55,368 bases of DNA. Source: Candidatus Micrarchaeota archaeon (lineage in GTDB: Archaea; Iainarchaeota; Iainarchaeia; JAADDC01). The position numbers were made by a program, and so were the translations under genes. Below, piece after piece: positions 1-55,368 of the stretch; within the stretch, counting starts at the first letter, position 1, and every line of letters begins with the position of its first letter. The notes beneath the pieces were generated by a model that was not told the DNA's origin, searched no databases, and saw only the letters and a list, made by a program, of their open reading frames with translations. Where the stretch lies: the NCBI GenBank assembly GCA_027046625.1, contig JALTXX010000008.1, positions 1-55,368 of the forward strand, read 5' to 3'.

Positions 1-36
1 GAGCTAATAACAGAGGAAGAACTTCGCGGTGAATAG
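1..36 (+). CDS. C-terminal end of probable antitoxin (partial, window edge)
   Basis: Reads ELITEEELRGE*, resembling the tail DFVSEEEFWRE of the antitoxin at 4294-4521; lies directly before a RelE-like fragment. Confidence 0.45.
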   Translation, partial: ELITEEELRGE

Positions 37-38
37 CG

Positions 39-134
39 ATGCTTGTTCTATTCAAGTCAAGGGTTAAGAAACAGCTCAGGAAGCTTCCAAAACATATAGA
101 AAGGAAGTTCTGGAGCTTGTCAAAAAGATTTTAG
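39..134 (+). pseudogene. Truncated RelE/ParE-family toxin
   Basis: Hand translation MLVLFKSRVKKQLRKLPKHIERKFWSLSKRF* has the RelE N-terminal pattern (K.L.KL) but stops after 31 aa. Confidence 0.55.
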
Positions 135-198
135 GGATTTGAACCTTCACCAACTCTGTGTTCACAAATTTGAAGCTCTGTATATTGGTGTTCGTGGG

Positions 199-1083
199 CT
201 AGGGGTTCACCTCCAAGAGCCTCATAATGTACTTCTTCGTCCCTGACTTAAGACGTTCAATTATTTGCCTATCCTCCTTCGGGAAGCTCGCCGATTCGGA
301 GTGTGTAGGTACAACAAATACTTTATCTATTTTTAATTCAAAAAATGCTTCCCATTGAGATAATACATACTCTATTTTGTCCTCCAAGCTCTTCAAATTC
401 TCTGCCCTACCTTGTTCTCTTCCCAAACTCTTAAATATCTTTTCTAGGCTGAAATTCTCGGAAACCCATACCCTTTCAATCTTTTCGGCCTCTCTAACGT
501 GACCAAATACATTGAGCTTAGGTTGCTTCTTTACTTTTACTTTAAAATAAATCCACTTAGGCTTCCTTAATGTTCCAAGGTTGTATGTGCGGTAAAGAAA
601 ATTATCCCAAAGGAATAGATCAAATCCTAAACCCCTGTATATGGGAACCCTTAGCTCATTAAGGTTCTCGATCAGGAACAAAACTTTCCTGTAGTCGTTG
701 ACTTCTATCTCTTCCCAAGCATTAGGCAGCTCATGATTCAGTTCTTTCACTTCAACGGTTTCCCTAAGAGAAAAGTCTTTCCTTATATCACACAGCCTCT
801 CTACCACTTCTTTAAAAATACTCTTTTTGCGATCTTCTGGAATCTTTCTTGGCATCAAAAAGAGGAGGAAGAATCCGAGAGGAATATTTAAACGGTAGAC
901 GTTTTCGTACAGGTACGTGGCTATGTGTAATAGTGTGTCCTGCGGTAATGAGTCGATTAAAATAGTTGCAGAAACAGGAAACTGCGAGACATCAAACTCT
1001 GCATTGAGAAACAAATCTACCATATCCTCTGCAATTACTTGGGCCACATACTCAGGAGAACACCTCAACGGTTCCGTCTTCAT
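199..1083 (-). CDS. Hypothetical 294-aa protein, last gene of the rSAM/precursor operon
   Basis: Long ORF overlapping the PEP-utiliser gene by 32 nt; no motif recognised. Confidence 0.8.
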   Translation of the reverse strand: MKTEPLRCSPEYVAQVIAEDMVDLFLNAEFDVSQFPVSATILIDSLPQDTLLHIATYLYENVYRLNIPLGFFLLFLMPRKIPEDRKKSIFKEVVERLCDIRKDFSLRETVEVKELNHELPNAWEEIEVNDYRKVLFLIENLNELRVPIYRGLGFDLFLWDNFLYRTYNLGTLRKPKWIYFKVKVKKQPKLNVFGHVREAEKIERVWVSENFSLEKIFKSLGREQGRAENLKSLEDKIEYVLSQWEAFFELKIDKVFVVPTHSESASFPKEDRQIIERLKSGTKKYIMRLLEVNP

Positions 1084-1357
1084 GTATCTTCACCCTTGAA
1101 TTTATGGGTATCAACCTTGTAGCATTAGGCAGACGAACACATGGCATTCCTAACTCCCTCGCATAGATAGCTATATGGGAGAGCTTTCCTCCCTCTTCTA
1201 CAATGATTCCTTTGGCATTTACAACCTTTAGCGAATCGAGCGGGGTTATCCTTCTTGCCACTATAATCTCTCCTAGTTTTTCGAGAGTAGAGGCCACGCC
1301 TTCTGCAGATCCAGGGGAGAGGACCTCTCCTTTATAGGTAGCTAACTTCTTCCTCAC
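1052..1357 (-). CDS. Stand-alone PEP-utilising enzyme mobile (phosphohistidine swivelling) domain
   Basis: SPGSAEG and GIIVEEGGKLSHIAIYARELGMPCV match the GGxxSHxAIxARExGxP signature (His61). Confidence 0.9.
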   Translation of the reverse strand: MRKKLATYKGEVLSPGSAEGVASTLEKLGEIIVARRITPLDSLKVVNAKGIIVEEGGKLSHIAIYARELGMPCVRLPNATRLIPINSRVKIHEDGTVEVFS

Positions 1358-2522
1358 TCTCTAACCACCTTTCGAGCAGTTCTTTTGCTTCTTTTTTGTA
1401 TGGGATTACATAGGGTATAACCATCTCTATCAGTTGTTTTTCGTAATCGCATGATGGCGGTACAGCATCCAGATTTCCGTTTATATATGCCAGAAATGGA
1501 CAGCCCCCTCCTCCACCACACAAACCTTTTCTATGGAGTGGACAAGAGTTACATCGCGTGTTTCTTAGAGTTTCGGCACGTTCTACCAGTTTAACGAAAT
1601 TTGAGTGCGTAAAAATCTCTTCTAGGTCATTAACATTATGTATGTTTCCAAACATAAAATCAGGGACGTGAAGACTTGCGGTTCTATTACATAAGGAGAC
1701 TGTTCCGTCCCAATCTATGGCTAGAAAGTGCCTTGTTTTTGCACAACCGATACTCATATGACAATAGGACACAGGTTTCTCAAGCACTATAGCTTGAACC
1801 GCTTTCATAAATATCGGTATATCTATCGGATCCCCATCTTTTATCCAGATATCTAATAAATTTCTCATAAATTTCAAATATTCTTGTGGTGTAATATAAA
1901 GATTGGAGAATATCTTTGCTCTGCCCCACATTATCAGCGGGCTTGGTTGTAATCCAAGACCATTTTCTTTGAAGAAGTTATAAAGTTCCTGCTCTTTGCC
2001 TAAATGGTATTTTGTAACCACCATAATAGCTCCTATATGCCTCTGGTGCTTCCTGAGCAATCTTACTGCTCGTATCACATCATCATAGCTACCTTTGTTA
2101 TTGGGATACACCCTTAGCTTGTCATGTATTTCTTTTGGTCCGTCTAGGCTTATCCCTACATAGACGTTATGTTTTCCGAAAAGACTCGCAAAATTATCGT
2201 CAAGGAGAGTTCCGTTTGTCTGTAACTTAATGCGAATTTTTACACTATCTTTTAATCCATCACCTAGTTTGCTTATGTATTCTAATGCTTTCGTATAATT
2301 TTCTATTCCCCATAAGAGTGGTTCCCCTCCATGGAATAGTATTTCTAAATTAAAGGGAGCGCTTCTTTTTGCATAGTTTAATGCTAACCTGATAGATTGC
2401 TGAAAAGTTTCAAGCTTCATAAGTCCAACATAGGGAGAATCGCCGCCAGGTACATAGCAATATTTACAACGCATGTTGCAACCATCGCCACTAGGTCTTA
2501 CCATAAGCGATAGTTGTTGCAT
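1332..2522 (-). CDS. Radical SAM/SPASM peptide maturase (anSME/FxsB-like)
   Basis: CNMRCKYC, FHGGEPLL, QTNGTLL, ISLDGP; SPASM cysteines CHMSIGC, GTVSLC, CNSC, CGGGGGC, PSC; SD GGGGTG upstream. Confidence 0.93.
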   Translation of the reverse strand: MQQLSLMVRPSGDGCNMRCKYCYVPGGDSPYVGLMKLETFQQSIRLALNYAKRSAPFNLEILFHGGEPLLWGIENYTKALEYISKLGDGLKDSVKIRIKLQTNGTLLDDNFASLFGKHNVYVGISLDGPKEIHDKLRVYPNNKGSYDDVIRAVRLLRKHQRHIGAIMVVTKYHLGKEQELYNFFKENGLGLQPSPLIMWGRAKIFSNLYITPQEYLKFMRNLLDIWIKDGDPIDIPIFMKAVQAIVLEKPVSYCHMSIGCAKTRHFLAIDWDGTVSLCNRTASLHVPDFMFGNIHNVNDLEEIFTHSNFVKLVERAETLRNTRCNSCPLHRKGLCGGGGGCPFLAYINGNLDAVPPSCDYEKQLIEMVIPYVIPYKKEAKELLERWLESEEEVSYL

Positions 2523-2586
2523 CTGTTCTACACCCCGTTATTCGTGTTTTGGACATAAAAATAAAGTAAGTAGCAAACGTTGAAGC

Positions 2587-2715
2587 TCAATACCTGTCCA
2601 CATAGTCTTCGGTGGCCCAGCTGTCGTCGTACATAGTTTTCGGAGCAACTATTTTCTCTCTGTCATACGTAACCATAGCTTTTATACTCTTACGAATGTA
2701 CGCGGGTACCTTCAT
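2587..2715 (-). CDS. Putative RiPP precursor, 42 aa MKVPAYIRKSIKAMVTYDREKIVAPKTMYDDSWATEDYVDRY
   Basis: Below the ORF-track cutoff; SD GAGGGTGA, TATA-like GTATAAAT at 2758-2751, immediately upstream of the rSAM/SPASM gene; basic leader and acidic aromatic core. Confidence 0.8.
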   Translation of the reverse strand: MKVPAYIRKSIKAMVTYDREKIVAPKTMYDDSWATEDYVDRY

Positions 2716-2750
2716 ACCATCACCCTCATCAATATAGGTGATCTTGCCCT

Positions 2751-2758
2751 ATTTATAC
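2751..2758 (-). promoter_or_regulatory. TATA box of precursor operon
   Basis: GTATAAAT on the minus strand about 25-30 nt upstream of the precursor SD. Confidence 0.55.
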
Positions 2759-2852
2759 ATTAGCGCTAGCTAAGGCCCCCGTCAATAAGAAAGGTGTGAA
2801 CGCTGTACCCGAACGGATTCATAGAGGAAAGTCTCCCCAAATGGCCTTGTAG

Positions 2853-3803
2853 CTAAAAGTACCTCTTCAGCATGCCATCAACGCTAAATATATAGTTACC
2901 CTCTCGGTCATAGGAGAGTGCATAGGGTACGAGGCTTACCTCGTCCATAAGTGAAAGAAGGTAAGCAGGCGTGTACCTTCGAATCCTGCCCACCACTATT
3001 CTGGCATTCTTCTTGAAGGGGATTTTATACTTCCAGAAATCAACCTCAACTTCCCTCTTCATCTCGATGTATATCACGATCTCCATCCTGTTCTGGTCGG
3101 CATGGTACCTCAGTATGAAGTCGTCCTCCGAAAGGCCAAAGAACGTCCTCACGCCTGCCGTGAACAGCCTTACAAGCTCTGGTACTTCAACGAACTTTGG
3201 GGCATGAGAATAAAACGTTAGAGGATCAAAGAGCGTCACGGTTACGAAGAAGTGGTCTCTGATGCCCATGGCCTCTCTTATGTTGGTGAGTATTCTCACT
3301 TCGTTAGAATGGTTACCGAGAGTTGCCCCTAGAAGGCCAATGAGCTTTGGCCTATCCGATGTCTCCAATAAGAGCCTCTGCAGGCTGAAAGAGTCGAAGT
3401 CCAGCTGGACGGGTTTTACATCCCTTGCAACAGCCCTCAGTTTTTTTGCAGCCCTCTCAAGTAGCTCTGCCGATATGTCCACGGGAACATAGTCAACGGC
3501 GATGCCCTTCTCGTTCAGGAATTCCACGAGCCTGAGGGCCGGCGTTCCCTCTCCAGACCCCAGATCTATAAAATAGAGTTCCTCTATTTTCTCGTCAGTG
3601 AGAATGTGATTGATCATCCTCTTGAGAAGCCTTGTCTCCCTAAGGCTGTACTGATCCTTTGAGTACTTGTTAAAAACACCTTCCCAGGCGGTGGCCCCCT
3701 CCTCACCCATGTAGCTGAACTTAAGGGGCAGCTCTGCCCTGCCGACGATGCTATCATAGATTTCCCTCCTCTGTTCCGGCGTGAGGAGATCCTCATTAGG
3801 CAT
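2853..3803 (-). CDS. EgtD-like (L-histidine N-alpha-methyltransferase family) SAM-dependent methyltransferase
   Basis: ELPLKFSY..EG...W, Y...E..LL, DLGSGEG, YVPVDIS, LGATLGN motifs. Confidence 0.85.
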   Translation of the reverse strand: MPNEDLLTPEQRREIYDSIVGRAELPLKFSYMGEEGATAWEGVFNKYSKDQYSLRETRLLKRMINHILTDEKIEELYFIDLGSGEGTPALRLVEFLNEKGIAVDYVPVDISAELLERAAKKLRAVARDVKPVQLDFDSFSLQRLLLETSDRPKLIGLLGATLGNHSNEVRILTNIREAMGIRDHFFVTVTLFDPLTFYSHAPKFVEVPELVRLFTAGVRTFFGLSEDDFILRYHADQNRMEIVIYIEMKREVEVDFWKYKIPFKKNARIVVGRIRRYTPAYLLSLMDEVSLVPYALSYDREGNYIFSVDGMLKRYF

Positions 3804-3924
3804 AATAGAAAATACCCGTTTCTGTTTTTAAGGTTTGCTGCGCTTAAGGACTCCCATTTTCGGCGTCACTGGGAAGTATGCCTACGGAACGGGTTTCGCC
3901 TTCTTTTTAACTCTTTTACTACTT

Positions 3925-3951
3925 CGGGTTTATTATAACCCGCGACCTCCG
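3925..3951. repeat. Short inverted repeat CGGGTT-N6-AACCCG overlapping a 15-nt copy of tRNA-Met 3' half sequence
   Basis: AACCCGCGACCTCCG at 3937-3951 is identical to 6228-6242. Confidence 0.4.
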
Positions 3952-4043
3952 TGTGTTTTGAGTTTGGGACACGGGATAACCTCCAATTTGTTCAGGAAAC
4001 CTTACAGGATAGTTCCATTACAGTGATATAATATTGCAAACAT

Positions 4044-4307
4044 TTAAAGCTTCCAGAGACGCTTGTATACTCTCTTTCGGTGCTCGATTAAGAGGACAAC
4101 TATTCTTTTATCTCGAGAACGAATGTCTATGATAATTCTGTAATCGCCAACTCTAATTTTCCTATACGGAAGGTTTACAAGGGGTTCCGAATACTTCCAG
4201 GGGTCTTTCCTTATTAGCTCCAGCTTTTCACGCACGCGTGTAAGAATGTTCTTAGGCAGCTTTTTGGCATCCTTTAATACTTTTCTGCTAAACTCAATCT
4301 TCCACAC
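4044..4307 (-). CDS. relE: RelE/ParE-family toxin
   Basis: WKIEFS..LKDAKKL, YRKIRVGDYRII, HRKRVY; probable GTG start at 4307 overlapping the antitoxin stop. Confidence 0.9.
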   Translation of the reverse strand: MWKIEFSRKVLKDAKKLPKNILTRVREKLELIRKDPWKYSEPLVNLPYRKIRVGDYRIIIDIRSRDKRIVVLLIEHRKRVYKRLWKL

Positions 4308-4521
4308 CAACTTCCCTCCAGAATTCTTCCTCGGAAACAAAATCAGCTTCTGCAGCACGCTTCTTTAGCTCCTTTACCACATCGGGATCGATTATTCCTT
4401 CATCATCGTATGCAATTCCCAGCGCCTCCTCTATGATGCGCAGTCTTGTGCTGATTTCCCTAAGTGTACGAATGACTTCCTCTGTAGTTGCAGTTGTTGA
4501 CATGTTATAACAATTGTTCAT
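4294..4521 (-). CDS. Cognate antitoxin (RelB-like)
   Basis: Small acidic protein upstream of and overlapping relE; FVSEEEFW tail. Confidence 0.75.
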   Translation of the reverse strand: MNNCYNMSTTATTEEVIRTLREISTRLRIIEEALGIAYDDEGIIDPDVVKELKKRAAEADFVSEEEFWREVGVED

Positions 4522-4534
4522 TGTTATTTAAACT

Positions 4535-5154
4535 GTGAACCTTATCAATGTCCTCAACTCAGAGCTCCGCGATGAAGCCCTACGAAGATGGAAGATAGCA
4601 AAAGAGGTAGCAAAACGAGTAAATGGAGTAATCTATGGAAGTATGGCAGCGATGATGGTTGATGGACTTCCGAGACTGCCTAGGGATGCAGATATTGCAG
4701 TGGACTGGAGCCTGGATAAGTTTCTGGAGTGGTTAGAAAGTTTGAACAAGAAAGTTGGTTTGAGGTAGAACTTGTTCGTCAACCACCAGGTGTTTGGAAG
4801 AACGACGGACCACAGTATACACTTCTGCTTTGGGAGAAAGATTACAGGTTTTTCGTTAACCTTGCATCGGAGCATGTAGAATCAAATAAAGTAGTTGATG
4901 GAGCAAAACTGAGGCTCGAAAGGAATGAATACATAGAGCAGAAGAAACGGAAAATACTGGAAGGAAATCCTACGATCCTCGATCTCTTAGACCTGCTGTG
5001 GTTTGAAGGAGAAGATGCGTGGAGGTTCGCAGATTTGTTATCAGAAGATATAAAGAGAAAAATTGTAAGAAGCATAGAGAAGTATGTGAAACTTGTGCCA
5101 GGGGAGAATCAAACAATAATCGATGAGATACAAAGACGCTTACGCTTACTTTAG
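4535..5154 (+). pseudogene. Frameshifted nucleotidyltransferase (AbiEii-like/Pol-beta fold)
   Basis: ORF 4535-4768 has IYGSMAA...PRLPRDADIAVD; ORF 4729-5154 continues in another frame with a 40-nt overlap. Confidence 0.55.
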
Positions 5155-5216
5155 GGGGAGCGATCAATTACCAAATGCAACGTTAGTCCTGATACAGGCT
5201 GTGTATTTGTATTCGT

Positions 5217-5489
5217 TTATATTCGTCTTCTCTTTGCTGCATCTACAGCCTTATCAACTACGATACGGAAATAGTAAATAAGAACACCAAAACCGCCCAC
5301 TCCTGTGAAAATTGCTTGAAAACTTATTCCTGGAGACTAATGCAGTAATGTGTCAAGCACCATACCAAAGACCATAAAGAAGGGGATTACAACGGCTATC
5401 AACATAAAGCGCATTATTGGTTGTTGCCACTCTTCAAATATTTTCTCCTCGACGGCTTGTGCTCTACGATTAGTTCTCTTGGGCTTCAT
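5217..5489 (-). pseudogene. Two-TM membrane protein with internal amber stop
   Basis: SD GGAGGTG, ATG at 5489, TAG at 5339-5337; the frame continues with a second hydrophobic helix to TAA at 5217. Confidence 0.5.
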
Positions 5490-6207
5490 CTTTGTACACC
5501 TCCGAAAGCGATCTAATTAATGCTGGTGCAAGAACACCCACAAAGACATAATACCACATGCTAAAAACAAGTAAACCGACCATAGTGGTATTCGATAACT
5601 CTGCATCTTTGATGCCTGCAGCAAAAACAAGCGCGTATACTATGAGAACTAAAATACCAACAAATACTGCTGACTCGGCATACACTATTTTAGGTGGGAA
5701 ACCGCCCTGTATTAGTCTCTCTTCTCTGTCTTTTAATCCGCCTGCTCCTAAAAAGGCGGAGAAAAGAGTTAATATGGTCGCAATCGTACCCGTCTCACCT
5801 TTTAGTCTGCTTACGACCAGCGAAAAATCTCCCAACAAATCTGATAGAGTTGGGATATAAAAGATTAAAAAGGAAAGTAAGGTAATGTCTATAGCACCTA
5901 TTAGTGCAAAGACGATCAACCGCAAGTATTGTTCAATACCCGAATATAATTCAAACCAGCCGAGTTTTCCAGAAAGTAGGTATAGAATAATCCCCATGCT
6001 AAAAATCGTGATAATTGCGACGCTTACAAGAAGGAGTATACCTAGCAAGTTACCGAAGATACTAGAAAGAGGTGCAATAAAAATACGTGGATAAAACCAA
6101 ACTGCCAGTGCTAAGAATAAGATTATACCAACGATGAAACCAGCAAGCCCACTAATGGCTACCTTTTTCCAGCCCTGACGGTCTCTGGTATTGGCTCTCG
6201 AAGACAT
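5470..6207 (-). CDS. Multi-pass membrane protein
   Basis: About 6 hydrophobic segments; start moved to ATG 6207 because the ORF-track start lies within tRNA-Met. Confidence 0.75.
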   Translation of the reverse strand: MSSRANTRDRQGWKKVAISGLAGFIVGIILFLALAVWFYPRIFIAPLSSIFGNLLGILLLVSVAIITIFSMGIILYLLSGKLGWFELYSGIEQYLRLIVFALIGAIDITLLSFLIFYIPTLSDLLGDFSLVVSRLKGETGTIATILTLFSAFLGAGGLKDREERLIQGGFPPKIVYAESAVFVGILVLIVYALVFAAGIKDAELSNTTMVGLLVFSMWYYVFVGVLAPALIRSLSEVYKDEAQEN

Positions 6208-6209
6208 AA

Positions 6210-6377
6210 TGCCGGGGGCGGGATTTGAACCCGCGACCTCCGGATGTCCCATTCCAGCTGGCCAGACCCGCACAGGTTGTTGTTAGTGACGGATTTCAAC
6301 TACCTGTTGGTGGAGTTTATTGGATGGGCTGGTTGGGATTATGAGTCCGGCGCTCTGACCAGCTGAGCTACCCCGGC
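6210..6377 (-). tRNA. tRNA-Met(CAT), elongator type, with 94-nt intron at 37/38 (6246-6339)
   Basis: GCCGGGG acceptor, CCGGA-CT-CAT-A|intron|A-TCCGG, GGTTCAAATCC; bulge-helix-bulge-like junction (TAA and ACA bulges, CTCA/TGGG helix). Confidence 0.92.
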
Positions 6378-6452
6378 ACCTAATGATGGTGTGATATGTG
6401 GTGTTTAAAATTGGTGATGTATAGTATAGTGAAGATAGGGATATGTGGATTT

Positions 6453-6773
6453 TCAGACGCTGCGCAACTTTCTTAGGACTATGATAGTTATTGCATAAAG
6501 AATAAGGTGGATCGGAGTATAAAATATGCCAAAAATCCCTGCAGCCAGCCTACCTTCTATGAGAGCACCTGCTGCAAGTGTTGCTGCAATCCAGAACACC
6601 ACAAAGAGAATAAATGTTAATGCTATAGCAGAAAGGTTTTTGTTGTATGCAACAACGGCAGGTGGTATGGCAGAAAGGATGAATAGAATAGGGTTATCTA
6701 CTATTATTGCAAAAAGAGCAACTAATGCTCCGACAACAGCCCCTATGGTAACGTCCATCATCTTAGATCCCAC
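6453..6773 (-). CDS. Small membrane protein
   Basis: 106 aa, 3-4 hydrophobic helices; overlaps upstream gene. Confidence 0.75.
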   Translation of the reverse strand: MGSKMMDVTIGAVVGALVALFAIIVDNPILFILSAIPPAVVAYNKNLSAIALTFILFVVFWIAATLAAGALIEGRLAAGIFGIFYTPIHLILYAITIIVLRKLRSV

Positions 6774-7480
6774 CTTGCAACAGGATACCCCATATATGCA
6801 AACACTAACCTAGATATGAGATCCTCGTCCGAAGGATAGGCAGCCAACATAATTTCCTTGGGTCTGTCGTTTGAAGGGATGACGAACATACATGTGGCAG
6901 TTCTTTTCTCCTTTTCTTTGGCGGTATTATAATGGCAGGGGGTGTCAAAGATAATCTTTCTAGGTAATACATATCTTCCACTTTCCAGTAGAAGTATGGG
7001 GGAGATGGTTTGAAGGGAAACATCCTTGGAAACATTTCCCAGAAGGAGAAGGGAAAGGAGCGGAGAACCCACTTTTACCACTGGAGGTTCTATGCCTCTT
7101 TCGGAGGTAGGGGAGTAACTTAGTTTGAGTACCAATATGGATGCTTCGCCAGTTTTCTTAACGGAGCCGTTTTCGTACCTTCCAATATAAGCTTTATAGG
7201 TATAATCACCCACCGTTGCCTCCTTTGATAGACTATAATCTGATAACTTAATCTGCGTTCCGTTAAATATTATAGGTTGAAACCTATCATATACCTTTGC
7301 GGAATTATAAGCGTTGAGTAATGGCTTCTTTAGGTTGGACAGCTGCTTGTAGCTCACCTCATACTGTATGAGCTCCTGGACGTTGTTTGTAGTACTTTCC
7401 TGGCTGCCGGAAAAGATGCCAGGTAGTACAACGAGAGCAAGGATGACTATCAACAGTATGAGGAGGATCCTCATTAACAA
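6758..7480 (-). CDS. Membrane-anchored/secreted hypothetical protein
   Basis: N-terminal hydrophobic helix then a soluble domain. Confidence 0.75.
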   Translation of the reverse strand: MLMRILLILLIVILALVVLPGIFSGSQESTTNNVQELIQYEVSYKQLSNLKKPLLNAYNSAKVYDRFQPIIFNGTQIKLSDYSLSKEATVGDYTYKAYIGRYENGSVKKTGEASILVLKLSYSPTSERGIEPPVVKVGSPLLSLLLLGNVSKDVSLQTISPILLLESGRYVLPRKIIFDTPCHYNTAKEKEKRTATCMFVIPSNDRPKEIMLAAYPSDEDLISRLVFAYMGYPVARWDLR

Positions 7481-7521
7481 TTGTTAATGTATTCCACAAA
7501 ATATAAACTTTATCGGTGTTG

Positions 7522-8469
7522 TTAACGTACTATCTTTGTAGCTGCTTTCCGCAGCCTGTCTAAAATAGCCAACCCAACCCCCTTTTCAAGGGGAGGTTCT
7601 ACGAGAATGATATCATGCTTTTTTTCTAACTCTCTTAGCTGGTTAAATAGCGTCTTGGCGACGTCTTCGGGGTTCATATCTCTTAAAAGAAGAAGTGCGA
7701 CCTTTTTATCTCTCTTAAGATCATCATAAAGAGAAAATAGCACTTCTCTACCACTCTCTACTAGTATTAGGGGAACAGAGGGAGCGTAGTGTGTGTACTT
7801 AGCTCCTGGAGTGGGTGCATCCATCTTCTTCCCGAGAGCGGCTGGGTGAACTTCCACCTCCGCAACCATTTTTATCTCCTCAAGGGGAAGGGCCCCTAGT
7901 CTCAAAACAAGAGGTGGATCGTGGACCAAGCTAAGAACAGTAGATTCTAAACCATGAAAGGTACTTCCACCGTCTATGATGATATCTATTCCTTCTTGAA
8001 AGTCTTCCAGCACATGAGAAATTCTTGTAGGGGAAGGCCTGCCTGATTTATTGGCAGATGGGGCTGCAATGGGTACACCGGATTCCTCTATAAGGGAAAG
8101 AGCAATTCTATGGTTTGGCATGCGAATGGCAACGGTATCCCTACCCCCTGTAGTTTCAAGGGGCACGAGGGAGGATCTGGATACCACAAGGGTTAGAGGG
8201 CCTGGCCAGAAATTTTCTGCAAGCTCATAGAAAAGGGGAGGAAGGTTAGATGATAGCAGTTCAGCTTGTTCTAAACTACTAACATGGACAATGAGGGGGT
8301 TGTCTGAAGGCCTACCTTTTACCTCAAAAATCCTTTTTACCGCAAAAGGTAGAAGGGCATTTGCACCCAGACCATACACTGTTTCTGTAGGAAAAACTAC
8401 TAACCCTCCCCCTCTTATTATATGTGCTGCTTCTCGGATGGAAGAGCTATCTGCTCTTACTATTTTCAT
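7522..8469 (-). CDS. sua5: Threonylcarbamoyl-AMP synthase Sua5
   Basis: FPTETVYGLGA, KGRPSDNPLIVH, APSANKSG, PGAKYTHYAP. Confidence 0.97.
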   Translation of the reverse strand: MKIVRADSSSIREAAHIIRGGGLVVFPTETVYGLGANALLPFAVKRIFEVKGRPSDNPLIVHVSSLEQAELLSSNLPPLFYELAENFWPGPLTLVVSRSSLVPLETTGGRDTVAIRMPNHRIALSLIEESGVPIAAPSANKSGRPSPTRISHVLEDFQEGIDIIIDGGSTFHGLESTVLSLVHDPPLVLRLGALPLEEIKMVAEVEVHPAALGKKMDAPTPGAKYTHYAPSVPLILVESGREVLFSLYDDLKRDKKVALLLLRDMNPEDVAKTLFNQLRELEKKHDIILVEPPLEKGVGLAILDRLRKAATKIVR

Positions 8470-8470
8470 A

Positions 8471-8545
8471 TGGGCCCGCGGGGATTCGAACCCCGGTCAC
8501 GGGCTCCCAAAGCCCGCATGCTAGGCCAGGCTACACCACGGGCCC
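8471..8545 (-). tRNA. tRNA-Pro(TGG)
   Basis: GGGCCCG acceptor, CGGGC-TT-TGG-GA-GCCCG, GGTTCGAATCC. Confidence 0.96.
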
Positions 8546-8610
8546 AAACTGTGTTATTATTACTTCCGTTTTTACACAGCCCTTTAAATATTATCGGACA
8601 CCCTTGATAT

Positions 8611-9240
8611 GTGGTACCAAGAGAAATGAGCGCAGAAGGTGTGCATGAAAAAGTATCGGATCTGGTTAAACGTTACGTTAGGAAAGGATCTCATATATTG
8701 GATATTGCAGCAGGAGAAGGTGCGTTGACATATAAATTAGTAAAAATGGGATATAACGTGGTTCCTGCAGATATTAATATAGAGCAGTACAAGCTATCAC
8801 AGCCTAAACCGCTTAAAATAGACGCCAATAAAAGCTTACCCTTCAAGGATGGCAGTTTTGATGCGGTTATTAGTGTAGAAACCATAGAGCATTTGGAAAA
8901 CGGGTATGGTTTCTTGAGAGAGGCTAACAGAGTTTTAAAACAAGGGGGTTACTTAATACTGACCACACCCAACACCTTTTCAGTAGTAAGTAGAATACTC
9001 TACGTCATTAGAGGAAGACCATGGGGATTTAGTAGACGTAGCTATAAGAATATAGGGCATATAAATGTTGTAAATATCCCCCTTTTAAAGTGGTGGTTGG
9101 AGGATAATGGTTTTTCTCATGTAATAACTACCGCAAACTGCATATATCTACCCCCATTTTGCATAGGTGTTAATGTTGAGGGTAGTCTGGCAGAATTTTT
9201 GGGTCAAGTAATTATCATGGTGTTTAAAAAGGTTGGTTAG
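8611..9240 (+). CDS. Class I SAM-dependent methyltransferase (type 11)
   Basis: ILDIAAGEG, LPFKDGSFD, IEHL, RVLKQGG, TTPN. Confidence 0.9.
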   Translation: MVPREMSAEGVHEKVSDLVKRYVRKGSHILDIAAGEGALTYKLVKMGYNVVPADINIEQYKLSQPKPLKIDANKSLPFKDGSFDAVISVETIEHLENGYGFLREANRVLKQGGYLILTTPNTFSVVSRILYVIRGRPWGFSRRSYKNIGHINVVNIPLLKWWLEDNGFSHVITTANCIYLPPFCIGVNVEGSLAEFLGQVIIMVFKKVG

Positions 9241-9324
9241 CGCCGGGGAGGGGATTCGAACCCCTGCGGGGTTGCCCCCACCGGTTCTCCAGACCGGCGC
9301 CTTGGACCGCTCGGCCACCCCGGC
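9241..9324 (-). tRNA. tRNA-Ser(GGA)
   Basis: CCGGT-CT-GGA-GA-ACCGG, long variable arm, G discriminator. Confidence 0.96.
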
Positions 9325-9365
9325 ACGCTTCATTTTTACACAAAATATGTTTTAAGGGAATGGTG

Positions 9366-9557
9366 TTATCTTAGCCTGTAGAGAGGGAATTTACCCATAG
9401 CAGAAAGAACAACCCAGAGGGATATGAGCAACAATATCACACCAGTTATTATGGTTTCCAAACTCCAAGCTGCCTGATTCCATAACAATACAAAAACCAG
9501 AGCTGCTATTAAAACTGTTATAATGGCGGTTGGAACGGATGCGTAGACCTCCTTCAT
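9366..9557 (-). CDS. Small two-TM membrane protein
   Basis: 63 aa from ATG 9557 (MKEVYASV), two hydrophobic helices. Confidence 0.65.
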   Translation of the reverse strand: MKEVYASVPTAIITVLIAALVFVLLWNQAAWSLETIITGVILLLISLWVVLSAMGKFPLYRLR

Positions 9558-9591
9558 GCTTTTATTTTGGTATCCGTGGTATATAAATGTA

Positions 9592-10281
9592 ATGCAGGGA
9601 TATGATCCGATAGAGCTTGCAAGAACAACAGAAAACGTAGTATGCAAAGGGCTGGAGAGAAAATACTATAGATTTAGATACACAAGGTTCTATGGAGGAT
9701 CTGCCGCCGCAGATGTGGTGGGATGCAATTTGAGGTGTGCGTACTGCTGGAGCTGGAAATACATTACTCAACCACAACAATACGGCAGCTTCTATCCACC
9801 CCAAGAGGTGGCAAAAAGACTAAATAGTATGGGAAGAATTACAAGAATCACAGGGGGAGAGCCAACTATCTGTTTTGAGCACCTCCTAGAAGTAATAAAG
9901 AGGATAAAAGGCATCTTTATCCTTGAAACAAACGGTATACTTCTTGATGATGAAAAGGTAGAAAAACTTTCACACTTTAAAAACCTCTTCGTGAGGGTAT
10001 CCCTCAAAGGAGTGGATGAAAAGACTTTCAATTCTGTAACTGGAGCGGATGGAAAATTTTTCCACCACCAGATTAACGCTCTAAAACTGCTGTATGAGTA
10101 CGGTGTAAGAGCTCGGCCAGCCATACTTTTTAATCTATTTACAAGAGATCAGCTGGCCGAGCTCCAGAAAAGGCTGCTAGATATATGGGATGGATATGTG
10201 TTGGAGTTCGAACCCTTTGTAAATTATGGAGGTGCGTTGAAACGATTGGAAGAAAGGAGATTGCAGCTGCTGTGGCAGTAA
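9592..10281 (+). CDS. Uncharacterised archaeal radical SAM protein (COG5014-like)
   Basis: RKYYRFR, YGG..AADVVGCNLRCAYCW, TGGEPT, ETNG; probable start ATG 9592. Confidence 0.9.
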   Translation: MQGYDPIELARTTENVVCKGLERKYYRFRYTRFYGGSAAADVVGCNLRCAYCWSWKYITQPQQYGSFYPPQEVAKRLNSMGRITRITGGEPTICFEHLLEVIKRIKGIFILETNGILLDDEKVEKLSHFKNLFVRVSLKGVDEKTFNSVTGADGKFFHHQINALKLLYEYGVRARPAILFNLFTRDQLAELQKRLLDIWDGYVLEFEPFVNYGGALKRLEERRLQLLWQ

Positions 10282-10739
10282 TTGTAATATTGTTGGTGGT
10301 AAACCGATACAGTATTAGTGTATACTATGTGGAGGATTACTGTAGGGATGTAAAGAGTGTTATTGATGGTGCAAAGGAGTACATTGATGTAGCTCTCTAC
10401 CTTATGAGGTACAAGGACCCTGGAGAATGCCCAGAAGTGCTTGTAGAGTCGTTGGCAGAGGCAAAGCTAAGGGGAGTGAGGGTAACCGTGTTCCTCTATG
10501 ATGATAACTATAACAAAGGGGCTATAGAGTTTCTGAAAAGGTTTGAAGTGAATGTTATTGTGGTGAAAGATGCATTTCTTCATGCAAAAACCCTTAGAAC
10601 GGAGGGCTGTTTTGTGGTAGGTTCCCATAACTGGACAAGGAATGCTATGAAGAAGAATGTGGAAGCTTCTGTAATAGTATGCGGCAGTGATGTAATGAGG
10701 CCCTTCTGGGAGAAGGTTTATAGCCTAGAAAGGGGTTAG
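10185..10739 (+). CDS. Phospholipase D-like (single HKD) nuclease/phosphodiesterase with N-terminal anchor
   Basis: HAKTLRTE...VGSHNWT..A...N.E; start uncertain. Confidence 0.85.
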   Translation: MGWICVGVRTLCKLWRCVETIGRKEIAAAVAVIVILLVVNRYSISVYYVEDYCRDVKSVIDGAKEYIDVALYLMRYKDPGECPEVLVESLAEAKLRGVRVTVFLYDDNYNKGAIEFLKRFEVNVIVVKDAFLHAKTLRTEGCFVVGSHNWTRNAMKKNVEASVIVCGSDVMRPFWEKVYSLERG

Positions 10740-10745
10740 TATAGC

Positions 10746-13001
10746 GTGAGAGGATTTAATCTATATGCTGCGTTGGTTGGCAGTCTTATGGTGGTAATAG
10801 CGGCTGCCTACGTAGCTTTTCTTCTCTCTCAAGAGGGAAAGAGAGTAGATATATTAATTGAGATGGATAAGAGGAGCAAATTTATACCAATTACAGATAT
10901 TATGAGGGAGCAAAGCTTCACTATGACATCTGCAGCGTTCAGAAGCGCCATTCAGAGATTATTATCGGTGTATGTGATGGATCTACCAGAGAATGAGAGT
11001 GAGATAGAAAATATGTTTAGGAGGGAGGACGCTTCGTTACTGCTTGCACAGTATCTCTATGGTTACCTGAGAAGCTACCGCTTTATACGGCTTGAGAACA
11101 TTAGAATAGAACTGGAACCAAACATAAAAGATCTGCAAAAAATTGTAAACAATCTTAACGTAAAGGTTCTGAATGGGGGTATAGTGCTTGTGTATGACCC
11201 GTCAAAGTTTAGAGAAAATGTGCCGTCTGCTATGGTGTGCCAGGGGGATATGTGCAGGGAGGTGCCCATCTTTCCCGATGAAAGGGTGGAGGTACTTGTT
11301 CCCCTTAGGTTGAAGAAAGCTATGATGATTGCAAAAGATGTAAAAAAGAAAATGATAAGTGGTGACATAAAGGTTGATGACGTGCTTGTGAAGGTAGGAT
11401 TTTGTGAAGATTACTCGGTATGCGGCATTTTTAGTTGGGATGGAAGAATGCTATATCCACTCTCTGATAAGGATGTGGAGAAGGTGAGAAAAGGGATAGA
11501 GCTGCCTATGGAGGTTGGAGAGAATGATATTCCAGCCTATGAGCCCTTGGGGTTTTACGGGGGAGGGTGCTACAACATGGGAATCTACCTTGGTGGAAAA
11601 TATTATGGGTGCGCAGATCCTACGAATTTGTGGTATATGTTGGGGTGGTACACAGAAACAGCTAGTATAAATCTTTGTTATGATGAGGATGGAAAGATGA
11701 TAGATGGAACCGATCAGGAAGATTGTGTATTTGAGGTAAGAATATTGCCCGACTTTGAAAGGTATAAGGAGTTTAAGAAAGGAGTTATCATATATGAAAA
11801 TACCATTAGCTTAGGCTCTCTATTGGATAGCGCCATAGGAGGGTTTTTGTCCTTCCTGTTTGGGGTGGAAAGAACGGGTGTGGTGAGGATTCCAGGATCC
11901 GAATGTAAGGTAATGGGAGTAGCTACGTGTGTTGCGCCGGAAAAGAAAAGTGTAATAATAGTGGTTAAAGACAGGGATGAGCGGTTCAAAACCCTCCTAA
12001 CGGAACCGATTTTCAAGTTCAGAGTGGTACTTGATGAGACTCCTCCTGAGAGGGAATGGGGAGGTAGTGTGGATAAGGTTATAAGGATGATAGAGGAGGG
12101 AGCAACCTGTGATAAGGTGAAGGGGTATTTAGATGATATCTGTTCAAGAAAGGTAGAGCAAATAAACGAATTCTGGTCATCGATAGATGGTTGGACAAGA
12201 ATAGACAGTGAGAGAGAACTCTGGGAGAAAATAAATGAAGTAGTGAGTGTGGAGTTGTTGAATATCATAGGTGAGAGTCCAGATATTGGTGCATGCACTT
12301 ACGCGCCAGATACGCAACAATTTAATGAATGCGCGGCAAAGGAGAAGTTAAAGGCGCTGCAAGGGTGGTACGAGGAGAGATGTGCGAATGGGGAGGGGGA
12401 TGAACTGTGCGGAAAGGTTGGAAGGATAATAAATGCTTATTATAACACAAATATGCTGCTAAACAGTTGCAAAAATAAGGATAATATATGTGATAAAGAA
12501 GGGCGTTTTGTCCTGTCAGGGCTTTTTTCTGGCGGGGAAAGAGAGAAACAGATAAAATATAACATTCTTGGATGTATGGCAAGCGTGTATGAAATTATAA
12601 AGGATTATTATACTCCTACAAGCACTTATTCGTATACTAACGAAATAAGCTTGTCTTTCTGGAAGTCTCTCATATGTAAGTTTGTGGATAATTGTAAGGC
12701 AGATGGTGATAGCACCCTTATAAAGTTTGATAATCTAGAGGAAGAGGATAAAAAGATGGTAGAAACAGTTCTGTCATTTTTGCAGAAAGGAGAAATTTCC
12801 TCACTTGACGAGGAAAAACAAAAACAGCTAAAGGAAACACTAGAATCTTCTACTTGTGCTAATCCAGAGGAAGGGATTAAGGTAGACATTGGGTGTATGG
12901 TAGTGGATACTCTAAATATTCCAGTGTATAGGTCTACATTTAACTACAATCTATTTGATAGACTAACGTTAGGGTGTTATTTTAAAGGAGGAAGCAACTA
13001 A
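10746..13001 (+). CDS. Large Cys-rich surface protein with class III (pilin-type) signal peptide
   Basis: N-terminus MRG|FNLYAALVGSLMVVIAAAYV; many cysteines. Confidence 0.75.
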   Translation: MRGFNLYAALVGSLMVVIAAAYVAFLLSQEGKRVDILIEMDKRSKFIPITDIMREQSFTMTSAAFRSAIQRLLSVYVMDLPENESEIENMFRREDASLLLAQYLYGYLRSYRFIRLENIRIELEPNIKDLQKIVNNLNVKVLNGGIVLVYDPSKFRENVPSAMVCQGDMCREVPIFPDERVEVLVPLRLKKAMMIAKDVKKKMISGDIKVDDVLVKVGFCEDYSVCGIFSWDGRMLYPLSDKDVEKVRKGIELPMEVGENDIPAYEPLGFYGGGCYNMGIYLGGKYYGCADPTNLWYMLGWYTETASINLCYDEDGKMIDGTDQEDCVFEVRILPDFERYKEFKKGVIIYENTISLGSLLDSAIGGFLSFLFGVERTGVVRIPGSECKVMGVATCVAPEKKSVIIVVKDRDERFKTLLTEPIFKFRVVLDETPPEREWGGSVDKVIRMIEEGATCDKVKGYLDDICSRKVEQINEFWSSIDGWTRIDSERELWEKINEVVSVELLNIIGESPDIGACTYAPDTQQFNECAAKEKLKALQGWYEERCANGEGDELCGKVGRIINAYYNTNMLLNSCKNKDNICDKEGRFVLSGLFSGGEREKQIKYNILGCMASVYEIIKDYYTPTSTYSYTNEISLSFWKSLICKFVDNCKADGDSTLIKFDNLEEEDKKMVETVLSFLQKGEISSLDEEKQKQLKETLESSTCANPEEGIKVDIGCMVVDTLNIPVYRSTFNYNLFDRLTLGCYFKGGSN

Positions 13002-13011
13002 GTTTATGTAG

Positions 13012-14148
13012 ATGACAGCATTACAGAGGGCTCTTCTCCTTCTTTTGGTACTTATCTTTTTGGGGTGGCTTCTGTTTCTTGGAGAAAGGGAAGAAGGTGG
13101 CGGTAAAATAGGGGCAGTAAACGAACGGTTGGAGCTTATAGGTTATTTTAATAATATAGAAGAGGAGATAAATGGAAGAATGTTGGTGGGAGTGTTAGAA
13201 AACGGATACTATGTGTACGTCTCTCAGCCACAGAGAATAAGGGTGGTTGACAGGCTGACAGGAAAGGATGCAAACATCCCCTTCAAGATATATGCAACCT
13301 ATAAAGGAAAAAGGATAGAGCTGCTAAAACCATACACCTGGAAGGATTGGATACTTCATATAAGAACGCCCTATGAGATCATCGAGAGTAATGTGCCCCT
13401 TGTGGGGGTGTATACGGGGTGGTACGTAGGCAAGTATTATGAACTAAATGAGGGTTGTATATTGATGAAAAGATGGGAGGATATAAACGTTCCTCTGCTT
13501 CTCTCTCCAGGTTATGGAGATCCAGATGGGAATATCGTGTGTAAGGAGGGGTGTGAAGATCCAGCTATAATAGAGTTTAATGGGGTAGGATGGGTATCTA
13601 TAGGAGATCTACGAGGATTTAGCTACTTTGAGAGAGCAGAGGGAAGAGTTGAAGTGTGTGGATGTAAGAGGGTAAAGATATACGTGGATGGTTATAGGCC
13701 ATGGGTAGGAGAGGTGTGCAACGGGGATAGGATAAAGCTAAACCTTGTATCTTTACAGGAGAAGGAATACCTAAAAGGCAATTACGTATTCTTGGACAGT
13801 ACAGGCGCCCTAACCTCTATAGGTGATTTTACCGCACCACCAGGCAATTACAGAGTATTTAGACCTTTTCCTCTTATGGAGGTTAACAAGTCATTGAAAA
13901 TGGTAGAAATAAACGGATGGGTAGGCTATAAATTTGTTAATATGGCACCCTTATATACAATCTTCTGGAACAGGGGATATTTCTATACGATAGGCAATGG
14001 TTATATACCGGTGGAGGGATTTATATGCAAGGATGGAGTGTGCCGCTCTGTGGGGAAGGGAATCCCCGTCCTTGCAATGGGAAACTGCACCATCTACTGG
14101 GATGGTAGCATTAATACCCAATGCCCCGCCCTGGAGGTAGAACCATGA
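13012..14148 (+). CDS. Membrane-anchored extracellular protein
   Basis: N-terminal TM; beta-rich, Cys-containing remainder. Confidence 0.75.
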   Translation: MTALQRALLLLLVLIFLGWLLFLGEREEGGGKIGAVNERLELIGYFNNIEEEINGRMLVGVLENGYYVYVSQPQRIRVVDRLTGKDANIPFKIYATYKGKRIELLKPYTWKDWILHIRTPYEIIESNVPLVGVYTGWYVGKYYELNEGCILMKRWEDINVPLLLSPGYGDPDGNIVCKEGCEDPAIIEFNGVGWVSIGDLRGFSYFERAEGRVEVCGCKRVKIYVDGYRPWVGEVCNGDRIKLNLVSLQEKEYLKGNYVFLDSTGALTSIGDFTAPPGNYRVFRPFPLMEVNKSLKMVEINGWVGYKFVNMAPLYTIFWNRGYFYTIGNGYIPVEGFICKDGVCRSVGKGIPVLAMGNCTIYWDGSINTQCPALEVEP

Positions 14149-14441
14149 TCGGGGATCTGCTAATGCTGCTAAAGCTCTTTGTATTCTTCCTCTTTGTGCA
14201 GTGGTTGTTAGGTAAGGTAACAAACAAGGCAGTGTTTGTTATGCTAATGTTGCTAGTGGGCTATTATATATTCTTTGAGCAGTGGTCTATCCTTGGAACG
14301 TTGATGGTGCTCTTTCTTGTATTCCTTGTGGGTGGGTTGGGAAGCTTTATGCAGGATATCATATTTCAGTACACAACTGTTCCTGGGGCAGAGGAACGAG
14401 AGATCCCTGCTATGTATCCTCCCTACATGATAAGGAGGTGA
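14145..14441 (+). CDS. Small membrane protein (paralogue 1)
   Basis: SD GGAGGT, ATGA overlap with upstream stop; 3 TM; YPPY tail. Confidence 0.75.
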   Translation: MIGDLLMLLKLFVFFLFVQWLLGKVTNKAVFVMLMLLVGYYIFFEQWSILGTLMVLFLVFLVGGLGSFMQDIIFQYTTVPGAEEREIPAMYPPYMIRR

Positions 14442-14447
14442 GAAAGG

Positions 14448-14762
14448 GTGTTGTTCATCTGGGCTGGTATGCTCATTCTTCTAGCAGCTCTACCCTTTAT
14501 CTTGATGGGAGTTATTCCAGAAATAAAGCTACTAATAGGTCTCCTGATACTGTTTTCCATATATTCCTTCTTTAGACAGTTTTTTGGAGACGGTATAATA
14601 ACCCTTATACTAACAGGGGCCGCCGGCTACTACCTTTTGTTCAAAAACTTCTGGATTACGACGGGAATCTGGTGGTTATACCTTCTCATGGGAACTATGG
14701 CCTTCTCTGCCTTGGGCTGGACAGTAATAACCATAATGCAGCTCTTCCGCAGGAGAGGGTAA
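14448..14762 (+). CDS. Small membrane protein (paralogue 2)
   Basis: SD GGAGGTGA; hydrophobic; GYYLLFK motif. Confidence 0.75.
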   Translation: MLFIWAGMLILLAALPFILMGVIPEIKLLIGLLILFSIYSFFRQFFGDGIITLILTGAAGYYLLFKNFWITTGIWWLYLLMGTMAFSALGWTVITIMQLFRRRG

Positions 14763-14796
14763 GAGTTAATAATGCCCAATATCATCTTAGTGTTGT

Positions 14797-15249
14797 ATGG
14801 ATACGAAGCAGCTCCTCTTCATACTCTTCACAGCCTTCATATTCTTCTACATAACCAGCCAAATCAGCATCGAGTTTGCAGCAGCTAAAGATGATTTACG
14901 CCTTGCACTTACAGCTATTATGTTTGCATGGATACTAAACTGGATGAGAAGTTTACTTGGATCTCCAAGGCTGGCACTGCTTTTTGCACTTCTTATTTCC
15001 TATCTTGTATTCTTCAAACACCCCAACATATTATTTGCAGTATTTGGTATGATGATCCTTGTATACTTCATAAAACCATTCCTTGGAAAAGCATTGGATA
15101 CGGGTAAACCAAAAGAAGCCAAACTAATGGACTTTTGGAAAGAAGTATTTAAGGAGGCTAAGCCTACCATCCAGATAACGCCCATGTATTGGCCCTACTA
15201 TCCTCCTCCCCCACCTTCTGAATCCAGCTCTGGAGGTGATAAGAAGTGA
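14797..15249 (+). CDS. Small membrane protein (paralogue 3)
   Basis: Hydrophobic; ISYLVFFK motif; Pro/Tyr-rich tail. Confidence 0.75.
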   Translation: MDTKQLLFILFTAFIFFYITSQISIEFAAAKDDLRLALTAIMFAWILNWMRSLLGSPRLALLFALLISYLVFFKHPNILFAVFGMMILVYFIKPFLGKALDTGKPKEAKLMDFWKEVFKEAKPTIQITPMYWPYYPPPPPSESSSGGDKK

Positions 15250-15548
15250 ATGATGTTATTATAGCTATCCTCCTTTTTGCAACAGTAATAGCTCTCCAGT
15301 ACAATGCATGGGTAATGGCAGGAGCTCTGCTAATAGCAGCCCTACTCATAGGAAAGAAAAAGTTGCACATCTTTGGAGGTGGAGCTGTAATACTTCTTCT
15401 TAAGCTCTTTGAGGTACCATCGTGGGAGGTATTATCTCTTGTGGTGATAGCTATCCTTTTTAGCCTCATAAAGGAGGATGAACCTAAACCACAACAGGAA
15501 GGATATTTACCATACTATATGGGGGGTGTTCCGCCTGAGGGGTATTGA
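15246..15548 (+). CDS. Small membrane protein
   Basis: SD GGAGGTGA, GTGA overlap; hydrophobic; tail YLPYYMGGVPPEGY. Confidence 0.75.
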   Translation: MNDVIIAILLFATVIALQYNAWVMAGALLIAALLIGKKKLHIFGGGAVILLLKLFEVPSWEVLSLVVIAILFSLIKEDEPKPQQEGYLPYYMGGVPPEGY

Positions 15549-16119
15549 GATACTTATAGTGGTATTGGGGACGATTCTACTTGCATCAGCAGGCTATCTT
15601 GTGCCAGCATTCCTTGTAGGATTGTTTGGAGTTATGCTGCTCCTTACAAGGGATATAAGCGGATTTTCTGGGGTGGATGTACCTCCAGCCGGTGGCTACC
15701 CAAAGTTTGATGAGTGGAAGAACCTCTTGAAGGATGCGGCGGAGTTCTTGGGAGGACAAACGTCTTCACTCCTCCATACAGAGGTGCCAGTGAGTAGATG
15801 GAGCGACTTTGTGGCGGAGAAAATCTATGAGGTCAAATCTGATGGTAAGGAGATTATCCCGCCACCCTGGATGGGCCTTGTAGCCAAGAAAGGTTATGGT
15901 AAGGATATGACGGAACACTCCATAAAAAGAGCCAAGAAGGATGTAGTTCTCAGTGAAATAGAGCAGCTAAATAAGTTATCTGAGGTGCTGTTGAAGGTTT
16001 ACAAAGAATCTGATGAAAAAACTAGGAAAGAGGTTAAGGAAGTAATGAAAAAGCTTTCAGAGAAGCAGAAAAAGCTGTTAGAAGAGCTAAAAGAAGAGGA
16101 AAAAGATAAAAAGGATTAG
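15526..16119 (+). CDS. Membrane protein with C-terminal coiled coil
   Basis: N-terminal TM hairpin, charged helical tail; probable GTG start 15526. Confidence 0.7.
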   Translation: MFRLRGIEILIVVLGTILLASAGYLVPAFLVGLFGVMLLLTRDISGFSGVDVPPAGGYPKFDEWKNLLKDAAEFLGGQTSSLLHTEVPVSRWSDFVAEKIYEVKSDGKEIIPPPWMGLVAKKGYGKDMTEHSIKRAKKDVVLSEIEQLNKLSEVLLKVYKESDEKTRKEVKEVMKKLSEKQKKLLEELKEEEKDKKD

Positions 16120-16586
16120 CGACCTTTAGTTTTCTCGTAGAGATCAAGAAGTATACTCCTTTCGGTGTTTAGAATCTCCCTTAGCAACTTTTGTATAGCT
16201 CTTAGCTGAGCTTTTATCTCTGTAATGTCATCTGCCATGGATGATAGTTTTGCACGCATTTCTTCTACGTCTGAAAGTTTTTCTGCGTGTGCCTCTATTT
16301 TGCTAACAGACTGCTTTATTTCATTGAGTTTTACCTCTGTAGGGATGGTGGATGTTTCCACCACCTCCGGAACTTCTGGTGGCTCCTCTGGCACGGAAGG
16401 TTTTGGTACCTCCTCAGGGGATGGTATCTCTACGTCTTTCTCCTTCTCTTCTTCTCCTCCAAGAAGCTGTTCAACCATAGATGATTCTACATTCATGTCT
16501 AGCAACGCCTTTTTTATCTCCTCCTCAGATACACCCTGGCTTCTAAATTCCTTCACAAGGGTTTTCAGCTCGTCAATGCTGGGCAC
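16116..16586 (-). CDS. Hypothetical protein (small helical domain, Pro/Glu linker, coiled coil)
   Basis: FRSQGVSEEEIKKAL; probable GTG start 16586. Confidence 0.75.
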   Translation of the reverse strand: MPSIDELKTLVKEFRSQGVSEEEIKKALLDMNVESSMVEQLLGGEEEKEKDVEIPSPEEVPKPSVPEEPPEVPEVVETSTIPTEVKLNEIKQSVSKIEAHAEKLSDVEEMRAKLSSMADDITEIKAQLRAIQKLLREILNTERSILLDLYEKTKGR

Positions 16587-16618
16587 ATTATAAAATGTAA
16601 CCCGCCTTATTTTAAGCA

Positions 16619-18094
16619 ATGGGGCTCATTAAACTACCCCACGGCCCATGGAAGTCACTACTAATAGGTAAGTACGAAGATAGGGATGTGAGCATCTACC
16701 AGAATCCTCACAGGGACATACTGTATGTGGTTGTGGATAGGGACCAATCAGGAGTTGCCAAAGGTTTAGTGGTAACTGTTTATAGGGCATTCTATATAGA
16801 AAATGGGGATGCTAGAAGAATGATAGAACATTTGAGTGGTATGCCTGTTGCTGTAGTAAAGAAATGGAAGGGAGATACATTTCAGTTTTTCCTTATACCT
16901 GCAGGCATTAAGTATATTAGTCCCGAACCAGAGGAGTTAAAGAAGGTAGTAGACGAGATGGTTATTTCCCTTGATAGGATAGAGAGAAATGTTGTAATGC
17001 TTGGAAGAACCCTAGGCATGCAGGTAAAACCTCTTGCCATGGTAAACAAGAGTGTTGCAGCTATCTTGTTCGTGGAACCTACGGTAATAGCCGGATTGTC
17101 TCCCATAAAACCCTCCGAAAAGAAAGAGGGTGTTATGATACTTGGTAGAATGAGAACCGGAGCCTTAGCATCTGAATCACCCATAAACCTAAGGAGAACC
17201 GTAATATATGGCAACGATGTAGGGAGGAAGCATATGTTTGTAGTTAGTATAGAGGAGTTTCTGCGCAATGGTATAAACGTGCTGCTTGTTACAAGGGAAC
17301 CCAAAAAATATGAAGGTTTTAGAGCTGCTAGCGAAGATAAGGAGCTTTTGGCACCCTACGGACTTCAACCGACAGGTTTTTCCCTTGAAGTGTTAGAGTG
17401 GAAGGTAGATCTTGGTGTCACACCTCCGGGAGCAGTAGTATACACAGGAGGTATAAGGGAGGGCACCCAAACTTTTAACAAGGCAGTAGATATACTAAAA
17501 AAGCTAAAACCTGACAACCTTCTTTCCCTAGATACAGAAGAAGGGGATGTTATATCGCGAAGAGCAGTAAGAAGTCTTAGATCCATAGGAAGAAAAGGTA
17601 ATTACTTTGATAAGGTTGGATTTGGCAAGTTTGTGTCCCTTTCTTCAACAGGCCTCGGAGGATTGTATATAATACGTGTAGAAAACCCATGGAACTATCT
17701 GTCTCTTCTATCCTATGTTTCGGGGATAGGGACATACCTTGAGAGAAAAGGGAAAACAGAGTATGTAAGGGTTATGGTAGCGGTAGAAGACGCATGGAGG
17801 ATACTTCCAAAGGAAGGGAACTACCTTACTAAAACACTGGTAACCCTTCTGGAAAGGTTCAAGGATCACGGTATGGGTTGGGTATTAGAAACAGATAGGG
17901 ATACGAACCTTGATGGAATGATCCTGGCACTCACGGAGACAAAGCTGGGAGCTATAGGAGAAAATGATGTAGGTGTCAGAATACTAACGAAGAGACCCTA
18001 TAGGATGGATATCAGACCCTTCATTACAGGGGTTAGATTACCTTCAGCTCCCTTAGCTTCCGCTCCACAAGCTCCCCCACTTGATCGTAAGTAA
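16619..18094 (+). CDS. Degenerate HerA/FtsK-like ATPase
   Basis: RRTVIYGNDVGRK at the Walker A position, VSIEEFL..GINVLL, Walker-B-like VAVEDAWR, C-terminal RP. Confidence 0.6.
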   Translation: MGLIKLPHGPWKSLLIGKYEDRDVSIYQNPHRDILYVVVDRDQSGVAKGLVVTVYRAFYIENGDARRMIEHLSGMPVAVVKKWKGDTFQFFLIPAGIKYISPEPEELKKVVDEMVISLDRIERNVVMLGRTLGMQVKPLAMVNKSVAAILFVEPTVIAGLSPIKPSEKKEGVMILGRMRTGALASESPINLRRTVIYGNDVGRKHMFVVSIEEFLRNGINVLLVTREPKKYEGFRAASEDKELLAPYGLQPTGFSLEVLEWKVDLGVTPPGAVVYTGGIREGTQTFNKAVDILKKLKPDNLLSLDTEEGDVISRRAVRSLRSIGRKGNYFDKVGFGKFVSLSSTGLGGLYIIRVENPWNYLSLLSYVSGIGTYLERKGKTEYVRVMVAVEDAWRILPKEGNYLTKTLVTLLERFKDHGMGWVLETDRDTNLDGMILALTETKLGAIGENDVGVRILTKRPYRMDIRPFITGVRLPSAPLASAPQAPPLDRK

Positions 18095-18437
18095 CAAATT
18101 CCAAAGGATTTATAGTATCCACGATGTACTTCAGCTGCTCTATATCTTCTTTTCTTAGCTGCTCTCCTCCTTTTTCTATCCGCTCAGAAAGATCCTCCAC
18201 AGCTTTTCGAAGACTTTCTATTTCTGCTTTCAGCTTTTCTATATCTTCAGAAGGGGTAGTCGTTTTTCCTTCCGATAGTTCGTTGATTTTTCTGTTTAGA
18301 ACTACAATGTTTCTAGCTAGTATCTTTTGATTCTTCTTTATAACCTTTAATTGTTGGTTTATTACACGTATACTTGTATCAAGTGTTTTCACCGTTTCTA
18401 TAAGCCTTCTTAGTACCGCTGATGTTCTGTCCGCCAC
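18033..18437 (-). CDS. Coiled-coil hypothetical protein divergent from polB
   Basis: 134 aa with heptad repeats; GTG start. Confidence 0.8.
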   Translation of the reverse strand: MADRTSAVLRRLIETVKTLDTSIRVINQQLKVIKKNQKILARNIVVLNRKINELSEGKTTTPSEDIEKLKAEIESLRKAVEDLSERIEKGGEQLRKEDIEQLKYIVDTINPLEFVTYDQVGELVERKLRELKVI

Positions 18438-18498
18438 GTGGTAAAAATATGCAGAGAACTTTTTAATGGGGAAATAATACTATTTTACCACGTGGCGG
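18431..18498. promoter_or_regulatory. Bidirectional promoter flanked by a perfect 16-bp inverted repeat
   Basis: CCGCCACGTGGTAAAA (18431-18446) and TTTTACCACGTGGCGG (18483-18498); central TTTTTAAT 18460-18467. Confidence 0.8.
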
Positions 18499-20777
18499 TA
18501 GTCAGAAGAATAGTGTATGTGGATTTTGACCCAGAGAGCAAGGAAAGAGGGGTGATAAGGCTTTTTATGTCAAATAAAGGAGATTGGACTGTAAAGAAGA
18601 TAGAATATCATCCCTTTTTACTTTCGGATAAAAGTATATCTCATGAGGGGATTCAAGATGTAAAAACAGTGGAATTTTCAGGAACGCAGATGTATCTTAT
18701 TAGGGTTAAGCATAGAAAATATCTACAGAAGGTAAAACAGCTTTTGGAGGAGAAGGGAGGAAATGTGTATTATCATGATGTGGGTGCTGAGTTCCAGTTC
18801 CTCCTAGAAAATGGCATACTGCCAGCTGGTGTGTATTTTGAAGATCTAACACCGGCGGAGGAAGATGCAGAGCTACTTAGGGCTTCCATAGATATTGAGG
18901 TATACTCTCCCGGGAGGAGCCCGGATCCGTCTAAAGACCCTATTGTAATGGCTTCTTATGTTGATAGCGAAGGTTTTCAGAGAGTAATAACTACTGCAAG
19001 GGTGGAGAAACCTTTTGTGAAGGTAGTAGACAGAGAAGAAGATATTATAAGGGAGTTAAACTCTATTATTAAGGAAAGAGATCCAGACGTTATATATACA
19101 TATTTTGGGGATAGATTCGATCTTCCCTACCTAAAGGAGCGGGCCAAGACATTGGGTTTAGAGCTAAGGTGGGGAAGAGACGGCTCTGAGGTTCAAATAC
19201 ATAGAACGGCAGCAGGCTCCACAGCTTCTATCAGAGGGAGAGCCCACGTGGACGTATACAGGATAGCAGAGTATATGGAAGCCATAGGAGCTATCAATGT
19301 TATAAAGCTAGATCTTGAATCGGTCTACGCTGCCATAACAGGAAAGGAAAAGATAGATGTAGGCGAAGTATCGACTGCATGGGAGAAGGATAAAGCAACC
19401 CTTGCCGAATATAATCTGCAGGATGCCATTGCGTGTATGGAAATAGGCGACAAGTTCTTGGATCTTTATATAGAGTTGGGTAACTACACACTAACCGATT
19501 TATACGAGGCTGTAAGGCTTAGTGCATCCCAGATGGTAGAAAATATGCTTATAAAGAACGCTTTTAAGAGAAAGGAGATTATTCCACGAAGACCAAAGGA
19601 ATCGGAGGTTAGAAAACGATTATTAGAAACCTATAAAGGGGGATATGTAAAGGAGCCGGTTCCCGGTCTGTACGAAAATGTTGCAGTGTTGGACTTCCGC
19701 TCTCTCTATCCTACCATTATTATCACATACAATGTGGATCCCTCCACCCTAAATAAGTCCTGTGACGAATTCTATGAATCCCCTTCTGGACATAGATTTT
19801 GTAAACATCCAAAAGGTTTGTTACCTTCCACCCTCGATGCTGTCTTAAGAGAAAGGTACGAGCTAAAAGATAGACTAAAACAACTGAAGAAAGGAACGTT
19901 AGAGTATAAAGTTACATATGCAAGACAGCAGGCGCTTAAGATTGTAGCAAACGCATCGTATGGGTATCTGGCCTATGCACGTGCTAGGTGGTATTGCAAG
20001 GAGTGTGCGGAGGCTATAACCTCCTGGGCACGAGATTTCATAAAGATGGTAATGGAGGAGGCAGAAATGTCAGGCTTAAAGGTATTATATGGTGATACAG
20101 ACTCTGTATTTGTTCAGTACAGGGAAAAAACTCAGGTAATGAAATTCCTTGAATATATAAACAATAAACTGCCTGGGATTATGGAGCTGGAACTGGAAGG
20201 ATTTTACAAACGAGCTCTTTTTATAAAGAAGAGGAGAGATGAAGGAGCAGCAAAGAAAAAGTACGCCTTGATAGATGAGGAGGGAAGGATAAAGATTGCT
20301 GGAATGGAATATGTAAGAAGAGACTGGTCAGAAATCGCGAGAAGGATCCAGAGAGCTGTGGTAGAAACTATCTTAAAAGAGGGTAACATAGAAAAAGCCT
20401 TAAGAATCATAAAAGATGAGATACAGCGGACAAAGGAGGGAAAGCTTGAGAAGGAAGAGCTCGTTATATACACAGAGATCCAGAAGCCCCTAGAAGAGTA
20501 TCATCAGAGAGGTCCTCATGTGGAGGCTGCAAAAAAGCTTCTAAGAAGTGGATATAAAGTAGGGCCTGGTACCATTGTGGGCTACATCATAGAGAGGGGG
20601 CATGGATCCGTGTCTGAGAGAGCGGTACCAGTAGAATTGTACAGCGGAGAGTATGATATAGACTATTATGTGGAAAGACAGATTATACCCGCTGTTCTCC
20701 CCATCTTTGAGGCGCTGGGATACAAAGAAAAAGACCTTCTAATACCATCCACACAGAAAACACTCTTTGAGTTTTAG
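18492..20777 (+). CDS. polB: Family B DNA polymerase
   Basis: Exo DIE and FDLPY; DFRSLYPTII, KIVANASYG, YGDTDS; C-terminal PIP box QKTLFEF; probable GTG start 18492. Confidence 0.97.
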   Translation: MAVVRRIVYVDFDPESKERGVIRLFMSNKGDWTVKKIEYHPFLLSDKSISHEGIQDVKTVEFSGTQMYLIRVKHRKYLQKVKQLLEEKGGNVYYHDVGAEFQFLLENGILPAGVYFEDLTPAEEDAELLRASIDIEVYSPGRSPDPSKDPIVMASYVDSEGFQRVITTARVEKPFVKVVDREEDIIRELNSIIKERDPDVIYTYFGDRFDLPYLKERAKTLGLELRWGRDGSEVQIHRTAAGSTASIRGRAHVDVYRIAEYMEAIGAINVIKLDLESVYAAITGKEKIDVGEVSTAWEKDKATLAEYNLQDAIACMEIGDKFLDLYIELGNYTLTDLYEAVRLSASQMVENMLIKNAFKRKEIIPRRPKESEVRKRLLETYKGGYVKEPVPGLYENVAVLDFRSLYPTIIITYNVDPSTLNKSCDEFYESPSGHRFCKHPKGLLPSTLDAVLRERYELKDRLKQLKKGTLEYKVTYARQQALKIVANASYGYLAYARARWYCKECAEAITSWARDFIKMVMEEAEMSGLKVLYGDTDSVFVQYREKTQVMKFLEYINNKLPGIMELELEGFYKRALFIKKRRDEGAAKKKYALIDEEGRIKIAGMEYVRRDWSEIARRIQRAVVETILKEGNIEKALRIIKDEIQRTKEGKLEKEELVIYTEIQKPLEEYHQRGPHVEAAKKLLRSGYKVGPGTIVGYIIERGHGSVSERAVPVELYSGEYDIDYYVERQIIPAVLPIFEALGYKEKDLLIPSTQKTLFEF

Positions 20778-20792
20778 AAAGTTATATAAAGG

Positions 20793-22109
20793 ATGACAAT
20801 ACTAATGAGAAACATGTGGTGGTTGCTGCTATTGTTGCTACCAACGGCTTTTGCCGCCACGGTGGAGATAAACGGTGTGGCAGTGGTGTACGACGAAGAT
20901 AGAGTGTCTGTATCTAGCGTAATAGTGGAAGGAAACAAAATGACGGTAACATTTTCAGCAATGCTACCAAATCCCTGTTATACAACTAATGTGCAGACGG
21001 TTGTAGAAGAATTTCATAAGATAAAAGTGTACCTTATACCACCACCTCCAGGAACTGTATGTGCACAAGTGGTGAGTGAGAAAACCCTCTCAGTAGAGAT
21101 GCCATTTACTACAGACGTAGATATTGACGTAGAGCTTGCAAAAGCGGCGGAAAGAGAAGAAATAGCGGAACAACAAATGGAAGAGGGGATGAAAGAGGAG
21201 ATAGAGAAGGAAAAGAGAATTAGAGAGTCCATGCCGGAGATTGTAGTGGGAAGGGAGAGAGAAAGACCCAAAGAAGTGGAGAAGATAAGGAAAATAGTGG
21301 AGGAAGGTACAATAAGAAGACCTCCTAGAGCTCCAGCAATAATAGGTCCACCAGCGGAGGTGTGTGACAAGCTTCTGGCTACCCTGAAGGAGTCCACTGC
21401 TGGCGAAAGGGCAATCTACGTGGTACAAAAGATCTGTAGTGAAGAGAAGCCTGGAGAGGTACTTAAAAAGGTGTGTGAGGAAGGCATACTACCTCTTAGA
21501 GCTCAGAGAATATTTTGTAAGGGAGTTACAGAAGCCATAGTGGTGAAGGACAAGACAGTAGAGGAGCTGAAAAAGGAGATAGAGAGGCTAAGAAAGGAAC
21601 TTGCAAAGGCAAGGGAGGAAATAAGAAGGTTGAGAATAAAGGTAGAAGAACTGAAGAAGAAGCTTATTATAACAGCGAAGGGAATAGTGGATCCTGAGAC
21701 CGGGGAAGAGATAAGCATTCCAGAGGCTGAAATAGATGTTACCCTACAGAACAAGGTGGTGAAGGTAGTTAAGGAAAGAAACACCGTAAAGATAAAGGCT
21801 GGAGAGGCAGAGGTAGAGGTGAGTGCTCCTGTAGCGGTTGCTAAGGGTACCTTGGAGGTGAATAACAAGCCTGTAAGGGTAACACCAGACGAAGTGCTGG
21901 AAAGAGTAAGAAAAAAGGTAGAGGCATTGGAAAAGGTGCAGCTGGAGGTAAAGGATGATAAGCCAGTATACAAGGTAAAGGCCAAGAAAAAAGGAAGATT
22001 ACTCTTCATACTTCCAGTTGAGGTGCCAATAGAAGTGGAAATAGATGCAGAGGAGGGCAAAGAACTCAGAGAGGTCAGGCCGTGGTGGGCATTTCTAGTG
22101 TTCCCCTAA
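20793..22109 (+). CDS. Secreted protein with coiled coil and PepSY-like C-terminus
   Basis: Signal peptide, PNPC/CAQV motif, tail RLLFILPV...RPWWAFL. Confidence 0.75.
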   Translation: MTILMRNMWWLLLLLLPTAFAATVEINGVAVVYDEDRVSVSSVIVEGNKMTVTFSAMLPNPCYTTNVQTVVEEFHKIKVYLIPPPPGTVCAQVVSEKTLSVEMPFTTDVDIDVELAKAAEREEIAEQQMEEGMKEEIEKEKRIRESMPEIVVGRERERPKEVEKIRKIVEEGTIRRPPRAPAIIGPPAEVCDKLLATLKESTAGERAIYVVQKICSEEKPGEVLKKVCEEGILPLRAQRIFCKGVTEAIVVKDKTVEELKKEIERLRKELAKAREEIRRLRIKVEELKKKLIITAKGIVDPETGEEISIPEAEIDVTLQNKVVKVVKERNTVKIKAGEAEVEVSAPVAVAKGTLEVNNKPVRVTPDEVLERVRKKVEALEKVQLEVKDDKPVYKVKAKKKGRLLFILPVEVPIEVEIDAEEGKELREVRPWWAFLVFP

Positions 22110-23088
22110 ATTCTTTGAACTTTCCTTTTATTTTATACCCACAGTTGGGACATCTATCTCCCTCTAGCATACCTTTTACGTGGTAGTTGTGCCTCTCTAT
22201 AACAGGAAAACCACAATTTGGACAATAGGTAGTTTCGAACCTTTTATCACCCACATTACCCAAATACACATAGTTTAGCTCCTCTTTTGCAATATTATAG
22301 AGTTTTACAAGTGTTTCGATGGGAGTGGGAGGTACATCTTTCATTCTATAGTGAGGGAAGAAGCGAGAGATGTGTAGGGGCAGATCTTTGTCTATTTCTC
22401 TTAAAAACTCTACATCCTGCCGAAACCTCTCCTCGTTATCATTGTAACCCGGTATAATAAGCATGGTAACCTCTACATGGAAGTGCTTGTAAGCCTTCTT
22501 AATGTTCCTTTTTACTGTATCCACATGGGCTCCTATTACAACCTCCCTGTAGAATATTTCATCCCCTTTTAAATCTATGTTCATAGCATCTAGGAAGGAG
22601 ATCGCATCCTTCATGAGCTCCTCAGTAAAGTACCCGTTGGTTACAAACACGTTTTTCATCCCCATCCTCTTTACATTTAAACCAACATCTCTTGCGTACT
22701 CGTAGAAGACGGATGGTTCTGTATAGGTGTGTGCCACCCCGAGGGTTCCGGATGCCATTCTTGCAAGTTCCTCCGGAGGAATATATGGCACCTCATAGTC
22801 CTCTGGTCTGGCCTGGGATATATCCCAGTTCTGGCAGTACTTGCAGAAGAAGTTACATCCTACAGTGGCGTATGAAAGAATGGGACTGCCCGGATAAAAG
22901 TGATACAAAGGTTTCTTTTCTATAGGATCAACGCTAATACCTACAGGTTTTCCATATGTTAATAGTATCAGCTCTCCGTTTCTGTTCTCCCTTATTCTGC
23001 ACGCTCCCCTCTTTCCTGGAAGAATAACACACCTCCTTTCACAGGCTATACACTGTATTTTACTATCATCCAGTTGTCTATATAGCAT
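22075..23088 (-). CDS. amrS: AmmeMemoRadiSam system radical SAM enzyme
   Basis: CIACERRC, G.C.IREN, DPIEKKPLYHF, GCNFFCKYCQNW, C-terminal CPNC twice. Confidence 0.92.
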   Translation of the reverse strand: MLYRQLDDSKIQCIACERRCVILPGKRGACRIRENRNGELILLTYGKPVGISVDPIEKKPLYHFYPGSPILSYATVGCNFFCKYCQNWDISQARPEDYEVPYIPPEELARMASGTLGVAHTYTEPSVFYEYARDVGLNVKRMGMKNVFVTNGYFTEELMKDAISFLDAMNIDLKGDEIFYREVVIGAHVDTVKRNIKKAYKHFHVEVTMLIIPGYNDNEERFRQDVEFLREIDKDLPLHISRFFPHYRMKDVPPTPIETLVKLYNIAKEELNYVYLGNVGDKRFETTYCPNCGFPVIERHNYHVKGMLEGDRCPNCGYKIKGKFKEFRGTLEMPTTA

Positions 23089-23129
23089 ACAAATATTTTG
23101 GGGGAGAGGGTTTAGAAAGGTGTGGGGGA

Positions 23130-23157
23130 GCGACCGGGCCAAGGAGACCCGATCGCA
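23130..23157 (-). other. GC-rich intergenic stem-loop
   Basis: GCGATCGGG-N9-CCCGGTCGC with one G-U pair on the minus strand, between fprA and amrS. Confidence 0.55.
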
Positions 23158-23160
23158 CCA

Positions 23161-24270
23161 TTATCTTCCCTCCAAAAGCCTTAAAATAGATTCCCCCACA
23201 GCTTTTACGTCTATGTCCTCCATAGGCCCATAGGAGAAGCCATACCCATAATCTAGGGGGAACTTTTCTAGAGTAGGACCCCATCCATGGGTTTCCACCA
23301 CTACTATATCTTTTCCTTGGTAAAGGTTCTTCTCCATGGATATTTCTAGGAAGAATTTTATCAGGGGAAATAGATCTGCTTCATATGTGGGATATCCGAA
23401 CACTACAACGGCGCTATCTAATATATCTCCCATGGCGTAGGACCAGCGCAGATCTGCAACATTATGTATATTTACCTTTACCCCTCTTCTTCTTAGCCAC
23501 TCCGTCAGCTTTCCCATAGCATAGGATATTTTACCATACATACAGCCGTATACAATAGTAACGCCTTCGCCCCTTCCCTCTAACCAGCTATCATACCACT
23601 TCCACACTCTTTCTTTGTTTTCCTTTAACACAATTCCATGACCAGGGGCTATTATGGATGGATTTATGGATTTTATGCGTTTATGGGCCTTTAACACAAA
23701 GGGTTTGTATCTTAATAAGATGGCAGCCAAGTATCTTCTCATCTCTTTGTATAGATACTCCTTCTCCTCTAGATTGGGGTATGCTCCAAAGGCACCGTAC
23801 ATATCGCATGTGAACAGTACATCGTCTTCTATGAGGTGCGTTATCATGGTTTCTGGCCAGTGCACCCACGGTATCATATAGAATTTTAGTGTAATATCTC
23901 CGATGGATATGCTATCTCCGTCTTTTACGCCTATAGAGTTTGGAGGGTTAAACAGTTGTTTACCAACCTGGCTAATGATTACTTTAGCCCCTGTCTTACT
24001 TAGAAAATGATTCAGACAGCCCGAATGGTCCGGCTCCATATGATTCACCACAATATACTTTATTTCTTTGGGTTTGGCCTCAGAAAATATCTCCTCCTCC
24101 AGTTGTGGGCAGAACATCTCGTAGGCTGTGTCCACGATCACAAATCCGTCAGTTGTTTCTATTAGGTAGGAGTTATAGTTAGCACCCTCGAGATGCCATA
24201 TTGATTCGAATAGCTCAGAGCTTTTATCCACAACAGGTATGGCCTTTACATGGGGGGATATGGAGATCAT
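23161..24270 (-). CDS. fprA: Flavodiiron protein (FprA, MBL plus flavodoxin)
   Basis: YNSYLI, NHMEPDHSG, HWPE, CDMYG, PGHG, flavodoxin YGCMYG; probable start 24270. Confidence 0.92.
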   Translation of the reverse strand: MISISPHVKAIPVVDKSSELFESIWHLEGANYNSYLIETTDGFVIVDTAYEMFCPQLEEEIFSEAKPKEIKYIVVNHMEPDHSGCLNHFLSKTGAKVIISQVGKQLFNPPNSIGVKDGDSISIGDITLKFYMIPWVHWPETMITHLIEDDVLFTCDMYGAFGAYPNLEEKEYLYKEMRRYLAAILLRYKPFVLKAHKRIKSINPSIIAPGHGIVLKENKERVWKWYDSWLEGRGEGVTIVYGCMYGKISYAMGKLTEWLRRRGVKVNIHNVADLRWSYAMGDILDSAVVVFGYPTYEADLFPLIKFFLEISMEKNLYQGKDIVVVETHGWGPTLEKFPLDYGYGFSYGPMEDIDVKAVGESILRLLEGR

Positions 24271-24322
24271 AATGAAAGCAGACGGTGTATCTTTAAATGT
24301 AAACACCCAAAATAGGTAGAGA

Positions 24323-25372
24323 ATGTACGTCCTGGATCTGGATAAAATGGTGTTAGAAGTTGTAGATACAGATGATACGGCTCTTTATGGAGTATATGAG
24401 CTTCTAAAGGATGACGGAACATTCCTTTCTAATGGTTATGTACTACAAGGAAGAAAATTAGTCCTCTCCCGTGTCCCATTTGTGGGGGAACCCTTTCTTA
24501 TAAGGGGAAAAAGAGCAGATATACTTGTGGATCTAAGAAGTGGAGAAGTCTTCGAGACAGACACTCCCAACGTAAAAGGAGATATACTTGTTCACAAAGG
24601 GATAGCATACTCCTATGGCAGATCATCTCTAACCGGTAAGGAACGTATACCCACCTTTGAATTGCCTGACAGACCCCCGTACCTTAATTGGCAGAGCATC
24701 TACATGTCTGAAGAAGAAAGGGGAGAAATGGATGACATGTTTTTCTCTATAAGAAAATCCTACGATGGTAGAATACCACCTGATCAATACGTTGCACTAT
24801 CCTTTTTAGTAGGGCTTACGGAGCCTTCTGCTGTTGAGTATCTATACAATAACCTTCTAGAAAGGGGCAAAGATCCGTTAAAAGTAGGGTTTTATGGTGC
24901 TATAGCCATGGAGAAGCACGAAGTGGAATTGGAACCAGAAAAACAATACTTTATAGATCTAGATCCTGATGAAATTGTGAGATTCCTGTTCTCCTTTGAT
25001 GGAGTATATGAAGATCCCACAACTGGTGTATTCTTGCGTACAAAGGATGGCTTCTATATCCCACCTCTGGTGGAAACCCCTAATATTTTTGTAAATACTC
25101 CTCTACCTTACTACAAACCCCCAGAAGAGTATGTAAAGTGGTTAGAAGAAATATATAGAGAAATGGGCGGTGATGATAACTTTGAAACCTTTGTTATACT
25201 GCTAAAAATGGTAAATATAAGAAGGGGCACCTTTCTCCTTCCTCCGATAGGGAGGGCAGAGCATTTAGTGAAGAAATACACGGGTATGGATCCTATAACT
25301 TGGATGGACGCCCAAAAATCTCTGCTAGATAGACTACTTCCATCCGTTGCTGATATGAGAAAACCCACTTAA
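24323..25372 (+). CDS. Hypothetical protein, possibly a degenerate aldehyde ferredoxin oxidoreductase derivative
   Basis: VLDL N-terminus; LLERGKDPLKVGFYGAIAME resembles the AFOR C-domain GxDxxxxG...AME; no cysteines. Confidence 0.45.
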   Translation: MYVLDLDKMVLEVVDTDDTALYGVYELLKDDGTFLSNGYVLQGRKLVLSRVPFVGEPFLIRGKRADILVDLRSGEVFETDTPNVKGDILVHKGIAYSYGRSSLTGKERIPTFELPDRPPYLNWQSIYMSEEERGEMDDMFFSIRKSYDGRIPPDQYVALSFLVGLTEPSAVEYLYNNLLERGKDPLKVGFYGAIAMEKHEVELEPEKQYFIDLDPDEIVRFLFSFDGVYEDPTTGVFLRTKDGFYIPPLVETPNIFVNTPLPYYKPPEEYVKWLEEIYREMGGDDNFETFVILLKMVNIRRGTFLLPPIGRAEHLVKKYTGMDPITWMDAQKSLLDRLLPSVADMRKPT

Positions 25373-25398
25373 ATGTTACAAACCTACCTCCAACTACA

Positions 25399-25470
25399 GC
25401 CCCGGTAGCTCAGCGGTAGAGCGCCCGCCTCGTAAGCGGGAGGTCGCGGGTTCAAATCCCGCCCGGGGCT
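25399..25470 (+). tRNA. tRNA-Thr(CGT)
   Basis: GCCCCGG acceptor, CCCGC-CT-CGT-AA-GCGGG, GGTTCAAATCC, U discriminator. Confidence 0.96.
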
Positions 25471-25480
25471 CTGATAGGTG

Positions 25481-26173
25481 TTATTTTCTTCTTTTTAGGG
25501 AAATATACAGACGTGCTCTATCTACAATTTCGGATAGAAGGGGATGAATCTGTTTTTCTATGGGATGAGAGGGATCCAGCACAAAAGAAATAAGAAGAGC
25601 TGGGTGGTCACCTCCTTTATTGGACAACACTACCTTGTTATCTTCTTTCTTTACCCATGTGGTTGATATACTGACGGACCGGGGAGATGGATTACCACTC
25701 TTTTCATGAGATTCTAAGGCATCCTTGAGGATGAAGTGCCTAACCTCTATATCTCCTGGAGGAAAGTGGGAGAAGCCTCTACTAAAGGATGCATAGAAGT
25801 ATGGAGGATGCTCCTTAAGGGGTATAAGTACTCCTACACGGGGTTCTCCCATTTCGATCCTAAAGGAGGCTAGACCCTTATTGGGGTATGTATCAAATGC
25901 TGTTATGGCATCGTAAACGCTTCTAAGTCGTTTGTCTGGTATACCGAACATGTAATAAACAAAGGCTTTGGCCTCTCTTGGTTTGGAATACGGAGAATGA
26001 AGCACTCTTTCACCTATAGATACTAAAGCTTCCTTTATGTGATCAGGAAAATCCTCATACTGTATCTCTCCTCTCAGCTTACTAAGCCAGCGTTTTATCT
26101 CACCAAGAAGGGGATCCATATAGGTAACAAGGAATCCATTCTTAAACAGTTTTCCATCCATAATTCCCCACAT
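25481..26173 (-). CDS. Hypothetical protein
   Basis: 230-aa ORF; true start probably downstream (e.g. ATG 26119). Confidence 0.7.
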   Translation of the reverse strand: MWGIMDGKLFKNGFLVTYMDPLLGEIKRWLSKLRGEIQYEDFPDHIKEALVSIGERVLHSPYSKPREAKAFVYYMFGIPDKRLRSVYDAITAFDTYPNKGLASFRIEMGEPRVGVLIPLKEHPPYFYASFSRGFSHFPPGDIEVRHFILKDALESHEKSGNPSPRSVSISTTWVKKEDNKVVLSNKGGDHPALLISFVLDPSHPIEKQIHPLLSEIVDRARLYISLKRRK

Positions 26174-27563
26174 GGAAAAGGACCATGTATCCTACGCAGA
26201 TGATATGGATATACTAGTGCCGCCTCAGCATAGGATCTCCCAGCTGGATAGAGAGTTCGGATCTCTTACAGGATCAGGATTGCCTCTCTTCTCTGTGGGT
26301 GGAGGCATTTTAAGATGGGTTTTGTATCAAATACTCACAGATTTTCATGTGGAAAGAGGTTACCGTGTGGTAAGCACACCCTTAGTAGCATCCACAGAAC
26401 TATACAAGGTTTCTGGCCACTATGACTTCTACAAGGAAAATATGTACATATTTAACATTGATGAACACGAATTTGCTATAAAACCTATGAACTGTCCCTA
26501 CCACATACTGATATTTACCAATCTCGTACAAAAATACAGAAATAAGGTGGAAATACCGCTCAAGTTGTTTGAGCTAGGAACTGTACATAGATATGAGCTG
26601 AGCGGAGCTCTATATGGTTTGTTAAGGGTGAGAGGGTTTACACAGGATGACGCACATATTTTTACTCCGCCAGAACATTTTGATTCTATTGTGATGTCCA
26701 CCTTTGAGGAAATGAAAGACATCTACACAAAGTTGTTTTTACTTCCCTTCACAGAGGAAAATATTTACATACGTCTCTCTATGGGGGATAGAGAAAAACT
26801 GGGAACTGAGTTTATAGGGACAGAAGAGGAATGGGACAGTGCAGAGGATGCACTGAGGGGTGTTGCAGAGGAGATAAAGGAGAGAGAAGGTATGAAATAC
26901 TATGAAGAGAAGGGGGAAGCAGCATTTTACGGTCCTAAAATAGATGTTGTAATGAAGTTCAATGGGGATGAATGGCAGGTGGGTACTATACAGTTTGATT
27001 TTAATCTTCCAAGAAGATTTAAGCTACATGAACTCGTAAGAGAAACGGGGGTGGGAGATGAGATTCAAATGATACACAGAGCATATCTTGGATCAATAGA
27101 AAGGTTCCTCGGAGCCTATTTGGAGGCCCGAAAGGGAAGGTTACCCTTTGTGCTAAATCCTGTTCAAATAGCCATAGTTGCGGTATACACAGGAAAGGCG
27201 GATATAGACAAAAGTATAGAAGAGTTAGCTAGCGGGTTGGTAAACATGCTGAAAAAGAATGAGTTAAGAGTGGTTTATGTGCCTGCAGACAAGACAACCC
27301 TTAGCAAGAGAGTAAAGAAGATGGAAAGCACCATAAAACCCTCCATAACTCTCTTTATAGGAAAACGTGAAGTAGAGCAGTCAGAAGCAGTTATAAACTA
27401 TTATATGCCTGGAGAAGGAAAAAAAGAGAAAAAGACCGGCTTTAAATCAGTCGAAGAACTTTATATGGCCACTTTAGATGTGGTAGAAGAGTTCGAAGCT
27501 CCTGTAAAGGAAATAACGGGAAGGAAATACAGGTTATTTGAGGATATGGGTTATCTTGTGTGA
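26172..27563 (+). CDS. thrS: Threonyl-tRNA synthetase, catalytic plus anticodon domains only
   Basis: [47 protein letters not shown]; no N-terminal editing domain. Confidence 0.96.
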
Positions 27564-27625
27564 TGTTTAAAACACTTTCTTTTGTTGTATATACATAGAT
27601 AGCTATCGATTGTGGAGGTGATAAC

Positions 27626-29260
27626 ATGGTGGAGATACAGAAACAGCCCGTAATCTTTTTGGGTGAGGGTGCCCAGAGGGTTGTAGGTAAGGATGCCCAG
27701 AGGCTGAATATACTTGTTGCAAGGGCAGTAGCAAACGTAGTAAGAACCACTCTAGGTCCAAAAGGTATGGATAAGATGCTAGTGGATGAACTGGGAGATA
27801 TCACCATTACCAACGACGGTGCCACTATATTGAACGAAATGAGCATAGAGCACCCAGCAGGCAAGATTATGGTAGAAGTGGCAAAAACACAGGACGAAGA
27901 GGCAGGAGACGGGACTACTACAGCAGTAGTACTTGCAGGAGAGTTGCTTGGCAACGCAGAAAAGCTGCTGGATCAGGAGATACACCCAAGCATCATAATA
28001 AAGGGTTACAGACTTGCCACAGAGAAGGCGGTAGAAATACTAGAGGAGGTATCTGATCCTGTTGACATAAAGGACGAAGAGACACTAAAGAAGATAGCCA
28101 TGACAACCATGACAGGAAAGGCAACAGAAGCAAGAGAAAAACTCGCCCAAATAGTAGTAGATGCTATAAAACTAGTGGCCGAAGAGGTGGATGGAAAGAT
28201 TGTAATTGATGCAGACCAGATAAAAATAGAGAAAAAACAAGGAGGGGCGCTTTCGGATACCCAACTAGTGAAGGGTATTGTAATTGATAAAGAGAGAGTA
28301 CATCCCCAGATGCCTAAGAGGGTAGAGAAAGCTAAGATAGCACTTATAAACTCAGCACTTGAGGTAAGAGAGACGGAAACAGATGCAAGAATAAATATCA
28401 CGTCACCTGACCAGCTACAGGCGTTTATTGAGCAGGAAGAGAGGATGATCAAGGAGATGGTTGACAAAATTGTGGAGAGCGGTGCGAACGTAGTATTTGT
28501 GCAGAAGGGTATAGATGATCTTGCCCAGCACTTCCTAGCAAAGGCTGGTATACTTGCAGTAAGAAGGGTTAAGAAGAGCGATATGGAGAAGCTTGCAAGA
28601 GCCACAGGAGCAAAGATCGTCACAAGAATAGATGACTTGTCCCCAGAGGACCTTGGTGAAGCAGAGCTTGTGGAGGAGAGGAAGATAGCAGGAGAATCCA
28701 TGATATTTGTGGAAGGATGTAAGAATCCCAAGGCTGTTACCATATTGGTAAGAGGTGGAGCAGAGCATGTAGTGGATGAGGCAGAAAGGGCCATAAAGGA
28801 TGCCATAGGCTCGGTGACATCTGCCATAGAGAGTGGAAGGGTGCTGGCTGGTGGAGGAGCTCCAGAGATGGCCGTTGCCGTAAGATTGAGAGAGTATGCC
28901 CAGAAGGTGGGTGGAAAGGAACAACTAGCAATAGAGGCATTTGCAGACGCACTTGAAATTGTTCCAAGGACTCTCTCAGAAACGGCAGGAATGGATCCAG
29001 TAGATACCATTGTAAAACTTAGAAGTATACACACAAAGGAGAAGGACGGTAAATACTACGGTGTAGACGTATTTAACGGTGAGATAGCCAATATGAAGGA
29101 CAAGAGCGTACTTGAGCCACTAAAGGTAAAGTCCCAGGCTATGATAAGCGCCTCAGAGGCAGCCCAGCTCATCCTAAGAATAGATGACATTATAGCAGCG
29201 GCAAAGAAAGAGGAGAGCAAGGAAGGAGAGGGAGCCGAGACAGACACAGAGTTTGACTAA
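27626..29260 (+). CDS. ths: Thermosome (group II chaperonin) subunit
   Basis: [31 protein letters not shown]; SD GGAGGTGA. Confidence 0.98.
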
Positions 29261-29293
29261 CATATATAAACCCCCCTCCTTTATCTTTTTTCT

Positions 29294-29707
29294 ATGAAGC
29301 TCCCACCGGAAATTAAGGAGCGGATAAAAAATACAAAAATCAGGAAATTTTCCCTGGACAAGCGTCCACTGCTTCAACATCTCCTTATAAAGCAGGGTAT
29401 AATAGATGAACACGATGCAAAACTACATGCTCATATAATATTTGAACACCGCTTGCCAAAAGACATTTCAAAGGATCTAAAGGATAGATTTGTGCGTGCT
29501 GCCTATAGACCGGTTCGAGATACAAAGCATTTGGTAAAAATATGGGAGAATGAGTCGAAGATAAGGGAAAGACTGTTCTTTGCTTCTCATACAGCAGCAT
29601 TAGCGCTAAGAAGGGGTTATAGAAAAGGTAAAAGGGTAACAGTGGAAGATGCGGCAAAAGAGATAGTAGATGCATACGAAGAAGTTGCAAAGATTTGTTG
29701 CGAGTAG
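29294..29707 (+). CDS. Hypothetical basic protein
   Basis: 137-aa ORF filling the intergenic space. Confidence 0.65.
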   Translation: MKLPPEIKERIKNTKIRKFSLDKRPLLQHLLIKQGIIDEHDAKLHAHIIFEHRLPKDISKDLKDRFVRAAYRPVRDTKHLVKIWENESKIRERLFFASHTAALALRRGYRKGKRVTVEDAAKEIVDAYEEVAKICCE

Positions 29708-29875
29708 CTAAAGTGGATAAAATAGGAAGAGGAGAATTTCTATTGCTATGATGGCTCCTACTATAAGGAATACTTGTTGTGGGGAGAGCTTTGGAGCCCC
29801 CGTCTCAAGAGAGAAGGATAGTACTCCTAACGCTGTTGCAGGGGACTCTGTCTTTATCTTTTGTAACTTGGGCAC
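29708..29875 (-). CDS. secG: Preprotein translocase subunit Sec61beta/SecG
   Basis: ALGVLSF, KLSPQQV plus one TM; probable GTG start 29875. Confidence 0.8.
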   Translation of the reverse strand: MPKLQKIKTESPATALGVLSFSLETGAPKLSPQQVFLIVGAIIAIEILLFLFYPL

Positions 29876-29912
29876 GATGAACTTTATAACGTAGAACACC
29901 TTATAAACTATC

Positions 29913-30749
29913 ATGAACAAACAGGCAATCATTAACATTATCATACTTGTTGTTCTACTCTTTGGAGGGTTGTATCTATCTACAAAGTTGGGCTATATTC
30001 ATTGTACAGCAATACCAAACTGGTGTGATGTCTATACCGCCATAAATGAAGCAGTGCTCGGAAGACCCTATCCCTTTGTTCTGGTGGCGTATGGAAATGA
30101 TGGTATGGGGGATCCAAAAGCGGTGTACGAGTACTTTACTAATGTTTGCAGGCTAAAAACACAGATAAAAAACATAAATAATCTGTATTTGGGCAATCTA
30201 AAACGGTATGACGCTATTATAGTTACCCATGCGAAAACACTTAGCACAGAGCAGCTAGAAATGTTATGGGACTATGCGGCTGGTGGTGGCAAGTTAATAC
30301 TGATAGGGGATGTTGGAACAAAGAGTAACAAAGATGATTACCTAAGGTGGGAAGATCTGGAAGGAAACAGAGAGGGCATAGTAAATGTGTGGGATAGAAA
30401 AAAGGAAACAGGAGATATCATTCAATTTGGATCTTTTCTGTTGGGGCTAAAGTACATTGGTGAAGGTACGGGAGGCGAACTGGTAACAGAGCTTGGAGAG
30501 CTTACTGACGGTCTTCCTAGGAGGATGAGCATAAATATACCGTTTGCAGCAGTAAAGGTAATTGGTGCATCTGCCTTTGGGCCGTATACTGTTGAGGGTG
30601 TAATAGAAAATACTAGACAAATAGGAGATGAACCTCCTCCCTATCCCGCTATCCTTAGAGTGGGATATAGGTTATTTTATATATCATTTCCACCCGAGGA
30701 GATGGGCAACATGCTCATATACAATAACCTCTGCAGAGTGGTAACCTAA
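29913..30749 (+). CDS. Membrane-anchored protein with class I GATase-like domain
   Basis: N-terminal TM; YDAIIV...L.DY..GGGKLILIG. Confidence 0.7.
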   Translation: MNKQAIINIIILVVLLFGGLYLSTKLGYIHCTAIPNWCDVYTAINEAVLGRPYPFVLVAYGNDGMGDPKAVYEYFTNVCRLKTQIKNINNLYLGNLKRYDAIIVTHAKTLSTEQLEMLWDYAAGGGKLILIGDVGTKSNKDDYLRWEDLEGNREGIVNVWDRKKETGDIIQFGSFLLGLKYIGEGTGGELVTELGELTDGLPRRMSINIPFAAVKVIGASAFGPYTVEGVIENTRQIGDEPPPYPAILRVGYRLFYISFPPEEMGNMLIYNNLCRVVT

Positions 30750-30782
30750 TAATTTAAATACATCCTAACACTATAGTTAGGC

Positions 30783-31685
30783 ATGTACGGTGGTGGGCAG
30801 CAAGGAGGAAAAGACGATGCGGCGCTCATGGCCGCGCTGGCTATGGCAGCAGCCCAACAAGAAGAAGCTCGCAAGAAAACCAAATTCTTAGAAGCTGCTC
30901 TCCCAGTAGCATTGCTGGCAATTTTGGTGCTCATATTTGCTGTAAAGCTTGGATTTATAGATCTGAGTGTTATCCCTATCTTCCAGCAGCCTGTAACTGT
31001 GCTAATACTGACAGATAACGACGCTTCTGTAGAAATAAGGAACCTATATACAGTACTACAGCAGGAATCCTCCTACTACAAGATAAAACCAAGAAAGATG
31101 ATTATTAGGCCGACAACCAGGCTTTCTGCCTCCCAACTGGCAGATGCAGATGTGGTAATACTCTATCAAGTAGAAGATAAGGTGCTAACCACAAAGCAGA
31201 GGCTAGAATTGGCAAAATATGTAAGAAACGGCGGCAAGCTTATTGTGGTGCTAAACTCAGGTACGTACACAACAGAGTGTGATGTAAGTTATCCATGTAG
31301 TGCGTCAAAGAAGGTATGGATAGGCTGGAAGGAACTAAAGGACTTCATGCCAGTAGAGTGCTACGAAGAAGCCTCCTGCAGACCCACAACTCTAAATAAT
31401 GCAACTCTTACAACTATAGATCCTGATCACCCTATTATGAGGGGCTATGATGAGCTTACCTTGGGAAGTGTAAAGGTAATAAAGGAACTCCAGTTATCTA
31501 ACACAGGATTAGATGTGGCAGATATCCAGAAAGCAACGGGAGAAACAGTAGAATCGCTTACCTTGGGTATTACGGTAAGCAGCGGCATCTTTGGAACAAG
31601 AGTGGTGCACTTCAACTATGATCCATGGAAGACAAGAAACATACTTATAAACACCATACTTTACCTTGCGGGTAGAAGTCCATGA
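30783..31685 (+). CDS. Membrane-anchored protein with class I GATase-like domain (paralogue)
   Basis: TM; ADVVIL...L.KYVRNGGKLIVV, DHPIMRG. Confidence 0.7.
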   Translation: MYGGGQQGGKDDAALMAALAMAAAQQEEARKKTKFLEAALPVALLAILVLIFAVKLGFIDLSVIPIFQQPVTVLILTDNDASVEIRNLYTVLQQESSYYKIKPRKMIIRPTTRLSASQLADADVVILYQVEDKVLTTKQRLELAKYVRNGGKLIVVLNSGTYTTECDVSYPCSASKKVWIGWKELKDFMPVECYEEASCRPTTLNNATLTTIDPDHPIMRGYDELTLGSVKVIKELQLSNTGLDVADIQKATGETVESLTLGITVSSGIFGTRVVHFNYDPWKTRNILINTILYLAGRSP

Positions 31686-32494
31686 GACTCATAGTAGGTG
31701 TAGATCCCGGCAAATATGTGGGTATAGCAGCATTAAACTTCAGGGGAAAGGTAGAGTTTGTCACCACTTTGCTCCATCCCTCCTTTGATGTAGTAGTAAG
31801 AAGCATTATAGAGAAAGGAAGACCTGTAATTGTAGCTACAGATGTGAATCCACCCCCAGAGATGGTAAAACGAGTTGCTTCTCAGACTGGAAGTATACTA
31901 TTCACGCCAAAGGAGGATATCAGAAGGGCAGAAAAGGAAAGAATCATGAGAGATGTATTTTCCCTTTCGTTGAATGACCACGAGAGGGACGCGCTTGCTT
32001 CAGCTTATACAGCATACCAACACTATAAGCCTGTTATAGAAAGAGTGATGAAAAGGTTTGAGGACGAATCATTTAGAGAAGAGATAATAGAAAGGGTTAT
32101 TAGGGGCAACCAGCTTGTTGGAAGCATATTAGAGGAATTCCCACCGTCAAGGAAATCCTCCTCTACCCGCCAACGTGCAAGAGATCCAAAAGAGGTTATT
32201 AGGCTCCGACAGAGGATAACAGAACTGTTGGAGGAGAGAGATAGGTTGTTAAAAGAGATAGACAGGCTAAGGAAAAGAGAACCCATAGTAATTTCTGCTG
32301 ATACAAGGGTAAGGCAACTTGAAGAAAAGATTTTGAAGCTAAGAAGGGAAAAGGAGATGCTTGTGGAGTATGTCGAACATTTGCATAGACTTGTGGAGGA
32401 TCTTACGAAAAGAGAGGAACAACATCCACCTTCTATAGACGAGATGATAAGGGAGTATAGAGAACTCAGGAAGCAACAACTGAAGCTCCTTTAA
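31682..32494 (+). CDS. DUF460/COG2433 RNase H-fold protein with coiled coil
   Basis: [26 protein letters not shown]. Confidence 0.88.
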
Positions 32495-32531
32495 ACCTTC
32501 CACCTATTCATTCCTTCACGGGGTGATACCA

Positions 32532-32798
32532 ATGGCAGAGAATGAGATATACGTGGGCAAGAAACCAGTAATGAACTATGTGTTGGCTGTAGTAACACAG
32601 TTCAACCAGGGAGCAAAGGAGGTGCACATAAAAGCAAGAGGAAAGGCCATTTCTAAGGCTGTAGATGTAGCAGAAATAGTCAGAAACCGCTTTGTTTCCG
32701 ACGCGAAGGTAAAAGAGATAACTATTGGTACTGAGGAGGTACAGGGAGAGAACGGGACCACCAAGGTGTCAGCCATAGACATTGTGCTGGCAAAGTGA
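32532..32798 (+). CDS. albA: DNA/RNA-binding protein Alba
   Basis: [29 protein letters not shown]. Confidence 0.97.
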
Positions 32799-32832
32799 TC
32801 CCTTTATTTTTCCTCCGTTTTTATATTTATTC

Positions 32833-33339
32833 ATGGTGCAACTACCCATCTGTGATAGATGTGCAAGCACAGAGGAATTGTGTGAAGTGGACAGAGAGAA
32901 GCTAGAAAAGGGGTATATAACAGAGTTTGATGTTCAAGTGGCTAGAATACTCTATGATATGGACAAATATTTTAGAATAGGAGATGAAGTAGAACTCATT
33001 AGAGCATACGATCTAGGATCCTTTGTTTTGATAGTAATAAGAGGAGAGATAGGCCGACTTATTGGGAAGAAAGGGAAGGTACTAAAGGAACTAAGAAACA
33101 GGATAGGAAAACCGGTAAGGATAGTAGAAGTGGATGTGGATGAGAAGAAAACGGTGCAGGATCTCTTCTCTGGAGTTAGAGTAATAGGGGTCAGCAGGGG
33201 TATGACACCATCTGGTCCGTCCTATACCATCTATATCCTCCGGAGGGATGCCAAGTTCCTTCCCTTCCCCTTTAAGGATATGGAGAAGGCACTCAAGGTA
33301 CTTTTAAATAAGCAGGTACGTATAGAGTTTGTAGAGTAA
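32833..33339 (+). CDS. NusA-like KH-domain protein with N-terminal Cys motif
   Basis: PICDRC, GRLIGKKGK KH loop. Confidence 0.85.
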   Translation: MVQLPICDRCASTEELCEVDREKLEKGYITEFDVQVARILYDMDKYFRIGDEVELIRAYDLGSFVLIVIRGEIGRLIGKKGKVLKELRNRIGKPVRIVEVDVDEKKTVQDLFSGVRVIGVSRGMTPSGPSYTIYILRRDAKFLPFPFKDMEKALKVLLNKQVRIEFVE

Positions 33340-33360
33340 ACTCCCCACAAATGGGGAGTT
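33339..33360. repeat. 9-bp inverted repeat (terminator or operator)
   Basis: AACTCCCCA-CAAA-TGGGGAGTT. Confidence 0.6.
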
Positions 33361-33389
33361 AGATATTCTAAGGGAAACAATATATAGTG

Positions 33390-33405
33390 TCATGACATGT
33401 CATGA
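33390..33405. promoter_or_regulatory. 16-bp perfect palindrome, probable operator
   Basis: TCATGACATGTCATGA between TATATA (33381-33386) and ATG 33412. Confidence 0.65.
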
Positions 33406-33411
33406 AATAAC

Positions 33412-33783
33412 ATGGAGGATCGTGATACCATCATACAAGAACTTGCTGATATAAAACCCTTACTAGAAAGGGCAGACAATGCCACCATAGTGTTACTGCT
33501 CACCACTCTCATTGAGGAACGTAGGCGCACAAATAAACTCCTGGAAGAAATACTGCAGCTACTGAAACAAGAAAAAGGAGAAAATGTAGAGGATCTAGCA
33601 GAGCAGGATGAAAAGATACTGGAGCTCATCAGAGAAAGAGGATATGTTACTGCGGAGGATGTGAAGGAAGCCCTCGGGTATAGGGGGCTTAATGGTGCAT
33701 CTGCGCGCCTAAATAACTTACATAAAAGAGGTATACTTCGCAAAATAAGAAAAGGAAAGAAGGTATACTTCACGCTTTCATAG
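33412..33783 (+). CDS. Winged-helix transcriptional regulator
   Basis: N-terminal coiled coil; ILELIRERGYVTAEDVKEALG..ASARLNNL..GIL..IRKGKKVYF. Confidence 0.85.
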   Translation: MEDRDTIIQELADIKPLLERADNATIVLLLTTLIEERRRTNKLLEEILQLLKQEKGENVEDLAEQDEKILELIRERGYVTAEDVKEALGYRGLNGASARLNNLHKRGILRKIRKGKKVYFTLS

Positions 33784-33904
33784 GGGGCTCGCCCATCGGA
33801 TCCACCTCCGCACACTCCACCTCCCTCGCCCCCTTTCTTTTTTCAACTTTGTAGGAACAAAGAGGAAAGGGTGGCTCTAAAAAGATGAAACACCATAGAA
33901 AAGT

Positions 33905-35140
33905 GTGCAAGAGGTACCCATAGCACTTGGTAGAAAGGAGACAGACATAAAAACGTTTGGGTACAGAGGGATGGCCTACATAGGAAGGGTAGTACTGGGA
34001 AAGGGAGATAAAATAGCCCTCGGAAGACCGGTTATGATGGATATTTCCCAGTCTCACGTAGTTTTAATTATGGGGAAGCGAGGATATGGAAAGAGTTACA
34101 CAATGGGGGTCGTTATGGAGGAATTTGATCGAATGCCATACTCTATAAGATCCCATATATCTCTCCTCGTGATAGACACGCTTGGTGTGTTCTGGACGTC
34201 GAGGTATCCGGCAAAGGAAGCTGGGTGGGGATTATCACCTAGAGGATTGGAGAACTTTATGCTGCTTGTTCCCTACGAGAGTAGAGAGCGATACATAAAC
34301 GCAGGCATAAAAGTGGATGGAGTTATTTCGCTAAGGAGTGATGAAATTGGGTTAGATGAGTGGTTTGAGCTTCTAAACATCACACGTGACCCCAATCTCC
34401 AAGGGGCATTTCTGGATGTGTATGAAAAAGGAGGGGGAACAATAGAGGGAATGTTGAGAGAGTGTGACAACACTCCAGAATGTAGGTATATCTCCTCTCT
34501 TCTAAAGGACATACGTAGGAAGCGATTTATTGTGGACAATGCACCTTCTGTACTATCCTATGTACGGGGCGGAAGGATCATAAATATGGATATTAGCACA
34601 TTTAGAAGTAGTGTGAGATTGCAACGAATCTTTCTAGCAGTACTTGGTAGAAAACTCATGGAAGAGAGACTTATGGCAAAAAAGGAGGAAGATGCAAGCA
34701 TAATAAGGGGTGAGCCTGTATCAACATACCCCATTGTGTGGCTCATGGTGGATGAGGGGCATCTATTTGCAGGACAACGTGAGGAATCCCCTTCAAGAGA
34801 AGTGCTTCGGGCATGGGCAAAGTTGGGACGCCAGCCCGGTTTGGGTCTTATACTGGCCACTCAACAACCATCCGATCTGGACAGAGATATAATAACTCAA
34901 ACCGACATATTCATATCCCATAGACTTACAAGCAAGATAGATCTAGACGCTCTAGCAGATATAAAGCCAACATACGTGGGAAGGAGCCTTTCAGAGGAGA
35001 TAAAGACCATGGGTCATGAAAAAGGCCTTGCAGTGGCCCTTGATGATATAACGGAGAGAAATCTCCTCATAAAGGTACGCCCTCGTACCTCTATGCACGG
35101 AGGATTCTCAGCATCGGCTTTGAGGTTTTCCTATATGTAA
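33905..35140 (+). CDS. HerA/DUF87-family ATPase
   Basis: Walker A GKRGYGKS, Walker B LMVDEGH, GRQPG, ATQQP. Confidence 0.9.
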   Translation: MQEVPIALGRKETDIKTFGYRGMAYIGRVVLGKGDKIALGRPVMMDISQSHVVLIMGKRGYGKSYTMGVVMEEFDRMPYSIRSHISLLVIDTLGVFWTSRYPAKEAGWGLSPRGLENFMLLVPYESRERYINAGIKVDGVISLRSDEIGLDEWFELLNITRDPNLQGAFLDVYEKGGGTIEGMLRECDNTPECRYISSLLKDIRRKRFIVDNAPSVLSYVRGGRIINMDISTFRSSVRLQRIFLAVLGRKLMEERLMAKKEEDASIIRGEPVSTYPIVWLMVDEGHLFAGQREESPSREVLRAWAKLGRQPGLGLILATQQPSDLDRDIITQTDIFISHRLTSKIDLDALADIKPTYVGRSLSEEIKTMGHEKGLAVALDDITERNLLIKVRPRTSMHGGFSASALRFSYM

Positions 35141-35177
35141 CCCCTTTTTAAAAACACCACACCATAAGTTAGTGGTA

Positions 35178-35756
35178 ATGGGCGAGGGGGGTAGGAAGGT
35201 AAAATATCGCGTGGAAAATATTGTAGCCTACGCAAACCTAGATGCGGACATCGATTTATTTAATCTTGCCCTAAACATGGACAACGTAGAATACGAACCC
35301 GAACAATTTCCCGGAGCAATTGTGAGGATATCAGACCCACCCTCTACTCTTCTCATCTTTAAGAATGGAAAGGTCATATGTACAGGTACAAGAACAGAGG
35401 AGGGTGTAAGAAAAGCACTTAAAAGAGCCGTGGAAGAGATAAGAGAGGCTGTCCCCGAGTTAAAATTACCAGATCCGGACAAGATTTCTTTCCAGATAGA
35501 AAACATTGTAGCATCTGCGTCTCTCGAAAATGTGAAAGACATAGACCTTTACATGTTGGCAGAGATGATGGACAACGTAGAATACGAACCCGAACAATTT
35601 CCCGGAGCCATCATACGTATGAACGAAGGCAACCCCACAATACTGCTATTCAAGAATGGAAAACTCATTTGTGCAGGTGCAAAGAGTGAGAAAGAAATAG
35701 AAGAGGCTATTAAAAAGCTAGAGAAGATGTTAGAAGAGGTAGAAGGTAAACAATAA
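35178..35756 (+). CDS. tbp: TATA-box binding protein
   Basis: Two repeats of ENIVA, YEPEQFPG, FKNGK. Confidence 0.98.
   Translation: MGEGGRKVKYRVENIVAYANLDADIDLFNLALNMDNVEYEPEQFPGAIVRISDPPSTLLIFKNGKVICTGTRTEEGVRKALKRAVEEIREAVPELKLPDPDKISFQIENIVASASLENVKDIDLYMLAEMMDNVEYEPEQFPGAIIRMNEGNPTILLFKNGKLICAGAKSEKEIEEAIKKLEKMLEEVEGKQ
35277..35608 (+). repeat. 41-nt exact direct repeat within tbp
   Basis: 35277-35317 is identical to 35568-35608. Confidence 0.9.
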
Positions 35757-35783
35757 AAGGATTTTGCTACCCCATCAACATTG

Positions 35784-35901
35784 GGTCGACGGCCATAGTG
35801 GCGGGGAAACACCCGGTCTCATTTCGAACCCGGAAGTTAAGCCCGCCCACGTCCCGGATGGTACTGGCGGAAACGCCGGGAAGTCCGGGAAGCCGTCGCC
35901 C
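35784..35901 (+). rRNA. rrf: 5S rRNA
   Basis: GGCCATAG, CACCCGGTCTCATTTCGAACCCGGAAGTTAAG, GTACTG, GGGAA; helix I CGACGGC/GCCGTCG; ends approximate. Confidence 0.95.
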
Positions 35902-35942
35902 CCTTCCACTAATTTTATAAACATGCAAGATGTTATAGCAGA

Positions 35943-36269
35943 GTGAAGGTAAACATAATTATTCATAAAAATGCGGAGCTGGACGACTGGGAGGAAAAAG
36001 TAAGCGATGTGTTAAAATCTAAGGTATCTCCTATAAGCATAACCTTTTCTTGGGTAGAAAATGAGTTTGAATTGCCCCGTGGAGTACAGGATGGGCTAAA
36101 TGTGGCAGTTTTGGCCCCAAAAAAAGGAACAGAACCGTTAATGGCGCCTATAGTGGATAGACTTATGGAAAAAGATGTTAGGATATTCTATACATCCTAT
36201 GAGGATGCTCCTTCTTCCTTAGAGGATTTCATTCAGTTCCTTCTTAGGATAATGGGTGTGGAAGGATGA
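35943..36269 (+). CDS. Hypothetical protein, weak lumazine/archaeal riboflavin synthase-like pattern
   Basis: MKVNII...V...FELP pattern. Confidence 0.45.
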   Translation: MKVNIIIHKNAELDDWEEKVSDVLKSKVSPISITFSWVENEFELPRGVQDGLNVAVLAPKKGTEPLMAPIVDRLMEKDVRIFYTSYEDAPSSLEDFIQFLLRIMGVEG

Positions 36270-37138
36270 GGGTTTATCCAGTGGGTAGTGGGGTGGTAAT
36301 AGGTAGGTATGCCATCGATGTGCCCACTCCCCAGAAGGGGAAGATTCATATTGTCACCCATGCACATTGGGATCATATGCAAGCTGCAAGAAGGGTGCCT
36401 GCCCTTTCCTCAGAAGAAACAAGTATTTATGCAAGAATACGGGGTGTAGAACTGTATCCAACAGAAGATATCATGTTTCTTCACGCAGGACACATTCCAG
36501 GATCCAATATGGTTTACATCCCGGGAAGCAAGGACGTGCTTGTGACTGGAGACTTTAAGCTTGAAAGTGATATAGTTGTAAGGGGATCGGACGTAGAAGG
36601 AGCAGATATCCTTCTAATGGATACCACATTTGGAACTCCTCAGTATGTATTTCCGCCCAGGAGGGATTTATACAAGCTTCTTATGGAGAGGATACGTAGA
36701 TATCGAGAAAGAGGGATGAATGTCGTACTATTAGCATACGAACTAGGAAAAGCGCAGGAGATGACAGCACTACTAAACAGTTATGGGATAGTGCCATACG
36801 TTACTGAGACTATTCACAAAATAAATGCTGCAATTGGACTAAAGGATAGGATGGCTACTATGGGGGAGGGGGTTTACATCTTTCCGCCCCGTATGGGGGA
36901 TATAGTAAGGGCCATGGAGGTACAGAACGGGATACCACATATCTCTATACGTGTGTCAGGGTGGAACTCCAAGCTCCCCATCTCTTCCCATGCAGACTGG
37001 AAACAAACAGTAGAATTTGTGGAGCAGGTATCTCCAGAGATGGTATTAACATACGGTGCCAATGCAAGGGAATCTGCCCACTATTTGAGAAGAGAGGGGT
37101 TTAATGCAAAACCCTTGTTAGAGGAAACAGAAATATAA
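36266..37138 (+). CDS. beta-CASP metallo-beta-lactamase nuclease
   Basis: THAHWDH, AGHIPGS, TGDF, DTTFG, LGKAQE, SSHAD. Confidence 0.9.
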   Translation: MRVYPVGSGVVIGRYAIDVPTPQKGKIHIVTHAHWDHMQAARRVPALSSEETSIYARIRGVELYPTEDIMFLHAGHIPGSNMVYIPGSKDVLVTGDFKLESDIVVRGSDVEGADILLMDTTFGTPQYVFPPRRDLYKLLMERIRRYRERGMNVVLLAYELGKAQEMTALLNSYGIVPYVTETIHKINAAIGLKDRMATMGEGVYIFPPRMGDIVRAMEVQNGIPHISIRVSGWNSKLPISSHADWKQTVEFVEQVSPEMVLTYGANARESAHYLRREGFNAKPLLEETEI

Positions 37139-37162
37139 GAAGAAAGAAAGGGGGAAACCCCT

Positions 37163-37375
37163 TTATGCAAAGAGAGTCTTGTAGGCTAGGTTTACGTCCT
37201 CAGCTGTTACCGTCTTTCTCTTTGCATATCTAGCGTAGTTTACTGCAGCCTGTGTTATCTTTACAGCTATGTCCTCCAGTACCTCTGCCAGTACCTTTAC
37301 AGCCTCGTCAGATACTCTCTGTGCACCAGCCTTTCTTATCAGCCTGTCTACAGGAGCAAGCTGAAGCTCGCCCAT
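37163..37375 (-). CDS. Archaeal histone (HMf family)
   Basis: LAPVDRLIRKAGAQRVS...AKRKTVTAEDV; SD GGAGGTG; GGGGG-AAA-CCCCC hairpin at the 3' end. Confidence 0.97.
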   Translation of the reverse strand: MGELQLAPVDRLIRKAGAQRVSDEAVKVLAEVLEDIAVKITQAAVNYARYAKRKTVTAEDVNLAYKTLFA

Positions 37376-37487
37376 CGTTTCCACCTCCGTGATTATATTA
37401 ATGAGACGCTTATATAAATAGTTTTCGCTTTTCCTACCTCCTCATGGCAAAATCTTTGTTAAGCACTATCCTGATGAATGTATACAA

Positions 37488-39758
37488 ATGGAGAGGGGTC
37501 CATCACCTGAGTATGTAAAACACCCGCTTATAAAAGAAAACACACTGGAGGTGCGCCTTTATCAGCAGCTGTTGGCAGTTCGGACACTTGAAAAGGGTAA
37601 CACGCTCATAGTAGCTCCTACTGGCTTAGGAAAGACGGTTATAGCAACCCTTGTTATCGCCGAAAGATTGAGGAGGTACCCCGGAGGCAGGGTACTGTTC
37701 CTTGCACCAACCAAGCCACTCGTGATGCAACACGCAGATACACTATCCAAGTTTCTAAAGGTGGAGAAGATCTCGGCAGTGACAGGATCCCATTCTCCTG
37801 AGAAGAGAGAAGAACTGTATAAGAACTCAAAAATTATCGTAGCAACGCCTCAAACTGTGGAGAATGATATACTAACAGGAAGATTGGATCTTAGAGATGT
37901 GGTACTTGTAATCTTTGATGAGGCACATAGAGCAGTTGGTAATTATTCCTATGTGTATATTGCAAAGAAGTACATGGAGGAGGCAGAACACCCCCTTATT
38001 TTGGCTATAACAGCTTCTCCGGGAGGAGAACCAGAAAAGATACGTGAGGTAATGGAAAACCTGTACATACGAAACGTGGAGATAAAGACACCCTACGATC
38101 CGGATGTGAGACCATACATTCATGGGAGTGCAATAGAATGGAAAGAGATAGAGCTTCATCCTCTTCATATGGAAGCTATAAGGTATCTAAAAAATGCGAT
38201 AAGGGATAGGCTTAGAAAATTAAAGGAAATTGGTATTATAGAGAGCTCCGACCCGGCTAAATACAGTAGAAAGGACTACATAGAGCTTCAAAATTCTATC
38301 ATGAAGGAGGAGTTGAATGACATTACAAGAGAGGCCCTTGTACTATCATCCTCTCTTGTTAAGCTGGATCATGCGCTAGAGTTGTTGGAAGCCCAGGGAA
38401 CCCAGCCTTTCCTAGAATTTATGGAGAGGATAAGGCTGAGATCCCTATCACCAAAAGCCCCTAGGAGCACAAAGGAGATTATAAAAGACGAAAATGTAAG
38501 AAATGCTATTGAGTTGGCAAAGAAGTTAAAAGAAGAGGGCTATATCCATAGAAAACTCGACGTACTAAGAGAGGAGCTGTCCCGTTTCTTTAAGCAACGA
38601 CCCCAATCAAAGGCTATTGTATTTGTACAATATAGAGACTCGGTGGATGTTATACTAGAAGCGCTAAAGGGATTGGATAATATCAAACCCTCTCCATTTA
38701 TAGGACAGGCTTCAAGGGACGGGAGAAAGGGGATGAGTCAGAAGGAGCAAAAAACGGTTATAGAGAAGCTAAGACAGGGAGAGATAAATGTAATTGTAGC
38801 TACTTCTGTAGCCGAAGAGGGTCTTGATATACCAGCTGTAGATCTAGTAATCCTCTATGAGCCGGTACCATCTGAGATAAGGTGGATACAGAGAAGAGGG
38901 AGAACTGGGAGGTTTGGTAAGGGAAGAGTTATAGTGCTGGTAGGAAAGGGAACAAGGGATGAGGCATACATGTGGGCAGCCAAGGTAAGGGAAAGAAAGA
39001 TGATAGATACGCTTAAAAAGCTCAGAAAAACACTAAATATTGAAGCTACCCAGAGAAGTCTTCTAGATTATGTAACTCCAAAGAAGCAAGCCAAACTGTC
39101 CGTTTTTGTAGACCAGAGAGAACGTTCTAGCGAGGTATTTAGATTGCTTATGCTGGACCCAGAGGTGGATGTTGTGGTAAAACAGCTACCCGTGGGTGAC
39201 TACATCCTTAGCGACAGGGTAGTAATAGAAAGAAAGAGCTACAAAGATCTTGTAGATTCTATTATAGATGGCAGGTTATTTTCTCAGGCTAAAGAACTAT
39301 CAGAAACATTTTCTAGGCCTATCATAGTGGTAGAGGGAAGGAACGGAGGTAGAAGTATACATCCTAATGCTATCAGGGGAGCTATAGCATCCCTTTCTGT
39401 GGATTATGGCATTCCGGTAGTGTTTACAGAGGGAGCGGAAGATACCTACAATTTCATTAAGATAGTAGCCAAGAGGGAGCAGATAGAACGAAACAGACTG
39501 CCAAGGATTAGAGGAGAAAAGAAAATTCTTACAAAACCAGAGATGCAGCTATTTATAGTGGAAAGTCTTCCTGGTGTAGGCCCAAAGCTAGCGAGAGAGC
39601 TATTGCGACATTTTAAAACTGTTGAAAGGGTGTTTACAGCATCGGAGAGGGAGTTGGCAACAGTGGAAGGTGTGGGGGAAAAACGGGCAAAGGAGATAAG
39701 GGAGGTTATAACCTCCCCCTTTGAGGAGGGCAAGGTTTATAAAGATGAAGAACAATAA
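37488..39758 (+). CDS. hef: Hef helicase/ERCC4 nuclease
   Basis: APTGLGKT, DEAH, QRRGRTGR, GDY..ERK nuclease, HhH. Confidence 0.96.
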   Translation: MERGPSPEYVKHPLIKENTLEVRLYQQLLAVRTLEKGNTLIVAPTGLGKTVIATLVIAERLRRYPGGRVLFLAPTKPLVMQHADTLSKFLKVEKISAVTGSHSPEKREELYKNSKIIVATPQTVENDILTGRLDLRDVVLVIFDEAHRAVGNYSYVYIAKKYMEEAEHPLILAITASPGGEPEKIREVMENLYIRNVEIKTPYDPDVRPYIHGSAIEWKEIELHPLHMEAIRYLKNAIRDRLRKLKEIGIIESSDPAKYSRKDYIELQNSIMKEELNDITREALVLSSSLVKLDHALELLEAQGTQPFLEFMERIRLRSLSPKAPRSTKEIIKDENVRNAIELAKKLKEEGYIHRKLDVLREELSRFFKQRPQSKAIVFVQYRDSVDVILEALKGLDNIKPSPFIGQASRDGRKGMSQKEQKTVIEKLRQGEINVIVATSVAEEGLDIPAVDLVILYEPVPSEIRWIQRRGRTGRFGKGRVIVLVGKGTRDEAYMWAAKVRERKMIDTLKKLRKTLNIEATQRSLLDYVTPKKQAKLSVFVDQRERSSEVFRLLMLDPEVDVVVKQLPVGDYILSDRVVIERKSYKDLVDSIIDGRLFSQAKELSETFSRPIIVVEGRNGGRSIHPNAIRGAIASLSVDYGIPVVFTEGAEDTYNFIKIVAKREQIERNRLPRIRGEKKILTKPEMQLFIVESLPGVGPKLARELLRHFKTVERVFTASERELATVEGVGEKRAKEIREVITSPFEEGKVYKDEEQ

Positions 39759-39766
39759 TATTGGCC

Positions 39767-39844
39767 ATGAAAACCACCGTAGCCCTTAGGGAGGTAATAC
39801 AGGGCTACGGTATACTATTTCTGTTTATACTGATACTGTGGTAA
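39767..39844 (+). CDS. Putative 25-aa small protein or leader peptide MKTTVALREVIQGYGILFLFILILW
   Basis: TTTATAAA about 30 nt upstream; 11-bp hairpin 39776-39811 inside the ORF. Confidence 0.45.
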   Translation: MKTTVALREVIQGYGILFLFILILW

Positions 39845-39872
39845 CACCTCCTTTTCCCAGGGGGTTTTTAAC

Positions 39873-40721
39873 ATGGAGTTGGTGCGCGAAATCGCCGAGT
39901 ATATACGTATGACCCCCGTGGAAAGGATGAGGATCGGGGGGCATGATGTAGTTATAAAAAGGGAGGATAAGCAGGTAGCCGGCAGCTTCAAAGTAAGAGG
40001 TATTCTGAATTACGTGCTCTCTAAGGGCCCTGAGAGTATAACTGTAGCATCCTCTGGAAACTTTGGTATTGCAGCTGCTTGGGTTGGAAAAGAGCTTGAT
40101 ATTATTGTAAATGTGGTTGTTCCAGAAGGGACACCAAAGGAAAAGATAGAAAAGATAGAATCTTTGGGAGCAAACCTTCTTGTAAGGGGAAATACCTACG
40201 AAGAAGCCTTTATGTATGCATCAAAGCGGGATGATTTCGTAGAACCTACACATCCCCTCATACTCAAAGGGATCTCATCTATTGCGGTGGAGGTGGCTGA
40301 GCAGGTAGGCTTCCTTGATAATGTGGTGCTTCCTATTGGTACAGGCAGCATCTTGGTAGGTATGGGTAAAAGATACAAGGATATGGCTATGGAGATGGGC
40401 AAGCATGTAAAGGTGTTTGGTGTTCAGCCTGTAAAGGCTCCCCAACTCGTGAAGACCATCATATATGGTATAGTGTTTATGGAAGACTACCCTAAAACGG
40501 AGCTGGAGGGTATAGCAGGCGGCATACCCTATATGAGGGTAGAGATGCTAAAGGAGTTGAGAAGTACCCTAGATGTCCCGCTATTCATAGAGGATAGAGA
40601 TGTAGAACCCTTCCTATCAATGGGGGAGCCTAGTGGAGTAAGTGGTTTGGCAGCAATACAAAAGTACAACACTCTCTTTCATGGGGATATACTCACGGTG
40701 GTGACAGGTGGTAACAGATGA
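39873..40721 (+). CDS. PLP-dependent fold II enzyme, threonine/serine dehydratase-like
   Basis: KRED..AGSFKVRG, SSGNFG, PIGTGS, EPS; no ACT domain. Confidence 0.85.
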   Translation: MELVREIAEYIRMTPVERMRIGGHDVVIKREDKQVAGSFKVRGILNYVLSKGPESITVASSGNFGIAAAWVGKELDIIVNVVVPEGTPKEKIEKIESLGANLLVRGNTYEEAFMYASKRDDFVEPTHPLILKGISSIAVEVAEQVGFLDNVVLPIGTGSILVGMGKRYKDMAMEMGKHVKVFGVQPVKAPQLVKTIIYGIVFMEDYPKTELEGIAGGIPYMRVEMLKELRSTLDVPLFIEDRDVEPFLSMGEPSGVSGLAAIQKYNTLFHGDILTVVTGGNR

Positions 40722-41581
40722 TGGCGGATATGCATGTAGACATATATGACTACATTCAGTATCCGGAATATTTGGAGATGGAGAAGGGGCCCTTTGATAG
40801 GGAAATGAGGAGAAGTGTAGATATACCTTCCATGGAAAAGGCAGGCGTCAGGATATTCTTCGCCTCTGTATGTCCTATAGACCCAAATAATTATTCTTAT
40901 GAAAAAGATCCGATTTCTTCTGTGGAAAAGACAAAGGAATTCCTTAGAAAGTGGGGATTTCACCCCTATGAGAGGAGAGAAGGATATATACTTCATATGG
41001 AGGGAATGGGATGGTCTAAAGGATATGAGGACGTAAAAAGAGTTATCTCTCTTGGAGTTAAAAGTATCGGACCTTTCTGGGAAAAGGAAAACGTTTTTGG
41101 TGATAACAAAGGACTAAAAGAGACAGGATACAGACTGTTGAAAGAGAATATTATTTTGGATATGGCACATGCACCCGAGGGTGTCATAAGGGATGTTTAT
41201 GAAACAGATAGAACGTTTATAGTGAGCCATACAGGACTGAAGAGGTTTGTGGATGTGGAGCGGAATATTTCAGATAGGGTCATTAGATGGGTAGGAGAGG
41301 TCGGAGGAGTAATAGGTATATTTGTTGATAAAGACTGGGGAGCACACACCCCCTATCTCTTGGCAAAACATTACAACCACATAAAGAGAATCGCCGGGGA
41401 GGAATCTGTGGGAATAGGTACGGACTTTTTGGGGCTGAAGTGGAGTGAGCTAGGAACACTAAAGCGTTACGAGGATTTTGAAAAGGTATTTAAATGGCTA
41501 AGGTATATGGGGTGGAGTAGTGAAGAGGTTGAAAACCTTAAATGGAGAAATGTGGTGAGAATTATTGATGGAGTATATTAG
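40718..41581 (+). CDS. Membrane dipeptidase family (M19) peptidase
   Basis: DMHVD, HMEG, DMAH, SHTG, RNISD, GIGTDF. Confidence 0.88.
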   Translation: MMADMHVDIYDYIQYPEYLEMEKGPFDREMRRSVDIPSMEKAGVRIFFASVCPIDPNNYSYEKDPISSVEKTKEFLRKWGFHPYERREGYILHMEGMGWSKGYEDVKRVISLGVKSIGPFWEKENVFGDNKGLKETGYRLLKENIILDMAHAPEGVIRDVYETDRTFIVSHTGLKRFVDVERNISDRVIRWVGEVGGVIGIFVDKDWGAHTPYLLAKHYNHIKRIAGEESVGIGTDFLGLKWSELGTLKRYEDFEKVFKWLRYMGWSSEEVENLKWRNVVRIIDGVY

Positions 41582-42689
41582 AAACCTACTAAAGGAGAAA
41601 CACAAGACATGGCTAAAGGACCACCCTCTTCCAAAACACTGGTATGTATACCCACACCATCCCAATCACCCCATGTCCAATGCGGTATTCAATAGTGGCA
41701 TGCACGCCAACCCTACCATCCCGTCAGGCGATCTAGATTCTAAGGCGAGGTCAGATGCACTACTGGAACATCTGTATGGAGAAGGGAAGATTTTCCATGT
41801 GGTGGGAGATACTATCACCAAGGGACTAGAAATGAGAATAAATCCTCCATTTTTAGAGACAAAAAACTATCAACTTAGTTTGTTGGGCAAACGTGGAGAG
41901 AACAAGAACAAAATGCTGAAAGATCTAACATTAGAACCTGTTATAAGGGTGAGGGAAGGGAAGAAAAGGGAGGTATACGTACCCTACAGGGATGATAGGT
42001 TCCCCGAAAAGTTTATGGAAATGTTTAGGGAGATGGGCTTCAAAGAACCTCAGGCAGAGGAATCTTTTGAGATGTTCAGAAAGCTGGTAGATGTGGGGGA
42101 GGGGGAAGATCTTTATACAGCAAAAATAAATATTATGAAGGAACTAGGCATAACATCAAAACGGGATGTATATGTTCCCCTTTCCCAATTTCTGAAGGAC
42201 TACATTATACACTTCATAGAGGATCATCCAGCCTCAGAAGATATAAAGAATCATCTTCTCCAAGAGTTTAATGAATATTTTTGGGGCAACAAGCCTTCCA
42301 CCTTTGATGAGCTGTTAGAGGGTCTAAAGAAGGGTGATATTAGGGTAAAGGGAAAGGTGGCCATCCCGCTGTTGTTCTTCTACCCTCACGTAGGTTCAAC
42401 CCACGGTTTGGAAGAGAAACTACCCCAAAACGTTAAGGAGTGGACAGGTGATGTATTAAAACACTTTGGAGAGCATGCCTTTGTGTATACAGGAAAAAGA
42501 GCAGGATTAAATGATTTCATTACAATAGAAAGTGGAAAAGGAATTCAGCCATCCCAATCTATTTTCTATCTAAAGGTGCTCTGCCCTCAGTGTGCAGAAG
42601 ATATTTTAAAAGAGGCTATAGAAAGGAGAAGAACGGTGGAAGATGTTTACAAGGTGCGGGTTGAGGATATTGTGAAGAGGCGAATATAG
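41565..42689 (+). CDS. Hypothetical protein
   Basis: 374-aa ORF overlapping the upstream gene. Confidence 0.75.
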   Translation: MMEYIRNLLKEKHKTWLKDHPLPKHWYVYPHHPNHPMSNAVFNSGMHANPTIPSGDLDSKARSDALLEHLYGEGKIFHVVGDTITKGLEMRINPPFLETKNYQLSLLGKRGENKNKMLKDLTLEPVIRVREGKKREVYVPYRDDRFPEKFMEMFREMGFKEPQAEESFEMFRKLVDVGEGEDLYTAKINIMKELGITSKRDVYVPLSQFLKDYIIHFIEDHPASEDIKNHLLQEFNEYFWGNKPSTFDELLEGLKKGDIRVKGKVAIPLLFFYPHVGSTHGLEEKLPQNVKEWTGDVLKHFGEHAFVYTGKRAGLNDFITIESGKGIQPSQSIFYLKVLCPQCAEDILKEAIERRRTVEDVYKVRVEDIVKRRI

Positions 42690-42751
42690 TAAGATTTAAA
42701 AATCTAACTCCACGGAGATACTAAGGGTTAAAAGTTTTGGGGGTTGAGAGG

Positions 42752-43147
42752 TTGGGTGTATGGCATGGTATTAGTAAAAGGAAGCCATCCGGTGGAATAA
42801 ACCATGCTATTAGGGCAAGGATGAAAAAGAAAAGAGAAATGGGTAGTGAATTTGTACCGACACTCCTAGAAACAGAGGGAGAAAAAAAGAGAAAGGTGGA
42901 GCGAAGAAGAGGAGGTAACCTAAAGGTAAGAATTAGAAAGGCTGTATATGCAAATGTGTCCATCCCATCTAAAGGTGAGGTAAAAAGGGTGAAAATACTT
43001 TCTGTAGAAGAGAATCCAGCCAACAGACACTTTAGCAGAATTGGGGTTGTAACAAGAAATGCCATTATAAACACAGAGCTAGGCAAAGCAAGGGTAACAT
43101 CGAGACCTAACCAAGATGGAGTGGTAAACGCTGTTCTCTTGGAGTGA
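42752..43147 (+). CDS. rps8e: 30S ribosomal protein S8e
   Basis: SKRKPSGG, RGGNLKVR, NPAN, RVTSRPNQDGVVNAVL. Confidence 0.96.
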   Translation: MGVWHGISKRKPSGGINHAIRARMKKKREMGSEFVPTLLETEGEKKRKVERRRGGNLKVRIRKAVYANVSIPSKGEVKRVKILSVEENPANRHFSRIGVVTRNAIINTELGKARVTSRPNQDGVVNAVLLE

Positions 43148-43153
43148 TGGGGT

Positions 43154-43357
43154 ATGAAAAAGGTGGGAGCATTCCTTCACAAGGTAGAGGGGTATGTGAT
43201 AGCCAAGGCCGAAGGTAAACCACCTTCCATAGGAACACCCCTATACTATAGGGGGAGGAAGGTAGGTGTTGTGGTGGATATTATAGGACCTGTAGGATCT
43301 CCCTATCTCGTAATAAAAGGGGATCAAACCCCCGAATACTACTCCTCAAAGGGGTGA
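43154..43357 (+). CDS. gar1: H/ACA RNP component Gar1
   Basis: VGVVVDIIGPVGSPY; typical position before tfb. Confidence 0.85.
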   Translation: MKKVGAFLHKVEGYVIAKAEGKPPSIGTPLYYRGRKVGVVVDIIGPVGSPYLVIKGDQTPEYYSSKG

Positions 43358-43361
43358 TAAT

Positions 43362-44273
43362 ATGTCGGAAACTCGTGTATGTCCTGAATGTGGATCTTCC
43401 AGGATTAAGTTTGATAGAAAGAGTGGAGAATGGGTGTGTCTAGACTGTGGGTATGTGTTCGATGAGCCAGCGGTGGATATGGGTCCAGAGTGGAGAGCCT
43501 TCGATAGTGACCAAATGGAGGAGAGGGCAAGAACTGGAGCGCCTCTAAAGGAAACAAAGATAAGAAAGGGTCTTACTACAGTAATAGATACTCATAATAG
43601 GGATATGAGAGGATCAGCATTCTCTCCAACCACTAAAGCTCAAATGTACAGGATAAGAAAATGGCACAAGAGAACAACAGTGTCCACTTCTATGGAAAGA
43701 AATCTAGCAGTAGCTCTGAATGAGATAAGGAAGATAGGATCATATCTGAACCTGCCCGAGGGTATTTTAGAGGAAGCAGCAGCTCTATATAGGAAGGCCG
43801 TTGAAAAAGGTCTTATAAGAGGAAGACTGATAGAAGCTGTTGTGGCGGCTGTGATATACGCTATATGCAGAATATACGGCATTCCAAGAACGCTAGATGA
43901 GATTGCAGAGGCTTCTGGGCTACCTAAGAAGGATATAGGAAGAACATACAGATTTTTAGTAAACGAGCTGGATCTGAAGGTGCCTCTAACAAACCCTATC
44001 TACTATGTACCTAAGTTTGCTAGCGCACTGGGACTATCTGGGGAGGTTCAGGAAGAGGCGATTAGAATACTTCAGAAGGCTATAGAGAAGGGCTTGTTAT
44101 CTGGAAGAGGACCTACAGGTGTGGCAGCAGCAGCAGTATACATAGCAGCCCTTATGAAAGGGGAAAGAAGAACTCAGAAGGAAGTTGCAGAGGTGGCCGG
44201 CGTAACCGAGGTAACTATAAGAAACAGGTACAGAGAGCTAAAGAAGGAGCTAAACCTTCCTGTCAACGCCTAA
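43362..44273 (+). CDS. tfb: Transcription initiation factor B
   Basis: CPECG..C..CG Zn ribbon, GPEWRAF, cyclin repeats, GVTEVTIRNRY. Confidence 0.98.
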   Translation: MSETRVCPECGSSRIKFDRKSGEWVCLDCGYVFDEPAVDMGPEWRAFDSDQMEERARTGAPLKETKIRKGLTTVIDTHNRDMRGSAFSPTTKAQMYRIRKWHKRTTVSTSMERNLAVALNEIRKIGSYLNLPEGILEEAAALYRKAVEKGLIRGRLIEAVVAAVIYAICRIYGIPRTLDEIAEASGLPKKDIGRTYRFLVNELDLKVPLTNPIYYVPKFASALGLSGEVQEEAIRILQKAIEKGLLSGRGPTGVAAAAVYIAALMKGERRTQKEVAEVAGVTEVTIRNRYRELKKELNLPVNA

Positions 44274-44667
44274 ACCTTTTCAGACCCCTTATTTTTATTC
44301 CAAGTTCCCATAATCTTTTGAGGAAATTAAAGAACCTTGTTCTCTGCTCTCTAGGAAACAATAATCCAAAACTTTCAGGTTTAAACCTTATAAGTATGTC
44401 TCCTATTACAACTATATGATCATCTCCATAGTAGAGCCTTCTCTTCATGGTCTCAAGCTCGAAACGTCTTATATTGTGATGAAGCTCATTATTGCCTACC
44501 TTTACGTGAATGTGAGCCCCCCTTATCCCTTTTACTCCCTTATGAAGCCTTAACTCCATAGTTGCTTGTCCATCAGAGAAAATAAGACGCCTGTATTTAC
44601 CTTCTGATAACTCTTCCCTCTTTGTAAGTATGTATTTCTTTCCCCCAACCTCAAGTTCTACTGTCAC
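44263..44667 (-). CDS. Hypothetical protein
   Basis: 134-aa ORF at end of minus-strand operon. Confidence 0.65.
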   Translation of the reverse strand: MTVELEVGGKKYILTKREELSEGKYRRLIFSDGQATMELRLHKGVKGIRGAHIHVKVGNNELHHNIRRFELETMKRRLYYGDDHIVVIGDILIRFKPESFGLLFPREQRTRFFNFLKRLWELGIKIRGLKRFRR

Positions 44668-44687
44668 AAAGATATTTAGCGCCGTAC

Positions 44688-45101
44688 TTATAAATACCTT
44701 TCATACCAAATGAAAGGCCCCTCTCTTTTGTAGGGGGTAAAACCAAAGGATGTATATAGGGTATTTGCAGCTTCATTGGTTTCTAGAGTCATGAGGTATA
44801 TCCTCCTTGCGCCGAACTGCCTAGCTATACTAAGCAGAAATTCCATAAGGATCTTTCCATACCCTTTTCCTCTTTTATCTCTCCTTACAGCTATACCTTC
44901 AAGCTTAATCTCGTTCCTATCTACTGTAAAGTCTAAAAAACCTATAACACCGTCCTCTATAAGGACAAAAACATTACCCTCCCTCAGTCGCCGAGCAAAA
45001 AACATATAAGGGTCCTTTATATAGGGAAAACTCTCCTCTCCAATCTCTATTATATCCATTAAATCTCTACCTTCTGCTCTTCTCACGTACGTACTCTTCA
45101 A
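44688..45101 (-). CDS. GNAT (RimI-like) acetyltransferase
   Basis: IAVRRDKRGKGYG, N..A..LY..FGF; probable TTG start 45101. Confidence 0.88.
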   Translation of the reverse strand: MKSTYVRRAEGRDLMDIIEIGEESFPYIKDPYMFFARRLREGNVFVLIEDGVIGFLDFTVDRNEIKLEGIAVRRDKRGKGYGKILMEFLLSIARQFGARRIYLMTLETNEAANTLYTSFGFTPYKREGPFIWYERYL

Positions 45102-45720
45102 TTTCCTCCTCCCCCACTGCAGAACCCCCATACTTTAAGGCAAAAAGGGCTGCCTTAAGTGCAATATCCTTTCTTGGAAAAGCATCGAAATAACCCTTTT
45201 CATATGCATAAGAAACAATGTCTACACTTCTAACAACGAACAAGTCCCCTATAATACCCTTTACCTCATCTAGGGCTTTTCTGTTTATCTTTACCCATGC
45301 ATGTATCTTCCTAGATAATCTATTTCTTAGCTGTTCAGGATCCTCTATCACTAGCCTGAGAGTTCTCTCATCCATAAGAAGTAGCTTATCATATCTCAAG
45401 GAAAGGACTGCAGAATCCACCTCTGCAGGTTGTACAATGGTGAGAGGACCCCTATGAGAATAGAAGATGTTGTTTATAAGATGTAACAATTCTTCGGAGA
45501 GGGATCTTTCCGAGGCAGACAGACTATCCACTCGAGGATTTAATCTCTCTATGCGTAGTGCGCTCCACATGTATCTTCTCTTCCGTATAGGATACGAGTA
45601 TACCTCCTCATACACAGAAGGAGTTACCACCACCTCCTTTTTGAGAAACGAGAATACGTCTAGTAAACAAACAGTGGAAAGACTTATAAGTGGTCCTGAG
45701 TCAGATACTATCCTCTCCAT
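45067..45720 (-). CDS. PIN-domain protein
   Basis: IVSDSGPLISL, SVYEE, AE, LLMDER. Confidence 0.75.
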   Translation of the reverse strand: MERIVSDSGPLISLSTVCLLDVFSFLKKEVVVTPSVYEEVYSYPIRKRRYMWSALRIERLNPRVDSLSASERSLSEELLHLINNIFYSHRGPLTIVQPAEVDSAVLSLRYDKLLLMDERTLRLVIEDPEQLRNRLSRKIHAWVKINRKALDEVKGIIGDLFVVRSVDIVSYAYEKGYFDAFPRKDIALKAALFALKYGGSAVGEEEIEEYVREKSRR

Positions 45721-46199
45721 AGACGCTTCAACCCCTCCACACGTTTTCTTATATCTATAGAGTACTCTTCCTCGTCGTGGATCTTTGTTTCACCTATATA
45801 ATCTGCCAAATCATGGATATCAGCCCCCGTAAGGTTTGCGGAAGCTCTCAAAGACAATCCCATACCGTACGCTTCAGCTGCCATTTTTAGCCTTGCCTTG
45901 TCAAGAGTAGATCTTACAAAATTTCCCATCTCTTCATCAAGAGAGGATATAATAGCTGTTATCTTCTCAGGAGAATAGTCTCTTTCTATAGCATCTATTA
46001 ATGCCCGTTTGTACTCATGCCATCTTCTATCATTTACTATGTGTACCTTTGAGAGAATCTTTGAGAGGGCATATGATATAACAGCTTCTGAAGCTTTCTC
46101 TCTGTTATACTCCTCTGCAGCTTCAATAATAAGCTCCTTTGCTATTTCTCTAAGCATTCTTGGGTCTTCTTTTTTGAGGGCGGCTGCGGCCCGCTTCAC
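45708..46199 (-). CDS. Helical hypothetical protein with probable C-terminal HTH
   Basis: YGMGLSLRASANLTG; coupled to the PIN gene. Confidence 0.75.
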   Translation of the reverse strand: MKRAAAALKKEDPRMLREIAKELIIEAAEEYNREKASEAVISYALSKILSKVHIVNDRRWHEYKRALIDAIERDYSPEKITAIISSLDEEMGNFVRSTLDKARLKMAAEAYGMGLSLRASANLTGADIHDLADYIGETKIHDEEEYSIDIRKRVEGLKRLWRG

Positions 46200-46866
46200 G
46201 CAGTAGATTAGATAAAACTCCTATAAATATGTTTATCTCCTTTTGCGTAAGAATTCCTCTTCTAACAGATGTTTTTAACGCTCTTACAACCTCTTCTCTA
46301 TCTTTCCATCTTCCTAGTAGAGAAACCTCATCGATAAGTTTATCCAACACTTTCCATTGATCTGTTCTAGGTACAAACCTCCTTCTTATATAGTGGTGAT
46401 GTCTAAAGATGGTGTAGAATAGGATGGCTGCAGCGTGAGAAATATTCAAAGACGAGTACTCCTCGCTGGTTGGAATAGTCACCACAACATTGCATTTCTC
46501 TAACTCATGATTGTGCAGTCCGCTCGGCTCCCTACCAAACAAAATGGCTACTCTTCTATGAGATGGGAGTATCTCTGATAGCTTTTCAGGAGATATAGGG
46601 GTTCTGGAAACTCTTTTCTCATGATAGTTGCCGGTAGTTCCAACTACAAGTTCCATATCCGCTATGGCTTCGTCAAGGGAGTTCACCAGTTTTGCACCCT
46701 CTAGAATATCTCTTCCGTGCATTGCACGGGATATGGCTTCCTCTGAGAGATGATACTCTAAGGGATTTACAAGATAAAGCTCCTTAAGTCCAAAATTTTT
46801 CATGAGTCGGGCTATACTACCTATGTTGCCAGCGTAGTGGGGTTCTACAAGCACAACACGAAGCAT
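46150..46866 (-). CDS. trmJ: TrmJ/SPOUT tRNA methyltransferase
   Basis: VLVEP..GNIGSIARLMKNFG, FGREPSGL, SLNISHA. Confidence 0.93.
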   Translation of the reverse strand: MLRVVLVEPHYAGNIGSIARLMKNFGLKELYLVNPLEYHLSEEAISRAMHGRDILEGAKLVNSLDEAIADMELVVGTTGNYHEKRVSRTPISPEKLSEILPSHRRVAILFGREPSGLHNHELEKCNVVVTIPTSEEYSSLNISHAAAILFYTIFRHHHYIRRRFVPRTDQWKVLDKLIDEVSLLGRWKDREEVVRALKTSVRRGILTQKEINIFIGVLSNLLREAGRSRPQKRRPKNA

Positions 46867-46896
46867 ATTTATTGTGTAGAGAGAAAAATTAATTAG

Positions 46897-47823
46897 ATGG
46901 ACCCGATGGTAGTTGCGTACATACTTGGTGGAAATGGCTACTCTCTTACACTTTATTGTCCAGATCCGGTAACTGTCTACTATTCTCCCGACTTAAATAT
47001 AATACTGGGTGAAAATCTGAACGAACAGGTAATATACACTCTTCTGGTGTATATGAAACTAAAGGAAGTAGGTAAATCTCTATCTTTCCCCTCAAGAACA
47101 ACTATAGCATCTCTAATATCCCTGCGCGCGACGCTGTCAGATGTAAAAGGCTCGGAACAGTTGAGAATCTGGCTGAACAGATTAATAGAAAAACTTGAGA
47201 GTGTTTCATCGTTTTTGGAGAAATTTGCAAGACATCCAGAGTGTAATTTTGTAGATATTGACTATTCTGAAGAGTTAAACAATGTTTATAGGGAGATGAT
47301 AAATCTGCTACCAAATGCACCCTATGACAGAGGAGACGCGGAGATACTTTACTATACGGGCATTTCTGACCTAAAGAAGCTAAAGGAGGTATTTGACATT
47401 GATCCCACTCCCTATTATGGTAACTATCTACGCTCTATGGAAAGATATGAAGAGCTTTTAAACATGAAAAGAGAGATGGAAGGCAAGATTCAGATAAACG
47501 GTAAGCAGTTTGAAAATATTCATGAGGCGGTCAGTTTTCTTTTATCGTCTGGCTACCTAAGCAGGGACTTAGAACAGTTATACAATACCTTTGTATCTTA
47601 TCTTGAAGCAGGAAGATTGGAGGATGCGTACAACATATTTAATCAGCTGAAGAGCAAGCTAAGGCTCCCAAAAGAGGAAAAAGAAGAAGACTTTACAAAG
47701 AGTGCCTCTCTAATACTTTTAATTATCTTGGCAGTATTATTTATTTGGCTCAAGTATAGGAAGCGTGGGAAGGATGAGGAGGGCTATATTTTTACTGTGG
47801 GTGGTGATGATCTCTTTAGCTAA
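46897..47823 (+). CDS. Hypothetical protein with C-terminal TM anchor
   Basis: Hydrophobic helix followed by KYRKR. Confidence 0.75.
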   Translation: MDPMVVAYILGGNGYSLTLYCPDPVTVYYSPDLNIILGENLNEQVIYTLLVYMKLKEVGKSLSFPSRTTIASLISLRATLSDVKGSEQLRIWLNRLIEKLESVSSFLEKFARHPECNFVDIDYSEELNNVYREMINLLPNAPYDRGDAEILYYTGISDLKKLKEVFDIDPTPYYGNYLRSMERYEELLNMKREMEGKIQINGKQFENIHEAVSFLLSSGYLSRDLEQLYNTFVSYLEAGRLEDAYNIFNQLKSKLRLPKEEKEEDFTKSASLILLIILAVLFIWLKYRKRGKDEEGYIFTVGGDDLFS

Positions 47824-48511
47824 CGGAGCTATTCTATTGGGAGGAGAGTGCCCCTCCCCGGTGTATGCAAAGGAGGTGGTAAGCTGCACATTCTATGCTA
47901 CATCTACCAAGGAGAAAACAACTTTAGATCTGGTTTTTCACTCCGGGAAAGGGATTTTTAATGTCCTAAATACGGAGGGAAGTGTGAGTGTGTCCCCATT
48001 TAGAACAGAAGCCATAGAGGTAAATATATGGGCTCTCTCTACAGGAAAGGATGGTATAATAATGGACATCCCTTCCGAGAACAAGGGATATATAGTAGGT
48101 GTAGAAGCTATAACACCACCTGTTACAATCTTTGTAGACACTCCCACCCTAAACCCTGGCGAAACGGGAACTATAAGTGTTAGATTGAGGGGAAAGGGAG
48201 AAAATATTAGAGTGTGGTTAGAGGTACCGCCCACCTTTTCCACATCTGGAGAGGAGTATATTTCTTCCCTTGAGGGAGAAGCCCTCTTTCAGTTCAAGGT
48301 TACGCCTTCTCCATACGCCTTTGGAATATATGAAGGTAGTGTATTTGTAGAATTTGAAGATGAGAAAGGGGTACATCTTCTTATGGAGAGATTTAAGATG
48401 CAAACAACCATACCCCTGTGGATATGGGGAGCGATTGTTGTAATTATACTACTCATTATATTCTACCTGTATAGAAGGAGCAAGAAGGGTGGGGCTAGCG
48501 AAACTCAATGA
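47774..48511 (+). CDS. Cell-surface protein (signal peptide, beta domains, C-terminal TM)
   Basis: MRRAIFLLW signal; C-terminal TM plus YRRSKK. Confidence 0.75.
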   Translation: MRRAIFLLWVVMISLANGAILLGGECPSPVYAKEVVSCTFYATSTKEKTTLDLVFHSGKGIFNVLNTEGSVSVSPFRTEAIEVNIWALSTGKDGIIMDIPSENKGYIVGVEAITPPVTIFVDTPTLNPGETGTISVRLRGKGENIRVWLEVPPTFSTSGEEYISSLEGEALFQFKVTPSPYAFGIYEGSVFVEFEDEKGVHLLMERFKMQTTIPLWIWGAIVVIILLIIFYLYRRSKKGGASETQ

Positions 48512-49544
48512 TATCACCGTCTTTTAATATGTAATCCTTTGGTATATCTCTATATACCCCCTCTGTCCATATACGAGCTCTATTAAATGATTTAACACCT
48601 ATACGTTTTGCTAAATCCTCTGGAGTGCTACCTTCTCTCATGATTACCGCCTCCTTTGATATTTCTCCTCTTGGTGGTTTGGTGAATACCCGTATGATGC
48701 CCATGGACTTAAATAAGTCTCTAAGGGTCTCCCTCCCACGGAACTTTATCCCTCCATCCCATTCCCCGTTTACTAGAATAGTATATTTCATGAAGGTAGC
48801 ACCCTCCTCTAGTGCTAGAGATAGATCCGTTGGTGTTATGGGTCCATAGGGTACTATAACTGCGTTGTATACACCATGTTGCTGAAGCACTTCAAGAAAA
48901 TCCTCTCTATCTCCTCTAAGAAGATGTTCTGATAGAAACCTTATCCCTCCACTGTACTGTTTTTCTACCTTCACCGGGGGGCGATCTCTGTTTAGATACA
49001 CACCCTCCTCTTCCAATACGTTTAATAGTTCCTTTACTTGATACTCCGGAGAATCGTCATTAACTACGAGAATTAAATGATCAGCTGCTCTTATAGAGGG
49101 AAGTATCATAGAATACAGTCTAGAATCATCCCTAGACATGTAGGAGGGCAGTTCTACCATCTGGATCCTACCACCCTTCCATTCCACCATTACAGGGGTT
49201 GGGACAGAGGTTTCATAGGGTATGGATGTGGATTTTATGGGAACGCCGGAGAGTACAGAAAGTATATAAGACTTCCCCACATTAGGAAACCCCCAAACTG
49301 CAGCTTGAAATCCCTGTTTTGGGACGAGATAACTTCTTCCGGAAGATACTCTTCTTTTTGTGCTAATCTCCTTTCTTAGCTCTGCCATCTTCCTCAATAA
49401 CTGCTTCCTCATATTTTCTGTTCCCTTATGCTTTGGCAAATATCTAAGAGCTTCTTCTAAATACTTCAGCTTCTCTTGCGGTGTTCTGGCAGAGGAGTAC
49501 TTGTCCATTGCCTTGTTGAACTCAGGAGGTGCATTCATGGGCAT
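48495..49544 (-). CDS. DRG/OBG-family GTPase with TGS domain
   Basis: MPMN..PE, PKHKGTE, GFPNVGKS, LKDGDIIE; G3 and G4 degenerate. Confidence 0.88.
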   Translation of the reverse strand: MPMNAPPEFNKAMDKYSSARTPQEKLKYLEEALRYLPKHKGTENMRKQLLRKMAELRKEISTKRRVSSGRSYLVPKQGFQAAVWGFPNVGKSYILSVLSGVPIKSTSIPYETSVPTPVMVEWKGGRIQMVELPSYMSRDDSRLYSMILPSIRAADHLILVVNDDSPEYQVKELLNVLEEEGVYLNRDRPPVKVEKQYSGGIRFLSEHLLRGDREDFLEVLQQHGVYNAVIVPYGPITPTDLSLALEEGATFMKYTILVNGEWDGGIKFRGRETLRDLFKSMGIIRVFTKPPRGEISKEAVIMREGSTPEDLAKRIGVKSFNRARIWTEGVYRDIPKDYILKDGDIIEFR

Positions 49545-50041
49545 GCTCTCAGCTCCCAAACCCTAAGGTTCCATGTGTAGTCCCTTATATACCTAGTGGG
49601 TGCAGGAATATCCATATTTCTTTCTGTAACAAGTAGCACCCTACCCCCCTCCTTTAGATGATAGAAAACCTCCCCCATAAACCTCTCGATAATATTACCC
49701 CTGTCCCACCACAAAACTCCGTCTCTGGTATCCAGGTATGGAGGATTAAATAAAATAACATCAAATTTGTCATTGATGTTTTCAAACAAATCCGATCTAA
49801 CAACCCTAATATCTACTCCATTTAGCTTTGCATTAAATGCAGCATTTCTTACAGCCTTTTCATCTATATCAGCGGCAGTGACGTTTGCTCCTCTTAAAGC
49901 TGCAAGCACTGCAAGGTATCCACTGCCCGTGCCCATATCTAAAACATCTTTACCCCTTAGAGAAATCCTCTCAAGGAAGGATGCAAGCAGATAGGTGTCC
50001 TCAGAGGGCGGATACACCCCCTTGAACACCTCAATCTTCAA
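49535..50041 (-). CDS. HemK2/Mtq2-family methyltransferase
   Basis: VYPPSEDT, LDMGTGSG, SDLF, FNPPY. Confidence 0.92.
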   Translation of the reverse strand: MKIEVFKGVYPPSEDTYLLASFLERISLRGKDVLDMGTGSGYLAVLAALRGANVTAADIDEKAVRNAAFNAKLNGVDIRVVRSDLFENINDKFDVILFNPPYLDTRDGVLWWDRGNIIERFMGEVFYHLKEGGRVLLVTERNMDIPAPTRYIRDYTWNLRVWELRACP

Positions 50042-51800
50042 TATGTTTCACCTCAATATGCTCCCCTTTCCTGAGAGCGGCCTCTATCCTTCTGCCCTCC
50101 TCACTATCTCTGGAAAACTTTACATTGCCCTTGTTGTCTGTGGGGCCGGCATAAATAAGTTCCCCACCTACATAAATTTCCACATATCCTTCTTTCCCAG
50201 TCTTCACCACCACTTTCTTCTTTCTTATAGATACAGATGGTATAGACGATTCCTTTACCTCAACAGGCATGCCCAATTCCTTCTCTATCTCTCCTATTCT
50301 CTTCCCCCTCTTTCCTATTACATGAGCAACGTCAGAGGGAGAGACATACAGGATTACTTTCCCGCCCTTCACCTCAACCTTAAAGGGAACGGTAAGTAAC
50401 CTACTAAGGACCTTCCTTATACCCTCTGTTGCGTATTCTTCAACAGGAGACCTCTCCTCTTCCACAGGAACCACTACAGTCTCTTCTCCATATGTATAGA
50501 TCTCATATTCCAGCCTGTTAGTAGCAAAGTCTCTGACTTCTACAACGGGACGAGCTAGATCAGCCTCTGTCATACCGGTGGGAACCTTTACTACAAGTTT
50601 TAGATTATACACCTTCTCTACTCTACCTCTGTTTATGAAGATAATAGTATCTACCACCTGGGGAATGATACCCAGCTCCAGTCTTCTTACAAACCTTTGC
50701 ACGGCCTCGATGGGTCTGGACGCATGGGTAACTCCTATCATTCCCACGCCCGCTAATCTCATATCAGCAAAGATCTGAAAGTCTCGTGTTTTTCTTACTT
50801 CATCATATATAGTATAATCTGGTCTTACAAGCAACAGGATATCGGCAGTCTTCTCCATATCTCCCTCCAGAGGAGCGTATTGGGTTATGTCGGGAGGAAC
50901 TTGAAGATCTCTGGGGCTTTCCATGGTTTTTACGATCTTTCCCTTGGACCTGTAAAATTCCGCTAAAGCCTGTGCAAAGGTGGATTTTCCAGCTCCTGGG
51001 GGGCCTGCTATTAGAATACCTTCGGCCCTCTTTTCCAATCTATCAATAAGTTTCTTGGATAGTTTGTAATCATCCAACGTAACCTTTGCTACTGGTCTAA
51101 CAACGGTAATCTCCCATCCATCAGAGAACGGAGGATAAGCAATAGCAACTCTGTACTCTCTCAGCTGAATCACAGTAGCTCCATTGGCTTCTATCTCTAT
51201 ATAGGAATGAGGGTCTCTTTTGGCAAGTTCCACCAGCTCTTTTGCCATGTTCTTTATCTCTTCTCGCTTAAGGGGAGGATGGTCTAGTACTTCAAGTTTG
51301 TAGGAACCCGCAACACCCCTCTTTACCATAGGAGGTACGTTTTCCTTCAAATGTAGCGATGAAACATCCTTATCTATAAATTTCTCAAAGGATGGTTCCT
51401 TTGGAAGGTCCGACGGAGGGACGTACATTACTGTTAAACCCAGAGCTCTGGCAACTTCTGCCTGTGTGTAGTCAGAGGTGAGAAGAATAGCATCCTCTTC
51501 TTCTGCAAGCTTTCTAATTTGGGCATCCACATACACATTTTTTGCCACAGCAATCTGATCCGGCCTAACCTCTTCCCCCTTAAATACTATCTCCACAAAC
51601 CCCTTTCTCTTTAGTTCCTGCAACTTCTTTAGCTCTTCCAATCCTACGTAACCACTTTCTCTACCCTTAGATGCCTGATACTCAAGTTCACTTATAGTTG
51701 ATCTGTGGATAATAACGGTAGCTCCTTTCCACTCTCCCCTTGACACTCTCTCTGTGAGGATACCATTTATAACAGCTGAAGTATCGGGCACTATTTTCAT
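50031..51800 (-). CDS. PINA ATPase (PIN plus PilT-like ATPase plus KH)
   Basis: VPDTS, GPPGAGKST, ESPRDL, DEVR, KH GKRG. Confidence 0.93.
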   Translation of the reverse strand: MKIVPDTSAVINGILTERVSRGEWKGATVIIHRSTISELEYQASKGRESGYVGLEELKKLQELKRKGFVEIVFKGEEVRPDQIAVAKNVYVDAQIRKLAEEEDAILLTSDYTQAEVARALGLTVMYVPPSDLPKEPSFEKFIDKDVSSLHLKENVPPMVKRGVAGSYKLEVLDHPPLKREEIKNMAKELVELAKRDPHSYIEIEANGATVIQLREYRVAIAYPPFSDGWEITVVRPVAKVTLDDYKLSKKLIDRLEKRAEGILIAGPPGAGKSTFAQALAEFYRSKGKIVKTMESPRDLQVPPDITQYAPLEGDMEKTADILLLVRPDYTIYDEVRKTRDFQIFADMRLAGVGMIGVTHASRPIEAVQRFVRRLELGIIPQVVDTIIFINRGRVEKVYNLKLVVKVPTGMTEADLARPVVEVRDFATNRLEYEIYTYGEETVVVPVEEERSPVEEYATEGIRKVLSRLLTVPFKVEVKGGKVILYVSPSDVAHVIGKRGKRIGEIEKELGMPVEVKESSIPSVSIRKKKVVVKTGKEGYVEIYVGGELIYAGPTDNKGNVKFSRDSEEGRRIEAALRKGEHIEVKHIED

Positions 51801-51853
51801 CCATCTTAAATGGGAGGGTAGGTTTTATTATCACTTCTTTTCATAGGGTTAGC

Positions 51854-52108
51854 ATGGAGCTGTGGGTGCTAAAGGTGGAAGGAGATGCTGGTAAGCTTCT
51901 TTCTTTGGAGGAAATAAAGAGAGCAGGAGCCTCTATAAGGGAAGATTTAGGAGATGGAAAATTTGTAGTATTGTATGCAGATAAAAGCCTTGTAGATAAG
52001 CTTGTAGAAGAAGGCTATGTATCTATTCCAGAGAATGAAGAAGAACTGAGGAGACGTATCAAAGAGGAAGAAGAGTCTGCCTCTATGGGGGTGGGTAACC
52101 TTGTATGA
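51854..52108 (+). CDS. Small hypothetical protein
   Basis: 84 aa; EEESASMGVG tail. Confidence 0.7.
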   Translation: MELWVLKVEGDAGKLLSLEEIKRAGASIREDLGDGKFVVLYADKSLVDKLVEEGYVSIPENEEELRRRIKEEEESASMGVGNLV

Positions 52109-52583
52109 ACTTCTTTACTTCCCCCTTCTAAAGGCTCTTCTAATAATTATAGTGGGATATATAGTAGTAAAAATGCTTGAAAGTGGCGTACTGCGACGAA
52201 TTTCTGTGCTCGGAAAGGAACAGATAGATATTCTGACAACCCTTGTAAGCGCCACAAAGTATGTACTCTATATTATAATACTTCTTATAGCTCTGTCATC
52301 TGTAGGAATAGATGTATGGCCGTTGATTGCATCCCTAGGTATAGGGGGACTAGCTCTGTCCATGGCCATGAAGGATACCGTCACAGACTATATTTCAGGA
52401 CTCACTATTATCCTTGGAAGAAGTATAAAGAAAGGGGATAAAATCTTTGTAAAGGACAAAGGAGTAGAAGGAGTGGTGGAGGAAGTTGGGTGGAGATATA
52501 CTGTTTTACGAACGGAGGATGGAAAACTTGTAACAGTTCCTAACAGAGTTATGAGTTCCAGCGTGATAATCTTTGAGAAATGA
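52101..52583 (+). CDS. mscS: MscS-family mechanosensitive channel (short)
   Basis: ASLGIGGLALSMA.KD, GD.I, G.VEEVGWR.T, VPN. Confidence 0.88.
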   Translation: MYELLYFPLLKALLIIIVGYIVVKMLESGVLRRISVLGKEQIDILTTLVSATKYVLYIIILLIALSSVGIDVWPLIASLGIGGLALSMAMKDTVTDYISGLTIILGRSIKKGDKIFVKDKGVEGVVEEVGWRYTVLRTEDGKLVTVPNRVMSSSVIIFEK

Positions 52584-53895
52584 TTTCCTTCACACGCTTG
52601 GGGTCGGCCCTTCCTTGGGTTTCTTTCATTACAATACCCACAAGTCTATTTATGGCCTCTTTTTTACCTGAAAGGATATCTCTTACGATCCTCTCTTCCC
52701 TTCTCAGCACATCATCAATAATCATTTCCACATCCTCCCTTAGGGTGTATTTCTTTATTTCTTGCTCAACATCGATGTTTTCGTCTAACAGTCTTCTAAG
52801 TAGCTCAATGGCAGCAGGTTTAGATATTTCTTCCCTAAACCAAGCAATGGCTATACGTGTAATGCTGCTTTCCTTCTCTCTTACATCTTTAAAGTCTAAC
52901 CCTCTATAATTTAACTCCCCTCTGAGCCTGTCAGCTACAAACGTGGCGGCAAACCGCGGATTAGTCTTCTCAACCAATCGCTCAAAGTATTCTCCCAACT
53001 CTTTGTCAAGAATGAGGGTATGAGCATCAGATTTATCCAATCCATATTCTTTCATAAGCCTTTCTTCTCTTTGCCAAGGAAGTTCCGGTATAGTGATGGG
53101 GTTGTTCTCAATGAAGGAAGTTATATCTACAGGAGGGATATCGGGATCTGGCATGTATCTATAGTCCTCTTCCGTTTCCTTCTCTCTTAGAGATATAGTA
53201 ATACCCCTAGCCTCATCCCAGTGTCGAGTTTCCCTCTCTACCTTTTTGCCCATCTCGAGCAACCTCTTCTGGCGGGCTATCTCAAACTGAAGAGCCCTTC
53301 TAACACCCTCTATAGAGTTAATATTCTTTATTTCTACTCTTTCGCCACCCTCAAGGGAGATATTCGCGTCCACTCGAAACACAACAGAAGGATTGAGTAT
53401 CACATCAAGGTAGTTTAGCAATAGGTGTAACTCCTTTAGAAACGCTTCAGCCTCCTCAATGGAGGACATATCAGGTTCTGTAACGATTTCTATAAGAGGG
53501 ACTCCACTCCTGTTAAAGTCGACGATTCCTTCTCTTGGTTCATACCTTCCAGGGTCTTCTTCTATGTGTATTTCTTTAATTCTAACTCTTCCCAGTCTTC
53601 CGTTCCTTCCAAGGGGGGTGGAAGTTCTCTGGTATCCGGATGGAAGATCTGGATAAAAGTAGTGCTTTCGTAGAAAGACGAGGCTCTTGCTAATATCCAT
53701 ACCTAAGCTTTTGGCTACCTTCAAAGCCATAGAAATCGCTTCCTTGTTTACGGGGTATGGTTTTGACCCTGGTAACCCAGTACAAACAGGACATGTGTTT
53801 CTGTTGGGTTCTACTTCCCAATAACGGGTGCTACACTCGCAAAACAACTTTGATTTAGTTCTTAGCTGTACATGTATCTCGAACCCTATTTTCAT
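52549..53895 (-). CDS. gatB: Asp/Glu-tRNA amidotransferase subunit B
   Basis: IGFEIHVQL, RKHYFYPDLP, EEDPG, NRSGVPLIEIVTEPD, YRYMPDPD. Confidence 0.97.
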   Translation of the reverse strand: MKIGFEIHVQLRTKSKLFCECSTRYWEVEPNRNTCPVCTGLPGSKPYPVNKEAISMALKVAKSLGMDISKSLVFLRKHYFYPDLPSGYQRTSTPLGRNGRLGRVRIKEIHIEEDPGRYEPREGIVDFNRSGVPLIEIVTEPDMSSIEEAEAFLKELHLLLNYLDVILNPSVVFRVDANISLEGGERVEIKNINSIEGVRRALQFEIARQKRLLEMGKKVERETRHWDEARGITISLREKETEEDYRYMPDPDIPPVDITSFIENNPITIPELPWQREERLMKEYGLDKSDAHTLILDKELGEYFERLVEKTNPRFAATFVADRLRGELNYRGLDFKDVREKESSITRIAIAWFREEISKPAAIELLRRLLDENIDVEQEIKKYTLREDVEMIIDDVLRREERIVRDILSGKKEAINRLVGIVMKETQGRADPKRVKEIISQRLSRWNS

Positions 53896-55217
53896 AGGCC
53901 TACCTCCCTTGTAAACGCTAACAGCTTGTCATCTTCAAACCACCTTCCCATGATCTGCATCCCAATGGGGAGGTTCCCTTCTCTATCCCATGGAACATTC
54001 AGGGCAGGGATTCCCACGAGATTTGCCAGCACGGTAAGAGCATCGGAAGCGTACATCTTTACGGGATCGTTTATCCTTTCCCCTAATTTAAAGGGTAGAA
54101 AGGGGACGGTAGGAGAGAGGAGAAAATCCACCTCTTTGAACACCTTTTTCATGCTGCATGTTAGCTGTTCTCTCAATCTTAGGGCCTTCTCGTGAAAACT
54201 CTTCTCGTACTTCTCCATAGAAAGGTAAGTACCCAGTATAATGCGTCTCTTTACCTCCTTTCCAAGATGCCTGCCCCTTGTATTTGCCACCACATTATAG
54301 AGACTGTCTCCATCTTCTCTTTCTCCGAACACAAGCCCATTGTATCTTTGCATTGCGGACGCAAACTCTGGATACACAATAAGGTAATAGAGTGGCCATA
54401 TTTTATGTATGGGCGGTAGTTTTACCTCTACAATATCAACATGTGAGGATATCTCATCAACGAATCTGTTATACGCTCGCTCTATGGGTTCATCAACTCC
54501 TATAAGGAACTCTTCGCTCCATCCTACTCTAATACCATCTATTTTCATATTGTTTGCTGTTTCTCTAAAGTTTAACCGGCGTTTAACGCCTGCATCCCTT
54601 CCATCAGGTCCGTTTATAACATCCATGATAGCTATCAGCGTATCTACATCCTTAGCAAAAGGTCCTATGGTATCCAAGCTCATGGCAAGATCTACCAGCC
54701 CGTATCTTGAAACAAGATTATATGTAGGTTTAAATCCGTATATGCCCGTAAAGGAGGCCGGATTTCTTATGGATCCTCCTGTATCACTTCCAAGGGAGGC
54801 ATCTACCATATCGGCTGCTACAGCCACAGCTGACCCTGATGATGACCCCCCTGGCACCCTTTCTAGGTCGTGTGGGTTTCTTGTGGGTCCAAAGTAGGAG
54901 GTTTCTCCGGAGGATCCACACGCAAATTCGTCCATGTTGGTCTTTCCCACAATAATGGCTCCTGCCCTTTCAAGACGCTCCACAACAGTAGCGCTAAATG
55001 GAGATACATAATCTCTCAAAATAGATGACGCACACGTTAGTTTCATACCCTTTACTGCAATATTGTCCTTTATACCAAATACCATACCAGATAGGGGCCC
55101 TTCAATGTTCTTTTTTGCCTGTTCCCTTGCATAGTCCTCATATACACTTATAAATGCATTCAAAATAGGATTTTTTTCTCTTATAATGGCCAGTTTTTCC
55201 TCTAAATGTTCCATCAT
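53892..55217 (-). CDS. gatA: Asp/Glu-tRNA amidotransferase subunit A
   Basis: KDNI, GKTNMDEFA, GGSSSGS, GSDTGGSIRNPA. Confidence 0.97.
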   Translation of the reverse strand: MMEHLEEKLAIIREKNPILNAFISVYEDYAREQAKKNIEGPLSGMVFGIKDNIAVKGMKLTCASSILRDYVSPFSATVVERLERAGAIIVGKTNMDEFACGSSGETSYFGPTRNPHDLERVPGGSSSGSAVAVAADMVDASLGSDTGGSIRNPASFTGIYGFKPTYNLVSRYGLVDLAMSLDTIGPFAKDVDTLIAIMDVINGPDGRDAGVKRRLNFRETANNMKIDGIRVGWSEEFLIGVDEPIERAYNRFVDEISSHVDIVEVKLPPIHKIWPLYYLIVYPEFASAMQRYNGLVFGEREDGDSLYNVVANTRGRHLGKEVKRRIILGTYLSMEKYEKSFHEKALRLREQLTCSMKKVFKEVDFLLSPTVPFLPFKLGERINDPVKMYASDALTVLANLVGIPALNVPWDREGNLPIGMQIMGRWFEDDKLLAFTREVGL

Positions 55218-55368
55218 AGATTTTTTGGCACCTCCAGATATTCATCTCTTTTCTTTATAAAGGAAGAGGTAATATCCTCGCTATCTGATGGGCTATCATC
55301 TCTTAAGGGGTTGAAAGTAACATCTTTACATTCTTCTCCTAGCTCAATATTTTTTATCTCAGAAGTTA
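55214..55368 (-). CDS. gatC: Amidotransferase subunit C (partial)
   Basis: Hand translation ...FNPLRDD...EYLEVPKNL*; stop overlaps the gatA ATG. Confidence 0.8.
   Translation of the reverse strand, partial: TSEIKNIELGEECKDVTFNPLRDDSPSDSEDITSSFIKKRDEYLEVPKNL

Follow-up and report, generated by a model that had tools for sequence, protein, structure and literature searches.

A free-standing 101-residue swivel protein and its 294-residue neighbour, here called X, would best be explained as the substrate-side half of a PEP-synthase/RPH/HpeHI-type phosphotransferase that a mobile radical-SAM (rSAM)/SPASM peptide cassette has taken on as a tailoring unit. The genes lie near the start of a 55,368-nucleotide stretch of Candidatus Micrarchaeota DNA (contig JALTXX010000008.1), referred to below as the window. 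We put the probability of this reading at roughly 45%. The figure covers its parts jointly: that the swivel protein is a free phosphohistidine carrier, that X, judged by position and context, acts as acceptor module, and that this phosphotransferase is split one step beyond any described form.

The cassette comprises four genes on the reverse strand (Table 1). According to the ORF coordinates, the swivel gene overlaps the rSAM gene by 26 nucleotides and the X gene by 32, confirming the double overlap claimed by an earlier sequence-only reading of this DNA. The swivel gene starts with a GTG that overlaps the rSAM stop, and its own stop overlaps the start of X. GC content of the cassette is 40.2% versus 44.1%, within the lowest 1% of 2.5-kb windows. 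No direct repeats were found flanking the window cassette, and ARAGORN found no tRNA in positions 1-6000 of the window or in L034. The sequencing runs listed for the locus comprise DNA from hydrothermal-vent metagenomes; no RNA is listed.

Table 1. Genes of the peptide cassette and putative expression signals in the window
Feature	Positions	Strand	Basis
Precursor peptide gene, 42 aa	2587-2715	(-)	ORF; MYDDSWATEDYVDRY after MKVPAYIRKS...
Radical-SAM/SPASM peptide maturase, 396 aa	1332-2522	(-)	ORF and Pfam
Swivel protein, 101 aa, PEP-utiliser mobile domain alone	1052-1357	(-)	ORF and PF00391
X, 294 aa, orphan family, neighbour of the swivel protein	199-1083	(-)	ORF; without family match
Putative archaeal TATA-like box TATAAATA	2750..2757	(-)	Read from sequence; 35-42 nt upstream of the precursor ATG
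GGTGAT Shine-Dalgarno-like element	2719-2724	(-)	Read from sequence; ahead of the precursor

The swivel protein has PF00391 as its sole Pfam match (55.3 bits, cut-off 23.1; E 5.1e-15). Among NCBIfam models, it aligns best to the C-terminal swivel of the PEP-synthase-like and rifamycin phosphotransferase models, with DhaM and PtsI rows also among the alignments; its scores reach at most 43 bits, where the equivalog cut-offs are at least 341 bits. Only 11 homologues of near-equal length were found. The catalytic His61 sits within GGKLSH-IAIYARE, which fits the GGxxxH loop. Both His61 and Gly56 are invariant in the swivel partners of X (23 of 23), and the surrounding GG..SH..RE motif is invariant or nearly so in these proteins, down to ∼28% identity. 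The protein is therefore, as had been proposed, a PEP-utiliser mobile domain and nothing else, with an intact His61. One signature differs: the available text of PMC12167813 describes for HpeH and its relatives a Thr or Ser eight residues before the His (T/SxxGGxxxH), whereas the window protein has Val at position 53 and its relatives have Ile, Val or Thr there.

X belongs to a rare family, with 21 cluster representatives among 1.84 billion (1.84e9) proteins; a separate homologue search yielded nine homologues. One long representative match, P0032 (952 aa), was an Ig-repeat protein and was discarded as spurious, and a 19-bit match covering 36 residues within a 433-aa frame of genome G203 was left out. 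Metagenomes were scanned for X with a 10-sequence alignment. No match to X was obtained in Pfam or NCBIfam at E ≤ 1 or in PADLOC or PHROGs, and no recurring family emerged when all 23 members were compared with Pfam at E ≤ 5. The best PDB sequence match of the X profile, a proteasome subunit at E 0.032, was rejected. None of 1952 candidates was a fused or longer form of X, which is weak evidence that such forms are missing. Conservation across the family is concentrated in a few residues: P147, R150 and Y167 are invariant in the 23 sequences, G151, P188, G194 and H195 are kept in at least 90%, and the close subfamily conserves R101, D103, R107, E111, R150, D155, R165 and H195.

An AF2 model of X (pLDDT 81, pTM 0.81) predicts helices in the N-terminal part (residues ∼10-100), followed by an alpha/beta part built on an antiparallel sheet (∼123-250) and a helix at the C-terminus. 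With the whole model, Foldseek returned no match at E ≤ 1e-3, a wide VIA search gave only helix matches of ∼50 residues (best Z 5.5), and VIA re-alignment of the top 1000 Foldseek entries reached Z 4.9. The isolated alpha/beta part (pLDDT 81.5) likewise gave no Foldseek match and a best Z of 4.8 in the wide VIA search. That top score comes from a weak similarity to triphosphate-tunnel enzymes (Cet1, 6l7v_A, Z 4.8, rmsd 4.2 over 70 residues), echoed by YgiF (Z 3.1), Pct1 (Z 2.8) and TTM1 (Z 2.8). We treat this predicted likeness as a weak lead; hhalign of X against 10 CYTH proteins gave probabilities of 0.1-0.3%, and no ExExK motif was seen in the X alignment. An ATP-grasp identity found no support: comparison of X (23 sequences) with PPDK_N (three sequences) by hhalign gave a probability of 0.1%, and no ATP-grasp entry appeared in the fold searches. 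RPH entries were also missing from the VIA and Foldseek lists, an absence that leaves a RIF-binding fold possible. The partner thus deserves the label 'unknown' that the sequence-only reading gave it, and the statement that no ATP-grasp motif is recognisable applies both to X and to the cassette. Since neither the sequence searches nor the fold searches linked X to the RIF-binding/HpeH substrate domain or to a solved structure, its proposed role as acceptor module rests on position and context.

A small swivel ORF (92-110 aa) directly adjoins X in 16 of 16 loci examined, which argues that the pairing is not due to chance. The genomes that hold these loci are relatives within a single class, so the loci do not count as independent. 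Gene order is swivel then X in eight loci and X then swivel in the other eight. In the window, L001, L003 and L014 the pair and the rSAM gene are translationally coupled, with zero-spacer junctions in L014 and overlaps in L003, and the precursor-rSAM-swivel-X set is kept from 87% down to ∼34% X identity. Half of the loci (8/16) have an rSAM gene no more than 5 kb from the pair. Three loci with at least 5 kb of sequence on both sides (L023, L026 and L027) contain no rSAM of the peptide-maturase type. The proposed coupling to a RiPP maturase is real but not obligatory. These three loci also have no Y-x-D-x-Y peptide, so the pair may not act on the peptide in every locus. Other neighbours vary. 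An M16 peptidase-like gene stands directly upstream of the pair in L034, and an ORF with weak similarity to PqqD (21.9 bits, cut-off 23.4) adjoins the rSAM/SPASM gene of L030. Enzymes of small-molecule type are found near the pair in further loci: an AMP-binding-like enzyme, a CN-hydrolase, a ThDP enzyme, glycosyltransferases and a PLP decarboxylase; the AMP-binding-like enzymes of L026 and L030 are 44% identical. In L001 and L034, a tRNA and a 33-nt repeat of the tRNA 3′ end mark the borders of the homologous cassette.

The maturase next to the pair combines Radical_SAM (74.8 bits) and SPASM (33 bits) domains. Its best NCBIfam scores are all below cut-off: DynA 196.9 (cut-off 450), anSME 195.1 (349), GrrM/OscB 152.3 (310) and YhhB 148.1 (445). 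The 652-kb genome of the window has eight rSAM genes and a single SPASM gene, which is that of the cassette. Because the CxxxCxxC motif starts at residue 15, the enzyme has no N-terminal RRE, and no separate PqqD-like gene was seen in cassettes of the window type. In L001, L003, L014 and L022 a homologous precursor gene immediately precedes the rSAM homologue, and the precursor ends in Tyr-x-Asp-x-Tyr in all five loci with a window-type rSAM. Y.D.Y-stop occurs once in the six frames of the 652-kb genome and once in each of these four loci; it was absent from 10 other loci scanned. The window precursor carries the aromatic-X-X units Y-D-D, W-A-T and Y-V-D, and repeats are found in relatives, as Y-[SNL]-D units in L001 and Y-x-D-x in L003. 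The five homologous precursors conserve Tyr38, Asp40 and the C-terminal Tyr42 and do not conserve Ser32 or Thr35. Of the acceptors first suggested on the core, Tyr and Asp are thus represented among the conserved residues, and S32 and T35 are not.

The presence of an ATP-grasp gene differs among loci. No PPDK_N ATP-grasp is encoded in the window cassette, and the only one in its genome lies within a 756-aa PEP synthase on contig C13. In L025, by comparison, a 509-aa PPDK_N-swivel protein directly adjoins the pair, and L030 encodes a stand-alone 307-aa PPDK_N (261.8 bits) one gene away. The X copies of L029-L031, including that of L030, are distant homologues that score 21-44 bits against the profile and are joined by the chain L030-L031-L029. 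The L030 genome (G193, 93% complete) has one PPDK_N and one swivel, both in the cluster with the distant X homologue; this layout points to a dikinase of RPH/HpeHI type in three pieces, in which X would be the module for the second substrate. No PPDK_N was found in genome G004, which has the pair and is 79% complete. The split phosphotransferase of the sequence-only reading thus gains indirect backing from the strict pairing, the invariant His and the PPDK_N genes beside the pair in L025 and L030, but the window cassette itself provides no ATP-grasp. The self-protection kinase offered as its alternative found nothing in its favour.

If the preferred reading is right, maturation would proceed in three steps. 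The rSAM enzyme would modify the Y-x-D units of the 42-aa precursor, most likely to a triceptide-like aromatic-to-C-beta cyclophane. His61 of the swivel protein would then be phosphorylated, a step for which the donor in relatives would be the dedicated PPDK_N ATP-grasp encoded nearby. The phospho-swivel would finally dock on X while X holds the peptide, and the conserved Arg150/Tyr167/His195 site would hand the phosphoryl group on to an acceptor that is itself conserved. HpeHI, CreHI and PpsAB phosphorylate phenols, and by that analogy the acceptor would most likely be the phenol group of Tyr38 or of Tyr42, with Asp40 or the carboxylate at the C-terminus as alternatives.

Part of the same evidence can be read with X on the other side of the transfer, as a domain of a new type that binds a nucleotide, polyphosphate or PEP and itself charges His61. 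That would make the pair a self-sufficient miniature 'enzyme I', with the binding site for the acceptor elsewhere; the acceptor could be the peptide, perhaps in the grip of the rSAM enzyme, or some other molecule. Most loci, the window included, have no ATP-grasp nearby, the G004 genome, albeit 79% complete, has none at all, Arg, His and acidic side chains abound among the conserved positions of X, and the triphosphate-tunnel matches recur, if weakly, from Cet1 with tripolyphosphate to YgiF, Pct1 and TTM1. Those matches have Z < 5, however, in the class of common arrangements, the hhalign probabilities against CYTH proteins do not exceed 0.3%, and neither a P-loop or other nucleotide motif nor a family match was recognised in the 23 members. 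A stand-alone, swivel-less PPDK_N would already supply the donor in L030/G193. We consider a donor role for X unlikely. Further down the scale is a pair with no part in phosphotransfer, serving as chaperone or leader-binding scaffold for an RRE-less rSAM enzyme, with the swivel fold merely structural. The window enzyme does have no RRE, and window-type cassettes showed no separate PqqD-like gene. Many cyclophane-type rSAM maturases nonetheless function without an RRE, L030 has the pair in addition to its PqqD-like ORF, and conservation of the His and of GG..SH..RE in 23 partners is unexpected for a purely structural role, which makes a scaffold very doubtful.

It is also conceivable that the pair is a kinase or phosphotransfer module for small molecules, carried on mobile cassettes and not acting on the peptide; adjacency to rSAM genes would then reflect shared mobility, a shared non-peptide pathway, immunity or regulation. 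The three well-sampled loci without a peptide-type rSAM, the AMP-binding-like, CN-hydrolase, ThDP, glycosyltransferase and PLP decarboxylase neighbours, the low GC of the cassette, and the tRNA with its 33-nt copy around the L001/L034 cassette all agree with this, and the split dikinases described in the available text of PMC12167813 all act on small molecules. Against it stand the translational coupling to rSAM in four loci, the four-gene set that persists to ∼34% X identity, and the strong enrichment of rSAM/SPASM genes beside the pair, set against one SPASM gene per 652 kb. On balance, we judge a function confined to small molecules improbable, and return to the substrate-side half of a phosphotransferase as the preferred reading.

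A bolder extension of the preferred reading, which we regard as somewhat unlikely, would make X a new phosphoryl-transfer domain and, together with the free swivel, the first phosphohistidine-dependent kinase on a ribosomal peptide. Such an enzyme, found in DPANN archaea with reduced genomes, would act on a cyclophane-type RiPP and phosphorylate its invariant Tyr/Asp/Tyr C-terminus, or activate it by way of an acyl- or aryl-phosphate. Its phosphate may come from the cell's single PEP synthase, in which case peptide maturation would be tied to the energy state of the cell.

Swivel-His phosphotransferases acting on small molecules exist as one-chain enzymes (PEP synthase, PPDK, RPH, PigC) and as two-chain enzymes (HpeHI, CreHI, PpsAB). 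Here the carrier is a separate 101-aa protein, tied by gene order to an orphan family without a recognisable fold, inside RiPP/radical-SAM cassettes. Should the preferred reading hold, X would represent a new catalytic domain family, and phospho-His-mediated modification of Tyr or Asp would be a new RiPP tailoring chemistry. It would also mean that an archaeon with a symbiont-size genome of 650 kb retains and exchanges cassettes resembling those of secondary metabolism. The system is compact, with four genes, and is directly amenable to heterologous expression.

Several known systems resemble the cassette in part. In PTS enzyme I/HPr and in DhaM, a phospho-His swivel carrier hands its phosphate on to a separate protein; the window system has no PTS components, PEP-binding TIM barrel or Dak domains, and the likeness is one of logic only. 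RPH, the PEP-synthase-like proteins (NF041857, PRK06241) and PigC/RedH are closer, as the swivel protein aligns to them over nearly its whole length with the His motif kept. Those enzymes, however, are single chains of 830-900 aa that unite ATP-grasp, substrate domain and swivel. For the peptide side, the closest systems are the triceptides and other cyclophane RiPPs of rSAM/SPASM type (3-CyFE; DynA, GrrM/OscB, YhhB, XyeB), where the window rSAM enzyme scores best, although below the cut-offs and with anSME scoring equally. The Y-x-D units of the precursor next to the maturase fit the Omega1-X2-X3 definition with its aromatic-X-X motifs (PMC11499958, available text). The accessible portions of the literature yielded no triceptide-type RiPP with a Y-x-D unit and an invariant C-terminal Y-x-D-x-Y, or with a phosphohistidine module in its cluster, and no description of a swivel domain in RiPP clusters or of DPANN rSAM RiPPs with one.

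The closest parallel is with the split dikinases HpeHI, CreHI and PpsAB, which, in the available text of PMC12167813, phosphorylate phenolic hydroxyls by way of the swivel His; HpeH can move phosphate between phenols by itself. Their swivel is fused to a RIF-binding-like domain of ∼470 residues, whereas here it is a free 101-aa protein beside a 294-aa X with no detectable similarity to that domain. Their setting is aromatic catabolism, in contrast to a RiPP/rSAM cassette without an ATP-grasp of its own in a 652-kb archaeal genome of DPANN size. The likenesses, as far as that text describes them, are these. The architecture is that of a split RPH, in which the swivel His shuttles phosphate from one binding site to another. 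The ATP-grasp is encoded as a protein of its own, as it is in L030/G193, and the substrates are phenolic hydroxyls, chemically like the conserved tyrosines of the precursor.

The window cassette comprises four co-directional minus-strand genes in the first 2.7 kb, encoding a precursor, a radical-SAM/SPASM enzyme (rSAM), a swivel protein and its partner, X. The swivel gene shares 26 nt with the rSAM gene and 32 nt with X. Its product has a single Pfam match, the PEP-utilisers mobile domain (55.3 bits, cut-off 23.1), and can be aligned over nearly its full length to the C-terminal swivels in the PEP-synthase-like and rifamycin-phosphotransferase NCBIfam models, with His61 lying within GGKLSH. 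The sequence-only reading had described a swivel-only 101-aa protein with His61 intact, overlapping its neighbours, beside an unknown 294-aa protein, and was right in every particular. The contig begins 198 nt downstream of X, where the view of the cassette ends.

The host genome (652 kb, 18 contigs, 94% complete) is that of a DPANN-size archaeon, and the DNA runs containing this stretch are hydrothermal-vent metagenomes. It holds eight radical-SAM genes, the cassette's being the single SPASM gene, and one PEP synthase, which bears the only PPDK_N (ATP-grasp) domain and the only other swivel. Cassette GC is 40.2% vs 44.1% for the genome, within the lowest 1% of 2.5-kb windows. The neighbouring methyltransferase gene (GC 49.4%) is probably not part of the cassette because it is absent beside the cassette of L001, the nearest public locus with an X homologue. 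Nearby, the 75-aa ORF may be the antitoxin of the ParE-toxin-like gene. Two overlapping ORFs correspond to one ORF at another X locus, L034, perhaps through a frameshift in the window copy.

Positions of features in the window and at other loci carrying X homologues (L numbers) or in a relative's genome (G125)
Feature	Sequence	Position	Strand	Basis or remark
Precursor, 42 aa	window	2587-2715	-	ORF
Radical-SAM/SPASM enzyme, 396 aa	window	1332-2522	-	ORF
Swivel protein, 101 aa	window	1052-1357	-	ORF; PF00391
X, 294 aa	window	199-1083	-	ORF
Methyltransf_33 (EgtD/EasF-like) methyltransferase, 316 aa	window	2853-3803	-	directly upstream of precursor, same strand
ParE-like toxin N-terminus fragment, 31 aa	window	39-134	+	contig start; resemblance by eye
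ParE-toxin-like gene (104 aa), small 75-aa ORF upstream	window	4044-4521	-	PF05016
Two overlapping ORFs (77 + 141 aa)	window	4535-5154	+	no known family
Single ORF, 208 aa	L034	3345-3971		counterpart of the two ORFs
M16 peptidase-like gene, then second pair (102-aa swivel, 284-aa X)	L034	4037-6309		X 37% identical to window X
Copy of tRNA 3' end, 33 nt	L034	6415-6447		identical to L001 4035-4067
Intron-containing tRNA	L001	3947-4065		Rfam, 59.8 bits
Precursor	L001	4144-4491		
rSAM in three ORFs	L003	1069-2282		sign of decay
X in two ORFs (154 + 133 aa)	L028	560-1385		sign of decay
X of just 175 aa	L027	5846-6373		sign of decay
Low-molecular-weight phosphotyrosine-phosphatase-family gene	L026	6075-6668	-	divergently adjoins X
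TnpB/Cas12f-like gene	L002	74-1297		OrfB_IS605 + TNB domain
At least 8 swivel-domain matches in 13 kb	G125, contig C1	∼751-764 kb		beside PPDK_N match

X loci were drawn from genome contigs, from 215 same-phylum genomes (12 with a match, counting G000) and from metagenome contigs, and their ORFs were scanned with HMMs of X, the swivel protein and the window rSAM. A 92-110-aa swivel ORF directly adjoins X in all 16 distinct loci, a count that leaves out a weak X match in the relative's genome G203. The swivel gene precedes X in eight (the window, L001, L002, L003, L029, L030, L031 and L034) and follows it in eight (L014 and L022-L028). That adjacency persists across both orders, down to ∼17-25% X identity, suggests that the two proteins work together and probably bind each other. 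G20, G56, H61, I64 and E68 are invariant in 23 partner swivel proteins, and the constancy of H61 points to a phosphoryl-carrying histidine under selection. Signs of decay were also seen, in the rSAM of L003 and in X of L027 and L028.

X is a rare orphan family. It has no Pfam or NCBIfam match at E≤1; a word-indexed search gave 9 homologues of 190-295 aa, and HMMER run exhaustively against 1.84 billion cluster representatives gave 21 matches at E≤1e-3. The latter are all 110-305 aa, bar one Ig-repeat protein judged spurious; a separate search gave no fused or longer form, which is weak evidence. A 23-sequence alignment shows P147, R150 and Y167 invariant and P36, G151, P188, G194 and H195 at least 90% conserved, which yields motifs P-[IV]-[FY]-R-G and F-G-H; the close subfamily additionally conserves R101, D103, R107, E111, E143, D155, R165 and N168. 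The confident AlphaFold2 model (pLDDT 81, pTM 0.81) predicts helices at both ends of the chain, with an alpha/beta part built on an antiparallel sheet between them, and appears to resemble no solved structure: Foldseek gave no match at E≤1e-3, and the best VIA scores were Z 5.5 over ∼50 helical residues in the wide search and Z 4.9 over the Foldseek top 1000. Folded alone (pLDDT 81.5), the alpha/beta part had no Foldseek match and a best VIA Z of 4.8. Triphosphate-tunnel enzymes (Cet1, YgiF, Pct1, TTM1) made up at least 4 of its 50 VIA rows, all with Z <5, and hhalign of X against ten CYTH proteins gave probabilities of at most 0.3%. Given these fold searches and an hhalign probability of 0.1% against PPDK_N, X is not a recognisable ATP-grasp.

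All five loci with a window-rSAM homologue, the window included, have a short ORF directly upstream ending Tyr-x-Asp-x-Tyr-stop. The termini are EDYVDRY (window and L001), VDYVDRY (L003), DEYVDGY (L022) and DQYFDKY (L014). In a six-frame regex scan, this signature occurs exactly once in the 652-kb window genome and once each in L001, L003, L014 and L022, and is absent from ten other loci scanned. All five precursors share Tyr38, Asp40 and the terminal Tyr42; Ser32 and Thr35, proposed earlier as acceptors, are not conserved. The cores are composed of Y-x-D units, with five Y-x-D-x units in L003. Unit number varies greatly between close relatives, from three aromatic units in the window to >10 in L001, because the L001 precursor carries ∼ten D-Y-[S/N/L] repeats inserted ahead of the conserved DSWATEDYVDRY end. 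Such cores fit the Omega1-X2-X3 motif by which triceptides are defined in PMC11499958. They also fit the best NCBIfam matches of the window rSAM (DynA, GrrM/OscB and YhhB), all of which fall under their cut-offs; the sulfatase maturase model scores just as high.

In 8 of the 16 loci (window, L001, L003, L014, L022, L024, L030 and L031), the pair has a radical-SAM gene no more than 5 kb away, so the suggested coupling of pair and rSAM survives. Nonetheless, the link is not absolute: L023, L026 and L027 show at least 5 kb on each side without a peptide-type rSAM. The contigs of L002, L025, L028 and L029 end within ∼1.5 kb of the pair. Other neighbours include a second rSAM, accompanied by a flavoprotein in L022 and by a ThDP enzyme in L031, an M16 peptidase-like gene immediately upstream of the pair (L034) and an AMP-binding-like enzyme common to L026 and L030 (44% identical between them). 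L030 also has glycosyltransferases, a methyltransferase, an MFS transporter and a PqqD-like small ORF (21.9 bits, just below cut-off). With such varied company, the pair behaves as if it were a module plugged into varied peptide- or natural-product-like clusters. In L026, a P-loop kinase-like gene comes after the phosphatase-family gene, which hints faintly that phosphotyrosine chemistry may surround the pair. The TnpB/Cas12f-like gene of L002 immediately precedes the pair; their 2.6-kb contig is recorded as a bacterial (Persephonella) MAG, which could reflect inter-domain transfer or mis-binning.

The last 50 nt of L034 match the 3' end of the window X gene at 98%, and we take the convergent X gene abutting L034 to be that of L001's cassette. 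The second, diverged L034 pair is convergent to this cassette, so one organism would bear two pairs tail to tail. The four-gene L001 cassette begins just past the tRNA, and the 33-nt copy of the tRNA 3' end is found past the X gene, on the contig that abuts it. These repeats resemble the attL and attR sites of an element inserted at a tRNA gene; no integrase lies between them, and the window cassette has no such flanking repeats.

Candidate phosphoryl donors are found beside the pair in two relatives. A 509-aa PPDK_N+swivel protein directly adjoins the pair in L025, and a stand-alone 307-aa PPDK_N (261.8 bits) lies one gene away in L030. In the L030 genome (G193, 93% complete), that PPDK_N and the pair's swivel are the only ones of their kind; together with X they have the look of a single dikinase divided among three genes, X replacing the second-substrate domain. 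The L030 X is a distant member (21 bits to the profile), linked via L031 (E 1e-19) and L029, itself at E 2e-77 to L031 and 44 bits to the profile. The PEP synthase supplies the only ATP-grasp in the window genome and in the relative G201, and G004 (79% complete) has no PPDK_N. The window donor could be PEP synthase in trans, a donor site on X or a gene past the contig end. The swivel cluster of G125 lies in the genome that holds L026.

Our preferred reading, held tentatively at about 0.45, is a further-split phosphotransferase of the rifampin phosphotransferase/HpeHI type, in which X would be the substrate-side module, tailoring a Tyr/Asp-rich cyclophane-type peptide. The earlier proposal of a split enzyme modifying the peptide is partly and indirectly supported, by strict pairing, the invariant His and the ATP-grasp beside the pair in L025 and L030, and loses its Ser32/Thr35 acceptors. 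X may instead be a new donor-binding domain, an unlikely reading that would suit a genome such as G004 and sits less easily with L030. Comparably improbable is that the pair has a small-molecule or cassette-associated function and does not act on the peptide, a reading towards which the loci without a peptide-type rSAM lean and from which the recurrent rSAM neighbours lead away. A non-catalytic chaperone would hardly account for the invariant H61, and seems very unlikely.

Full-text literature searches turned up no account of swivel domains in RiPP clusters, rSAM clusters or DPANN RiPPs. The nearest known counterparts are the two-component dikinases HpeHI, CreHI and PpsAB (PMC12167813), in which the ATP-grasp is a protein of its own and charges the swivel His on another protein, one that also contains a RIF-binding-like substrate domain. 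Their substrates are phenolic hydroxyls, and HpeH by itself shifts phosphate between phenols, which would make the precursor's invariant tyrosines attractive acceptors. Unlike in those systems, the swivel here is a free protein, its partner X belongs to an apparently unrelated orphan family, and the setting is a ribosomal-peptide cassette.

Follow-up and report, generated by a model that had tools for sequence, protein, structure and literature searches.

In the genome of a tiny, symbiont-type DPANN archaeon from a hydrothermal vent (about 0.65 Mb), we identified a compact operon encoding a 42-aa precursor peptide, a radical SAM (rSAM)/SPASM maturase, a free-standing phosphohistidine carrier domain and a member of a rare protein family, termed F294 (Table 1). 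The operon lies in the window, by which we mean the whole stretch of 55,368 nucleotides that was analysed. Its gene content, conservation and synteny were observed directly, and the conserved precursor/maturase operon is very likely real. We infer a triceptide-like RiPP pathway in which Tyr-to-Asp crosslinks would be formed and a new phosphoryl-transfer module would tailor the product; as a whole, this reading stands at about even chances.

Table 1. Features of the operon and its surroundings, in coordinates of the window.
Feature	Position	Strand	Remarks
EgtD/EasF-like SAM methyltransferase	2853..3803	(-)	directly upstream; PF10017, 74 bits
TATA-like box TATAAATA	2750..2757	(-)	about 38 nt 5′ of the precursor ATG; putative promoter element
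Shine-Dalgarno-like GAGGGTGAT	2719..2727	(-)	4 nt 5′ of the precursor ATG; putative function
Precursor peptide gene	2587..2715	(-)	42 aa; core end YDDSWATEDYVDRY-COOH; homologous peptides, all ending Y-[VF]-D-x-Y
T-rich tract TTTATTTTTAT	2555..2565	(-)	between precursor and rSAM gene; similar tract in G006
Radical SAM/SPASM peptide maturase	1332..2522	(-)	396 aa; PF04055 and PF13186; no N-terminal RRE
Stand-alone PEP-utilizers 'mobile' (swivel) domain	1052..1357	(-)	101 aa; phospho-carrier His61 in GGKLSHIAIYAREL; PF00391
F294, rare family	199..1083	(-)	294 aa; without relatives in Pfam, NCBIfam or PDB; predicted to dock the phospho-His domain and serve as its acceptor domain

The translated precursor ORF (MKVPAYIRKSIKAMVTYDREKIVAPKTMYDDSWATEDYVDRY) has a basic N-terminal half, an acidic C-terminal half, no Cys and, next to an rSAM/SPASM gene, three aromatic-X-X motifs (Y29-D-D, W33-A-T and Y38-V-D). 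In these points the original prediction was accurate, and the ORF itself, the TATA and Shine-Dalgarno sequences before it and the T-rich stretch after it were all found again on re-reading the DNA. The 40 nt around the TATA-like box are near-identical in the related genome G006, where they are better conserved than the coding DNA, and the T-rich tract may act as a partial archaeal terminator. Of the window's 1169 stop-to-stop ORFs that are 25 aa or longer, just one ends in Y.D.Y. Back-translation of the C-terminal motif gave matches in two of 215 genomes of the phylum, each directly 5′ of an rSAM gene, and none with the reversed control. Over the 33 codons shared by the window and G006 precursors there are 12 synonymous and 4 non-synonymous changes, indicating selection on the precursor frame. 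An identical 42-aa protein (P0162) occurs in the public protein collection.

A small ORF lies directly 5′ of an rSAM gene of the anSME-like group in five loci (the window, G006, L020, L045 and L034), and in all five it ends in Y-[VF]-D-x-Y-stop. Six distinct precursor versions, found 5′ of related radical SAM/SPASM genes or in public data, share this ending. The protein collection adds the entries P0165, P0166 (P0165 extended at its N-terminus) and P0167, and close variants occur among DNA contigs from other samples of the same study, one of them with a G006-like DYS-repeat end at 2626. The proposal that the small ORF is a precursor-type gene coupled to an rSAM/SPASM enzyme is borne out, the gene being conserved and recurring 5′ of related rSAM genes. 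The number of YxD units per precursor is two in the window, 13 in G006 (an 81-aa peptide with a back-to-back (YSD)n array), six in L020, two in L045 and one in L034, where the peptide also has four Cys. Homologous loci had been expected to carry upstream peptides conserving YxD and WxT. Upstream peptides were present in the five loci, and YxD is conserved and expanded; what all five share is the Y-x-D-x-Y at the extreme C-terminus, and not WxT. Comparison of the loci, with YxD expanded to 13 copies in G006 and six in L020, suggests that the target is the aromatic-x-Asp unit. The rSAM probably acts on the C-terminal YxDxY core.

The rSAM contains C15-x3-C19-x2-C22 and a full set of SPASM cysteines, and it matches PF04055 (E 1e-20) and PF13186 (E 7e-8). 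It reaches no NCBIfam cut-off. The highest scores were for DynA (NF041298; 197 bits, cut-off 450) and anSME (TIGR03942; 195 bits, cut-off 349), followed by GrrM/OscB (152, cut-off 310), YhhB (148, cut-off 445), FxsB (120, cut-off 370), AmcB (108, cut-off 425) and XyeB (105, cut-off 450), and the MftC and PqqE models were absent from its best 25 matches. The closest PDB sequence is anSME (4K36-4K39; 128 bits over residues 2–338), which outscores the solved domain of the triceptide synthase ChlB (67 bits). The assignment of the enzyme to an FxsB/XyeB/GrrM type is not supported by sequence, as GrrM, FxsB and XyeB are outscored by DynA and anSME and the nearest structure is anSME. The HGGEP motif cited with that assignment is present (H64–P68), but it is invariant in 9 of 9 aligned relatives and therefore does not discriminate function among them.

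A FastTree tree of 126 rows, which excluded the reference cyclophane synthases and the L020 enzyme, placed the window rSAM in a clade with the enzyme of G006, to which it is 92% identical, and with P0002 and P0003 (support 99); the L034 enzyme is sister to this clade (support 90). The rSAMs of three of the five precursor loci thus form one clade. The four named anSMEs fall in a 17-row clade (support 99), and the window rSAM lies outside it in a separate clade of six rows. A larger starred set of 43 rows takes in the window rSAM as well as the named anSMEs, with the L045 enzyme unresolved at its base. The L034 enzyme lacks several SPASM cysteines, and the L020 gene is broken by a stop codon and a frameshift. 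The nearest relatives of the window rSAM are P0002, P0003 and P0004. By equal contig size alone, P0003 and P0133 (2428 bp) and P0004 and P0139 (15988 bp) are putative rSAM–F294 links.

As had been described, the rSAM/SPASM gene 3′ of the peptide is followed by two overlapping genes: the 101-aa gene overlaps the rSAM gene by 26 nt and the F294 gene overlaps the 101-aa gene by 32 nt. These tailoring genes, which the original reading did not recognise from described clusters, turned out to be a phospho-His carrier domain and a protein of a new family. The 101-aa protein scores 55.3 bits against PF00391 (gathering cut-off 23.1). In the PDB it is most similar to the C-terminal His domains of 5FBS and 5HV1, titled phosphoenolpyruvate synthase, which we take to be rifampin phosphotransferases; its His aligns with that of 5FBS, and all 17 homologues keep His61. 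The F294 family comprised 32 representative proteins among 1.84 billion in a profile search, all of 110–306 aa and none fused to another domain.

Sequence and fold searches gave F294 no recognisable fold or motif that would prove catalysis. The full model had a best Foldseek E of 0.38 against the PDB and, in VIA wide, a best Z of 5.9 (rmsd 2.5, 62 residues aligned), the matches all being short helical pieces. For the C-terminal alpha/beta domain alone (pLDDT 84), the best Foldseek E was 0.077 and the best VIA wide match was the Cet1 RNA triphosphatase (Z 4.7, rmsd 3.9, 69 residues aligned). Triphosphate-tunnel (TTM/CYTH) proteins made up seven of the 50 weak VIA rows for this domain (Z 2.6–4.7), a lead rather than a finding. 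The family profile had a single match among PDB sequences (E 1.4), Pfam searches of 26 family members with an E limit of 1 gave scattered single matches only, and the protein atlas gave no usable match.

In all 17 loci scanned, a PEP-utilizers ORF adjoins F294. Prediction of the F294–swivel complex scored 0.62, compared with 0.00 for the best of three controls; 58 of 80 solved complexes and two of 110 mismatched pairs score at least this high, counts that apply only approximately because the present prediction used custom alignments. Three runs agreed in at least 87% of contacts, with a partner pLDDT of at least 85, and the predicted interface contains swivel residues 55–62, including His61. 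F294 is thereby predicted to bind the swivel domain through its His loop, and it is fairly likely that the two form a phosphotransfer pair, which we read as a split phosphotransferase.

PPDK_N ATP-grasp genes were found beside the F294/swivel module in at least three loci (L049, L053 and L055) when ten neighbours picked by eye were scanned. In the window and in G006, L020 and L022 the module has no adjoining PPDK_N gene, and the sole PPDK_N of the window's genome (G000) lies in a 771-aa PEP synthase encoded on C13. An rSAM gene occurs within about 3 kb of F294 in eight of the 17 loci; none was detected nearby in the other nine, three of which are on contigs shorter than 3.6 kb. The window and G006 both have the pair overlapping the rSAM gene in one operon, and L020, L045 and L034 show this arrangement again at 30–35% identity. 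In L053, L054 and L055 the pair sits in peptide, PqqD and rSAM clusters of a different type, and elsewhere it lies beside unrelated genes (CN-hydrolase-like, AMP-binding and TPP enzyme). An M16 peptidase adjoins the module in L022, and the L045 cluster contains a PF02441 flavoprotein and a methyltransferase. PqqD had no match among the window proteins. The EgtD/EasF-like methyltransferase upstream of the precursor does not adjoin the G006 cluster and is unrelated to the methyltransferase inside the L045 cluster, and its membership of the operon is unsupported.

With the operon read in the RiPP-type order of precursor, rSAM/SPASM maturase, phospho-His carrier and F294, a pathway can be proposed. 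The rSAM would take a hydrogen from the Asp Cβ in each aromatic-x-Asp unit, and this carbon would then be coupled to the aromatic ring two positions upstream, giving three-residue cyclophanes like those formed by triceptide synthases of the YxdB type. The YxD count would determine how many rings arise, two to three in the window and up to 13 in G006. The swivel domain and F294 would act as a complex in which the phosphoryl group on His61 is handed over at a surface conserved in F294. ATP would be the source of this group, by way of a PPDK_N ATP-grasp partner whose gene lies beside the module in some relatives, and the most likely acceptor would be the peptide, perhaps at a Tyr hydroxyl within an Asp–Tyr context. 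We put the formation of an aromatic-to-Cβ crosslink slightly below an even chance, and only tentatively, at much the same level, do we regard the peptide as the substrate of the F294/swivel pair. The original claim of a polycyclophane peptide accordingly gains from the precursor, its coupling to the rSAM, the expansion of YxD and the standing of YxD as a documented triceptide motif, but the cyclophane chemistry itself stays an inference. Other observations weigh against the proposed pathway. The rSAM is below every cyclophane-synthase family cut-off and closer to anSME than to ChlB; the strictly invariant part is one C-terminal pentapeptide ending in Tyr, which fits a single-site, cofactor-type modification too; the L034 peptide has its single YxD and four Cys beside an rSAM short of SPASM cysteines; and the L020 rSAM is interrupted. 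For the second half of the pathway, the corresponding points are the four loci in which no PPDK_N adjoins the module, the nine of 17 in which F294 has no nearby rSAM, and the lack of a fold or motif proving F294 catalysis.

Four other explanations were weighed. The first, that the rSAM is a typical anaerobic sulfatase-maturating enzyme or has another protein rather than the small-ORF peptide as its substrate, which would leave that ORF irrelevant, is suggested by TIGR03942 being the enzyme's second-best model, by the nearest solved structure and by the 43-row set shared with named anSMEs. However, its score is far under the TIGR03942 cut-off and it lies outside the named anSME clade, and a conserved peptide is encoded upstream of the rSAM in five loci. 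In addition, the position of anSME Asp277, which we take to be the catalytic base described in the anSME structure paper, is occupied by Asn beside the Aux-I cysteine ('ypCDfy' in 4K37 versus 'slCNrt'), as it is in seven of nine aligned relatives. The 94%-complete genome gave no match to the sulfatase family PF00884 in a search whose control was positive in 10 of 14 genomes. This alternative is highly improbable. The rSAM could instead carry out another radical reaction on the peptide, such as epimerisation, β-hydroxylation, Asp/Tyr oxidation or a DarE/DynA-like C–O or C–N link, and form no three-residue C–C cyclophane. SPASM enzymes of a single clade do varied chemistry, which favours this possibility, as do the ranking of DynA first and of anSME, an oxidase, second and the failure to reach any cyclophane family cut-off; the aromatic-x-Asp spacing, including the (YSD)n array of G006, nevertheless fits the Ω1-X2-X3 rule, and the rSAM lacks the Asp that serves anSME as a base. 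We consider such a reaction unlikely. Of similarly low probability is that the peptide is sacrificed to make a small molecule or cofactor in the style of PQQ or mycofactocin, with the rSAM acting once on Y-x-D-x-Y, for example by an Asp–Tyr crosslink or oxidative decarboxylation of the C-terminal Tyr, and a peptidase, flavoprotein, methyltransferase and phosphotransferase finishing the product. Invariance of only the last five residues in five of five loci, with Tyr at the C-terminus, agrees with this, as do the M16 peptidase of L022 and the flavoprotein and methyltransferase of L045. In the known systems, PqqF is an M16 peptidase, PqqA is the source of Glu and Tyr, and MftA has a C-terminal Tyr. 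Against it, the 6- to 13-fold multiplication of YxD in L020 and G006 is typical of multi-site RiPP cores rather than single-site cofactor precursors, the window operon has no PqqD/RRE gene, neither MftC nor PqqE ranks among the 25 best NCBIfam models for the rSAM, and the patchy, apparently horizontally exchanged cassette is unlike a core cofactor.

The remaining alternative concerns the F294/swivel pair, which might be an independent phosphotransfer unit, metabolic or regulatory, that only happens to lie beside the peptide genes, the RiPP part then being the precursor and rSAM alone. The nine loci in which F294 has no detected rSAM nearby and the unrelated neighbours of the pair are consistent with this, but the pair overlaps the rSAM gene in the window and G006, recurs with it in L020, L045 and L034, and appears again in the peptide, PqqD and rSAM clusters of L053, L054 and L055, so that simple co-location is quite improbable.

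The distribution of the cassette is patchy and looks horizontally exchanged, and it appears to move horizontally among vent DPANN archaea. Of the baselines tried for such transfer, a Sua5-like query had no match in five relatives, a 751-aa surface-type protein was too divergent to serve, and a 249-aa neighbour from G006 had no match in G000; the GC content of the cluster (36–44%, neighbouring DNA 40–51%) is not distinctive. A genome of this size leaves little room for accessory chemistry. As a somewhat unlikely extension of the proposed pathway, a split phospho-His relay of DPANN archaea, running from a PPDK_N ATP-grasp protein through the free swivel His domain to F294, could be a novel class of tailoring machinery for RiPPs that phosphorylates or activates Tyr or Asp of rSAM-crosslinked peptides. 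The poly-cyclophane, poly-anionic product, encoded on a small cassette moving among co-resident vent nano-archaea, would then serve in symbiont–host or symbiont–symbiont interaction. The recurrence of the F294/swivel pair in several different archaeal peptide clusters makes it a candidate for a new family of enzymes that phosphorylate or activate peptides; among the literature matches listed, none tied a PEP-utilizing protein to a precursor peptide and a radical SAM enzyme. The rSAM clade, which may lie between anSME and peptide crosslinkers, could shed light on the evolution of substrate choice among these enzymes. If the cyclophane chemistry is right, Archaea would gain their first assigned RiPP of the cyclophane (triceptide-like) type: no link of triceptides or cyclophanes with archaea was found in the literature, where supplementary lists of putative triceptide pathways might include archaeal entries.

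Comparison with known systems brings out a mosaic of likenesses. Like mycofactocin and PQQ systems, the operon places an rSAM/SPASM gene beside a short peptide with conserved residues, including Tyr, at its very C-terminus, and one related locus has an M16 peptidase; unlike them, it is without PqqD, its rSAM belongs to another branch and its core units are repeated. The rSAM has the length and full SPASM layout of anSME (4K36-4K39) and, like it, no RRE, whereas it differs in the Asn for Asp277, the score below the TIGR03942 cut-off, the position outside the named clade, the lack of a genomic sulfatase and the dedicated small peptide encoded upstream. Its highest NCBIfam score is for the dynobactin maturase DynA, which makes aromatic-to-Cβ links in a short peptide; this score is nonetheless far below the cut-off, the precursors are unrelated and DynA is of bacterial source. 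PEP synthase/PPDK, rifampin phosphotransferase and PigC/RedH are three-domain phospho-His enzymes of the dikinase type. The 101-aa protein corresponds to their swivel His domain, with the catalytic His conserved, and relatives have PPDK_N ATP-grasp genes beside the module. In contrast to those enzymes, the window system is split into separate genes, its likely substrate is a peptide, and the acceptor domain is replaced by F294, with no detectable sequence or fold kinship to PEP-utilizers_C or any solved chain. Triceptides carry aromatic-to-Cβ cyclophanes on Ω1-X2-X3 motifs (PMC11499958), and YxD is a documented triceptide motif, the YxdB product having a Tyr C3–Asp Cβ link (PMC11002830, a review). 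The window differs from these systems in its archaeal (DPANN) host, in a precursor whose invariant motif, with Tyr as its last residue, occupies the extreme C-terminus, and in tailoring by a phospho-His module, which the accessible parts of PMC11002830 and PMC11499958 do not mention. Its enzyme reaches the cut-off of none of the NCBIfam cyclophane models compared (XyeB, GrrM/OscB, FxsB, YhhB and AmcB) and is nearer to anSME and DynA. With triceptides of the YxdB family it shares a small precursor adjoining an rSAM/SPASM gene and a core of aromatic-x-Asp units that are often repeated.

The window cluster consists of four co-directional genes on the minus strand (199-2760), and every sequence detail given for it in the original prediction of a triceptide-like RiPP cluster was found present. 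The genome, in which the window is bases 1-55368 of contig 8, measures 652 kb and is 94% complete. The lineage label of a sister genome is Microcaldota, a DPANN phylum, and the sequencing runs containing window DNA are labelled hydrothermal vent metagenomes. An EgtD-like methyltransferase gene lies upstream (2853-3803), in a position that is not kept in relatives. By eye, RelE/ParE-like ORFs flank the region at 39-134 (+) and 4044-4358 (-), the former being a 31-aa remnant where the contig ends; they may mark an accessory island. A 241-aa ORF with CNLRCAYC (9556-10281, +) resembles a further small radical SAM protein.

Features of the window cluster and of related loci (window coordinates unless a locus is named)
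Feature	Position	Strand	Basis
Precursor ORF, 42 aa, MKVPAYIRKSIKAMVTYDREKIVAPKTMYDDSWATEDYVDRY	2587-2715	-	sequence
rSAM gene, 396 aa	1332-2522	-	sequence
Swivel-domain gene, 101 aa, GTG start, 26-nt overlap with rSAM gene	1052-1357	-	sequence
F294 gene, 294 aa, 32-nt overlap with swivel-domain gene	199-1083	-	sequence
TATAAATA box, ahead of small ORF	2750-2757	-	sequence
GAGGGTGAT, ahead of small ORF	2719-2727	-	sequence
T-rich tract, 3' of small ORF	2555-2565	-	sequence
Small ORF of L020, MKFNNIYEDEYDDNYIDEYIDHYDDNWAGVDYVDRY			
Small ORF of L045, ...NIYFDLVRKTAHGADEYVDGY			
Small ORF of L034, ...CCTDGNCDQYFDKY			
Second cluster type with the same module	L053 3970-9358; L054 3748-8917		
Second rSAM/SPASM gene, 433 aa	L002 688-1989	-	

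Sequence comparison shows the small ORF to be conserved as a gene. The same operon was found in G006, a genome of the same family but another genus, where the small ORF is conserved (...AYNDYNDYSDYSDYSDYSDYSDYSDYLDYSDYSDYNDSWATEDYVDRY) and reaches 81 aa through insertion of a (Y-S-D)n array; the 33 codons common to both show 12 synonymous changes against 4 non-synonymous ones. The original prediction looked to homologous loci for upstream peptides conserving YxD/WxT; peptides with YxD (aromatic-x-Asp) units are present in G006 and in three more distant loci, L020, L045 and L034, each time immediately 5' of the homologous rSAM. A profile search of the public protein collection returned close variants (P0165, P0167) and an N-terminally extended form (P0166), all keeping YDDSWATEDYVDRY. 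The precursors share the C-terminal ending Y-[VF]-D-x-Y, with Y, D and Y invariant in the alignment and a total of 1 to 13 YxD units per peptide ahead of it. This conserved C-terminal motif is supported by the finding of a Y.D.Y ending in 1 of 1169 window ORFs (at least 25 aa), and by back-translated matches in 2 of 215 genomes of the phylum (0 for the reversed control).

Between the window genome and G006, the cluster proteins are 92% (rSAM), 86-87% (F294) and 83% (swivel domain) identical, whereas GatB, taken as baseline, is 56% identical and the endonuclease III encoded on the same G006 contig as the cluster is 59% identical to its counterpart. The thermosome is only 84% identical. A search of five genomes congeneric with that of the window (78-83% complete) did not find the cluster. 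Together, this disparity and the patchy presence indicate, at the sequence level, a recent horizontal exchange of the cassette (window 199-2715; locus L018, contig 33 of G006).

The rSAM carries Radical_SAM and SPASM domains (Pfam). No NCBIfam model reached its cut-off for this enzyme; DynA (197 bits) and anSME (195) were highest, followed by GrrM/OscB (152), YhhB (148), TIGR04083 (143), PapB (134), FxsB (120), AmcB (108) and XyeB (105). Given this order, the FxsB/XyeB/GrrM type originally assigned to the enzyme does not hold by sequence. The best models for the L045 and L034 enzymes are likewise anSME and DynA, below cut-offs. The closest solved structure is anSME, at 128 bits, with the triceptide synthase domain ChlB at 67 bits. 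Four observations argue against sulfatase maturation, the role of the anSMEs. Asp277 of anSME (beside Cys276), which has a catalytic role there, is replaced by Asn in the window enzyme and in 7 of 9 aligned relatives, and no sulfatase domain was found in the 94% complete window genome. The nearest database relatives, P0002 and P0003, are 42-43% identical, and the next at most 35%. In a FastTree phylogeny of 126 rows, from which reference cyclophane synthases were absent, the window enzyme, the G006 enzyme, P0002 and P0003 formed one clade (support 99), sister to the L034 enzyme (support 90). The four proteins named anSME by their sources fell in a separate 17-row clade (support 99). All these groups lie inside a single 43-row set (support 96), at whose base the L045 enzyme is left unplaced. 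The L020 rSAM (about 1069-2282) has an in-frame TAA just after CX3CX2C and a later frameshift, with peptide and module intact; either this copy is decaying or the AT-rich DNA was misassembled.

Triceptide synthases join an aromatic ring to the Cbeta of residue i+2 in Omega1-X2-X3 motifs (PMC11499958), and YxdB acts on YxD, linking Tyr C3 to the Asp Cbeta (PMC11002830). The main rival to such a reaction is cofactor-type processing at a single site, which would be the invariant C-terminal YxDxY. The YxD units beside the rSAM/SPASM enzyme are multiplied as well as conserved, which makes a YxdB-type reaction the most economical inference; the rSAM would then form aromatic-ring-to-Cbeta crosslinks on these units. 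By analogy, we consider triceptide-type crosslinking a tentative assignment with a little less than an even chance, given that the enzyme falls in none of the characterised families.

Pfam identifies the 101-aa protein as a PEP-utilizers mobile domain that stands alone. In the PDB it matches best the C-terminal His domains of entries 5FBS and 5HV1, with the His aligned; both entries are titled phosphoenolpyruvate synthase and are presumably rifampin phosphotransferase. F294 matches nothing in Pfam or NCBIfam; it has only 9 relatives by word index and 32 profile-search matches among 1.84 billion representatives, and 13 of the phylum's 215 genomes carry a member. At 17 loci, all chosen through F294 (L018-L020, L022, L034, L045-L056), a swivel-domain ORF directly adjoined F294, in either order, in 17/17, and its His was invariant (17/17). 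Complex prediction supports binding of the swivel domain to F294, with a score of 0.62 against 0.00 for the best of 3 controls. This mark was attained by 58 of 80 solved complexes and 2 of 110 mismatched pairs, counts that are only rough because own alignments were used. Contacts agreed between runs to at least 87%, with partner pLDDT of at least 85. The predicted interface comprises residues 55-62 of the swivel domain, including His61, and residues 23-36, 132-144, 150, 191, 195-199 and 220-228 of F294; of these F294 residues, R150 hardly varies in the wider family, and the nine closest members all share E143 and H195. In L049, L053 and L055 the pair stands next to a PPDK_N ATP-grasp gene (ten neighbours scanned, picked by eye); the sole PPDK_N domain of the window genome is in PEP synthase on contig 13. 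From the adjacency, invariant His, predicted binding and nearby PPDK_N, the pair looks as if it came from a split phosphotransferase of the dikinase type, representing its His and acceptor parts. We infer wholly that it would place phosphate, most plausibly on the peptide, at Tyr hydroxyls flanked by Asp.

The F294 models, with a pLDDT of 80 over the full length and 84 in the C-terminal domain, gave no convincing match to any solved fold. For the C-terminal domain (residues 105-294), triphosphate-tunnel (TTM/CYTH) enzymes made up 7 of 50 weak structural rows, under any threshold (Z 2.6-4.7) though recurrent; such a resemblance would suit a phosphate-handling site.

At 8 of the 17 loci, an rSAM was detected no more than about 3 kb from F294. 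In L045 the order is peptide, rSAM, methyltransferase, F294, swivel domain, PF02441 flavoprotein and second rSAM. In L053 and L054 it is another peptide (ending ...GIFEAW[AV]ESSDL), PqqD-like protein, rSAM (best matches AhbD, NirJ and MftC-like, below cut-offs), TPP enzyme, swivel domain, F294 and PPDK_N/other rSAM. In L022 (3345-6309), an M16 peptidase with an HxxEH motif is directly 5' of the swivel domain and F294, and no rSAM is present on the 6.5-kb contig. The module therefore occurs in several peptide-maturation settings. A 208-aa gene upstream in L022 is homologous to window 4535-5154 (+), there split into two overlapping ORFs of 77 and 141 aa, possibly by a frameshift. In L019 (74-2550; 2.5-kb contig) the pair, with an F294 47% identical to that of the window, just follows a 407-aa ORF of TnpB/IS605-type look by eye; this contig was put in the bin of the bacterium Persephonella, probably wrongly.

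Outside the window, contig 18 of the same genome (L002, 17600-21082) encodes another rSAM/SPASM protein, with best models DynA and AmcB below cut-offs and HTDG-EH-DG-RHLD repeats at its C-terminus. Immediately 5' is a 295-aa protein whose C-terminal half is dense in His/Trp/Tyr-Ser-Asp units (...HSDSHSDSHSDSHANWSDWNDTHSD...) and which looks like another aromatic-x-Asp substrate.

By title or abstract, no paper on archaeal triceptides was found. The main text of an archaeal RiPP survey (PMC12144867) contains no 'cyclophane', 'SPASM' or 'radical SAM', and names rSAM-dependent ranthipeptides and sactipeptides merely as classes. We rate the system as an rSAM RiPP in which both the enzyme clade and the precursor family are new and the tailoring module is undescribed. 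It differs from triceptide systems in an rSAM that scores below all NCBIfam cut-offs and stands outside the characterised families, but resembles them in the YxD units beside the rSAM/SPASM enzyme of the window operon.
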